DNA of 64,000 bases from the human T2T-CHM13v2.0 reference genome, Homo sapiens, in assembly GCF_009914755.1 (NCBI RefSeq), contig NC_060927.1; one strand, 5' to 3'. Numbering within the stretch: position 1 is the first letter of the stretch; each line of letters begins with the position of its first letter. The notes below the pieces were generated by a model. That model did not search any database. It was not told the DNA's origin and worked only from the letters and a program-made list of their open reading frames with translations. The position numbers and the translations under genes were made by a program. Shown piece by piece: positions 1 to 64,000 of this stretch.

Positions 1-440
1 TATATCCTGGATACCATTCTTAGATATCCTGGATACCATTCTTAGATATCCTGGATACCATTCTTATATATTCTGGAAATGTTTTGCAAATATTTTCTCC
101 CAAACTGGGGCTTACCTACTCATTTTCTTAACAGTGTTACTTAAAGAGCACATTTTAGTCTCAAGGAAGTCTTATTAACTTTAATTTTATGGTTATCACA
201 TTATGTAGCCTAAGAAACCTTTGTCTACGCTAAATCATGAAGATATTCTAATGTTTTCATCTAAAAGCTTTTCAATGCTTTTATGTTTAGGTATGTGACC
301 ATTTCTAATTTGTTTTATGTTTGGTGTAAGATAGAGGTTGAGGTCAATTATTTTCCCACATAGAGACCCATTTATCCAAGTGTTATTTCCTTTCCCCATT
401 GGATTGCCTTGGAGCCTTTGGCAAACATCAAACAACTGTG
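1..440 (-). mobile_element. Degenerate old LINE-1 (L1M) ORF2 fragment, antisense
   Basis: T-rich tract resembling antisense L1 (tttgcaaatattttctccca, tttaggtatgtgaccatttc, tccttccccattggattgccttgg). Highly diverged. Confidence 0.55.
3..68 (+). repeat. Short tandem repeat, 3 copies of a 22-bp unit (TATCCTGGATACCATTCTTAGA), within old L1-like sequence
   Basis: Unit read directly at 3-24, 25-46 and 47-68 (third copy with one substitution near its end). The array may extend beyond the window start. Confidence 0.85.
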
Positions 441-1149
441 AACATTAACTTTTAAATCCAAAGTATTTTGTGCATGAAAGATGCCCTCAAGGACACCATA
501 AAATTTATAATCGAGAGCAGTAAAAAAAGAAAATCATTTTGTGGGATCCAGCACAGAAGGACCTTGGGCCAGTTTCTTGGGGAAACCATAGAGGAAGGCA
601 GAAATGATGTAGAAAAGAAAGCACCACAGACTCTGACTAGGCAACATAATGCTAGAGCCCATCAGTTTACTGTGCTTCAGCATGGATCCAGAATGAGTCC
701 CACGTACCAATCATGACAAAAGAGTAGTAAGTGGTCTCCTGGTTGATGGAACCATGCAGGTGGGAAGGAAGGACAAGTAAGACTAATCTGCCCAGAATGG
801 TGACCAAGAACAAGGTAGGATGATGGACATCTCAATTAACACTAATGAGAAAAGACGGTGTCAGGGTTGAAATATAATATCTCCCTCCCAAACACAATCT
901 CAGTTCTTAGCACTAGGTAAGTCTGGGAACTTAAACAAATCCAGAGCAAATAGGGGAGAAAAGCCAAATTGACCAAAATATAAACTTTCGTGTCAATGGA
1001 CTAGAAATTTGAAATAGAAATGAACTTGAATTGGATTTCCCATACACTTGTATTTCTAGGCTAGGAATTGTACTCATTATACATTCATTATTCAGGTGCT
1101 ATTTTTTTAATACAAGTGCTTATAAGGGAAGGTAAAAAATAATAGAATT

Positions 1150-2315
1150 ATCAGGAATCTGAAGTAGGATTATAGTATACTATAAACTGGGGCAAAAAAC
1201 AAAAGAGATTGTGCCTCTTGACATCTCTATCAACAGGAGTAGGAAAGGTAAGACCACAGATCCCACCCAAGCATGTAAGTTTTACAAGAACCCAGGACTA
1301 AGAACTATCTAGAAATTTATTCTGTCTTTCCTATGTGGCCTATACCACAGGATAACCAAACAGCTGATAAGAGAAAATTATTCTTCATAAAAGAATTCCA
1401 ACTAATTAATATAGAAGGAATGATGCATTAGATTATCCCTATTTTATAACTTCTACAAATATAATGGTTTTAGATGATCATCAATGACTGATAAAACTAT
1501 AAATTATAAAATTCATGAACAATTTTCATAACGAATAGATCAGGCTAGTAACACTTAATCCTATGAATTGATCTTAGCATCACAAGAAAAACAACCAGAA
1601 ATTATGTGCCTCCTGAAATTATATGATAAAAAGTACTTCCTATAAATTTTTTCCAATAAAATTTTTAAAATATATTTAGTCAGAATCAGAGCAGGCCTCT
1701 AGATGTAAGTACTAGTTTTGGAAAGTAGAGTTAGAAGAACATGGAATGTGATCAACAGTATCAGACAGGCAATTAGCAAAATCTATAAAATTATAGGAAA
1801 TTCTACAGAAAACAATGACCAAGTGTTTTTAACAAATAAAGAGAGAGAAATAAAGAGAGGGGGCCCTAAAGATTAAAAGAATCTTGAAAGACAAAAAGAC
1901 ACACCAGCCCAATGCAATGGATGGACCTTGCTTTTTGTAAAAATAAATAAATAAATAATAATTTTTAAAAACTATGAGAAAATCAGAAAAAAATGAATAT
2001 TGACTAGTAATTTGATGATATTAAGAACTCATTGGTAAGTTTTTAAATGTTCAATGGTGTTGTAATTCTTTTTTTAAAAGTCTTGTATTTTACTGGCATA
2101 TACTAAAGTATTTATGAATAAAATTATATGATGACAGGGAATTGCTTCAAAATAATCCAGTGGTGGGGAGTGGGAAAAGTAAAAAGGTATAGAAAAAATA
2201 AGATTGGCCGTACTTGATAATTGTTGAACGTGCAGCATAGGTAGATAGAGATGCAGCATCTTATTCTGTCTACTTTTTTTTAGGTTTTAAAATTTAAAAA
2301 GTTCAAAATAGCTTT
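1150..2315 (+). mobile_element. Old L1M (L1MC/ME-type) 3' region
   Basis: A-rich, with typical L1MC/ME 3' UTR motifs (aatgcaatggatggaccttg, gatattaagaactcatt, gcttcaaaataatccag, attggccgtacttgataattgttgaa). Boundaries approximate. Confidence 0.55.
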
Positions 2316-5300
2316 AAAAGGTGTCAACAGGAATAAAGATACAATTAGAATGACTTTATTCTGAGCACTTGTTTGAGAAATATTGCCTTTATGATCAAGA
2401 TGAAGAGAGTAAATACAGAGAGTTGATGTTCAATGTTATTAGAACACTGACAACAAAAAGGTTTCACTAAAGCCTCCTATTAAACCTTTTCCAGTAGACA
2501 ATGTATTGCTTTTACATTTGTTCCACGTAGCAATAGCAGTCATCATTCTTGGACCAATGGATTAATTAAATAAGATATAAGAAAATACCTATTATGATAT
2601 CAAAGCTGCATAGCTGCAGTGATGGATGTAAAGTGTCTGCACCTATTCCTGTAAGAGCTCAACCAAAAATTCACACCAGAACCTGTAGGATAGATTTTCA
2701 ATAGGTAATTGGAAAGCGCTTTCAATTCTGAACTCTATTCCACATCTCGTTTCTATTCCTGAAACCTCAACTGTTTATCAATAAGTTGTGATTTATTTAC
2801 TGTTCTTTTATTGAGAGATGGAACTGGGTTTTAAACACTTGAGCATAAAACCTGTTTAGTTACCAGAAGGGGGGATACACAGCCAGCATCAAGAGTAGAC
2901 GCTCGCAGTTCATTCCAGAGGAGGAGGACGCAGGTTCTGAGTGGACGAACTAATGGTTATAGCACCTTTCTTAAGAGGTTTGGTCCATACTTAGAGGTCA
3001 GCTAATTGTTGTTGTCTGATGAGTTCGGTGACTTTTCCAAAATTGAGCCCGCAATGTTAACTCTCTTCTGGCAATTGGATAGGTGAAAACTCTCTGTAGG
3101 CATTCAATCCAAATCAGTACAACACACATTTCGACTCAACACATCTCAGAAGTGCTAAGACTATAAATTAGACACCTCACTTTCTCCCTTTCTAATTTTT
3201 TTCTCCTACATATAGTAGTTTCACTTTGTCAGGGCCAGTATTTTCTACCTATGTACCTTCACCCTAAAGATCATCCAACCAGCAGTAGACAGTGAAAAAA
3301 AATGTAGAATTTTATGTTTGCAAATATAAAAATCATGTAATCTAGCATTCACCAAAGTGTTTTCCATGAGATATTTTTAGTCTTTGAAAAAAAAAACTGG
3401 TGGAAAAACATGCATTTAAATAGATTTTGGAATCTTAATTATGCTAAAACAAACAGTTCTTATTTATTGCAGAACTCCCCAAGCATATAATATGTTAATG
3501 TGCCTGGTAAATTGCTAAAAGAGGCATAGATCATGCATTTTCTTAATTTTATTTTACCACATACTTCTTTGTTTTAAGGAGCAAAATACGTTGTGAAAAA
3601 CATTGATTCTAATGTAATCCCTTATCTTAGAGATTATGAAACCAAGGACCAGGGAGACTTCATGTCTTGTCCAAGGAGACAGAGCAAATCTACCCTAGAA
3701 GTGGAGTCCCTTACCTTTTCTTGACACGTATATCAGAGCCTTTCCCACTATGGACACCTCATGTCATATCAACAACTGACATTAGAAAATACTAACTTTT
3801 AGCTTTTAGCCTTGTGCATTACTCATTGGATTTTAGCCTCATCATAACTCTGAGTTTTGGAAGGCCAGTAATTTTGTCTCTTCTTAGAGGTAAGAAAAAC
3901 AAAGTCACATGGGGCAAAGTCATCCTCATCAAGTATCCAGGTTTTTGGGTGGAGGTGAGGTAAGGACAATGTTGAGTTCATTATGAGCCACCACTCATAG
4001 GAGAAACCTGACCACTTAGTAAAATGGCAGTTTGATTTCCTAAACCTCTAACTATCCCATGTGGGAGCTTTCTTCTTGTGAAGAAGTTCTTTAAAAAGAC
4101 AGATGATGTACAAATATTAAAGTGTCTGCTCTTGCCAGATCTCTTGACACGGCTCTTTCCCCAAGTCCTACCTGCTGCTTAAGGAAACCCATTTTAAAGA
4201 AGCTTAAGGCCTCTGCCACCCAATCAATAAATACAATCACTTTCTTTTCTGTAATAAGAATTGTAAATTTTAATATTTAAATGCAGTATTTAAAATATAA
4301 TATTCTTCCTTGAATATCAGGAAGCTGGGGAAAAAATCTGAAGCACAGTTAAGCATGTTGATCACACTGATCAAAATGCTGGTGCTCTTCAATATCTAGT
4401 TCCTTGATTTTTTTCTCCTGTTTATATTTTCTTCTTAACAATATCATTGAATGTAATATCTATCTTGCTTCTTCAAATTCTCTCTGAAGAGGGGCAAAAT
4501 ATGAATACGAATAACTTCCATTATAATTGAAACTTGTGCCAGAAATGTCAGTTATGATCCTACCTTCTCAAAGCTCCTTAAAAGGGGGGCAAGTTTAGGC
4601 AACCACCTTGGGTTTTAAGTGGCCTTATCCACTATGCAAAAAGATTTTTCTTTTCTTTTTTAAAAATCAGACTAGGGATGGAATCCAGATTCCAAAGTAG
4701 CCAAGCATTCAGTTTATAAGATTACTTAACATGAAAAGCTTTTCCAGAATAGAGACCAGTTTGACCAATCAGAATCTCATTTCCAGGAATTAAATTGTGG
4801 ACCAATGAGAATATCAAGCAGTTGGCAGTAAAAGCTGAAATTAAAAGCAGTCACACAGAAAAGCCTGCAGAGACTTCAGGTGGGGTACATGTGAGCTGAG
4901 GTTATAAGTAAACAGGAGTATTAGGAGCAGAAATTATAAAGAAGCAAGGAGCTATTGGAATAGAAAAGATATAGAAAGGTGAGGAACTAAGTGTATATAA
5001 GGCAGGGCCATATATAAGGTTGAGTAGGTATTCCTTACACAGGGAATCTGGCTCGGGGGGAGTAGGGAAGGAAATCCAGTGTGTGCTGCTTGATCCAAAT
5101 TGTGCCCACCCAGGCATGGCTGTGCCAGCCAGAGGAAGATGAACTCAGTAGTGCTGGCCACAGGCATTGAAGGAAAAAAGACTGATTCAGAATGAAGCAA
5201 AAAATCTAAAAAAGTGAAGTCCCATAAATGCTACACAGACCTATGCTGGTGAGGTCCCTAGATGTTCCCCAGTTGCTGAATGACCTTCCAGTTCCATACT

Positions 5301-5593
5301 CCTTGAGACCTGGACCTTCTGTGATTCAGAGACTTCTCATGAGGCCTAGATGTTTGGCTTCATCCCATGGGAACTGGCTGCCTGTGAGCCTTGGCTGAGA
5401 CTTCTGTTTTCCTTATTCTTAAGTATATGCTTAAAATAAATCACAGAAATGTTTATTGTGAGTTAGCCCTTCCATAGAGTCTACCTAAAACAAACATCAA
5501 TGTCAAATGGTTTGCCTGCCACTCAGCCTCAATTTTCCTTCATAATGCTTTGGAATAATATGCTGATGTGAACAACCTCCCTTCTGTGCTTAC

Positions 5594-6096
5594 AGTAGTT
5601 TCCAGTTGCTGGTGTAACAAAATTACCACAAACTAAGTGACTTACAACAACACATCTATTTACTTCTAGATCTATAGATCAGAAGACTGACACAAGTTTC
5701 ACCGGGCTAAACTTAAGCTGTTGGAAGGACTGCATTTCTTCTAGAGGCACTAGGGAAGAATGTTTCATTTCATTTTCCAGCAGCTAGAGGCAGTCTGCAT
5801 TTCTTTGCTCTTGGCCTGCTTTCCTCACGTTCCAAGTCAATCATCACATCACACCAAACTCTCCTCCCCAGCATCAGATCTCCTTCTCTAGTTCTGACTC
5901 TCTAGCTTTCCTCTTTCATTCACAAGACCCTTGTGATTACATCGGCCTACCTGGATAATCTGGAATAATCCCCCCATAATCAAGATTCTTAATTTAATCA
6001 CATCTGCCAAGTCCTTTTTGGTGTGTAAGGTAATATATTCACAAGTTCCAGGGATTAGGATGTGGACATTTTTGAAGGACTATTCTGCCTACCACA
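5594..6096 (-). mobile_element. MaLR LTR, MLT1C-like solo LTR
   Basis: Characteristic ends ...gtaacaaaattaccacaaact... and ...gggattaggatgtggacat...attctgcctaccaca. Confidence 0.75.
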
Positions 6097-8259
6097 AAGA
6101 TAAAGTAAAGGCCCTTGCCTAATGGACCACTTTTTCAAACTCGTTCATGGGAATGAACAATTCATCTCCTTTCTATAAATAAAAATATCCAGAACAATAA
6201 GAGAGAACAAACAACTACACATAAATGTACCTTCTATTGGTTGTCCTCAGTGGAACTAGAGACTCCTAGGTTTGAGATTATTTTTTCTCCCACATTATTT
6301 TTAATGAAAAACTTTAAACATACAGAAAAGTTGGAAGAATTATACACTAAACACCTTCATACCAAATGTGTATATTCTATAAACATTTTGCTCTTTTTGC
6401 TTTGTCACTCAGCTATCTAGCTATCTATCCTTCTATTCACCAATTGATTCATATTTCTGATACATTTCAAAGTAAATTGCAGATATCCATATACCTCACC
6501 CCTAAATAATTCAGTGTACATATTAGTAACTATAGTTCAATATTGGTTTATGATGCTTTTTTGAGATTTATATAGAATGAAATGCACAACCCATAATATT
6601 TGAGATATCCATGCACCTGTGCAAACCAAACCCCTACCAAAATACAGAACATTGTTATTGCCCAGAAAGTTTCTTCATGTACCTTCTCAGTCTATCCCTG
6701 CCCACACTCACTTCCAGAAGCAATGACTATTCCGATGTTTCTTTACTACCATAAATGTGGGTTGTTGAGTTTTGAAATTACTGTATTTATATCAAGAATC
6801 GGTAGAATGAGGTCCTAACACTCAATTACCAATTTGGTTCTGGTTTGCTTCTGTAGCTTGTTGCTTCTCTGTTGCACTGACAACATTTCCTGTGGCCATT
6901 TGCTAATCAGATGTCACCTGGGACATTCTGCCGGAAACTACATGAATAAAAATTATTTGACGCAAAAAGACAAAAACATAAAACAATAGTAGTTTAAAGT
7001 TTAATTAACTGATATGGACCAAAAAAAGAGTATGAGCCTATCTGCAGGGTTTTTTTGGGGGGTAAAACAGAGGAAGAAAAAAACTACCATCACTAAGGTT
7101 TAAAATCTGGTTTTCTCAATTACACCCTGAGTTCTTATTCAACATACAAGTTAATCCTGTGTGGCTGAGAACACAGTTGGAGAAGTTAGCAAAATATACT
7201 TTGGAGTCAGATAAGGTTGTATTTTAGGTTTAGTAGCTGCTGATTTTGGTATTTCATGTAATCTTTCAGAGACCGCTTCTATATCCATAAAATGGAGAAG
7301 ATAATATGTATTTCTTAGTTTGAGAATTTGAGATAAAAATATCAAGCACCTGGCAAAATATCTAGCTCATTGTGGTACTCAATACATTGTTGATATTAAC
7401 ATTCTACTACATCATATTACATCATAGTAGTATCGGTATCATATTATTGTGCTTATTAAAATTAATTTGGCCAATGGAGAAAGAAAAACAAATTTTTAAA
7501 CCCAGGAAATTCTGGACAACTCAGTTCTAATTTGTTTTCGTTCAAGAAAGTTTTTTGTTAAATTGGGACCACGAAGTAATTTTCAAAGTCTCTGGACTAT
7601 AAATGTGAAAAGAAAGACTAAAATTTCAAGAGGGTGACATAGGAGGAAAAAAGGCTAACATTTGCTGGTTGATTTCCTGCAGGTTCTCCCAGGTCCTAGA
7701 GTTATTTTTCTGGACAAGTATTTTTGTTCTCTAGGAAATGGCAAGGAACAAAGCCATAGATTAAATTATCTAAGAAAAACTTGCTAAAGGAAATGTGATG
7801 TTCTAATTATGAGGTCTGATGATCTGGAGAGCTTAAGTCGTAATGTTCAAACCTGGGCTTCCTTTCTCTTCATTTATTTTTAGGAGAAAAACAAATCAAC
7901 CCTTAGGAAGGAGAATCCATGACAAACATCAGTTGCATTACCTAATCAGGGGTCCAGTCCAAACGATTGGTTTCCTACCATTTTTAGCAAAAGATCTGCA
8001 TCCCAGTCTCAGTGCTATAACCAAATAACTATGGAATCAAAGAAGTCTCTCAGATTTTCCCACCAGTTTCCATTCCTGTCAAAAGGAATAGTTTTTGCAC
8101 TGAAAACTATCGTTTGCATCAATTTATAGATAGCAGATCTTTTTTGATACCCTATACCACATACCCTCAGGCCACCTCTGTGCACCCTAATGGCATCCCA
8201 CCTCAAGACCAAGCTGTCTCTTTCCACGTTTTCATCCCAGGTCACAGTCATCAAATGAC

Positions 8260-8502
8260 CCAGACTGCAGGTGTTTAGTTGGACAATTCTGGAAGGCATC
8301 CTATTCTTGGAAGTCCTATGAGAATCAAGTTCTAGTGCCTGTAGTGGTGACCTTGCTGCATCCTTACCTGAACTTGTCTTTCTTTCCTATCTCACTCTCC
8401 TTGTTTTCTCACTTTCACTTTCTAGGATTACCTCCCAAGTAAACTATCTATACTGAATTTTTGTCTCAGTCTCTGCTTTAGGTATGACCCAACAGAAGAC
8501 AA
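8260..8502 (+). mobile_element. ERVL LTR33/LTR16-like fragment
   Basis: 3' end motif cctcccaagtaaactatcta...tctcagtctctgcttta...gacccaacagaagaca. Confidence 0.5.
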
Positions 8503-8509
8503 TATATTT

Positions 8510-9190
8510 TTCTCCCTATCTATTCTGCTGGCACCCTGGTCCATGTCACCATTATCTCTTCCTTAGAATATTGCAATGACCTCTCAACAGATTTGCTTCT
8601 TTGACCTCAAATTGATTCTCTACACAGCATTCAAAATGACCTTTAAGTCATATCATATCACTGTTCTGCTTAAAACCCTTAATGGTTTCCTTCTACACCT
8701 AGAAGAAAACCCAAATTTCTTGCCACGGCCTATAAAATTTTTGATGTTCTAGTCCCAACCCAAACCTCCAACTTTACCTCGTACTGCTCTCCATCTCTGA
8801 CTGTGTTCCCACTATAACCTTCTTTTTTCCATGAACATACCAAAACTATTTACACTTCAGTGCCTTTATGCTTCCTCTTATTCCTTTGCCTAGAATCCTC
8901 ATCTTCCAAATATTTGAATGGTAAGTTCTTGACATGACTGGCTCTTTCACAATTTTCACATCCCAGCTAAAACTTCTCCAATTCAGAGAGGACTCTCCAA
9001 CCACCTTAAGTTAAGCACTCATCAATCCTATGAATTTCCTCCATGTATCTTATAATGACACACATTATTTTATTTGTGTTTACTTGTTGACTTTTTGTCT
9101 CTTCTCACCAGGACAAACATTTGCTAAGGGCAAAGATCTCATTTTTCACCACACCCTCCAGCACACTGTTTGACACAATAAATGTCTTAC
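8510..9190 (+). mobile_element. LINE-2 3' portion
   Basis: L2 motifs (catatcactgttctgcttaaaaccctt, cctttgcctagaat, ccagcacactgtttgacacaataaatg). Confidence 0.65.
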
Positions 9191-9196
9191 GAGTAA

Positions 9197-10337
<1,141 letters not shown>

Positions 10338-10364
10338 GAAATTGGAATATAAAATTTACAAAAG

Positions 10365-10673
10365 GGCCTGGTGCTGTGGCTTATGCCTGTAATCCCAGCA
10401 CCTTAGGGGGCCAAGATGAAAGGATAGAGGTTTGAGGCCAGGAGTTCAAGACCAACCTGGGAAACATAGAGAGACTCTATCCCTTCAAAAAAAAATGTAA
10501 AAAGAAATTATCCAGGTGTGATGGTGTGCACCTGTAGTCCTAGCTACTCAAGAGACTGAGGAGGAAGGATTCTTTATGTCCAGGAGTTGGAGGCTTCAGT
10601 GAGCTATGATTGTACCACTGCACTCCAGCCTAAGTGATGGAGCCAGACTCTGTCTCTTAAAAAAAAAAAAAAA
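10365..10673 (+). mobile_element. Alu, AluJ-type
   Basis: ggcctggtgctgtggcttatgcctgtaatcccagc... dimeric structure, J-type gagctatgattgtaccactgcactccagcc, A tail. Confidence 0.92.
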
Positions 10674-12032
10674 GGAAATTCCCTCTCCTAAATAAACAAA
10701 AAACATAAACACAAAAGCATTCCCTCTCCTAAATAAAGATATGATTTTAAAACAATATTTTATATAATAAATCTAAATTAAAATGTTCCATTTTCAATCA
10801 TGCTAGCAATAGTACGATAATTCTTTGTAAATAGGTATGAATCTGCACAGCAATTTGGTAATATGTATCAACAATAATAAAAAATGTTCACACCCTTTGA
10901 CATAGTCATATGTATTACATTTAAAAATTTATTGTAAGGAAATGATATAAATAAATACATGGAAAATGTCTATGCAAAAGGAAGTTTACTGAGGCTATAT
11001 TTGCATAGTGCGTATTGAGAGAAGACAAATAAATTATACTATATTCACTTGTATAAATAGGGATTAAAAACAATGATTATGTAAGCAAAGTAGCAGCATG
11101 AAAAAATAACCATGCTATAAAATTAAATTGAAAAGGATACAAAAATGCATGTGTATGATTGCAAATTTTTTTAAATATGAAAAATAAAATACATAAATAT
11201 AGTAACAAAGAAGTGATTGGATTTAAATTGCTTTTTAAAGTTTATTTTCTAAATGTTTTGTGTTTTTTTACTACCATAATAAAAATAAATATCTGCTCTG
11301 CTTATCTGAAAAGGTTGTTGTAAAAGTAAAATTACAGTTGATTCATTCATTCTTCAAACATTCAGATCCTGACATATGCCAAAAACATTTAAATCCTGCA
11401 GGTTTAATAAGGCCATATTTGTCTTTAAAACCATACATTGAGGAGACAGAGAGAGATGAATACAGCTAATTGCAAGGCAAAGTAGGAAGTGGTAAGTACT
11501 GCAAGGGACAAACAAAATACAATACCTTTCTCTCAGTTATCCATCTGTATGAGAAATCGATGATTTCTAGTTCCCCATAATAGGATTTGGTTGTTTTCAA
11601 TGTGCTGTTAGCGTCGCAAGCTGTATTAGAGTACTCTGTTACGTGCCACCAAGTTCAGAAGACCAATGCAGATGTTTTTAGTCAGGTGGCTCTTTTGATG
11701 CCTCTTCCCTAAGCAATGACTTAGGCATCAAGCGCTTTCCAATTGATGATGCTGACATCTTCCAAGTTCTCCTGAGAAAGGTACCATAACTAGGGGAAGG
11801 TATGCCAGATACACAACCACTTTTGCCTAAAATGCTATATCAATCCATTTCAATTACTAGAATGAGTCACTTGCTCCCATGCCTAAAGCAAGGGTCTGGA
11901 AACTGTAGTGCCCAACTGACTAGCCAATTCCCAGCACAACTACTCTACGCCATGGAAGGGTAGGGGCCACTTCCATGGCAGGCAGCGAGTATAGGAGCCA
12001 ATGTGAGAGTGAACTCAAGTTCAAGTCTCTGC

Positions 12033-12659
12033 TGTCAAAAAAAAATCAAGGCATACATAAGGAAAGACTTTATTCTAAAGAATTATTACAAGAGCAAGCA
12101 ATGGGGTTATAGCTGTAGGGAGAAGGCACTGACCATGAGATCTGCAAGTATTTCGAAGTTAAGCAGAAAAGGGCTTTCCTTTAATAGGGAAGAGTGAACA
12201 ATGTTAGAAAGAACCAGTGAAGGGAAGTGGCAACAGGTTGAATGGGTGATGAGACAGTAGACAAGAGCATGTTTACACTGAGGCCAGCCTACTCTCAGGA
12301 GGGGCTGTTTAGGGAGGGTTAGATGCTGGCTCAGGTTGAGGGTGGGCTGAAGTTCAAGATCCTTGAGGAAGGAGAGAAACTCAGTTCACTTAAGCATTTT
12401 GTTCTGATTGATCAGTGGGGACAAAACTATTCAGCTAACCATTTATGAGGTAAAGAGTGGGAATTTGGAGGACCTATGTCCGGCCTTAATCTCAGATAAA
12501 CATGGGGCATCCATGAGTCTTACCTAAGTCCTATGAAAAAGGTTGGCTTTTTTTTTTTTTTTCAGTAAGCCACTTTCTGAAATACAAAATGTTAGGAGGA
12601 CTTCTTAATAATTGCTGTTTTCCAGGATCCTAGGGCTCAGGTCAAATTTAACATTGTCA
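12033..12659 (-). mobile_element. ERV1-class solo LTR (MER89/MER90-like; subfamily uncertain)
   Basis: TG...CA termini. Minus strand begins tgacaatgttaaatttgacctgagccctaggatcctggaaaacagc and has AATAAA near its 3' end. Confidence 0.55.
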
Positions 12660-12675
12660 CTGCTCTCTTAATTTC

Positions 12676-13019
12676 AGTCTTAGTTCGTTCAGGTTACCAT
12701 AACAAAATACCATAGGTCAGGTGGCTTATAAACAGTAGAAATTTGTTTCTCACAGTTCTGGAGACTGGAATGTCCAAGATCAGGGTGCTGACAGATTTGT
12801 TGTCTGATGAGGTTCTGGTTCCTGTCTTATTGTTGCATCCTGACATAGAGGAAAGAGTAAGGGACCTCTCTGAGGCCTCTCTTATGAGGTTACTAATCCC
12901 ATTAATGAGGGTTCTATCCTTATGAACTAATCACCTCCTAAAGTCTCACCTTTGAATACTCTCACATTGGGAGTTAGATTCAACATATGAATTGTGAGGG
13001 ACACATTCAGACAATAACA
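12676..13019 (-). mobile_element. MaLR LTR, MLT1A0-like
   Basis: gtcttagttcgttcaggttaccataacaaaataccatagg...gggacacattcagacaataaca. Confidence 0.75.
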
Positions 13020-14764
13020 CTAGTAGGTACTTTTGTGGCCAAAAACTTCTAAATTTTCACCAAATTAATTGTGTCTTTCTCCTGGATATAAACTAGTTTA
13101 CATTTCCCAGCTATAAGACAAATTGTAGACAATGGAATGTGAGTGGAAGTGATATGTGCCATTTCTAGGACTGGCCCATAAAGTCTTCTCATATGTGAGC
13201 ATTTATCCTTTCTCTCCAAGCCAGGAAGCTTGGAAGCCACTTGTTAAAGATGGCAGAGCCACAGGATGGAAAGATCCAAAGTCTTTAAATCCCCACAGTG
13301 CCTGCTTATCAGAAACACTTATCGAGACTTTACATACATGAGAAATAAGTTTCAATTCCGTTAAGCCACTGAGATTATGTTTTGTTTGTTTTGTTTTGTT
13401 GTTATAGAAGCTAACATTCCTTAATCTTTCAAAAGCCTGAAAGGTTTTGGTTTAAATATTTGCCAAAAACTTCTTAGCATCACATCCGGTCCATAGCAAG
13501 CCCTCAATAAATGTTAGCTATCATTATAAATATCATTCTATATTAGGACAGAAGGCTTGCCTGAAGAAATGGCATTTGAGTTATGCCTTGACATACTTGC
13601 AGGAATTCAACTGGCAAGAGGTCTAAGGGACAGCATTTCAAATGGGATTTATGATGTAGAGAGAAGAAAAAGTTCAGGAAATGAGACTGGTCCAGTGTCA
13701 CTGGGCAGCTGGGAAGCTAGAGAGAACCAATGGAGGATATGATAGGAAAGTTGATTGCTGCCCAATACTGGAGAGTCTTGAATTAAAACTGAGGCTTGAC
13801 TGACATTCAAGCATAAGGAAAAAAAGTATTAATATGCATATTAAGGATCCTGAGTGATTTTTCCAACTTTTTTTCTAAATGAAACAAAACAAAACAAAAA
13901 AACAAAGAAACCTACTGACTTTCTGAAAATCACTGACTTCAGGAAGAAAGCTTAGACTGTCCCAAAGTCCAATAAATGATGGTGAAGCAGGTAGGGGAAA
14001 TGATAATAGTGAAAGCACGTTATCTTAAGAAACTAAGGCACTATTAGCAGCAGCAGCTTGGACAATGGCTTTTTATTTTGATCCCAGAATTCTTTGAGAA
14101 TGATGGAAACTAAGGATCCCTTTGTTTAAACAAACAAAAAAACAAAGCACATATAAATACTAAGTCCTCAGAGTCCATCTGGGCCCCAGGTTAGGGACCT
14201 CTAAGTCAGAAGATTTTAAAAGAAGAGAAGAAAGGCAACCTGGATTATGCTCAGTGTGGTGTCTGGCTGAAACCTGACAACTGAATATGTCCTTCTATCC
14301 CATGGTGGCAAAGGCATCATGCCGCTGGCAAGCTAACACGCTGATGGTGACAGGAAAAGCATGACTTTGCTGCAAGGACCATGGTGTGATTTCCAGCACT
14401 ACGATCCACAGCACAGCATTGGGCAAGTTAATGTAATGATCAAATTAAGTTTCTTCATCTGTAAAATAAAGTTGTTAATATCTGCAGAAGACATATATAA
14501 AATTGCCTTCTAAAATTCTAAATAGTTAATTCCTATATAAATTAATGCAGCTTATTTGTTAAATAATGCAGAGTTTTCTACTTTGCTCCCTCAGAGGCCA
14601 AATTATTACCTCTGTTTCTCATTCCCTGAATGAAGTATGTATTGAGTGACTAACCTGAGCCAAATGATGCCCTAGGTGCTGGGGATACAATGGCAATGGA
14701 GACACTCTCAGCCCTCAAGAGCACCACATGCTAGTGTTTTGTTCTCCTCTGAATTTAATCCTAT

Positions 14765-15215
14765 CTTCTCAGGTTAGGTTCTCCCAGAAACATACCCTGA
14801 AACAAGAATTCAAGTGTAAGCAGTTTATTTGGGAGGTACAGGAAATATCAGTAAGGGAGGGGAGTGGCATAACAGATGAAGAAAGGCAGCAAATACATGA
14901 TGCATTATCATTACAGCTACCACTGTAGACAGACTGGAGCTCCATCCCATGAGAAACCTCTGGGAAACTGTAAAACACACATTTCAGGTTAATCCCACCT
15001 GAGCACCAAGGGAGCTGAGGTTTTTATACACAGCTTTCCCGAGGTGTTAATTCCCAGCACTCCTAGCCTATCTTGCCAAGAGACCTTCTCCAGCTTCTGT
15101 GAAAGCCCTTGGAGGGAGAGATGTAGATGTTGACAGTTAGAATTCAACTGAAGATTATTAAAGTAGAAAGGCCCAAGGGATATAAAGAGAGAACAGGCAG
15201 CATCTGCCCTATGTC
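14765..15215 (-). mobile_element. ERVL LTR33-like LTR
   Basis: ggttaggttctcccagaaacataccctgaaacaagaattcaagtgtaagcagtttatttgggagg is the LTR33-type terminus. Confidence 0.6.
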
Positions 15216-18200
15216 CTAAAATAGTGAATCCCTTACTCCTTAGCTTTGGGTGGTTTCAGACTTTCCTGAGCCTCATCTGAATTGGTAAAGGAGATCCTTA
15301 GCTAAAAGACAAGCCTAGGGAAACTGCAGGCTCCATTCCAATGATCATCTGTTATAGAGGTTCTGCAAACATTTTCCTTCACAAAGTCCATGGAGTTGTT
15401 TAATCCACAAGGTTTTGTGCATAGGAGAAAGCATGAAAGGAAGAGACAAACCACAAATATGATAGCCATTATGTATGAAGCCCTTATTAAGAGTCAAGTG
15501 TTAGGTTAATTGCTTTATGTGCTCTATTATCCTTCAACAACACTACAAGTTAGGTCTTACTATTTCCATGATGAAGCAAAGAAACTAAGGTTTAAAAGGA
15601 TTACATGAAGGACTAGGATTTGAACCTAGTCAGTTATAATACATAGAAGACATTCTTAAGTATCACGTTAGGTTGTGCTGTGTTGGAAGAAGTAACTTTG
15701 GGTCTCTCAATAAGCCATGTTCTTCTCCTATGGTGCTAGTGAAGAAATACAGGCTGTCCTCCTATGGATGTCAATTTTAGGAAAACAAAGATATGAAATC
15801 CAGGAACAACAAAGAGTCCTGGATCTGCAAAATGTGAAGGAACACCAGGGCTCCTTCTTACAGTAGACAGTTCTCCAGGAAGAAGGCCTTTCTGTTCAAA
15901 CCTGGCCCCTACTTCTTCAGTTTCAACAACCCAGACATCTCAGGAGCCTGGAACATTCTTCTGCTAGCCAGGAAGGGGTAAGTAAACCAGTAGTGTTATC
16001 TGCATTCCTAGGAAAGGACGAGTGCCAAGTAATGTTTTTTTAAAGGTAGCCATTTGCCTCAGCAAGCCCAGCATCATCCAGCAAAGTCTAATTCCTTCTT
16101 ATTCACCTTTCTTCCTCCCTCCACTCCTCAGGTGAATGCCTAATAAGTATTCCTCCCAGGCTGAGTTAAGGCACCCATTACAGGCCCTTCCCATAATCCA
16201 AAGGGGATTGGCATTTTCCTCAAACAAATAGAAGGGGGGCAGTAATAGGTATTGAGAACCACCTATGAGCCAAGCCTTTTCGTATCAGCTTCACATTGTC
16301 TTATCCTCTCTGTGCAACAGTCCAATGAGGTTCTATTATTCCCATTTTTCAGATGAGGCAGATGAGCTTTTGCTGAACATGAAAGTTTGAGTTTGCTTGT
16401 TCCTTGAAGTTTTTCTAAGACTTCTCACAAAATATCCATTCAAGAAGGCCATGAATATAGCTGTGAAGACCACTCCCTCTAGGCCAGTAAAGAACCCTCT
16501 GGCTTTTGGGGAAAAGAAATAAGAATGGACAATATTCCAGATAAAAACATAAACCTCATAAACTCCTTCTGTGGATGAAAGTAGCTCAGAGATTGAAGTC
16601 CTGGCTGTGTAACTTTCTAGGTTAATTGCTTTGATTTTAGGCAGGCACATTTAGGTAGTTTCATCTGAGTGTCTCCCTTAGAGAGAGTGTGTGCTTATAT
16701 TGTTAATCAACTTCGTATTACGTTAGAGCCTCATCTAATTTCCTTAAGAATATGCAGTGAGAAGATAGTAGCAGAGGGGAGCCTGGGGAGATTGTGCCCC
16801 ATGAGGAGTCCTAAATGGTGCTTTCTATGAGCCTAGAATACAAAGAGAAACTGGGGAGTCCTCCTTGCTCCCTAGAGGCTCCCTGCCTCTTCCCAGGAAC
16901 AGCATTAAGACTCATGTCCCACAGTGGTAGAAAGGGCAGCCTAGTTTCAGATGATTGCTCACAGCAGCCACTTCCCTTCAATAAACTCTGCTGCAAATGC
17001 ATACATCTTTGATGCCTCACTACCACCTGACACTGAAATGAAAAATGTGTCCCTCTCTTGCTTCCTGCCTTTTATTTCCGGATAGAAATATATAAGACCC
17101 TTTTGTTGCCTATCAGAGTGCCTAATACATAATTAATGCCCAGTATCAGACAGATGGATAAATGGTTGGATTAAGGAATGCATGACATTTTTTAAATGAA
17201 TGAGTGAATGAAAAACTAAGCTCTCTTCAAAACAGGCATAAAGCACTGAGTCAAAGACTGTATCCTATGTTCTCTCTGCATCAAGGAATGGCCCACAGAT
17301 GTTTCTAGATTATTTCAGTTGGCTGAACAAATTCAGAATGGCAATACTTGTCATGATTCAGGCAGCATTGTGAAACTAGATTAAACAGACTGAGCTATAA
17401 AGGAAAATGTCAGTCTACATAGAGGGAAGGTCTCAGATGTTTGCTTATGACTCTCAAACCGTGAAGTAATTGATTATGGTTTCTCTGTCATTTTTTCCTA
17501 ACTCACTTGCCCACATAAACCCCTTCCAATAATTCCTGGGAACTCTAAAAGTAAGGAATCAGCATGCTAATTAAGTTAGATAACCATCAAATTCATAAGA
17601 AATACATTTACAGACTGGCTTTTCCAAGACCATCATTCTAAATAGTGGCACATAGCAGTTTGGTACAAAAAAATCCACCAAACCATGATCCCAAAGATTT
17701 GGGTTACATGCTACCATTCATTCCTTTTTGTACCTTGGAGTCTAAAAGTTTTAATACTTCCAAGTCCTAAAAAGGCTAAGGTTTTCTCACCATAGTGTTG
17801 CCAGAAAGAAAAGCAACCTTCTGTTGCTCTTGGCTTCAAATTTATAGTATGTCACAGCTGAAAGAGACCTTAGAGATGATCCAATCTAGCATCTAGATTG
17901 TTGCTAGTTAATACAAAAACTGTTTTGCCTTCTTCCTTTTCTTTGCAGAATAGAAGGCTCATGTTTCCCCACATCTCAAAGAAAGGTTTGAGAATTAAGC
18001 CTGTACTAACCGCTGAGAACAGAACAAGTTGTTGAGTTATAATGGTCCTGGGCCTGAGTTAAATAAGTTATCAAGCTTTATTGGGCAAGGAGGAGGAAGG
18101 TCCTAAGCAAGTTTTCATAGCAGGATAGGTCAGCTATATAGGAAGAGCCTGGCAAGTGGAACTCATCAAGTTCACTGCATTGTCCAAATGCCCAGGAACT

Positions 18201-19261
18201 ACCTAGGAACCGATCTCTCATCCCCAACTACCAAGCTTCCACATAGTGGTGAATATTTTATCACCCAGGTCGAGGGGCCTTTGCCAACTGTGCCTCCCCA
18301 TGAACACCCACTGAGGACTTAACTTTGTCAGTATGCGTCACTTCCACAAAGATTTGTGATCAGGAGTGACATGTGATATCACATACAACAGTCGGCTTCT
18401 GATAACTTCCTGCAGACACCCCTCAAAACACAGCAAGAACCTGGGAACCCCAAAGAAGGGGAGGAACCCTACAATTGGAGGGGCTGAAATGAAAATCTTA
18501 AGACTGTGAGAGATGTGAAAAGTGTTTCTTCAGTAATATTTTACTTTAGATATGAGAAAATGAAAATTCACAGAGGGTTTGTGATTTTTCCCAGTCACAG
18601 AATAAGTAAAGACAGAGCCAAATCTAGAATCCAAGTTGCCTGGGTTCGTGGTCAGACATGAATAATATGCCTACAATTGCTATAACTTATAGTGCCTATC
18701 CTAAAATATTTTTAATAAGCACAACCTAAAAAGGTCAGGATAGGCAACCTCAAAATTTGTTGAAGTGAATTCCTGATTGACAGACTCCCTGCAATCATTT
18801 GACTCTCTCACATGGAACCCTAGACAAACCTTTCCCTTCACCCTCTCCAGCAGCCAGATTTCTTGGGTCTCTTGGTCTTTAGTCTTAAACTCCACGAACA
18901 GATCCAGCCTGCTTCTCCTATTATCTCCCTGAGGTGGTGACACCTGCTTATTTGTAAATCTGAAATAGGGACCTGCATTTCAAAGGACATCCTTACCCAA
19001 ACAGGGAGCCCCCTCTCCTCTTAGGCACTTTTGTATTTTGTGATGTCTGCTCCTTTTCCTATTTTTTTTTTTCTTCTTGATGGGTCTGAATTGTTTGCTC
19101 TAATTTCTCCTCCAGGTAGCCTCATTCTTGGTCTTTCCAAGAACATGATCCTTTCTTTCATCCCTTATCTTTAATTTTCTGATATGGGTTTGGTAACTGC
19201 TCTCTCCTTTGGTAACTATCAATTAACAAAATAATACCATTCATTCACAGATCTTCTCATG

Positions 19262-19292
<31 letters not shown>

Positions 19293-22217
19293 CATGCAGA
19301 GAAGAGCCCTCAGGAGTCAAAGGCCAAACCAGCACCTTTTTTCTAAGCTTGGTAGATGGACAGGAGTACAGGCCAGTAATAAACTTTGGTCATTGTAGTT
19401 AATGTCATGGATCTTCCCTACTTGAAGGGCAGGTGGTTGATGTTTTTCTAGTACTCCTGGCAGAGCTATATTGAACTTCCTATGTTCTTTTTCTCTAAGA
19501 TCTTTATAAAACCAAGAACATATTGTGGCAGGGTAGCAAAGATCATAGAGTATGGTCATAGAGAAGAGTGGCCTCACTGTTCCAGAAAGGGAACAAACCT
19601 ATGGCTTTGGAAGGCAAAGAAAGTTGACATTTACTGTGAATCTAGATTCTGTACTAAGTGTCATCACCTGCGTTGTTTTATTCTCACAGCGACCTATAGT
19701 AGGGATGGTATTATTCCCACCCTCATTCTTTTCAGATTCATAAACAGAAGATCAAAAAAAAAGTTTATGTATCCACTCAATATATTCATATTGAAGTATC
19801 CTTGATGGGGCAGGCATTAGGGATGCAATAACGACACAACAGCCACTGTCACTCTTTCATGGGTTTTGCAGCCTGTTCTCTACCAAGTAAACAGACAAGA
19901 AACAAGTAAGCCAAATAAAAAATAATTACAAATTATTTCTGCAAAAAAATAAATATCATAGAGTCAAAATAACCTAAGAATGCATGGTTTACAAACAGTA
20001 GAGGGATTTTTCCAACCCACATGTTTCTGACCCAGAGCCTGAGTTCTGTCCTTCTCAGCATCTTGTTCTTTAATCGAAGAAACTGATTTAAGAATCACCA
20101 AATTATACGTTATCATGAAAATAAGGAGAGGATGGGAGATGGTGGAATATCTGCTTTGACCTAAAACCTAGCAGGCTATTTAATTATAAGGTTTTCTGTA
20201 TATGCCAGTGAAAAATCCCTGCAGGTTTTAGTTTAGTCTACTTTTCCTTTCTGTCACTCAAGTGTCTGCTGAGGCAACTCTTCAAGGTTTAAAGGAAATG
20301 GACTCAAGACTTGGGTCACAGATCTTGTGGAAAGTGGAGCATCTTCTCTGAAATAAATGTCTGCTGTTGTTTTAACCTTGGTCTCAATTTCACTTTCCCT
20401 CCTGTGACTGGTCTACTCACATCTTTTTGTTCCAGGTGTGCCCAGACTGGGAACTTAGTCCCCTTTCCTTAATTTTACTCGAAATCTATCCTATGATGGT
20501 TTGTATATTGCACAGAACTTAAGGGCCAATGCTGGCTGTTTACATTGTGAGAGAGATAGGGAGGACAAGGGGGAGTTAAAATTGGACATTAGATTCCTCA
20601 GTCCTTAGATGCCTTTGTGCTTCTGTTAGCCACTATGTTCATCTTATCCTCCCATCAAATTGCCAGATTTCCCCTCTCCTTCACTTCTGTCCTTTCTCAA
20701 ATTCCTGTTTATGTCTTAGGAAAAATATTATGTCAGGGCCTTTTCCTTCATCATACAATTGCCTTCTTAGTCATTTCCCCTAGGCTTCATGTTCATCTTC
20801 TACATCTTAAGTGTCTTATCAGGGCACTAGCCTAAATTGATATTGTTCTTTCCCTAAGAAAAACTTTGCTGCCAGCTCTTTAAACAATGCTATTTTTCAC
20901 CCTGCTACACTTGTTTGGACACCCAAAATATACCACCAAATGAAAAAAAAGAATGCAGCAACAGAATTTAAAATGACTTTGTATTTAAAGAGTACAAGAA
21001 AAGGAAAAACAAAGTCACAGCTGACTCAACCCAACATTTTGATACTCAAGCACTGTGTAAGTCAGTGAAGGAACCTAATTAAAAGATTGCCTCCTTCTCC
21101 CAGACAGGTGTCAAAGCTCACAATCACATTGGAGAAAAAGCAAATGGCAGGACAAAGGACATTCACATCGCCACACCTTTTCACCAGTGTCATTTCACCC
21201 TTGTCCCTGGGGAGCAGCAGCAGCTGAAAACCTGTCCACAGCCTGGCACTGTCCTCTGAGGGCCACTTGAGAAGGGAAAGCAGCAGGCACTGAAGGGCTT
21301 CTCAGCATCATCCCTTCATAAAAATTGACTTCTCATTGCTCCCCCAATTCTTTGGATCAATTGTGCAGACTGAGCTGCTTAGCTGTGGATTTTGGCAACT
21401 TATTGCACGTTTCACATCATCCACTGGGCAAACACATTAACCATCTCTTCTGCTTCAGTTCACCTGATAAGTTAGCAGGCATGTCATGTGTAAATAAGCC
21501 AAGGCATAACCTCAGAAAGGACAAGAGCCTCTCATAACATGGGTCATTGAAAATACTACTTGGCTGCAGCTATCTGGCTCAAATTCAGCATTAAAAGCCT
21601 ATGTCTCATTGGATATCTCATTGCCTTGTGGAACACAGAGAAATTAACTGGGATTCTTAAATACATCACACATGTTTCCCCAGGTAGTTTTGTAAAGTGA
21701 TTAAGAACACAGACCCTGGAATCAGACTGCATAGGTAAGGACCCTATCTTTGCCATATAACGCCTAAATGACCATAGACAACTGAACTCTACACACTCTA
21801 TTTTCTCTTCTGCAATTACAGTGTGAAATTATAGTAGCTACTTCATAGAGTTGTAATACTCATACCATACCTAGAAAAGTGGTACAACTACTAATAAATA
21901 TGAGTGATTAGCAAAACATGAATAAGCAGATTCCCACCAGCTCAGGAATAGAAGATCTAAACTCCACATACCAGTTTCTAATTGAGCTAATGTGAGACCA
22001 AGGTAGGCAGCAGCATGCCTGGAACATTCAAAGCGACAAGATAAATGTAATTCATCTTCCCAAAATATCAGTTTGACTCCTAAGAAGTAATTTAAAGGAA
22101 TGAACTCATCTATCTGTATTAGTATGTATAGATCTCAAAAAAGTCATTTTTGGGTGAAGGCAAGATACAAAATTATGTATAATATAATATTTATTTTTGA
22201 AACACAAAACACTATAT

Positions 22218-22585
22218 CTGTTTTAGTTCTGGCTGTTATAACAGAATACCACAGACTGACATAAACAGTAGAAATTTATTTCTCACAGTTCTAGGGGCTG
22301 GGAGTCTGAGGTCAAGTTGCCAACATAATCAGGCTCTGGTGACTGCCCTCTTCCAGGTTGTAGACCCTAGTTCCTTGAATTCTCACGTGGGAGAAATGGG
22401 GCTGCAGTGCTCTCTAGGTCTCTTTTAAAAGGGCACTAATGTCATTAATCAGGGTTCCACTCTCATGACTTAAATTATCTCCCAAAGGCCCTACCTTCTA
22501 ATACTATCATTTTGAAAGTTAGGATTTCAAGACAAGAATTTGGGGATGGGGAGCTGGGAGACAACAAATGTTAAGTCCATAACAG
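22218..22585 (-). mobile_element. MaLR LTR, MLT1A-like
   Basis: tgttttagttctggctgttataacagaataccacagactg...atttatttctcacagttct...gtccataaca. Confidence 0.72.
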
Positions 22586-22814
22586 TATCTTTTCCCAGCA
22601 CAAATAAATGAATGCAAATCTGTAAGGAAAAACCACAAGTAAATAGTAGTAATTACTTGTGGGAAGTCAAGTGAAGACTGGGATTACAGATGGCAGTCAA
22701 GGGAGACTGTAACCATATCTATCATCTTCCAAAGGTGTTCAAGCTGGGAGGATAGATTGGTAAATCACTTGTATAATTAACTTTTTTCTTTTCAAAGTAA
22801 TTTAAAACATTATT

Positions 22815-23772
22815 TTACATTTTGGCATGTTTCTGCAGTGGCTGGTACCAGTTGTTCCTTTCCATGTTTAGTGCTTCCTCCAGGAGCTCTTTTAGGGCAG
22901 GCCTGATGGTGACAAAATCTCTCAGCATTTGCTTGTCTGTAAAGTATTTTATTTCTCCTTCACTTATGAAGCTTAGTTTGGCTGGCTATGAAATTCTGGG
23001 TTGAAAATTCTTTTCTTTAAGAATGTTGAATATTGGCCCCCACTCTCTTTTGGCTTGTAGAGTTTCTGCCGAGAGATCCGCTGTTAGTCTGATGGGCTTC
23101 CCTTTGTGGGTAACCCGACCTTTCTCTCTGGCTGCCCTTAACATTTTTTCCTTCATTTCAACTTTGGTGAATCTGACAATTATGTGTCTTGGACTTGCTC
23201 TTCTTGAGGAGTATCTTTGTGGCATTCTCTGTATTTCCTGAATCTGAATGTTGACCTGCCTTGCTAGATTGGGGAAGTTCTCCTGGATAATATCCTGCTG
23301 AGTGTTTTCCAACTTGGTTCCATTCTCCCCGTCACTTTCAGGTACACCAATCAGACGTAGATTTGGTCTTATCACATAGTTCCATATTTCTTGGAGGCTT
23401 TGTTCGTTTCTTTTTATTCTTTTTTCTCTAAACTTCCCTTTTCCCTTCATTTCATTCATTTCATCTTCCATCGCTGATACCCTTTCTTCCAGTTGACCGC
23501 ATCGGCTCCTGAGGCTTCTGCATTCTTCGCGTAGTTCTCGAGCCTTGGCTTTCAGCTCCATCGGCTCCTTTAAGGATTTCTCCGCATTGGTTATTATAGT
23601 TATCCATTCGCCTAATTTTTTTTCAAAGTTTTTAACTTCTTTGCCATTGGTTTGAATTTCCTCCTGTAGCTTTGAGTAGTTTGATCATCTGAAGCCTTCT
23701 TCTCTCAACTCGTCAAGGTCATTCTCCATCCAGCTTTGTTCCATTGCTGGTGAGGAGCTGCATTCCTTTGGA
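22815..23772 (-). pseudogene. L1 ORF1p remnant (inverted; lacks 5' UTR and first codons; premature stop at 22986-22988)
   Basis: ORF 22986-23561 reads MELKAKARELREEC...RPNLRLIGVPESDGENGTKLEN. Natural C-terminus HAKM-stop at 22829-22815. Confidence 0.93.
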
Positions 23773-23817
23773 AGAAACTGCATCAACTAAGGAGCAAAAT
23801 AACCAGCTAACATCATA

Positions 23818-27654
<3,837 letters not shown>

Positions 27655-28177
27655 ACAATGAGAACACATGGACACAGGAAGGGGAACATCATACTCCGCG
27701 GGGACTGTTGTGGGGTAGGGGGAACGGGGGAGGGATAGCATTAGGAGATACAGCTAATGCTAAATGATGAGTTAATGGGTGCAGCACACCAACATGGCAC
27801 ATGTACATATATCTAACAAACCTGCACATTGTGCACATGTACCCTAAAACTTAAAGTATAATAATAATAAAATTTAAAAAAACAAACACATTATTTCACA
27901 ACAAGCATATACGTTACCTATACATACAAATAGAAAGTAAAATTTGCATAAATTTTCAAAATAAAACATACCTTGAAGAAGTTGTTTTATTTGGGGGGCA
28001 AATTACATATTAGAGCCTCACAAAATATGCATTTACCTTGTTTTGTTGTTAAAGGAATTTTGAAAGAAAACTTTCAGAAGCACCATAGTAGCTGAATGGG
28101 ATCCTACTCCATTTCCTTCTAACTTGATTGTTAACACATTTATCCACTTACCCAGGCCAGAATGTCAGCTACCCATT

Positions 28178-28522
28178 TGTCATGCTCAGGGTTAGGTTCT
28201 AGCCCCAGCTGAGAGCTGAGGGGAATGGGTGGATGGGGGTCAGGGAGGTGGAAGAACACACAAGAGACAGCAGGTAAATGAGACATGGCTTTATTCAGCA
28301 GAGCCTTCACAGGGTCAGTGTTACATTTGTACACTACACAAAAACTGGTGGCTGAGAGCCAGGTGGGGAGCTTCTCTATGTTGTGTGTACATGGCTATGA
28401 TTATCTAAGACATGGGACTGTGCGCTTGCACCCCAATCCTGCTGCGTTATCTATGCTGTTTACCTTGGCCTATGCCTGCTGCTCTATGCCTGCTTCGCTG
28501 CAGCACAGCCATGTTCCTTACA
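28178..28522 (-). mobile_element. LTR18A/B-like solo LTR (ERVL)
   Basis: Minus strand begins tgtaaggaacatggctgtgctgcagc. TG...CA termini with 5-bp TSD ccatt (28173-28177) / ccatc (28523-28527). Confidence 0.75.
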
Positions 28523-28693
28523 CCATCTCTTCCCATTCCCTTCATATTTAACCAGTCTTCAAGGCCTGCCTCCTAAATTTCTCTAGAACTTGTCAAACTC
28601 CTCTTAATTCTCACTTATCTAGGTCATTCTTATCTCTCACCTGAATTACTGCAAAAGTCTCAAAATTGGTTCCTTTGCCTCCATTTTCATGGG

Positions 28694-28810
28694 TTTTTTT
28701 TTCTTTTTTTTTTGTAGAGACAGGGGTCTCAAACTCCTGGGCTCAAGCAATCCACCTGCATCAGCCTCTCAAAGTGTTGGGATTATAGGCAAGAGGCCCC
28801 AGGCCCAGCC
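28694..28810 (-). mobile_element. Alu monomer (FLAM-like) with internal deletion
   Basis: T tail, then gtagagacaggggtctc aaactcctgggctcaagcaatcc...gggattatagg. Confidence 0.8.
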
Positions 28811-29038
28811 TTTATGATTCTTTTTAACCCACTGACACAGTGTTACAGTCATGACCTTTAAAATGTGAATATCATCAGGCATTCTACAGCTTAGAATTTT
28901 TGGTGGCTCCCAGCATCTATAATTCATTTAAGCAACTTAGCAGCAAAAGAGATTCATGACACAAAAGGGAGGCTAACTGACCACCAGAAGTTTTGTCTTC
29001 ATTAGCATAGAGTTTTAGCTTGAAGATAGATGCTATTG

Positions 29039-29482
29039 TGTCAAACCCTATTAATCTCAATAGGGAAAACGCCAGGATCAAGAGGTCAAAGAAGAGAACC
29101 AGAGCCAGGAAACAAGACATGGGGTTCTATTAGGGGCTTATATACAGGAGAGTCCAGTGGTGGTGGGTGTGACAGGAAAACTGCAACCACTGAAAAACAA
29201 CATGCTGTTGATAGAGCATTTTCATTTGATACTCTCCCATTAATTACTTCGACCTCGCAACCTTCATTTAACCCAAAACTCAGGGCCTCAATCCCCTGTA
29301 TCACCCACGTTCTATGAAATGGGCTAGGGGGAGGGGTCTCAGATGGTCTTCATAGAAAAGGAACAAATCTCCTGATTGACTATACCAGGATTCCCTGGCT
29401 CAGAACACACACCTTCAGAAGTGTCTGCCATATAGGGCCATTCTAAGGGTATGCTTAAGTTATTGCTATCAGGGGTATTTAT
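29039..29482 (-). mobile_element. LTR47-like solo LTR (ERVL)
   Basis: Minus strand reads cctgatagcaataacttaagcatacccttagaatggccctatatggcagacac, as recalled for LTR47. Confidence 0.65.
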
Positions 29483-30014
29483 AGAAGTTCAGAAGGAAAC
29501 TGATTTCTTAGATCACCTGGCATCTAGATAAGCCAGTTGACAAAGTCTGATCTGTGGCAAGCGAGCAAATGTGATGGGTGCTTCTGTGTTTCACAGGCTC
29601 CTCCTTGCTTTCTTTTTCCTTCATCAGCTGGATGCAGATGATGAGGTTTGACAGATGGTAGGGCCATGAGATAGAAAGGACCTGGTCTGTGAATCACCAC
29701 AGAGAGGCATCTGCCCTGTTGATCACATGCATGGGAAATAAGCTCCTGTTGTAGTTAAGCTATTCTAGATTTAGGGTCTGTTACAGCAGTTGACCTACAC
29801 TAGCTAATGCAAAGGATATGGTTCCTGCTATCTCTCAATTATTCATTATTCCCAAATTCCCACTTTACATTAAAACGATACCAAACTATTTGCTTTGCTC
29901 TGAAAATAAACCTCCATTTTTTTCCTTTTTTTTCTTAACTGCCAGTGCACATTTGTTCATATGTTTTCTACTTTCTGAAATATAAAAAATGTAGTAAGTA
30001 TTGTTTATGGGTTA

Positions 30015-30442
30015 GATATGCTGGTTATGAAAATGCACCTCACAGACCTCCAACTACAGGGACTTCCATCTGCAGGGCTCCAGCTGTTGCACTCTTAAGC
30101 CCACAGTAGGGAGCTCGTGCTTCCTCCGACTGCCCCCATTATTTCAGCTAATACTAATGAAGAACTGTTAGAGACACAGAAATCGTCTGTCAATTTTGAC
30201 TGAAGGACTCCTTGATGCCCTGCTGAACCTTCCTTAGCTGCATGGAAGTCTAGGACTTGGCCATCCAATCCCCCTTCCCTCTCTCCTTCACTGAGAGTCA
30301 GATTCCCATCACAGTCTCAAGATTCATCCAGTTTCACCCACTTTCTTCCCTGTAGTCTCTTAAGTGATTTCATCAAATAAGATCCTTGCATATTTAATTT
30401 TATCTTGGTGCCTGCTTCTCAGAGAACCCCAATTTGAACACA
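30015..30442 (+). mobile_element. LTR16-like LTR (ERVL)
   Basis: gacctccaactacaggg...gggctccagctgttgcactct... and 3' end tcttggtgcctgcttctcagagaacccc. Confidence 0.55.
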
Positions 30443-31576
30443 GGATATAGTGCCAAGCATGCTGTACAAATTAGGTAATCCTCGCAAAGTCTTCTCAGAT
30501 AAGTACTAATATTTTACAAATCTCTAGACTGAGGTTTGGGGATACTGAGTAACTTTCCCATCATCTCACATTTTCATCCCCCACCCCCATTGCCTGGTAA
30601 ATTTTCACATTCAAATCTCAACTTGGGGGTCATACTTCCTACATTTCTTATCATAGAGAGGGTTAAACTACTTTTTTTTTTCTGTGCAAACTCTTCTTTG
30701 TTGATCCTGTTTTTTCACATGACTGTTTCCCCTATTAGACCTGTGAACCACCTTGATGTGAGGACTTACTCATTTCTGTATTTGTAGCACCAGTGTTAGC
30801 ACAGATGCCTAGAATAAACAATAATTAGATTCAGTTGAATTGTGTTTGATTTAGCTGTGTTGATTCTGAATGAGATAATATAGCTACGTGTGAGAAAATG
30901 AATTTTTGGTGGGTAGATTGAACTCAAGAAACAGGGTATAAAATTGAAATTTCAACTAGGCACCTATGTTTCAATAAATGTGAAACTACAAAGCAAGTTG
31001 CCAAATTAGCACTTGAAGAATTTATAAAAGAATTCTGAGAAACGGTTCTATAATTTTTGGACCTCTTGGCCAAATCAAGGAGTTAGAATATGGAAGAAAA
31101 AGACTTGCAAAGAGATTTCTTTACAGAAAATTGTTTCTCTGCTGTAAGTCTACCACCACCTAGGGGGAAGGGTATATAGTACTAATGCAATATTTTCCAG
31201 CTGCAGAATTAGATATTCCTTCCCCTCTCCACCAAGAGAAATTTAGCCAGTGAGAACAGTTAGCTGCCTTAGTGGTGTGAAGAGAAGGCTGTGTGCTTGG
31301 GATTCTTAGGGCTCTCAGAGTTCAGTGGGGCAAGGGATGCATGAATTCTTCCTGTGATCAAGAATAGGATCAGGTAGTAGAAGAGAGACAAAGCATAGAG
31401 TAGTAAGACTTTTTCCAATAGGGTCTCCTCAGGGGACAGGGTCCCCAGTAGCAAGAATATGGAGGCAAATTGACCCATTCCTGAGAAGCACTGAGGAAGC
31501 AATCCCATAAAATTATCTGTAATAGAGATGTATCCATCCCAGTCCAGGTAACTATTAAAAAGTAGAACCCAGCAGA

Positions 31577-31619
<43 letters not shown>

Positions 31620-31685
31620 CAATGAGCTAATGAAAGTGTCACACAAAAAAAGAGTTAGTTTCAAACATCTCACTAGAGGTTAGTG

Positions 31686-31945
<260 letters not shown>

Positions 31946-32697
31946 GTGCTTGACCCAAGAGCACAAAGCTAGCTGATAAAGGTGCCAGTTCAAGTAAGAA
32001 CCATCCTGTCCTCTGAATCTCCTCCCACCTCCTTCCTTCCTATTTCACCCCTCTCCACTAGAATCCCAAGCAGCAGCTGGTGAGGAAAAAGGAGAAGCAC
32101 CTGGCTGAGAAACATAGATTACGTTACCAAACCACACTTTCTCATTCACAGACTTGCTCCCTGAAGCAGACCAAAGCCAGGGTGGGGATGGAGAGAAGAG
32201 CTTTTATAAGTTCAGTTCAGGGAATTGAATGGTACCTTTGACTGAACATTTTAATCACTAAAAGCAAGCAAACTGTGTTTTTACCTGTCTATTAATAAAA
32301 GTGAACACAAAAGTCAAAGGCCCGCCTGAGTTTTCATTTGAAAGAGAAAATTATTTCCCCTGAATAAATTTTTTAAAGTTGATGGGAAATGAAAATAAAT
32401 TTGTACTTTGATGTGTGAGTGTGGCCCTTATAAGTTCTGCCTGTTCCATATGCCAGTGTCATCACTGTCAAAACCACTGTGATCATCATAATTCAGAGTC
32501 AGGGTAGACTGCAGACAAACAGATTTTCTAGAATATGGAAATCCACAGGCAGAAATACCATTCAGGCTCACCTAGGCAAGACTCTACTTTTTCTTTCAAG
32601 GTGAAGTGCTAATCTTTGTAGTATCAAGTATGGTTCAAGAGGCTCAATATTTTTTAATATTCTCTTAAGTTGGACCATATAAAATTTTAGTGCAGAA

Positions 32698-32886
32698 TAA
32701 TAGCTCTCAGAGTGTGATCTTTAGACCAACAGCATCAGCATCACCTGGGAAGAGGTTAAAAAATGCAAATTCTTAGTTCACATTTTAAATTTACTAAATT
32801 AGAAATTCAGAGTGGGGGCCCAGCAGTCTATGTTTAACAAGTCTTGTAGGTGATACTGATGGAGCTGAAGTTTGACAGCCACAGGC
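32698..32886. mobile_element. MER5A hAT-Charlie DNA transposon
   Basis: ctctcagagtgtgatc...cagcatcagcatcacctggg...aaatgcaaattct...tttaacaagtc...ggtgatactgatg...aagtttga. Confidence 0.75.
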
Positions 32887-33241
32887 GTAGCATATCCCAG
32901 AATATAGTACTGACACAATTCCCTGTATTAAAAGTCAGAAATTTTACAAAATTTTAGCTTTTTTGTTTTAAATTTAGGCAGCAATGGGACACCACCTGAG
33001 CTAGTAGACAATTGTACCAAAATATAGATGGGTATCACGTGGACACTACTAATTGAGCAGAGGAATGACAGAGCAATAAGTAATACAAGAAATTGTGCTA
33101 GCCTCCTTTGACAAGTGTTTTATGTATCAATAAGCAGTAATGGATAGGACTAAGCCTAGTACAAATGCATTTCTTACACAGGACATGTAAATATCAGGAG
33201 CATGACTATTCTGCATGAGCAATTGTTTTAAAAAACCTTAA

Positions 33242-33763
33242 TTCCTCTTTGAGCCCCCTCCCTTTGTATGGGAGCTCTGTTTTCACTCCATTAAATCTTG
33301 CAACTGCACTCTTCTGGTCCGTGTTTGTTATGGTTCAAGCTGAGCTTTCGCTTGCTCTCCACCACTGCTGTTTGCCGCAGTCACAGACCCGCCGCTGACT
33401 TCCATCCCTCCAGATCTGGCAGGGTGTCCGCTGTGCTCCTGATCCAGCACAGGCGCCCATTGCCTCTCCCAATTGGGCTAAAGGCTTGCCATTGTTCCTG
33501 CACAGCTAAGTGCCTGGGTTCATCCTAATCGAGCTGAACACTAGTCACTGGGTTCCACGGTTCTCTTCCATGACCCATGGCTTCTAATAGAGCTATAACA
33601 CTCACTGCATGGTCCAAGATTCCATTCCTTGGAATCCGTGAGACCAAGAACCCCAGGTCAGAGAACACAAGGCTTGCCACCATGTTGGAAGCAGCCCACC
33701 ACCATTTTGGAAGCGGCCCGCCACTATCTTGGGAGCTCTGGGAGCAAGGACCCCCAGGTAACA
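33242..33763 (+). mobile_element. LTR17 R-U5 only (U3 promoter absent)
   Basis: cccctccctttgtatgggagctctgttttcactc, ATTAAA at 33290-33295, tcttgcaactgca; ends ...ccccaggtaaCA at 33763. Confidence 0.9.
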
Positions 33764-33766
33764 ATT

Positions 33767-33784
33767 TGGTGACCACGAAGGGAC
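33767..33784 (+). promoter_or_regulatory. Retroviral primer-binding site (TGGTGACCACGAAGGGAC), probably tRNA-Arg type; partial second copy at 33793-33808
   Basis: 18 nt starting TGG, 3 nt after the LTR CA. One transition away from the complement of a tRNA-Arg(UCG) 3' end as recalled. Confidence 0.7.
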
Positions 33785-33818
33785 CTGAATCCGCAACCAT
33801 GAAGGGATCTCCAAAGCA

Positions 33819-35290
33819 ATTGGAAATGTTCCTCCCAAGGCAAAAATGCCCCTAAGATGTATTCTGGAGAATTGGGACCAATTTGACCCTCAGACAGTAA
33901 GAAAAAAAATGACTTATATTCTTCTGCAGTACCGCCTGGCCACGATATCCTCTTCAAGGGGGAGAAACCTGGCCTCCTGAGGGAAGTATAAATTATAACA
34001 CCATCTTACAGCTAGACCTGTTTTGTAGAAAAGGAGGCAAATGGAGTGAAGTGCCATATTTACAAACTTTCTTTTCATTAAAAGACAACTCGCAATTATG
34101 TAAACAGTGTGATTTGTGTCCTACAGGAAGCCCTCAGATCTACCTCCCTACCCCGGCATCTCCCTGACTCCTTCCCCAACTAATAAGGACCCACTTCAAC
34201 CCAAACAGTCCAAAAGGAGATAGACAAAGCGGTAAACAATGAACCAAAGAGTGCCAATATTCCCCGATTATGCCCCCTCCAGCAGTGGGAGGAGGAGAAT
34301 TCAGCCCAGCCAGAGTGCATGTACCTTTTTCTCTCTCAGACTTAAAGCAAACTAAAATAGACCTAGGTAAATTCTCAGATAACCCTGATGGCTATATTGA
34401 TGTTTTACAAGGGTTAGGACAATCCTTTGATCTGACATGGAGAGATATAATGTTACTGCTAAATCAGACACTAACCCCAAATGACAAAAGTGCTGCCATA
34501 ACTGCAGCCCAAGAGTTTGGCAATCTCTACTATCTCAGTCAGGTCAATGATAGGATAACAACAGAGGAAAGAGAATGATTCCCCACAGGCCAGCAGGCAG
34601 TTCCCAGTGTAGACCCTTATTGGGACACAGAATCGGAACATGGAGATTGGTGCCATAGACATTTGCTAACTTGCATGCTAGAAGGACAAAGGAAAACTAG
34701 GAAGAAGCCTATGAATTACTCAATGATGTCCACTATAACACAGGGAAAGAAAGAAAATCCTACCGCCTTTCTGGAGAGACTAAAGGAGGCATTGAGAAAG
34801 CATGCCTCTCTGTCACCTGACTCTATTGAAGGCCAACTAGTCTTAAAGGATAAGTTTATCACTCAGTCAGCTGCAGACATTAGAAAAAAACTTCCAAAGT
34901 CCACCTTAGGCCTGGAGCAAAACTTAGAAACCCTATTGAACTTGGCAACCTGGGTTTTTTATAATAGAGATCAGGAGGAGCAGGTAGAACGGGACAAATA
35001 GGATTTAAAAAAAAAAAAAAAGGATTTAAAAAAGTCATGGCCCTCAGGCAAGCGGACTTTGGAGGCTCTGGGAAAGAGAAAAGCTGGGCAAATCAAATGC
35101 CTAATAGGGCTTGCTTCCAGTGCGGTCTACAAGGATGCTTTAAAAAAGATTGTCCTAGTAGAAATAAGCCACCCCCTCATCCATATCCCTTATGTCAAGG
35201 GAATCACTGGAAGGCCCACTGCCCCAGGGAATGAAGGTCCTCTGAGTCAGAAGCCACTAACCAGATGATCCAGCAGCAGGACTGAGGGTG
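33819..35290 (+). pseudogene. HERV-W gag, multiply disrupted
   Basis: Fragments VHVPFSLSDLKQ...FSDNPDGYIDVLQGLG, major-homology-region QGKKENPTAFLERLKEAL, degenerate zinc knuckle CFQCGLQGCFKKDC. Start ATG appears as ATT; several stops and frameshifts. Confidence 0.9.
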
Positions 35291-35989
35291 CCCAGGGCAA
35301 ACGCCAGCCCATGCCATCACTCTCACAGAACCCTAGGTATGCTTGACCATTGAGGACCAGGAGGTTAACTGTCTCCTGGACACTGGCGCAGCCTTCTCAG
35401 TCTTATTCTCCTGTCCCAGACAACTAGCCTCCAGATCTGTCACTATCTGAGGGGTCCTAGGACAGCCAGTCACTAGATAGTTCTCCCAGCCACTAAGTTG
35501 TGACTGGAGAACTTTACTCTTTTCACATGCTTTTCTAATTATGCCTGAAAGCCCCACTCCCTTGTTAGGGAGAGACATTCTAGCAAAAGCAGGGGCCATT
35601 ATACACCTGAACATAGGAGAACACCTGCTTGTTGTCCCCTGCTTGAGGAAGGAATTAATCCTGAAGTCTGGGCAACAGGACAATATGGATGAGCAAAGAA
35701 TGCCTGTCCTGTTCAAGTTAAACAAGAGGGGCTGGGTGTGGTGGCTCATGCCTGTAATCCCAGCATTTTGGGAGGCTGAGGTGGGGGGATCACGAGGTCA
35801 GGAGATCCAGACCATCCTGGCTAACGTGGTGAAACCCCGTCTCTACTAAAAAATACAAAAAATTAGCCAGGCATGGTGGTGGGCACCTGTAGTCCCAGCT
35901 ACTCGGGAGGCTGAGGCAGGAGAATGGCAGGAACCCGGGAGGCGGAGCTTGCACTGCACTCCAGCCTGGGCGACAGAGGGAGACTCCGT

Positions 35990-36022
<33 letters not shown>

Positions 36023-37221
36023 GGATTCCACCTCCTTTCCCTACCAAAAGCAGTACCCCCTTAGACCTGAGGCCCAACAAGGACTCCAAAAGATTAAGGA
36101 CCTAAAAGCCCAAGGCCTAGTAAAAGCATGCAGTAGCCCCTGCAATACTCCAATTTTAGGAGTACAGAAACACAACGGACAGTGGAGCTTAGTGCAAGAT
36201 CTCAAGATTATCAGTGAGGCCATTGTCCCTCTATACCCAGCTGTACCTAACCCTTATACTCTGCTTTCCCAAATACCAGAGGAAGCAGAGTGGTTTACAG
36301 TCCTGGACCTTAAGAATGCCTTTTTCGGCATCCCTGTACATCCTGACTCTCAATTCTTGTTTGCCTTTGAAGATCCTTCGAACCCAACATCTCAACTCAC
36401 CTGGACTGTTTTACCCCAAGGGTTCAGGGATAGCCTCCATCTATTTGGCCAGGCATTAGCCCAAGACTTGAGCTGGTTCTCATACTTAGACACTCTTGTC
36501 CTTTGGTACGTGAATGAAATCACTTTTAGCTGTCCGTTCAGAAACCTTATGCCATCAAGCCACCCAAATGCTCTTAAATTTCCTTGCTACCTGTGGCTAC
36601 AAGGTTTTCAAACCAAAGGCTCAGCTCTGCTCACAGCAGGTTAAATACTTAGGGCTAAAATTATCCAAAGGCACCAGGGCCCTCAGTGAGGAATGTATCC
36701 AGCCTATACTGGCTTATCCTCATCCCAAAACCCTAAAGCAACTAAGAGGGTTCCTTGGCATAACAGGTTTCTGCCGAATATGGATCCCCAGGTATGGCAA
36801 AATAGCCAGACCATTATATACACTAATTAAGGAAACTCAGAAAGCCAATACCCATTTAGTAAGATGGACACCTGAAGCAGAAGCAGCTTTCCAGGCCCTA
36901 AAGAAGGCCCTAACTCATGACCCATTGTTAAGTTTGCCAACGGGGCAAGACTTTTCTTTATATGTCACAGAAAAAACAGAAATAGCTCTAGGAGTCCTTA
37001 CACAGGTCCGAGGGATGAGATTGCAACCCATGGCACACCTGAGTAAGGAAATTGATGGAGTGGCAAAGGGTTGGCCTCATTGTTTACGGGTAGTGGTAGC
37101 AGTAGCAGTCTTAGTATCTGAAGCAGTTAAAATAATACAAGGAAGAGATCTTACTGTGTGGACATCTCATGATGTGAACAGCATACTCACTGCTAAAGGA
37201 GACTTGTGGCTGTCAGACAAC
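35291..37221 (+). pseudogene. HERV-W pro-pol remnant (protease, RT, tether; RNase H and integrase missing), interrupted by AluY
   Basis: Protease LLDTGA near 35375, RT LDLKNAFF and LPQGFRDS. The YVDD motif is altered to YVNE with a frameshift at 36507-36520. Confidence 0.9.
35730..36018 (+). mobile_element. AluY-type element inserted in HERV-W pol, with about 19-nt right-arm deletion
   Basis: Y diagnostics ggatcacgaggtcaggagat, gagaatggc...ggcggagcttgca. Degenerate TSD aaacaagagg / aaaattaagg. Confidence 0.93.
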
Positions 37222-37253
37222 TATGAGGAAATTAACTAAAATCATAAATCCCC

Positions 37254-38652
37254 ATGGCCCTCCCTTATCATATTTTTCTCTTTACTATTTTCTTAACCCC
37301 TTTCACTCTCACTGCACCCCCTCCATGCCACTGTACGACTAGTAACTCCCCTTACCAAGAGCTTCTATGGAGAATGCAGCTTCCCAGAAATATTAATGCC
37401 CCATCGTATAGGAGTTTATCTAAGGGAAACCCCACCTTCACCGCCCACACCCACATGCTCCGCAACTGCTATAACTCTGCCACTTTTTGCATGCATGCAA
37501 ATACTCATTATTGGACAGAGAAAATGATTAATCCTAGTTGTCCTGGAGGACTTGGAGCCACTGTTTGTTGGACTGACTTCATCCATGTCTGATAGGGGTG
37601 GAGTTCAAGAGCAGGTATGTCTGATGGTGGTGGAGTTCAAGATCAGGCAAGAGAAAAACATGTAAAGGAAGTAATCTCCCAGCTGACCCGGGTACATAAT
37701 ACCCCTAGCCCCTACAAAGGAACAGATCTCTCAAAACTACATGAAACCCTCTGTACCCATACTCGCCTGGTAAGCCTATTTAATAGCACCCTCACTGGGC
37801 TCCATGTGGTCTCGGCCCAAAACTCTACTAACTGTTGGATGTGCCTCCCCCTGCACTCCAGGTCATACATTTCAATCCCTGTACCTGAACAATGGAACAA
37901 CTTCAGCACAGAAATAAACACCACTTCCATTTTAGTAGGACCTCTTGTTTCCAATCTGGAAATAACCCATACCTCAAACCTCACCTGTGTAAAATTTAGT
38001 AATACTATAGACACGACCAAATCCCAATGCATCAGGTGGGTAACTCCTCCCACACGAATAGTCTGCCTACCCTTAGGAATATTTTTTGTCTTTGGTAGCT
38101 TAGCCTATCGTTGTCTGAATGGCTTTTCAGAACCTATGTGCTTCCTCTCATTCTTAGTGCCCCCTATGACCATTTACACTGAACAATATTTATACAATTA
38201 TGTCATACCTAAGCCCCACAACAAAACAGTACTCATTCTTCCTTTTGTTATCAGAGCAGGAGTGCTAGGTGGGCTAAGTACTGGCATTGGCGGTATCACA
38301 ACCTCTACTCAGTTCTACTACAAACTATCTCAAGAACTAAAGGGTGACATGGAACAGGTCACCGACTCCCTGGTCACCTTGCAAGATCAACTTAATTCCC
38401 TAGCAGCGGTAGTCCTTCAAAATTGAAGAGCTTTAGACTTGCTAACCACTGAAAGAGGGGGAACCTGTTTTTTTTTTTTAGGGGAAGAATGCTGTTATTA
38501 TGTTAATCAATCCGGAGTTAATCATTCCAAGAAAGTTAATCAATCTGGAGTTAATCAATCTGAGAAAGTTAAAGAAATTGGAGATCAAATACAATGTAGA
38601 GCAGAGAAGCTTCAAAACACTGGACCCTGGGGCCTCCTCAGACAATGGATGC
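37254..38652 (+). pseudogene. HERV-W env (syncytin-1 family) pseudogene
   Basis: In-frame ORFs 37254-37592 and 37617-38426. SDGGGVQDQAR motif and CWMC present. Furin site RNKR changed to HNKT, stop in the immunosuppressive domain (LQN*RALDLL), truncated at GLLRQWM. Confidence 0.95.
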
Positions 38653-39462
38653 GAAGGATATGAACAGACACTTCTCAAAAAAAGACATTTATGTGGCCAA
38701 CAAACATATGAGAAAAAGCATATCATCACTGATGATTAGAGAAATGCAAATCAAAACCACAGTGAGATACCATCTCATACCAGTGAGAATGGCAATCATT
38801 AAAAAGTCAGGAAACAACAGAGGCAGAAGAGGATGTGGAGAAATAGGAATGCTTTTACACTGTTAGTGGGAGTGTAAATTAGTTCAACCATTGTGGAAGA
38901 CATTGTGGTTTTTTTTCAAGGATCTACAACCAGAAATACCATTTGACCCAGCAATCCCATTACTGGCTATATACCCAAAGGATTATAAATCATTCTGCTA
39001 TAAAGACACATGCACACGTATGTTTATTGCGGCACTATTTACAATAGCAAAGACTTGGAACCAACCCAAATGCCCATCAGTGATAGACTGGATAAAGAAA
39101 ATGTGGCACATATACACTATGGAATACTATGCAGCCATAGGGATGAGTTCATGTCCTTTGCAGGGACATGAATGAAGCTGGAAACCATCATTCTCAGCAA
39201 ACTAACACAAGAACAGAAAACCAAACACCGCATGTTCTCACTTATATGAATAATGAGAACACATGGACACAGGCAGGGGAATATCAAACACTGGGGCCTG
39301 TTGGGGGGTAACAGGGGGCTGGGGGAGATAGCATTAGGAGAAATACCTAATGTAGATGACAGGTTGATGGGTGCCGCAAACCACCATGGCACGTGTATAC
39401 CTATATAAAAAATCTTCATGTTCTGCATGTATATCCCAGAACTTAAAGTATAATTTTAAAAA

Positions 39463-39514
<52 letters not shown>

Positions 39515-39519
39515 AAAAG
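38651..39519 (+). mobile_element. L1PA7/L1PA8-type 3' end fused directly to HERV-W env
   Basis: gcgaaggatatgaacagacacttctc... 3' UTR diagnostics aatgtagatgacaggttgatgggtg, aaaccaccatggcac and tatcccagaacttaaag, then an A-rich tail. Confidence 0.92.
39462..39513 (+). repeat. (AAAG)n microsatellite, 13 units, derived from the L1 tail
   Basis: Read directly. Confidence 0.95.
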
Positions 39520-41437
39520 ACTCTAAGAATATCAAAATGCCCCAACCACATGAAGCTACACTCCAAAGCCAGAGAGTTGCAAGCTACTAGAGGCTAGCTC
39601 AGGCTTTCAACAGGGGCCCATATTAGGGATTTATTTATGTTACCTTATTTAATCTCCATGACAGTGAGTTTGATATCATTCTCATTACACTTTGAATGAT
39701 AAAATTAAAGCCTGGAGAGGTTAATCCACTTGCTCCTGTCACACATTAAAAGAGCTGTGATTCAAACCCAGGTTAGTTCGAGTATAAAAGTTCATACTAT
39801 TCCCAGTATGTTATGCTGATTCCCTTGTATAAAGACACGTATAAATTATGCAAAATTTCAGAAACAGATGACCTTCTTTTTTTACCATTAGTATGAATGA
39901 TTGCTTATTATAAATATTAATATCACTTTAAGTTTCCTCCATTGGCTTTATTGTCATGAAAAATGTGTTCCCCTTACTGCCAGAAAACTCTTCATCTATG
40001 TGAGACTAGATTAGTCATTTCACAATTTTTAGTCACTACCTTCATGTGTGCCATCTTCATGACTTTTGCTTTTTCAAAGTTGGCAGCTACAACGGATTGC
40101 CATTATTACCTGCCACAAATAAAACACATTCATAGAAATATAAATTAAACAATTACATTAGATCCTAGCTAGATGATGTTCTCTCTCATTTTGGTGAAAA
40201 TAGAGATTAACAAGCATTCCAGAAGTGGTACAAAAAAAAAAAAAACTAATATCAATCTGAAACTTCCTGCTTAACATAACCAGGGAACACCATTTAGGAG
40301 GTAATGTTATTTAATGTCTTATCCAGGTACTAACTAAAATCATATCATATGCCACTGAAGATCATTTCCTGTAGTCTCCAGTGGTAGTTCTACCATACTT
40401 TAGGAAATAACCAAAATATTTTCATGACTTTCTGGTCCTACAATTTCATTAAAAAAATTTCTACTTATGCCTTCAACAACCCACCTTTTACATAAATTAA
40501 TGATATTCAGGCAGCACTCAGCAATGTGTGGGTGTGTCATAAATAGTGGTAGTGGATTAATAATACATACTTCACCCTCATTTGAAGGTACACTAATGAT
40601 CAGAATACGAGAAAGCAAGTTGTCCAATTTGCTTGTAACTTTAACAGTTCCCTGAAACTGAGTATGTCTCCAGTGACTAGGAACAAACCCTGAAAAAAAA
40701 TCTGCCTGTCAAAACAGAATGCAACTCACATCAGCTCAAAATATTGGGAGGAAATTGACCTGGCTATTCTCTACCAAGTAAAATGCACTATCAATTCACA
40801 TCTAGAGTTTATCTGTGATTGCCTTCCAAATGTTCCTTTCTGCCTCCCAGAAATATTTTATTTATATCAAAGAGTTAAGGGAGACAATTCCTCGGGAGAA
40901 AGAAAAGGCTATGCAGAAAAAGAATGACCATATCTGCTTGTATTCTGCTTGCTTTCCTCAAACCACGAACATTAAGACAATGAATGATATATTGGAGAAA
41001 CTGATGACAAAGTCAGTGTACTTCATAAGAGTCCTTAAGAACTGTTCTCTGCTGACTGGCTTCACTACAGTTAGGCAAAAGCTCCCAGATATGCAAATAC
41101 TGGTGGTTTTCAAGTAAAAATGTCCCTTCTATTAATATTTCCAATTACCCTCCTGGGAAATTTCATCTGAAAAATTCATTAGATACAATTTGCACCTCCA
41201 TAAATTTTGTTCTCTTTCATGGCCTTGAGAGTTAGTGGAGAGCAAGCATGAATGATTTAGCAAAGCAAGTGACCAAATATCATGCTTAGTTTTAAGTCAT
41301 AGCTGAAGATACTATGCGAAGGAACCAGAAGATACTAGCAGAAAGGTCAAGGAGAAAATCCTTGAAAGGGAGTCCCTCATATCTAGTGTAACTGTATGTC
41401 ATCCAAACTGGAATAAATTTATAAAATGAAGAGGGAC

Positions 41438-41892
41438 TGTATTGGTTAGATATTGCCATGTGAGAAACCATCCAAAAATTCAATGGCTTAAGGGAAGAGT
41501 TATGCATTATTTCTTGAGTCTTTGCATAGGCTGGGAGTTGACTGACATAAGCTGACATTGGCAGGAGTAGCTCTGCTCCATGTGTTTCTAATCCCCCTCC
41601 TAAAACCAACAGACTGGCCTGGGTATATCTGCTGTATAGCTACAGCAGGGATTCAAAAGTGCAAACCCTATTGCAGGCAGGCTTTTTAAAGCCTCTGCTT
41701 GAATCAGTTCTGCTAATATCCCAATCTCCTAAAGCAAGTCACATGGCTGAATTCAGAATGGAGGAGCAGAGAAATACACTCGCCTTCTCAGTGGGCAGAA
41801 CTGCAAAACCACACGCCAAAGAACATGGATTGCACTGATGGCCCCAGTTCCTCATAGAGAGAAGTCCTGGCACCATGAATACAATCCACCTC
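41438..41892 (-). mobile_element. Old MaLR LTR (MLT1I/J-like)
   Basis: aaccatccaaaaattcaatggcttaa...aagcaagtcacatggc...aactgcaaa motifs. Confidence 0.55.
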
Positions 41893-42262
41893 AGGCTACA
41901 ATTCATAAACTAACTCATCCTATATGACCTGCCTCACAGAGTCCCTGCTGAAGAAACATTATAGTAGCCAAAGATCCCTCAGCTGAAGTTTCCCATTTCA
42001 AAAGCCAGAAAATGAGTCATAGTGATTCTGGCCTTGGCAAGGTAAGATCCAGCCCCCGCAAAATACCTGCAAGTACAACTACCTTCAGTAAATGTGAGTT
42101 TTATGTAGAATTTGATGGGGGCTGCAGTCACTGGCCAATATTTACATATATGTCAGAAGAAAAAAGACATTGATGGAAGTACCCCCTATATGGCAACGCT
42201 CCCATATTGTATCATTTTAAATCTGTGTGGAAATCCTTCAAGATGTTCAGCTCCCCATTTTA

Positions 42263-42307
42263 TGAGGCTGGTGCAAAAGTAATTGCAGTTTTTGCCATTA
42301 CTTTTAA
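42263..42307. mobile_element. Half MADE1 / solo Hsmar1 terminal inverted repeat
   Basis: TA followed by tgaggctggtgcaaaagtaattgcagtttttgccattacttttaa. The second arm is absent. Confidence 0.85.
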
Positions 42308-43366
42308 AGAGACATGGCTGATACATATGGCTAAATGAGATATGGCTAAATAAGATGGAGATTGGTTGAGTATTTTACTCATATATTCATACCTAGTAAC
42401 TAGAAACAGGAAAAAGCTCAAATCTACTTGTCTGAAAAGACTCTCATACCTCCATTTTATTACACTGTCTTAACCTGACTGGAAGATTATGTCTCTAAAA
42501 AACATACTTAAAGAACCAGATTATCAAACACCTATAGTTTCTTCTCTGGAAGATACAATCCCAACTAGTGCTATTTCTGAGAGACAGTTCTTTTTCAATG
42601 AGGAGCACACTTTTATTTAGGACATATTTTGAGTATTATTTACATTTTATCAGCAAGGCACTTTAAGCACATATCTCTAAATATGTTTAAGTGTGATTTT
42701 AATTTAAACTTTTCACAGGATAATAATCCAAGTAATAGAAAAATTAAAATTAAAAATAAGTTAATTTCACATATTTCTGTGTGTTTATTTAAAGCATAGA
42801 TATATAAGAATATATAGTCATATTTAATATAGATTATACATTATATATATGTTATATTTGTGTTATTATAGAGTATAGCTTACAGATTATAACACCTAAA
42901 ACCTTTTATTATAGTTGCACTGATTATTAAATAATTACCTAAATATCTTAACATAATACCTGGAACATAGTAAGTATTAAGTTATAGCTATATATGGAAA
43001 GTGCCTGCTTATCACATAAGAAGCCCTTCCTTTAAGCCTCATTTTGGAGATTAAAATTCAACTAGCTGATTTATTCATCCCAGATCAATACATTTCAAGA
43101 GGCTACCCTCTTGACCCAGAATTTCAAATGATCTTGCTCTCATTTAGTATTGTAACGAACCAAAAGAACCTCTGGAGAAGCAGCTTTTAATCATGCAGAT
43201 GAACTGAGAAACATAAAGTAGATCTCATGCCACTCCTCACTTGAAATTCATAGACAATGCCATGGAATATAATGCAGATGCTGATTAGGCAGACTTTGCC
43301 CTTTGGCTGAACCCCCAAAGGCCTGTAAGAGGATAATACTTTCCACACAATTTTTGCACCAAATTT

Positions 43367-43696
43367 TTTTCTTTCTTTCTTTCTTTTTTATTTATTTCTT
43401 TATTTATTTTGAGACACAATTTCATTCTTGTTGCCCAGGCTGGAGTGCAATGGCATGATCTTAGCTCACTGCAACCTCCACTTCCCAGGTTCAAGCAATT
43501 CTCCTAGCTCAGCCTCGAGTAGCAGGGATTACAGGCATGCACCACCACACCCAGCTAATTTTGTATTTTTTTTTTTTAGTAGAGATGGAGTTTCTCCATG
43601 TTGGTCAGGCTGGTCTCAAACTCCCGACCTCAGGTGATCCGCATGCCTCAGCCTCCCAAAGTGCTGGCATTACAGGTGTGAGCCACCACACCCAGC
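43367..43696 (-). mobile_element. AluSp-type element
   Basis: Sp diagnostics tttctccatgttggtcagg and ctcccgacctcagg. TSD tgcaccaaattt (43355-43366) / tgcatcaaattt (43697-43708). Confidence 0.92.
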
Positions 43697-43894
43697 TGCA
43701 TCAAATTTCTTCTTGGCCCCCTCTTCCTTCTGTTCCTATATGTGAGTATGCCATCTTTGCACTATCCTAATGACAGTCATCAACTTCAAGGCAAAATATG
43801 TACTCCTGTCTCTGCCTTACATATATACGCACTTATCGCAAGCATTTCTTGAGTATATGAGACTTTACTGAAAATTTGAGAATCACAAGGAACA

Positions 43895-44524
43895 TGTTCC
43901 AGTTATCCATTGCTATGTTAAAAATAAAAAAGGTCTACCTGAAATAAATCACCCCCAAAATTTAGTGCTGTAAAACCATTGCAATCATTTATTTCTATTA
44001 TTGTTATGACTATTATAACACCTCCTGGTCAGCAGGATGACTGAGGCTGGGCTCAGCTGGGTGGTTCCCACTCAGTCTCTCTCAAGCAGTTACAGAGGCT
44101 GGGGCTGGAGTCACAAAGGCTTCCTCACTTATGTGTCTGGTGCCTGGGCTGGGAAGACTCAAATAGTTGGGGACCAGACAGCTGGATCTCCTCAGGGCAT
44201 ATGTCATTCTCTTTATGGTTTATCCACAGGATCTTTTCTAAGCATCTGTGCTTCAGGATGGCCAAACTTCATACATGGCAGCCCAGAGTCCCCACACAAG
44301 CATCCTGAGGGAGAGCTGGGCAGAAGCCATATTGCCTGTTCTAACCTAGCCTAGGAGTCAGCTCCACCACATTGTTACTTGTCAAGGAAGTCACAGTGTC
44401 ACAGTCAGTTTTAAGGAGAAGAGACAGGCTATCTCCTCCTGATGGGGGAATAGCAAAGTTTTGAAAGAGAATGTGGGACAGGACACCTGTTTGTGATTAT
44501 TTTTGGAAAATGCGATTTGCTACA
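43895..44524 (-). mobile_element. MaLR LTR, MLT1H-like
   Basis: tgttccagttatccattgct...gggctcagctgggtggttc...ggaaaatgcgatttgctaca. Confidence 0.65.
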
Positions 44525-45261
44525 AAGGGATAATCTCATGAAGTATCTTATTATCTTATTGGCTTCTCTCTTCCCTTGCCTCCCTGTCCTACCTCCTTAC
44601 TGCCTTCTTCACGTATTCCCTTCAAGCTCCAAATTTTTCTCCCTCTACTATGAAGAGTAGTTCAGTTGTCCCCCAGATCCTATTTCCATTGCTAGACAAA
44701 ACAAAGGGACTCCATTTCCCAGAAACCTGACCTACTATCATTAGAAAGTAAGGTTTTAGTTTGTTCCTTACACAGATTTGGAAGAAAATAATAATCGTGT
44801 CCACTCTCTGCAGAACTGCAGAGACTAGCATGAGAGAAAATGAAGAGAATATCAAAAGACTAGACAATGGCCAATGAGAAAAACGTGTGGAAAGGACCCC
44901 TCAGGCTTGGATTACTCACAGCATCACTTTATGATCTATTTGAAGATGGAGGAATTCCATTGTTTCAGCATAGAGTAAGTGATTAGTCAACAAGATAAGA
45001 ATGTCAGACCGAGAAAATTCCACAGAAAAACAAAATTGTGTACCTGCTCCAAGAACATCAAAACTCTTCGGAAATAGTTCCCTGCTTCATACTTCCATTC
45101 TGTCTCCTGCATCTCCAGGTTACATAAACGAAAAAAAAAGTGATCATAGTAATTTTTCTGAAGATGACTGTTGCATTAAAATTGTTCTGATACAATAGTC
45201 CCCTCCACAAAGTATTCTGGGAAAAATAGTTTTCCTGAGGGGACATGTTTGAGACACAGCT

Positions 45262-45780
45262 GTACCAGCTTAGATCACATTATGCAGCATGTAGTTATAA
45301 ATCTAATTAATATGACTTAAATAATTAAGGTTTTCTTCCCTCATATAAGTCTAAAGATTGACAGAACAAAATCATTACAAGGGTCTTACAATTTCATAAA
45401 AGGTTCTGTTTTCCTCTATCTTTTCAAGACCACCAACTTTAGCGCCTGGCTTTCAAGTATGTGGTTGCAATATAGCTACTGCTCCTTCAGTCATCACATT
45501 GACATTCCAGGTCAGAAAAAGGGGGAAGCACCAAAAGCCTTCTCCTTGTGAAGTCTTGTCTTTGTATGAAAAAGGGGAAGTTCCCCTCAGTGACATCTGC
45601 CTATATACTATTAAGCCAAAGCTTTTCACATGGCTACAACAAATCAAGCAATATTTTAGCTTTTCAACCACTTCAGTAGAGGAAGATAAAGAATGGGGGC
45701 TGTTAATAATGCTTAGTTACAAAACTTTTGTAACTAAAGTGTCTACACTTAACTGCTTTGTAACTACAGTGTCTGCCACA
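45262..45780 (-). mobile_element. Old MaLR LTR (MLT1K-like)
   Basis: gctactgctccttcagtcatcacattgacattccagg...cacatggcta...gtgtctgccaca. Confidence 0.5.
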
Positions 45781-47161
45781 GTAGCAGACCAGGAGTAATG
45801 AGTGCTGGCTTCTATCTAATCCTCTGACCTAACTAAACATCTAACTAAGGGGAAGCCCTTTAATTCTCAGGATTCCAGTTTTCCCATGCAAAAAAAAGGT
45901 GGGGGAGGAACAAAAAGGAATAATAACATAGAAGATCTCTCATGTTCTATAATTATTTACATCCAGGATATCTTTAAGGCAGCATGATGAGGCAGACACT
46001 GTACGTTACTTACCCAGGCATCCCTCACTGTCTTCCTCACTGGCAGTGGCCAACTCCCACTGTAAAACCTGGTGGGGTTTTCTGAATCTCTCTTCCAGCT
46101 AGAGTATGACCATGTGGCCAAAACTTGGCCAAGAAGACCCAAGGGAATGAATGCCCTGGGATATTTTCTGAGAAAGATTTTGCAACAGGCTATAACATGA
46201 TAAGTGAAAAGTCTTTTGGATCCCTCTTTTACCCTCTCCCTTCATCCAATTATTCTTGTCTTCAGACTCAGCTGTATGCATTATAGCAGCCATTTTGTAT
46301 CAATGAGGCAATAAAGCCAAAACATTGAAAATAATGAAATGGAAGAGTGAAAATGAATTTTAGTCATTGATAAAATCAATCATGAGAACACCTTTTCCTG
46401 ACTTCATGTTACAGGAAACAATAATAGTCCTATTTTCGTATGCTATTCCTGTTTGATGCTATTACTTGCAGCCCAAAACATCACACATAATACAATGATC
46501 TAGTAGAAACAATTATAGCTTCAAAATTAGCGTATGTCTCACACTTTAGGTGAATATGAATCTGCACAAGCGAGACTTGTTAAAATGTAAATTTCTGATG
46601 TGGTATGTCTGGGGTGGGGTCTAACATTTTGCATTTCTATCAGTCTGTTCAACGTATGATCTGCATCTATACCTTGAACAGCAAGGTTCTAACCTATATT
46701 TGGCCATTGTATGACATTGATCAAATTGCATCACTCCTCCAGACTCAATTTTCTCATGGAATCCTGTATCTTATGCTTCTAAGTACTATCACAGGGATAT
46801 AAGTTCAGTTCTTCCATAAAAGAAGATATATATGAAAAGTGAATTGAGGGGGGATAGATACTGTAATTTATTTTAAGCCTCCTGCCAAATAGTCATTCAT
46901 CTTTTCTCTTGATACAAACTGTATCCAGGACCAGGGGCACACAGTCTAGTGCTTGTCTCCATGACTATCCAACTGCCCCACCTATACAGAAATATCACAG
47001 GAAAAGAATGTCAAACTTAGCTACATTTGCAGATGCTCCATTATACTTACTATGTATAATGTGTGTGCTAATCAGAAATTCATTTAATAAATATTTGAAA
47101 AGATTTAGAGTAATCCATCCTCTTCCCCACCCCATACTCTTTCAATGAGAATAAAGAATGA

Positions 47162-47162
<1 letters not shown>

Positions 47163-47198
<36 letters not shown>
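47163..47198 (+). repeat. (TG)18 microsatellite
   Basis: Read directly. Confidence 0.95.
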
Positions 47199-47202
<4 letters not shown>

Positions 47203-47232
47203 AAATAACAAAAAAGCCATCTGTCTGCAAGA

Positions 47233-47400
47233 TGGGATTACAGATGCCTGCCACCACCCCCAGCTAATTTTTGTATTTTTAGTAGAGATGGAGTTTTACC
47301 ATGTTGGCCAGGCTGGTCTCGAACTCCTGACCTCAGGTAATCCACCCGCCTCAGCCTCCCAAAGTGCTAGGATTACAGGCATGAGCCACCATACCTGGCC
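47233..47400 (-). mobile_element. AluS fragment (left arm and start of right arm; 3' part and tail missing)
   Basis: gggattacagatgcctgccacc...ctaatttttgtatttttagtagag...gagccaccatacctggcc. Confidence 0.9.
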
Positions 47401-48346
47401 CCACTCAAGTATTTTGCATTCTGAAATTCATAAGGTAAGACACCAAGGGCAGTGCTGATTACAAGAAAGACAAGAAGAAAGATTATAGAGTTAATACGAT
47501 TGCTCAATCTTCTGAGAAACATCTCTCAGCCTTCAATGTTTAGTACCCTATATCAGGCCAGAGAGCTGATTTTAAAAACTGGTTCCTCCTCAGACTCAGG
47601 AAGAGGCTGCTGTGTTTCTCTGTGGAGTTAGGGCTGTATTTCTCAGTCACTACATTTCTCGGTAACAGGTAACTATTTCTGTTAATGAAGAGGAGAACAA
47701 GTTACCATTTAAAAAAAAAAAAAAGCCCTGCATAAATTGCAGGAGCATTAATTACTATGGCCCTTAGGCTCCCAGGAATTTATGCAGTCTTTCCATGGTG
47801 ATTATTGTGATTATGTGGTATTTAACTGTATATTTAGTTCTCTACAGATATTGCAGACATTTTTCAGCTCTTCTAGAGGAGTTTTTAATCAAAATGAGTT
47901 AACATACTCTTCTTCATTCTAAATTAAACTCAATATGGTTATGTGCGTCTCAAATGCATGATCACATCCTTGAACTTTTCAATGAGAATTTTTCACAGAT
48001 AACTTGTCCTCATTGTCAGTATCTGGAAAATCTTGTGGGATCATCTGTTCTAGGTTGTGACTTTCAGTATTAGGCTAGTCTGGTGAGGAAATGCCAAAGT
48101 GCCCAGTCTAGATCCTTCCACATCACTGGGCTGGAATAATTAGAAGCTAGTGCCAGATTCTTGGGGACTCCCATTATTTTTGATAAAACATACAGAAATA
48201 CTTTGTTGGTCAAGTAAAAGAGCAGCTATTCAAGATTGTTCCTGACAAGTTTGGGAGCCAAGGGAATCTCATGTTTAGGGCTTTGGTGTCCCTACTATCT
48301 CTTCAAAATGGAAATATGGCTTGCCTAAGCCAACAGGGAAGTAGAG

Positions 48347-48779
48347 TGCAATGGTTAATACTGAGCATCAACTTGATTGGATTGAAGAATGCAAAGTATT
48401 GACCCTGGGTATATCTGTGAGGGTGTTGCCAAAGGAGATTAACATTTGAGTCAGTAGGCTGGGAAAGGCAGACCCACCCTTAATCTGGATGGGCACCATC
48501 TAATCAGCTGCCAATGCCACAAGAATGTAAAGCAGGCAGAAAAACATGAAAAGGCTAGACTGGCTTAGCCTCCCAGCCTACATCTTTCTCCCATGGTGGA
48601 TGCTTCCTGCCCTCAAACATCGGACTCCAAGTTTTTCAGCTTTGGGACTTGGACTGGCTTCCTTTCTCCTCGGCTGGCAGATGGCCTACTGTGGGACTTT
48701 GTGATTGTGTGAGTTAATACTATGTAATAAACTCCCACATATATTAGTTCTGTTCCTCTAGAGAACCTTGACTAATACA
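48347..48779 (+). mobile_element. MLT2A-type solo LTR (HERV-L)
   Basis: tgcaatggttaatactgag...caacttgattggattgaag...aataaactccc...ctagagaaccttgactaataca. Confidence 0.88.
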
Positions 48780-49519
48780 CAGGGCTAAATATAGCAAATT
48801 TTGGCTTTGATTGGAATATATTTCTTTCTCTACCAACTGGGATTCTATAGTAGTAGAGACTGAGTGAATGGCATGGGAAAGTAAAGAACTCATTTTTCTA
48901 ATGCGTGGCCAAACCCCCAAAAATGGCCTTGTCTACTCATCACTAGATCAGGACCCATCAGCCCAACAGGTGGTTTAGTTTATCCTTTCAGATTAATTAT
49001 GTTTTACCAAAAGAGTTCGACCACCCTTCTAAATGATACAGTTCATGTTCCCATTTCATCCATGTCAGAAAATAAATAGCATCCTCTATAAGGATCAAAT
49101 AATGTGAGGTTTAAGCCACAACGGAAAATACTTTTCCCCTAAATCTGGAAAACTCAATCTGGGAAAATCATATTGGTAATAAGAAGTTGACTATACATCA
49201 AAGGAGAGAATTTAACATAACTTTGGTCAAACCTAAAATTTAGAGATTTTTTGGCCATAATCACATGGCAAATTGGACAACCTCTACAAGGTTTCATATG
49301 TTTGTCCAATGCTAGGAAGACCTGACCTTAGCTAAAACAACTGGGTCTTACCCTACTCCTGCAAGTAGCTGGATGCATGTATTTCAAGAAGACATAACCT
49401 ACCTGGTTTTTAGAACAGAGTTTATTTTCTTAGAATACTCCCTCGTCTCTTCCAACTTCCTCATCTAAAAAACAATGAAGCTTCAACTTCCTCATCTAAA
49501 AAACAAGGTAGTTGGACTA

Positions 49520-49692
49520 GATCAGGTTTCTCAACCCTGGATGTATTTGAGTTATGTGGGGAGATTTTTTTTTAAATGTGATGCCCAGGTCTTAACCTAG
49601 ACTAATTAAATCAGACTCTCCAGGCATGGGGTTATTTGTTTAAAGTTCCTTCGGTGATGCTAATGTTCAGCCACAGCTAAGACCCATGACAC
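49520..49692. mobile_element. MER5-type DNA transposon
   Basis: ggtttctcaaccctgg...taattaaatcagactctc...ggtgatgctaatgttcagcca. Confidence 0.6.
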
Positions 49693-50003
49693 CAGGTAAT
49701 TCCTGAATGCACACCTATATGAACATTCTGTCACTTTCAGTTTGATATCGTCTGCTACATTCATCCTCTCTGAACTTTTCCTCTGTCTTGGGAAAGCAGA
49801 ATTCTAACATGACCCTAAATGAGTTATGCCCTTGAAGAAAACCTCTTTGAATGAATACTGGCTAGCTTCTAGTCAACAGACCATGGCAAAGGTGATGAAA
49901 TATCACTCCCATGATCATGCCATGTTACCTACAGCAGACTGAAGTGAGATTTTCTTGGCTGCTGGCTTGAAAGAAGCAAATCGCTATGCTGTGAGTAGAT
50001 CTC

Positions 50004-50255
50004 TGTTATGAACTGAATGTTTGTGTGCCTCCAACATTTATATGTTGAAATGTAATCATCAATGTGATAGCATTAGCAGGTGGAATCTTTGGGAGACATT
50101 TAGGTCATAACTGGAACCTTCATGAATGAGATTAGTGCCTTTATAAGAAGAGGCCAGAGTACTAGCGCACTCTCTCATGCTAGTGCAATGTGAGGATAAA
50201 ACTAGAAGTTAAAAGCCTGCATCCAGAAGAGGACACTCACCAGAACCAGACCAGG
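50004..50255 (+). mobile_element. MaLR LTR 5' portion (MST/MLT1A-like), 3'-truncated
   Basis: tgttatgaactgaatgtttgtgt...tatgttgaaa...gagattagtgcctttataagaaga...ctcaccagaacc. Confidence 0.65.
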
Positions 50256-52440
50256 TCTCAGGTCTCCCACTTGTAAAATGGGAGAGGTAGAGGCGTTTCC
50301 CTCCAATTGTAAAATTCTATGATCCTTAGCTCTTAGCATGGTGAAAACATCAGTATGCAGTATGCGGTTGGAAGTTAGTCTAACCTGAGTTTAAATTCTG
50401 GCTCTACTACTTATCCGTGTAGATCTTTGGCCAAAATTTATTAATCTTGCTAAGCTTCAGTTTCCCCTTCTATAAAACTAGAATAATAAAACTCGCCAAT
50501 CTTCTAGCATTTGCGTGAGTTGATTACATGAGTCAATGGATGTAATAGTCTTAATAAACACAGGACTTAATGCATAGTAATGACTCAAAATTGGTAATGG
50601 TGATGGCTTTTGCTTTTGTTACAAGCTCTTTACTTGATTCTTTTAGAGACAATTTGTTTATTTTTAGCATCCATTATGATTCTTCCAAGAATAGCATTCA
50701 GAAAACCTGAAAGGTCTACTAGGCACATTTTGAAATGTGGAGTTGGAAGAGAATTCAATCGTGGTGTACAATGTCTTCAGAGGAGGGCAGTGTCCTCTTC
50801 CAGAGCCAGCAGGTAGAGGCAATCTCCTCTAAGTCCTCTCCACTATTTTCATGAAGCAATCTTCAACAAGAGGGCCAACACTAAGAAGGCCAACACTAAA
50901 AGGATAAACATGACATGTTGACAATGCATTCTCATTAGTTTATATGGGTTAAAGAGCAAAAACATGAAGATTTTGCCCATTCTTTAACTTGTTCCTTACA
51001 TATTTTTCCCTTTTGACTATTAAAGCTGTTCTTTTTCAGGCACTGTTCTGAACTACTTTCAGAGCCCAGATGTAGCTCTTTAGAAGTCAAAAGATGGGAA
51101 GAAGCTTGACAGCCTGAAAAGTCTTCAAAAATTATTGTGTTTGAACTGCATCCTCTGGTAAGACCAGCCAAAACCATACTCTTTGCTCAAGCAGAGCTGC
51201 AAAACATAAGTTCCAAAGTTTGCTTTTGAGAGCCTCATACTAAATGTAGAGAAGAGAACTAACTATAAAACTGAGTCCCATGAGAGACTTTCTACTTGGC
51301 TGAGAAGAGCTTCCAAGAAAGATGCCTACCAATCCTCAGAACTCACATTTATTTGGCAAGGAGTGGACTGCTTTTCAGAAGAGAAATAAGAAATTAAAGT
51401 AAGAGATACTTCCTGTTCATGAAAAATAACAGTTCTTTAAAAAGGAGAAACAAAGTTATTAGTGAATAATTTAAGAAAATACTAAATTATATTGCAATAT
51501 GAAAGTGGGAACATAACTAATTCATTACCAGAAATTTGGTGTGAGCTAAAAACAAAGAGCTTTAAATAAATCTATGGACAGGAGAGCCATAGGAAATCAT
51601 AAGCTTCAAATTAGAGCTATTGGAGGTATTCAAGGAGTTGTCAGAAATGCCAAGCACACCTACCCACAAAAGGTCCCTTATTGATACCATCAGAAAACTA
51701 ATTCAGTATGCTTTGGTTTCTTTGTTGCATTCTTATTTCTTGCAGACACAAAGGAATGACAGAGAAGGCAGAATTTTTTTTTTCAAAATCTTTATCTAAA
51801 GCATACTAAACTACTGTTAGTACCATGATGTTTATTTGAGGGGCAATCTGAATGAAATTTGCCTTTGTGGAGTAGTTATAATCACTGCAAGCTTTATTAT
51901 TAAAATAAGAAGCAAATGCCCCATGAGAGCAATGTTCAAATATACAATTAGTCCTTGCTCACACAAAATCGAACATGACTGCTGGCCTCCAGAGATCTTC
52001 TCTGGTTCACTCTGCGGATGCAAAGCTGAAAATAGAGCTGTCTAAAAGACTAAGAAGGAAGAGATTACATGGAAGAAGGAAAGGTGAAAGCAACTCAGAA
52101 ATTGTGCTCAGTATGGCTTCTTAGCTCCTGCTGTAGGAAGAGCTAAGAAAAAAAAAAAGTTTTAGGATTTACTGCATATACTACAAATCCCACTGCAGAG
52201 GTCTTTCCATACTTGGAACCAAAGGCCTAGATCCAAAGAACTGAATCATGCATGCCGGGTGCAGAAAGTTGTGAAAAAATGTCTTAGGTGTTCACAATAT
52301 CCTTGTGGCAATTCTGGGACCAAATCAATACTTTTTTCTGGTATTTTTCTAGGTCTAGTACTTCTCCAAGCAACTGGAAAATTATGTATTAAACCCTAGT
52401 CATGTCTTGAATCAAAATGGAATTTAAAGAACAACATTCT

Positions 52441-52641
52441 AGGGAGAGGAGGAAATGGAGAGTTACTAATAAATCAGAGTAAAGTTTCAGTCAAGCAAAA
52501 TAAGTAAACTCTGGAGATATTCTGTACAACATTGTATCTATAGTCAACAATAATGTATTATACACTTAAAATTTGGTTAAGAGGGTAGATTTCATGTTAA
52601 GTGTTCTTATCAAAATAAAATAATAGTTTTTAAATTAAAAA
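52441..52641 (+). mobile_element. L1MB-type extreme 3' end
   Basis: gaaatggagagttact...aaagtttcagt...tacacttaaaatttggttaagagggtagatttcatgttaagtgttctta. Confidence 0.75.
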
Positions 52642-52899
52642 ATATCATTAAGCATTTTCCTTCCTAGCCTGCAGAGGACTAGAGTATAGGAACTGTGGCT
52701 TATTCACATTGGATTTCCACCATCCAGTCAAATCTGTGTTCAACAAATGTACTTGGACATTAATTTTCTGCTTCCAACCAGGTCAAATAAGAGTTGTCCA
52801 TAATTCTCCCATAATTCACAAAACTGATAGCCAATTGGATGTAGTTTTCTAGATAAATGATACTACATGGAAATTAAAATATTTTAAAATATTTTATGA

Positions 52900-53800
<901 letters not shown>

Positions 53801-54653
53801 GGTTTTGATGGTATTCAGTATTTGGGGTCAGAAAACTCAGGAATGCCTGGCTTTTGCCCTGCTAAGTTTTCCTATTTGTTAGCATTCCCAAGGTGGCTTG
53901 CACCTTGGGTCCCAAGCAATCCAAGGAACAAATCCAAATAGTAAACAGAGTACCAGTTTATTAGTTGGGTCACTGCCTGAAATGTCCATAAAGACAGTTA
54001 AAGGTGAACTGGGAGCCTAAGTGGGACCTCTGCCGCATCACCACAGCCAAAACCAAAAATTCTGTTTAGCCATGCATACAGAGAGAGGAGAGTTGGGCCC
54101 TGCCTTATTGATCTCACTGCATGGAATGAGGAGAGCCAATGAAGGTAAACTACCTGGGAGCCACCTTTTAAATACAGCAACCTGGCCCAGTGGGAAACAT
54201 GGGCCTATGAATGCCATAGAATTTTATCAATGAAATGAGAAGCTTTCCTTCCCTGGGATGGTAGGGTAGTGCGGAGGGAGATATGCTGCATACCTGCGGA
54301 ATGAAAGGCAGACCTGGCACCATAAGGTTCCTTTCCTGCTACATTGTTTCAATAATCTTCTGCTGCATAACAAGAAGTCCAAACCTCAGTGACTTAAAAC
54401 AACAATGACATTATTTCTCACAATTCTGTGGGTTTACTGTGCTCTAACGTGCAGCTCTGCCCCCTGTAGTACAGCTGAGATTCCACATGCATCTGCATTC
54501 AGCTAGGAGCTCACCTGGTGTAGAGCCTCCTATGGGGCTTCTCATTCTCCAGGGTCTCACTCATCATTCAGGACAGTTACTGTAAATTCGTTATGCATGG
54601 GGACTGGCTTTAAAGAGGGAGAGTTCTAAGAAAACAAACTCTGCTCTAAATAT

Positions 54654-55179
54654 GTACCCAGGATTTGTTTTAATCAGATATGGTAAGGCAGACAAGGAAA
54701 TAGCTGCCACAAAGGAGGAAGTTCATAAGCACAGACCTCTAGAAACAGGAGGCATGGCCTGATGTGCTGGTCTAAAGAGGGAAGCACTAAGGTCAGTTAG
54801 GAAGCAGAAGTGGGAGAAGGACGAGAATGACTGAGACCCTTTGATGGGGTTTTCACGAGAAGGAATGGAAGGGGCAGGGTAGGCATGCTGAGTAAGCTTA
54901 AGACTAGAGAGTTTTAATCATTTCAGAGAGCTCTGGGCTATAGGGGTGCTTGCTAGTTGTCTGATACCTGGCCCTGGGGTGATTTAGGATAGAAGGAATA
55001 TTGGATTGGTGTGTGAGAGATAAAGAAGATGATTAGGGGTGTGGGCTCTGGGCTACTTGGTTTGTATATCAAAGGTACTCTCACAGGGGAGTCATTTGCT
55101 ATTTCTACGAATTAGCTAGCCCTGGAATGGATGTTCCCTCCAGGATCAAGTACCCAAATGCCAGAGCATCAAATATACA
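54654..55179 (-). mobile_element. MER74/LTR53-like solo LTR nested in an older MLT1 LTR (about 54340-55380)
   Basis: Minus strand begins tgtatatttgatgctctggcatttggg...agggctagctaattc...gaaatagcaaatgactc. MLT1 motifs on both sides. Confidence 0.6.
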
Positions 55180-55889
55180 GAAAATAAGAAAGTAAAGTCA
55201 ATACAAACCCTGATATGCAAGCTCTTGCCATGCCTCTGCTTGCATAATGTTTGCTGGGATCCCATTGATAAAAATAAATCACATGACCAAAGCAAGAGAC
55301 AAAATGGGAAAGGACTAAACAAGGGCATAAATATGGGAGATATAGTCTACCCAGGGCCATCAATGTAATGGTTACTACATAAATATTTCTGTATAAAAGG
55401 ATATTTGCCAAGGTCAACAAAGGTCACTTCTAGAGTCCAGAGCTATTTATTTTGTTATTTATCAGATTTTCTTATTTTCAACAAAGAATATACACTGCAT
55501 ATAGAACAAAGCCAACATTAATTGACAAAACAAATATTACTATCTTAAATCAGGTTCTCTACAAGAACCTAAGATGGGGATTCTTATGCAGGTGATTTAG
55601 TGCCCCCAGAAGAAAACCAACCATAAGAGAGTAAGAGAAGCAGGATAGGGCAGGTGAAGAAGCTGAATGAGAAATTCAGTCTCAGCCTGAGCACAAGAAA
55701 CTCTGCAGAATGAGCAGCACCATGAGCTGTCTCATCTTGAGGAAATGGGATTGGGCTTTTGTGCCTTATTTCAGTCAGTTATCAGCTGTGGCTACTCCTC
55801 GGGAGGAGAGCATACCTTTCAGCATTTCCTAGAAATATAGGTCTCATGGTAGAGGACAAGTCTCTGTAGAAGGGTTCAGCTTTCAGCCC

Positions 55890-56250
55890 TGTCTTAGTCC
55901 ATTCAGGCTGCTATAACAAAATACCATAGACTGGGTAAATTTTTTAACAAAAGAAATTCATTGCTCACAGTTCTGACGACCGGGAAGTCGAAGATAAACG
56001 TGCCATCAGGTTCTAGGTTTCTTAAGGGCCCATTCCTCATAGACGACACCTTCTTGCTGCATCTGCACATGGAGTAAAGGGCAAACAAGCTCCCTCAGGC
56101 TTCTTTTATGAGGATACTACTCCCATTCATGAGGGTGGGGCCCTCATGACCTAATCACCTCCCAAAGGTACCACTTCTTAATACTACTGCACTTGGTAAT
56201 TACATATCAACCTATAAATTTTGAGGGGACACAAACTTCAGACCACAGCA
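55890..56250 (-). mobile_element. MLT1A0 LTR nested in an LTR33-like element (about 55545-56325)
   Basis: tgtcttagtccattcaggctgctataacaaaataccatagactggg...gacacaaacttcagaccacagca. Possible TSD agccc / agctc. Confidence 0.8.
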
Positions 56251-58339
56251 AGCTCTTATCGGGTAATACCTAGAGCAGCGAGAAGGGGAGTGTAACACTC
56301 TATGGGGCCAGCAGCATCTACTAAAGCTACCCTCAATTTTTCCAAAGAGTCCATCTCTGTAATGTCTCACATGAGCACCTCCGACCCCCACCCTATATAC
56401 TCCAAATACGACCTCTAAACAGAAAATAGACAGCAAGTAATATAAGTTGGATGAATGAATGTTCAGTATGTACTACTCAGAACTTCTCCAACTCTTGAAT
56501 TCATATACTGTGGATCCTCAGTGACCCACAGATCCTCAGGGATACCATGAATTTCGGGTAGGGAGTGGAAATCTAGGGAGTGTCCCAGGACATTATGGAT
56601 AAAATAGCACTCTTTTCTCTTTGAGTAGCTCTATAACCCTGATGATAAGGAAAGGTTGGTAAACTTTCAAAAAAATTCTCCTCTGGACTAAAAGCATGCA
56701 TGAGAAATTTCAAGGGGGAAGGCCTATTTTTTCTAATGGTTACAAGTCTAAATTATAAACTCAAGTCAATAAGATAGACGTCTAAAACTTCTAAAAATAG
56801 TGGTGGATAATAAGAATGCTTTCTCAACCAAAACCACAACCTTCCCTCTGCTGCACTTACAGAAAGCAGCAGAAACTAATCTTTCTCCCCAAGTGGAAAA
56901 AATGGGTAATAGAATTCTACCAGATGCCTTGGATTTTGTGCACTGATGATGTATTTCCATCAATCTCATTTATTTTTGTCTGAAGTCTTATTTTCAGGCC
57001 AACCATTCCATTCAAATATTGAATCAGGCCATATCTACCAAGATGCTATCAGGGAGAAAAAAAAGAAAATGTCCTTTATTAGCAGACACACTTATTTTCT
57101 GTTTTTTACCATCAATGATGACAAGTCTTGGCTGAAGGAGGTATGATAATGGCTCATGGAATCTTAAGTAAGCAATCTGATAGAGGTTCTTGGAAACATG
57201 GAGAAGTCTGGAGGTTTCTTAGGTGAACTGCAGACAGGACAGGGAAGGGCTTCATCGAAAGGACTCTAGCTTTATTAAGTGGAAAGATAGACAATTTTTT
57301 TTAAATGAGACAAAGTTTCTGGCACTGACATGATCCAAGTGACATGGGGTGAGAGGTCAAAGTTCTGCCTATCCAGCTTTTTCTCAGACCCTACTGCCTT
57401 CAACAATTAGCCTACATGACTGGGTCATGTAGCTGATTTAAGTAACTGAGGCCAGAAAGGGAGAAAATGGGAGAGGGGCACAAAGCTATACGGCTAGCTA
57501 GAGAGAGAAAACTAGTTCAGAAGTGCAATGGTCTTTCTAAATTATTGCTCAACCATTGATTAAATACTATTTTATTTTTTTCAATCCAGATGACACATTT
57601 TAGACATTTTTAGGATTTTTTAAAATAACAAATCCACAGAACAAAAAAAAAAGGAAAATTTTTAGCAGATTATATTTCTTGTTTGGGATTTGGACATTTT
57701 GCAACCCTCAATTTCCCCATGGAAGATTTGCATGGAGGCACACGTGTAGAAAAGTAGTTTTCTGTTTCTAAGCTTCAATTTCAATTCTCTGTCAATATCG
57801 AGCCCCCTCCTCATGCTTTCTCTTCTCCCCTTTCCCTCTTTCCATCCATCCTCCTCTCTCCTCCTTTTCTCACACTTCCATAAAGTATTTGACAGATCAG
57901 TCTATTTCCCTTCTCACAGGGGCTCACCATAGGCCATCTGGTTGTGTGACTGCCAGGGAAAAGCTTGTGACGTCTCTAGGTGACTCCACAGAATAGCAAC
58001 AGTCTTTTGAAGATGCCAGCTGCCCTTCCTCTTTCATGGAAGTTACAAAAAGATAGCTCCACATGCTGACACTTCCTCCCACTGAGAAGCTGGCTTTGGA
58101 AGAGGCACTAGCTCAGCAGGGGTCCTCTAATGTTGGCCTGAAAACTGACTCCACCAGGCAGGAGGCAAGGATGTGATAATATTCGTAGTCCCTCCCGGGG
58201 GGCTCCCACCCTGGGTGTTGCCAGTCTTCCAACTGGCAGGCCTCTGCAGCTGCCAATGGACAGGAAGAAGAAAATATTCTAGAGTCCATTTCACAACTAG
58301 AAGTTTTAAGCCAGTTCTAGTTACTTCGCTTAGAAGACA

Positions 58340-58424
58340 TTAGGTGAAATCACATGAAATTGCCAATATTTGACTGGTTAGCCTGCAAAAATGGTCAAAC
58401 CTAATCTCATATGGTTCAATCTAA
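58340..58424. mobile_element. MADE2 (Hsmar2 MITE)
   Basis: ttaggtgaaatcacatgaaattgcc...aaaaatgg...tcatatggttcaatctaa inverted termini. Confidence 0.7.
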
Positions 58425-59639
58425 TCTATCCTGTATGATCTGTCTGAATGACAAAGAAGTCATGGAAGAAAAATAAAATATTTAGAGGGCCTTTATTCAT
58501 CATAGTGACTGCATCAGTCCCATGTTCAAAAATATTCAGTTGATCACTACTAGCTTACATTCATCAGAGTGAAGACCAAAGCCCTCTAGAGAGGACTCAG
58601 CCTGCTCATCAGTAGTATTCATTCCTACTTCCCAGCACCAACCAACAGTTTTCTCAGAATCTTTCCAATCTTGTCTCTTACTTCACCTCTTAAAGTTCAG
58701 CATATGTAAAAGGAGTTTGTCAAAGGGTCCCAAATTTCCTCTAATTCATTTAAACATTCAATTTAATCCAGTCTTATTAAAAGCAAAGGATAACAGAAAT
58801 AAGAATTATAACCAAAGTATAACAAAGAAGTCAACATTCTTTTCCAGACCCTGAATATTTATCTAAAACCGACGTCAACAAATTCAAAAGGCAATTTTGA
58901 GTTTCTGTTCAAACAGCAATACATTGTTTGATAATAAATCACTTGATCTTTAACCAATAAAAGGAGAGGCTTATGGAATAAGCCTTAGTTCAGAGGATTC
59001 TTCCAGGGGTTGAGGAAATTGTCAATAGTGTATTTGCCAGGGCAATACTTCCCAAAATCCCTGTGAGAAAAAAAAAAAAAAGGCGTTCCCAGTGTCTGAG
59101 AGGCGGGCACTCATGTTGGATCTTCCTCAAGGCATTCCCTAGGTGATTAGTTTCATAGGAAACTGGACTTGCTGAAACCATGTCCTTCCATAATAGGGTT
59201 GGACTATCTGAATCATGGGCAAGTCAGGTCTCAACTGACCCTCTTGCTAACACTCAGACTGCAAGGTTATTGGAGTTGGTTAAGAACTGCAAACATGTCT
59301 ACTACAGGGGCCCAGCCTTCTTGGCTGGACCTTTCTTCCCAGTGATTCTACAGACCATATTTTCTATGCTATACACTGCCCCTGACAATGGACCAAGATT
59401 TATTTTCCAGGATATTCTAATTAGAACCATTTTACATGCAATAGTCCCTTCTTTCACATTTTTTACCCCTTCCTGTTTGCACATAACTCTTCTCTTACAT
59501 TTTCCTAGTGAACACTTTCCCCCTTGACTTCTTTTAACCCTTTAGAGGGGTTGAATTGGGGGTTGATGAAAGCCTGTTTTGCATGTCTCCCCAAAGACAT
59601 AATTCATGCCCCCTGTGATATGGATCCACAGGGCAACTA

Positions 59640-60054
59640 GTTCACCTGGGAGTCGATTGCAACGAACACCTGTAGGGGAGTAGGGAAATGAGACAAGGAA
59701 GGGAAGGAGCCAGCAGAGGGTTCAATATCAGTCAAGTTACCACTGGGGGCAACTGGAGCAGGAGTTGCTGAGTAACTCAGGGAGCCAGTGTAGGACACAT
59801 GCTTCAGTTATCCCAGTGAAGGGGTAAAACAGAAATATAATTTATATGTCAACTCCCCTCAGTCATTGGGAGAGAGCTGCTGTGAAGTGGAGGAGTGGTG
59901 AATCCTTCAAAATTTTTGACCACCTGGCAGGTACGCAAAGCAATCTTTGGGGCGAGAGAAAGATGTTAGAAAAAAAAATTGCTGGCATTTTGAAGGCAAA
60001 CAGATGCAGGGTGGAGGAAAGGGTGCATTAGGGGTACTGACGGTGTCTGCTACA
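59640..60054 (-). mobile_element. LTR33/LTR41-like ERVL LTR fragment
   Basis: gggagtagggaaatgagacaaggaagggaagg...gttaccactgggggcaactggagc...gtgtctgctaca. Confidence 0.5.
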
Positions 60055-60550
60055 AAGCTAAAACTCAATTTGAAAGAACAAAAGTAAAAAAGGGTTAAAG
60101 GAATCAGAAAAGACAGATAGAAAGATGCCAGTCAGAAAAAAAAAAAAGCTCTGTGATAGAATCTCAGCTTAGCTAATCCATTCCTAATTTCCAGCACAGA
60201 CCATTCACAAATTATACTGAAATGTTGCTTGTTAAAAAGAAGGCACTACCCTCCACATTTCATGGTTGAAGAAGAATTGAACCCAACTTTTGCACAGTTT
60301 CCATAATTTTCCAACTCACACCTCTTTTCTTCAGTTTAGACCCATCTCCCTGCCACCCAACGTGCTCATGCCAGGCTCACTTTAACTGCTATGCTTTTCT
60401 CATGCTGCTTAGCCTTCCTGGAATCCTCTCCACATCATGGAAAACTTCCCCATCTGTAAGATCTACCTCAGACTCTCCTCTGCTCAGTGAGTTCCTGCCA
60501 ACACTCCACACTTCCTGATTGCCCTCTCCTCTTCTTATCTGGCCAATGGT

Positions 60551-60980
60551 TGTGGTAGGCAGAAAAACGGCACCTGTCCCAATCCCTGAAACCTGTGAAC
60601 ATGTTACCTTCCTTGGTAAAGGGGATTCCACAGATGTGATTAAACTGAGATGAGATATTCCTTTTCTCCAAGTGAGCCCAATGTAATCACAAGTGTCTTT
60701 AAGAAATGGAAGAGGGAGGATGAAGATTCAGAGTCAAAGAGAGATCTGAAGAGGCTATACTGCTGGCTTTGAAGATGGAGGAAGAGGCCACAGGCCAAGG
60801 GATACAGATGGCCTGTAGACCTCAAAAAAGTCACAGGAACAGATTCCCTCTAGAGCCTGCCAACACCAGTGGAACCTATTTTGGACTTCTGACCTCCAGA
60901 ACTGCAAGATAATAAATTTGTGTTGTTTTAAGTGACTATGCTTGTTGTAATTTGTTACAGCAACAAGAAGAAACTAATAA
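60551..60980 (+). mobile_element. MaLR LTR, MLT1D-like
   Basis: tgtggtaggcagaa...acctgtgaacatgttacctt...ctggctttgaagatggagg...tttgttacagcaacaagaagaaactaata. Confidence 0.82.
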
Positions 60981-61199
60981 AGTGGTTTTTAAGGCATGCT
61001 CCTCAGCATTCTGCATATTTTTAGAGCACTTCTGCAACAAATTCAACTAGAGAACTCTATATTTTTCAGATTTACAACATGGACTTCTATCATATTTCAT
61101 TTGAAGAAAATATTTGCCCTTAAAAATAGGTGAAATCCTATAACATATCACATATCATAGTTTACGTATTTAATTTAATGTGCCTTACGTATGGCACAC

Positions 61200-61852
61200 T
61201 GACTAAGAACATGGATTCAGAAGTCTGGTTGCCTTGGCTTGAACCCCAGCTCTGTCACTTACTAGCTGTGTAATCTTGGGCAGATTGCTTAACCTCTCTG
61301 TGCATGGCTTACTCATCTATAAAATGAAGATAAAATAATATCTACCTCTATTGAATTGGATAGTGTCCCCTCAAAATTCAGATCCTTCCCAGAACCTAAG
61401 AATGTGACCCTATTTAGAAACATGCTCATTGCAGATATTATTAGAGTAGATGACATCATTCAATATGATTGGTGTGCTTTAAAGAAGAAGAGAAACACAG
61501 GGAGAACACCATTTGTCAATGGAGGGAGAGGTTGGAGTCATCGATCTACAAGCCAAGGAATACCACAGACTGTCAGCAACACCAAGCTAAGAGAGAGGCG
61601 TGGAACAGATTCTCCTCTAGAGCCCTCAGAGAAAGCATGCCCCTGCCAACACTTTGATTTTGGACTTGTGGCCTCCAAAACTGTGAGAAATTTCTATTGT
61701 TTTAAGCCACTCTATTTGTGGTACATTGTTAAGAACAGCCCTAGGAAACTAATGCTCTATTTTACAGAGTTTTTGCAAAGACTACATTTGTTAATAATAC
61801 ATGTGAAGTCCACAGACCATACCCTGCATATTATTAATAAAGGATAGTTATT
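61200..61852 (+). mobile_element. MIR split by an MLT1B LTR (about 61350-61756)
   Basis: MIR core cccagctctgtcacttactagctgtgt...ctcatctataaaatg. MLT1B gtgtcccctcaaaattca...aatgtgaccctatttagaaa...gccctaggaaactaat. Confidence 0.78.
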
Positions 61853-61987
61853 ATTGTTTCATTTCATAAGTATTAGCCTTATTATCATTGAATTTAAAAA
61901 TGCAAATTTCAGCCATTTATTGTGTGCCTCCCAGCACTGTTTTTAAGCACTTCATGTATTCTCTCACCCAGGATGTTGCTCAGGGTG

Positions 61988-62202
61988 CCTGAGCTGAAAT
62001 GATCCTCCCAACTAAGCCTCTGGAGTGGCTGGGACTACAAGTATGCACCACCATACCCAGCTAATATTTTTTAATTTTTTATATTTATAGAGACAGTCTT
62101 GCTATATTGCTCAGGCTAGTCTTGATCTCCTGACCTTAAGCAATCCTCATACCTCAGTCTTTTAAGCGCTGGGATTACAGATGTGAGTCACCATGCCTGG
62201 CC
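61988..62202 (-). mobile_element. AluJ fragment lacking its 3' end
   Basis: gatcctccca...gggactaca...gctatattgctcaggct...gggattacagatgtgagtcaccatgcctggcc. Confidence 0.85.
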
Positions 62203-62351
62203 CTGAGACTGCTTTCTGTACTTCCTTAGAATTCCCTTCTGTGTGCAGCCTGCTGCGCAAAGGGGCCCAGTGGGCACATCTTTGTTTTGAAGAGGTGAGT
62301 CCTCTGGATTGTAGTCAGAATCTTTCACAGTCCTGGGTGTTAGAACGAGCA

Positions 62352-62823
62352 GCAGTTCTCAAAGTAAAGTCTAAGAATCCCTGAGGGTTACTAAAATGGT
62401 TGTAGGGATTCCACAAGGTCCCTGTCTTTGCCAATTTAAGTATCTGTGTGCCTGATTGTTTCATATATTTCAACCAAACCAATATATTCCAACAGATTAA
62501 ATGCAAAAGCAGATGTTTGATTCCAGCTGTCTTCCAGTAAGCTAGAGGTTAAAGAGGTTTACAAAATGTAAAACAATGCTACTCTTCTCAGTATATTTTC
62601 TTGGTTTTTGAAAATAAAAGTGTTTTTAATAAAAATATTTATATTAAGATATGAGTTTATTATTTTAAATATACTGATAATAAATATTTTAATTTTTTTG
62701 CTTTTTTTCCTAATATTATAGCTATAGAGAGCTATATCACACATCAATATGAGCCCTTGAGGGTACTCAATAATTTTTAAAAGTGTAAAGTTGTTCTGAG
62801 ACCAAAAAGTTTAAGAAATGCGG
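62352..62823. mobile_element. Charlie1-type hAT DNA transposon, internally deleted
   Basis: cagttctcaaagt start and aaagtttaagaaatgcg end. Internal cagattaaatgcaaaagcagat...tttacaaaatgtaaaacaatgc. Confidence 0.7.
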
Positions 62824-64000
62824 GTATAGTGGCTTTAAATTTTGAAATTTTACTTATTTTTAATTGCTCAGGCAGCTGGTCTTCACTCACTATATGGCTT
62901 CTGTACAAAATTGATGGTATCATCCTTCTGCGGGGTTGATTTGAGCAGTAAGATTCCAGAAAATTGTTTTACGCTTTTTTTTTTTTTTTAAACACTGGTT
63001 GGGGTGAGAGTATATAAAATTGTGTGTTTGTTTGTGTGTATATTTGTGTACACCAATTCTACCACTTAATAAACACATTCCAATTGAAACTTGAGGAATG
63101 AGCAAGGGTAAAAATAGAAGATGAATTCAATAGGGATGGATATAAGTTGGGACGTTTACTTGCAAAGTCACAAAGACAAGTGCCTAAGAGAAACGATGTT
63201 GACTACAGAACCCATGCTCCTTTTATACGAGCAAATAACAGAGAAATTTATTTTGGGATTCTCTGACTTCTTTCCCTCGTTTGTTGTTATTTTGGGAGGC
63301 CATCCAAATTGTCTTTAGCTTTATGTATAATCCCAAACACCAATCAAAACTCTCCAAATGAGCATGGCAAAGCTTGAGCCATGGCAAGATTTTCTTTCTT
63401 GCTTAAGATGGCAGGTAAGAATCCAGAAAAGCCAGATGTAGTATTTGAACCCAATTTTCCTCAGCAAGAAGGCAGCTTCCATAATTCTAAAAAGACTCCA
63501 TGATACCTCATGCTAAAGTGTTTACGTCTTGCACCCATCTCTGAGTCTTTAGAGGATACCGTCTCTGAGGAACCCAATAAGAGAGCCCACCTGGACTCAG
63601 CCAGGCCACTGAAGAGGCAGCTTCTGAATGCTAGCCAAATTCTGACCATTGTGTTCCAGCAGCTTCATTTCCCAATGGCCCAAGATTCCCTTCGAGAAAC
63701 AAGGACAAGAACCAAACATAAGTTGTTTTGAGAAGAAAGCTATTTCATGCAGATTCCTAATCCCCTCTTCATGAAAAAATGGAATTTATACTTGTTTACC
63801 CATCTGTGTTCTTGCCAGAGAAGAGAAGTCACACCAGCTCTGTGGAAGGCATTAATCCCCTGGCTAAATCCTTGCAGATATGTTTTCAAACAGGCCTGAA
63901 ATATGAACCCTGGTTCCCCCTGTGTATTGCTGCAGTGACCTGAGAACTCTCCTCAGGGAGCTAGATACTAGAAGGCAGGCTGAGCCAGAAGCCATCTTCA

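What the first reader, a model, noticed from the sequence alone, without database searches (positions are those of the whole stretch)
33230..39526. Probable single-event HERV-W/LINE-1 chimeric retrotranscript (L1 template switch onto a spliced retroviral mRNA)
Seen in sequence: the HERV-W copy starts in R, as an mRNA would. Env stops at ...ctcagacaatggatGC and continues with no filler into L1 GCgaaggatatgaacag (2-nt microhomology, 38651-38652). The missing env tail and 3' LTR do not reappear after the L1 tail. The 5' flank is an L1 endonuclease site (TTTT/AAAA, 33226-33233). The 12-mers aaaaaaccttaa (33230-33241) and aaaagactctaa (39515-39526) match 9/12 with only transitions. Established: L1 ORF2p makes chimeras such as U6-L1, with an L1 3' end and a cellular RNA 5' part inside one TSD. 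HERV-W is known for L1-made processed pseudogenes, which normally end in U3-R-poly(A). L1PA7/8 activity roughly overlaps the HERV-W invasion. Inference: TPRT began on L1 RNA and after about 0.8 kb jumped into HERV-W env, then copied about 5.1 kb to the 5' end. This would be an unusually long ERV-L1 chimera.
Basis: partly seen in the sequence, partly recalled or inferred. Interest (0 to 1): 0.8.

Follow-up and report, generated by a model that had tools for sequence, protein, structure and literature searches.

The report
HERV-W retrocopy fused to L1 tail
An ancient retrovirus-derived RNA copy on human chromosome 3 lacks its own tail and ends in the tail of a LINE-1 element, most likely because the LINE-1 copying enzyme hopped from one RNA to the other during a single insertion, though this still needs a monkey genome to prove.

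Summary
The locus is the published HERV-W element 3p24.1.

- **5' end:** it has no U3 and starts in R at 33244, 14 bp after a TTTT/AAAAAA L1 endonuclease site.
- **Internal structure:** the 2.1-kb leader intron is removed exactly at its splice sites. The copy also carries a 1.83-kb pol-env deletion shared with 7 other loci, and a later Alu.
- **Junction:** env breaks at about codon 443 of a normal env (codon 466 of this copy) and joins a co-oriented L1 through a 2-nt GC overlap. The L1 begins at ORF2p residue 1074.
- **3' end:** 805 nt of L1, then a poly(A)/(AAAG)n tail.
- **What is missing:** the last ~0.68 kb of HERV-W RNA is nowhere in the window, and the junction is unique in the genome.
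- **Age:** the L1 and HERV-W parts are equally diverged (0.076 vs 0.065-0.070).
- **Target-site duplication:** the 9/12 match is weak. 17% of control sites do as well; 0.5% do if only transitions are allowed, a criterion chosen after the fact.

Best reading (about 0.58): one L1 insertion event that switched template from L1 RNA into a spliced HERV-W RNA. Rivals are a later L1 insertion with target deletion (0.25) and a retrocopy of a fusion transcript (0.1). The decisive Old World monkey empty-site test could not be run here. This is a new member of a known kind, of moderate interest.

The parts
33226..33233 (+). L1 endonuclease target TTTT/AAAA at the 5' flank
   Evidence: Read. The 8-mer occurs 14 times in 64,000 bases. 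One lying 7-20 bp upstream of a given point is expected in about 0.3% of cases (my arithmetic).
33230..33241 (+). Candidate 5' copy of the target-site duplication (12 nt)
   Evidence: Matches 39515-39526 at 9/12, with all 3 mismatches transitions. Null rate is 17% for 9/12 or more, and 4 of 816 with transitions only.
33242..33243 (+). Two extra bases (TT) between the candidate TSD and the retroviral sequence
   Evidence: They match neither the R start of 4 other processed pseudogenes nor the 3' flank. That they are untemplated 5'-junction nucleotides is inference.
33244..33763 (+). HERV-W 5' LTR without U3 (R-U5), starting 5-7 nt inside R
   Evidence: 29 of 29 LTR17 alignments start at 33244. 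The match to the ERVWE1 LTR runs to 33763.
33764..33818 (+). Primer-binding/leader exon up to the splice donor, containing a private ~24-nt duplication
   Evidence: Comparison with ERVWE1. 9 other loci share an intron-less junction but are about 26 nt shorter here.
33819..35723 (+). Sequence after the splice acceptor: pre-gag, gag, pro and start of pol. The exon-exon junction is 33818|33819.
   Evidence: ERVWE1 positions 294-2380 of L069 (reverse complement) are absent, bounded by AAAGTG/GTGAGT and TTTTCAG/ATGGG. Gag_p30 match, E 1.3e-16.
35724..36018 (+). Alu inserted later into pol, with an A26 tail
   Evidence: It interrupts the colinear match to ERVWE1. A-run at 35993-36018. Alu-like translation. 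The Alu identity is recalled; no library was searched.
36019..37222 (+). pol (reverse transcriptase and RNase H), ending at a 1.83-kb pol-env deletion
   Evidence: RVT_1 and RT_RNaseH_2 matches. ERVWE1 positions 5434-7268 are absent, with ACAAC at both edges. The same junction is contiguous in 7 other loci.
37254..38652 (+). env from its ATG to about codon 443 of a normal env: 466 codons here because of two private tandem duplications (37585-37647 and 38502-38572), one reading frame with in-frame stops
   Evidence: TLV_coat match to profile position 526 of 560. ORFs, duplications. Matches '3p24.1: 466 aa, 2 stops, 0 shifts' in PMC5016936 Table 5.
38651..38652 (+). GC shared by env and L1 (junction microhomology)
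   Evidence: 27 of 29 env copies and 4 of 7 L1 copies have GC at this place.
38653..39457 (+). 5'-truncated L1: the last ~200 codons of ORF2 plus the 3' UTR, same orientation as HERV-W
   Evidence: ORF2p residues 1074-1236 of 1275, E 8e-33 and 1.4e-52. 10,598 first-look genomic candidates, best 88-90% identical.
39458..39514 (+). Poly(A) tail degenerated into an (AAAG)n microsatellite
   Evidence: TRF: 39458-39516, period 4, 14.8 copies.
39515..39526 (+). Candidate 3' copy of the target-site duplication
   Evidence: Same evidence as the 5' copy.

Best explanation
This is one L1-mediated insertion (target-primed reverse transcription) that made a two-part cDNA.

Proposed sequence of events:
1. 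L1 endonuclease nicked the TTTT/AAAAAA site.
2. ORF2p began on the poly(A) tail of an L1 RNA and copied its last ~805 nt.
3. It then left that template at ORF2 codon ~1074 and resumed, through a 2-nt GC overlap, on an internal site of a HERV-W RNA, at about env codon 443.
4. It copied ~5.1 kb to within 5-7 nt of the RNA's 5' end (R).
5. The product was sealed about 12 bp downstream of the nick, with 2 extra bases at the 5' junction.

The HERV-W template was a transcript of a pol-env-deleted provirus whose 2.1-kb leader intron had been spliced out. An Alu entered pol later, and the tail decayed into (AAAG)n.

Shown: the anatomy, the splice, the junction, the endonuclease site and the equal divergence of the parts. 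Inferred: that both parts arrived in one event, and that the join was made by template switching rather than on a pre-formed fusion RNA.
For: - **mRNA-type 5' end:** no U3; 29 of 29 LTR alignments start at 33244; 4 other processed pseudogenes start 5-7 nt earlier.
- **Spliced template:** the leader intron is removed exactly at GTGAGT...TTTTCAG.
- **Endonuclease site:** TTTTAAAA lies 14 bp before the element, and occurs 14 times in 64 kb.
- **Junction:** a direct, co-oriented join to a 5'-truncated L1 with poly(A) and 2-nt microhomology.
- **No simple insertion:** there is no remnant of the missing ~678 nt (env tail, U3, R, measured on L012) anywhere in the window.
- **TSD candidate:** it flanks the whole unit, 9/12 with only transitions. 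4 of 816 control sites match as well with transitions only.
- **Equal divergence:** ML terminal branches are 0.076 for L1 (793 nt), 0.0646 for env (1434 nt) and 0.0705 for R-U5.
- **Published orthologues:** the HERV-W part is 5394 bp in chimpanzee and 5419 bp in gibbon against 5409 bp here, and is marked absent in rhesus (PMC5775608 Table S1). The truncated state therefore predates the ape radiation.
- **No fusion source:** only the locus itself spans the junction among 40 scored hits of 1953 candidates.
- **Private duplications:** this copy has 2 private tandem duplications of 10 nt or more in env, against 2 in 17 other copies together. This fits a slippage-prone reverse transcription, though weakly.
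Against: - On match count alone the TSD is not significant: 17% of 816 control flanks reach 9/12. The transitions-only criterion was chosen after seeing the data.
- Two unexplained bases separate the TSD from R.
- The endonuclease site, R start and splice are equally expected if an ordinary HERV-W processed pseudogene was later hit by an L1.
- An L1 insertion at that pseudogene's poly(A) with an upstream target deletion would even keep the old TSD.
- Equal divergence does not exclude two events a few million years apart.
- The L1 branch is nominally longer than the env branch (0.076 vs 0.065). The L1 subfamily was not determined.
- The rhesus 'x' is a literature table entry that I did not verify.
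- PMC5016936 Table 5 stars this locus as a provirus. That disagrees with the sequence, and I could not see their Table S1 row.
Confidence: 0.58

Rival explanations
1. Two events. An ordinary HERV-W processed pseudogene (R-U5 ... env-U3-R-poly(A), with its own TSD) inserted first. A 5'-truncated L1 then integrated at or downstream of its poly(A), with a target-site deletion of 0.7 kb or more (L1 insertion-mediated deletion). Alternatively, an unrelated deletion later fused env to a nearby co-oriented L1.
For: - Everything at the 5' side (R start, splice, TTTT/AAAA) is what a normal pseudogene has (definition quoted in PMC5016936).
- 2-nt microhomology is also typical of the 5' joins of truncated L1s (recalled).
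- The TSD match is within chance by count (17%).
- If the L1 primed on the pseudogene's own poly(A), the old 3' TSD would survive and mimic a shared TSD (inference).
Against: - It needs a second, rare kind of event within a short window: between the insertion (absent in rhesus) and the gibbon split, since gibbon already has the 5.4-kb extent.
- No trace of an intermediate exists.
- The L1 is not younger than the HERV-W part by divergence.
- For variants that delete the old TSD, the transitions-only 9/12 match would be a 4-in-816 coincidence.
Confidence: 0.25
2. A single insertion of a pre-formed fusion RNA. A transcribed HERV-W provirus had acquired a sense-oriented truncated L1 inside env. 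Transcription from the LTR ended at the L1 polyadenylation signal, and this RNA was spliced and retrotransposed in trans like any HERV-W pseudogene.
For: It gives the identical structure, including a shared TSD. The template came from a distinct pol-env-deleted lineage (7 other loci), and proviruses are easily lost by solo-LTR formation (established knowledge). The junction shows no GT/AG signals, so splicing did not make it, but an ordinary L1 5' join in the source would look like this.
Against: No locus in the T2T genome carries this env/L1 junction apart from the window (1 of 40 scored hits, 1953 candidates). It also requires an L1 hit in env of one of the few active source proviruses within the short period of HERV-W retrotransposition (inference).
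Confidence: 0.1
3. An older L1 was already there. A HERV-W cDNA was primed internally, at a break or nick inside that L1 (endonuclease-independent or microhomology-primed insertion), which is why it lacks a poly(A) end of its own.
For: The L1 terminal branch is nominally the longest (0.076 vs 0.065). Endonuclease-independent insertions are known to be 3'-truncated and to lack TSDs (recalled).
Against: The 5' end sits 14 bp after a perfect TTTT/AAAAAA site, which is expected in about 0.3% of places. The poly(A) end has a candidate matching TSD. The branch-length difference is within sampling error.
Confidence: 0.03

Closest known systems
L1 chimeric retrocopies (U6/L1, other small RNA/L1, Alu/L1 and mRNA/L1 chimeras). 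Catalogued most recently in PMC11838501, of which I read term-search passages only. The earlier work by Buzdin and by Gilbert and colleagues is recalled.
   Same: The 3' part is a 5'-truncated L1 with poly(A). The 5' part is a copy of another RNA in the same orientation, joined without filler and reaching that RNA's 5' end. There is an L1 endonuclease site and a candidate single TSD around the whole unit.
   Different: The partner is a spliced retroviral RNA, and the acceptor point is internal (0.68 kb from its 3' end), not the 3' end of a small RNA or an exon boundary. The post-switch cDNA is ~5.1 kb, far longer than U6 or the 153-bp example quoted in PMC11838501. The words HERV, ERV and retrovir do not occur in that paper's main text; its supplements were not seen.
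HERV-W (LTR17/HERV17) processed pseudogenes made by L1. 135 of 213 HERV-W loci are of this type (PMC5016936, passages; definition after Pavlicek et al. as quoted there).
   Same: R-U5 5' end without U3, TT/AAAA target, a poly(A) at the 3' end, and derivation from a transcript. This locus is their 3p24.1.
   Different: There is no U3-R 3' LTR. The poly(A) belongs to an L1 3' end. The leader intron is removed, which is shared with 9 other loci.
L1 insertion-mediated deletions (recalled: Gilbert 2002, Symer 2002, Han 2005)
   Same: A truncated L1 whose 5' end abuts a target sequence that lacks its expected continuation, joined by microhomology.
   Different: Such events leave no TSD and remove pre-existing DNA. 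Here a candidate TSD brackets the HERV-W plus L1 unit, and no pre-existing state is documented.

Membership tests
HERV-W L1-processed pseudogene (criteria quoted in PMC5016936) | 5' LTR is R-U5, starting near LTR17 nt 256, with no U3 | tested here: met
   29 of 29 alignments start at 33244. The upstream sequence is unrelated to U3. 4 other pseudogenes start 5-7 nt earlier.
HERV-W L1-processed pseudogene (criteria quoted in PMC5016936) | 3' LTR is U3-R, ending near nt 326 and followed by poly(A) | tested here: not met
   No env tail, U3 or R occurs 3' of 38652 anywhere in the window. The poly(A) follows an L1 3' end.
HERV-W L1-processed pseudogene (criteria quoted in PMC5016936) | TT/AAAA insertion motif | tested here: met
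   TTTT/AAAAAA at 33226-33235.
HERV-W L1-processed pseudogene (criteria quoted in PMC5016936) | Target-site duplication of 5-15 bp | tested here: inconclusive
   9/12 match. The null rate is 17% by count, and 4 of 816 with transitions only.
L1 chimeric retrocopy (5' foreign RNA + 3' L1) | 3' part is a 5'-truncated L1 ending in poly(A) | tested here: met
   ORF2p residues 1074-1236 of 1275, then the 3' UTR and an A-rich tail.
L1 chimeric retrocopy (5' foreign RNA + 3' L1) | 5' part is a copy of a processed RNA, co-oriented and joined directly | tested here: met
   Spliced leader, R start, no filler, 2-nt overlap.
L1 chimeric retrocopy (5' foreign RNA + 3' L1) | One TSD and one endonuclease site bracket both parts | tested here: inconclusive
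   The endonuclease site is present. The TSD is weak.
L1 chimeric retrocopy (5' foreign RNA + 3' L1) | Both parts arrive together, against an empty site in the outgroup | not testable with these tools
   No primate genomes are held. The only data are literature table rows for the HERV-W part: present from chimpanzee to gibbon, 'x' in rhesus.
L1 insertion-mediated deletion | No TSD, and the outgroup carries DNA that is missing at the L1's 5' junction | not testable with these tools
   Needs the orthologous site in species that predate the L1. The flanks have no paralogue in the genome from which to rebuild the empty site: the right flank is unique, and the left-flank repeat ends 350 bp away.

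The most novel reading that the evidence does not exclude
The locus may be a fossil of one unusually jump-prone L1 reverse-transcription run. ORF2p switched from its own RNA onto an internal site of a spliced HERV-W RNA lying in the same particle, copied 5.1 kb, and slipped three more times on the way, leaving the three old private tandem duplications of 24-36 nt. If so, HERV-W RNA sat physically inside L1 ribonucleoprotein particles. That would bear on the open question, stated in PMC8554740, of why only this HERV group was mobilised by L1 on a large scale. It would also be the first documented retroviral-RNA/L1 chimera.
Probability: 0.25. Interest if true: 0.55.

Novelty: new member of a known kind. 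Interest (0 to 1): 0.4.

Why it matters
HERV-W is the one human endogenous retrovirus group that L1 copied in bulk, and the reason is unknown (PMC8554740, passages).

A chimera made by template switching would show that HERV-W RNA was close enough to an elongating ORF2p to be captured mid-reaction, and that ORF2p can continue for 5 kb after a switch onto an internal site.

It also corrects how this locus is read. It is starred as a provirus in one published table, and it contributes a 466-codon env fragment and a 100% match to part of an MSRV clone (PMC5016936). Knowing that it is a retrocopy with an L1 3' end and L1 polyadenylation signal matters for anyone assigning HERV-W transcripts to loci.

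If the two-step rival is right, the locus is an ordinary rearranged repeat.

Tried and rejected
- **Rebuilding the empty site from paralogues.** The right flank (39512-40100) is unique in the genome, and the left flank's only repeat lies at 32700-32890, far from the junction. This was not possible.
- **Simple L1 insertion into env.** Rejected: the env tail does not resume after the L1, and there is no TSD around the L1 alone (reading).
- **Junction made by cis- or trans-splicing.** Rejected: there is no GT after the env break in 29 other copies and no AG before the L1 entry point in 7 L1 copies.
- **pol-env gap as a splice private to this RNA.** Rejected as private: the same junction is contiguous in 7 other loci, some of them listed as proviruses in PMC5016936. 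Its edges share ACAAC.
- **The 36-nt env duplication shared with locus 6q21a (L012).** Rejected: L012 has a different 30-nt duplication.
- **L1 subfamily.** No repeat library was available. A majority comparison with the 20 nearest L1 copies gave 7.7% (61/791), against 3.2-5.4% for those copies. Many of the differences lie at decayed CpG sites, so no label is given.
- **PMC5016936 Table S1.** The cell holding the rows was cut, so the published type and age of 3p24.1 were not seen.
- **Pfam on the two L1 ORF2 pieces.** No family found. Identity came from the PDB sequence search instead.


Full report
**What the window is**

The window is human chr3 (T2T-CHM13). The genome is searchable as G000.

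The element at 33244-38652 is the published HERV-W locus 3p24.1. Its env reading frame runs 466 codons from the ATG at 37254 to the break at 38652, with in-frame stops and no frameshift. This matches the entry '3p24.1: 466 aa, 2 stops, 0 shifts' in Table 5 of PMC5016936 (passage seen).

Pfam finds Gag_p30, RVT_1, RNase H-like and TLV_coat domains in the expected order.

**5' end**

BLAST of 33150-33400 against 29 other LTR17 copies gives alignments that all begin at 33244 (query position 95-98), and none extends upstream.

- 25 of the 29 copies have U3, with its TATA box, in front of this point.
- 4 copies (L046, L047, L056, L060) have unrelated flanks and begin 5-7 nt earlier. They are processed pseudogenes, and they mark the RNA 5' end.

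The window copy therefore has no U3 and starts 5-7 nt inside R. Fourteen bases upstream lies TTTT/AAAAAA. TTTTAAAA occurs 14 times in the 64,000 bases, so such a site 7-20 bp from a given point is expected in about 0.3% of cases. The HERV-W sequence arrived by endonuclease-dependent L1 retrotransposition of an RNA, not by retroviral integration. PMC5016936 Table 5 stars the locus as a provirus, and the sequence does not support that. I could not see their Table S1 row, because the cell was cut.

**Internal structure**

I mapped the copy against a full-length copy (L069, the 7q21.2 locus).

- **Leader intron.** A 2.09-kb stretch between a GTGAGT donor and a TTTTCAG acceptor is missing exactly, with the junction at 33818|33819. 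The template was a spliced RNA. Nine other loci among 39 other scored hits share an intron-less junction.
- **Alu.** An Alu with an A26 tail interrupts pol at 35724-36018.
- **pol-env deletion.** A 1.83-kb stretch ending 43 nt before the env ATG is missing, with ACAAC at both edges. Seven other loci among 39 other scored hits have the same contiguous junction. It is an inherited deletion of a lineage, not a private splice.
- No locus appears in both lists.
- **Private tandem duplications.** There are three: ~24 nt in the leader, 32 nt at 37585-37647 and 33-36 nt at 38502-38572. In env this copy has 2 private insertions of 10 nt or more, against 2 in 17 other copies together. The repeat units are about 10% diverged, so the duplications are old.

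**The junction**

All 29 other env copies continue past the break into the env tail, and 27 of 29 have GC at the two junction bases. Of 7 L1 copies, 4 have GC just before the (A/G)AAGG. The join is direct, with 2-nt microhomology at 38651-38652.

Translation from 38654 matches human L1 ORF2p residues 1074-1143 (E 8e-33), and translation from 38867 matches residues 1145-1236 of 1275 (E 1.4e-52). The L1 body ends at about 39457 and is followed by a tail that is now (AAAG)14.8.

There are no splice signals at the junction.

Measured on the canonical pseudogene L012, the HERV-W RNA missing beyond the break is ~678 nt (env tail, U3, R), followed there by A10. None of it occurs anywhere in the window.

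The junction is unique. Of 40 scored hits (1953 candidates), only the locus itself spans it.

**One event or two**

*The TSD.* The only in-sequence discriminator is a TSD bracketing both parts. The 12-mers at 33230-33241 and 39515-39526 match 9/12 with three transitions.

- Against 816 control flanks that start with a run of 5-8 A (rest of the window and all fetched loci), 17% reach 9/12 or more.
- Only 4 of 816 do so with transitions alone. That criterion was set after seeing the data.
- Given about 13-15% expected divergence between two copies of this age, 3 differences in 12 is unremarkable for a true TSD.
- I take this as a modest likelihood ratio in favour of a real TSD, not as proof.

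*Divergence.* ML terminal branches are:

| Part | Length (nt) | Window copy | Comparison copies |
|---|---|---|---|
| L1 | 793 | 0.076 | 20 nearest L1 copies: 0.029-0.053 |
| env | 1434 | 0.0646 | 17 other copies: 0.024-0.061 (12 of 29 loci dropped for under 80% coverage) |
| R-U5 | not noted | 0.0705 | 29 other LTR17 copies: 0.030-0.144 |

. The parts are equally old within sampling error. The L1 is not a much later arrival.

*Published orthologues.* In PMC5775608 Table S1 (row seen) the HERV-W part spans 5394 bp in chimpanzee and 5419 bp in gibbon, against 5409 bp here, and is marked 'x' in rhesus. The env truncation therefore predates the gibbon split, and any second event had only the interval between the monkey and gibbon splits.

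**Weighing**

All 5' features are equally expected for an ordinary pseudogene later hit by an L1. An L1 that primed on that pseudogene's poly(A) and deleted ~0.7 kb upstream would even retain the old TSD. That rival needs a rare class of event in a short window.

A fusion transcript from a provirus carrying an L1 in env would give the same product, but no such source exists in this genome.

Insertion of HERV-W cDNA into an older L1 is disfavoured by the endonuclease site and the tail-side TSD candidate.

From rough prior rates, which are my inference and use recalled frequencies of chimeras and of L1-mediated deletions, I put:

- template-switch chimera: about 0.58
- two-step origin: about 0.25
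- fusion-RNA retrocopy: about 0.10
- L1-first origin: about 0.03

**Comparison with what is known**

The structure works like the L1 chimeric retrocopies (U6/L1, mRNA/L1). It meets their testable criteria except the TSD (inconclusive) and contemporaneous arrival (not testable here). It fails one defining criterion of HERV-W processed pseudogenes, the U3-R 3' end.

Searches of the paper library for HERV-W with 3p24.1, for chimeric retrogenes and template switching, and for HERV-W with chimeric, template switch and LINE-1 together found no description of a HERV-W/L1 chimera.

The main text of the 2025 catalogue of L1 chimeras (PMC11838501, term searches only) contains no occurrence of HERV, ERV or retrovir. 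Its supplements were not seen, and older subscription papers are not in the library.

I therefore rate the locus as a new member of a known kind, of moderate interest, with a cheap decisive test: the monkey empty site.

Noticed in passing
window 33786-33810, 37585-37647, 38502-38572: Three old tandem duplications of 24-36 nt are private to this HERV-W copy. In env there are 2 private insertions of 10 nt or more here, against 2 in 17 other copies together. The repeat units are ~10% diverged, so the duplications date from about the time of insertion. They may be slippage during reverse transcription. This is unexplained.
   Followed up: partly
window 33244-38652 (literature): PMC5016936 Table 5 marks locus 3p24.1 with the asterisk used for proviruses. 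The sequence has no U3, starts in R and sits at a TT/AAAA site, which fits a processed-pseudogene type. The paper's own Table S1 row could not be read because the cell was cut.
   Followed up: partly
window 37217-37222: A 1.83-kb pol-env deletion with ACAAC at both edges ends 43 nt before the env ATG. It is shared by 7 other HERV-W loci, including ones listed with near-full-length env in PMC5016936 Table 5. This points to a replicating or repeatedly transcribed integrase-less lineage.
   Followed up: partly
window 35724-36018: A sense-oriented Alu with an A26 tail is inserted in pol. The published gibbon orthologue length (5419 bp) implies that it was already present before the gibbon split. 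Its subfamily was not determined.
   Followed up: no
window 37217-38650 and 38653-39445: This copy has the longest terminal branch of 18 env copies (0.0646). Its L1 part has the longest of 21 L1 copies (0.076). Yet the locus is reported absent from rhesus, i.e. among the younger HERV-W loci. Possible causes are a locally high substitution rate, a divergent unsampled source, or an error in the rhesus call.
   Followed up: no
window 33441-33836 approx. (literature): PMC5016936 Table 6 reports that nt 198-593 of the MSRV clone AF123880 match locus 3p24.1 at 100% (1 mismatch). This suggests that the retrocopy is, or was, transcribed, or that the clone is a mosaic.
   Followed up: no
window 32700-32890: An old interspersed repeat matches many loci at 70-78% identity. 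It was not identified. It ends about 350 bp before the insertion site.
   Followed up: no
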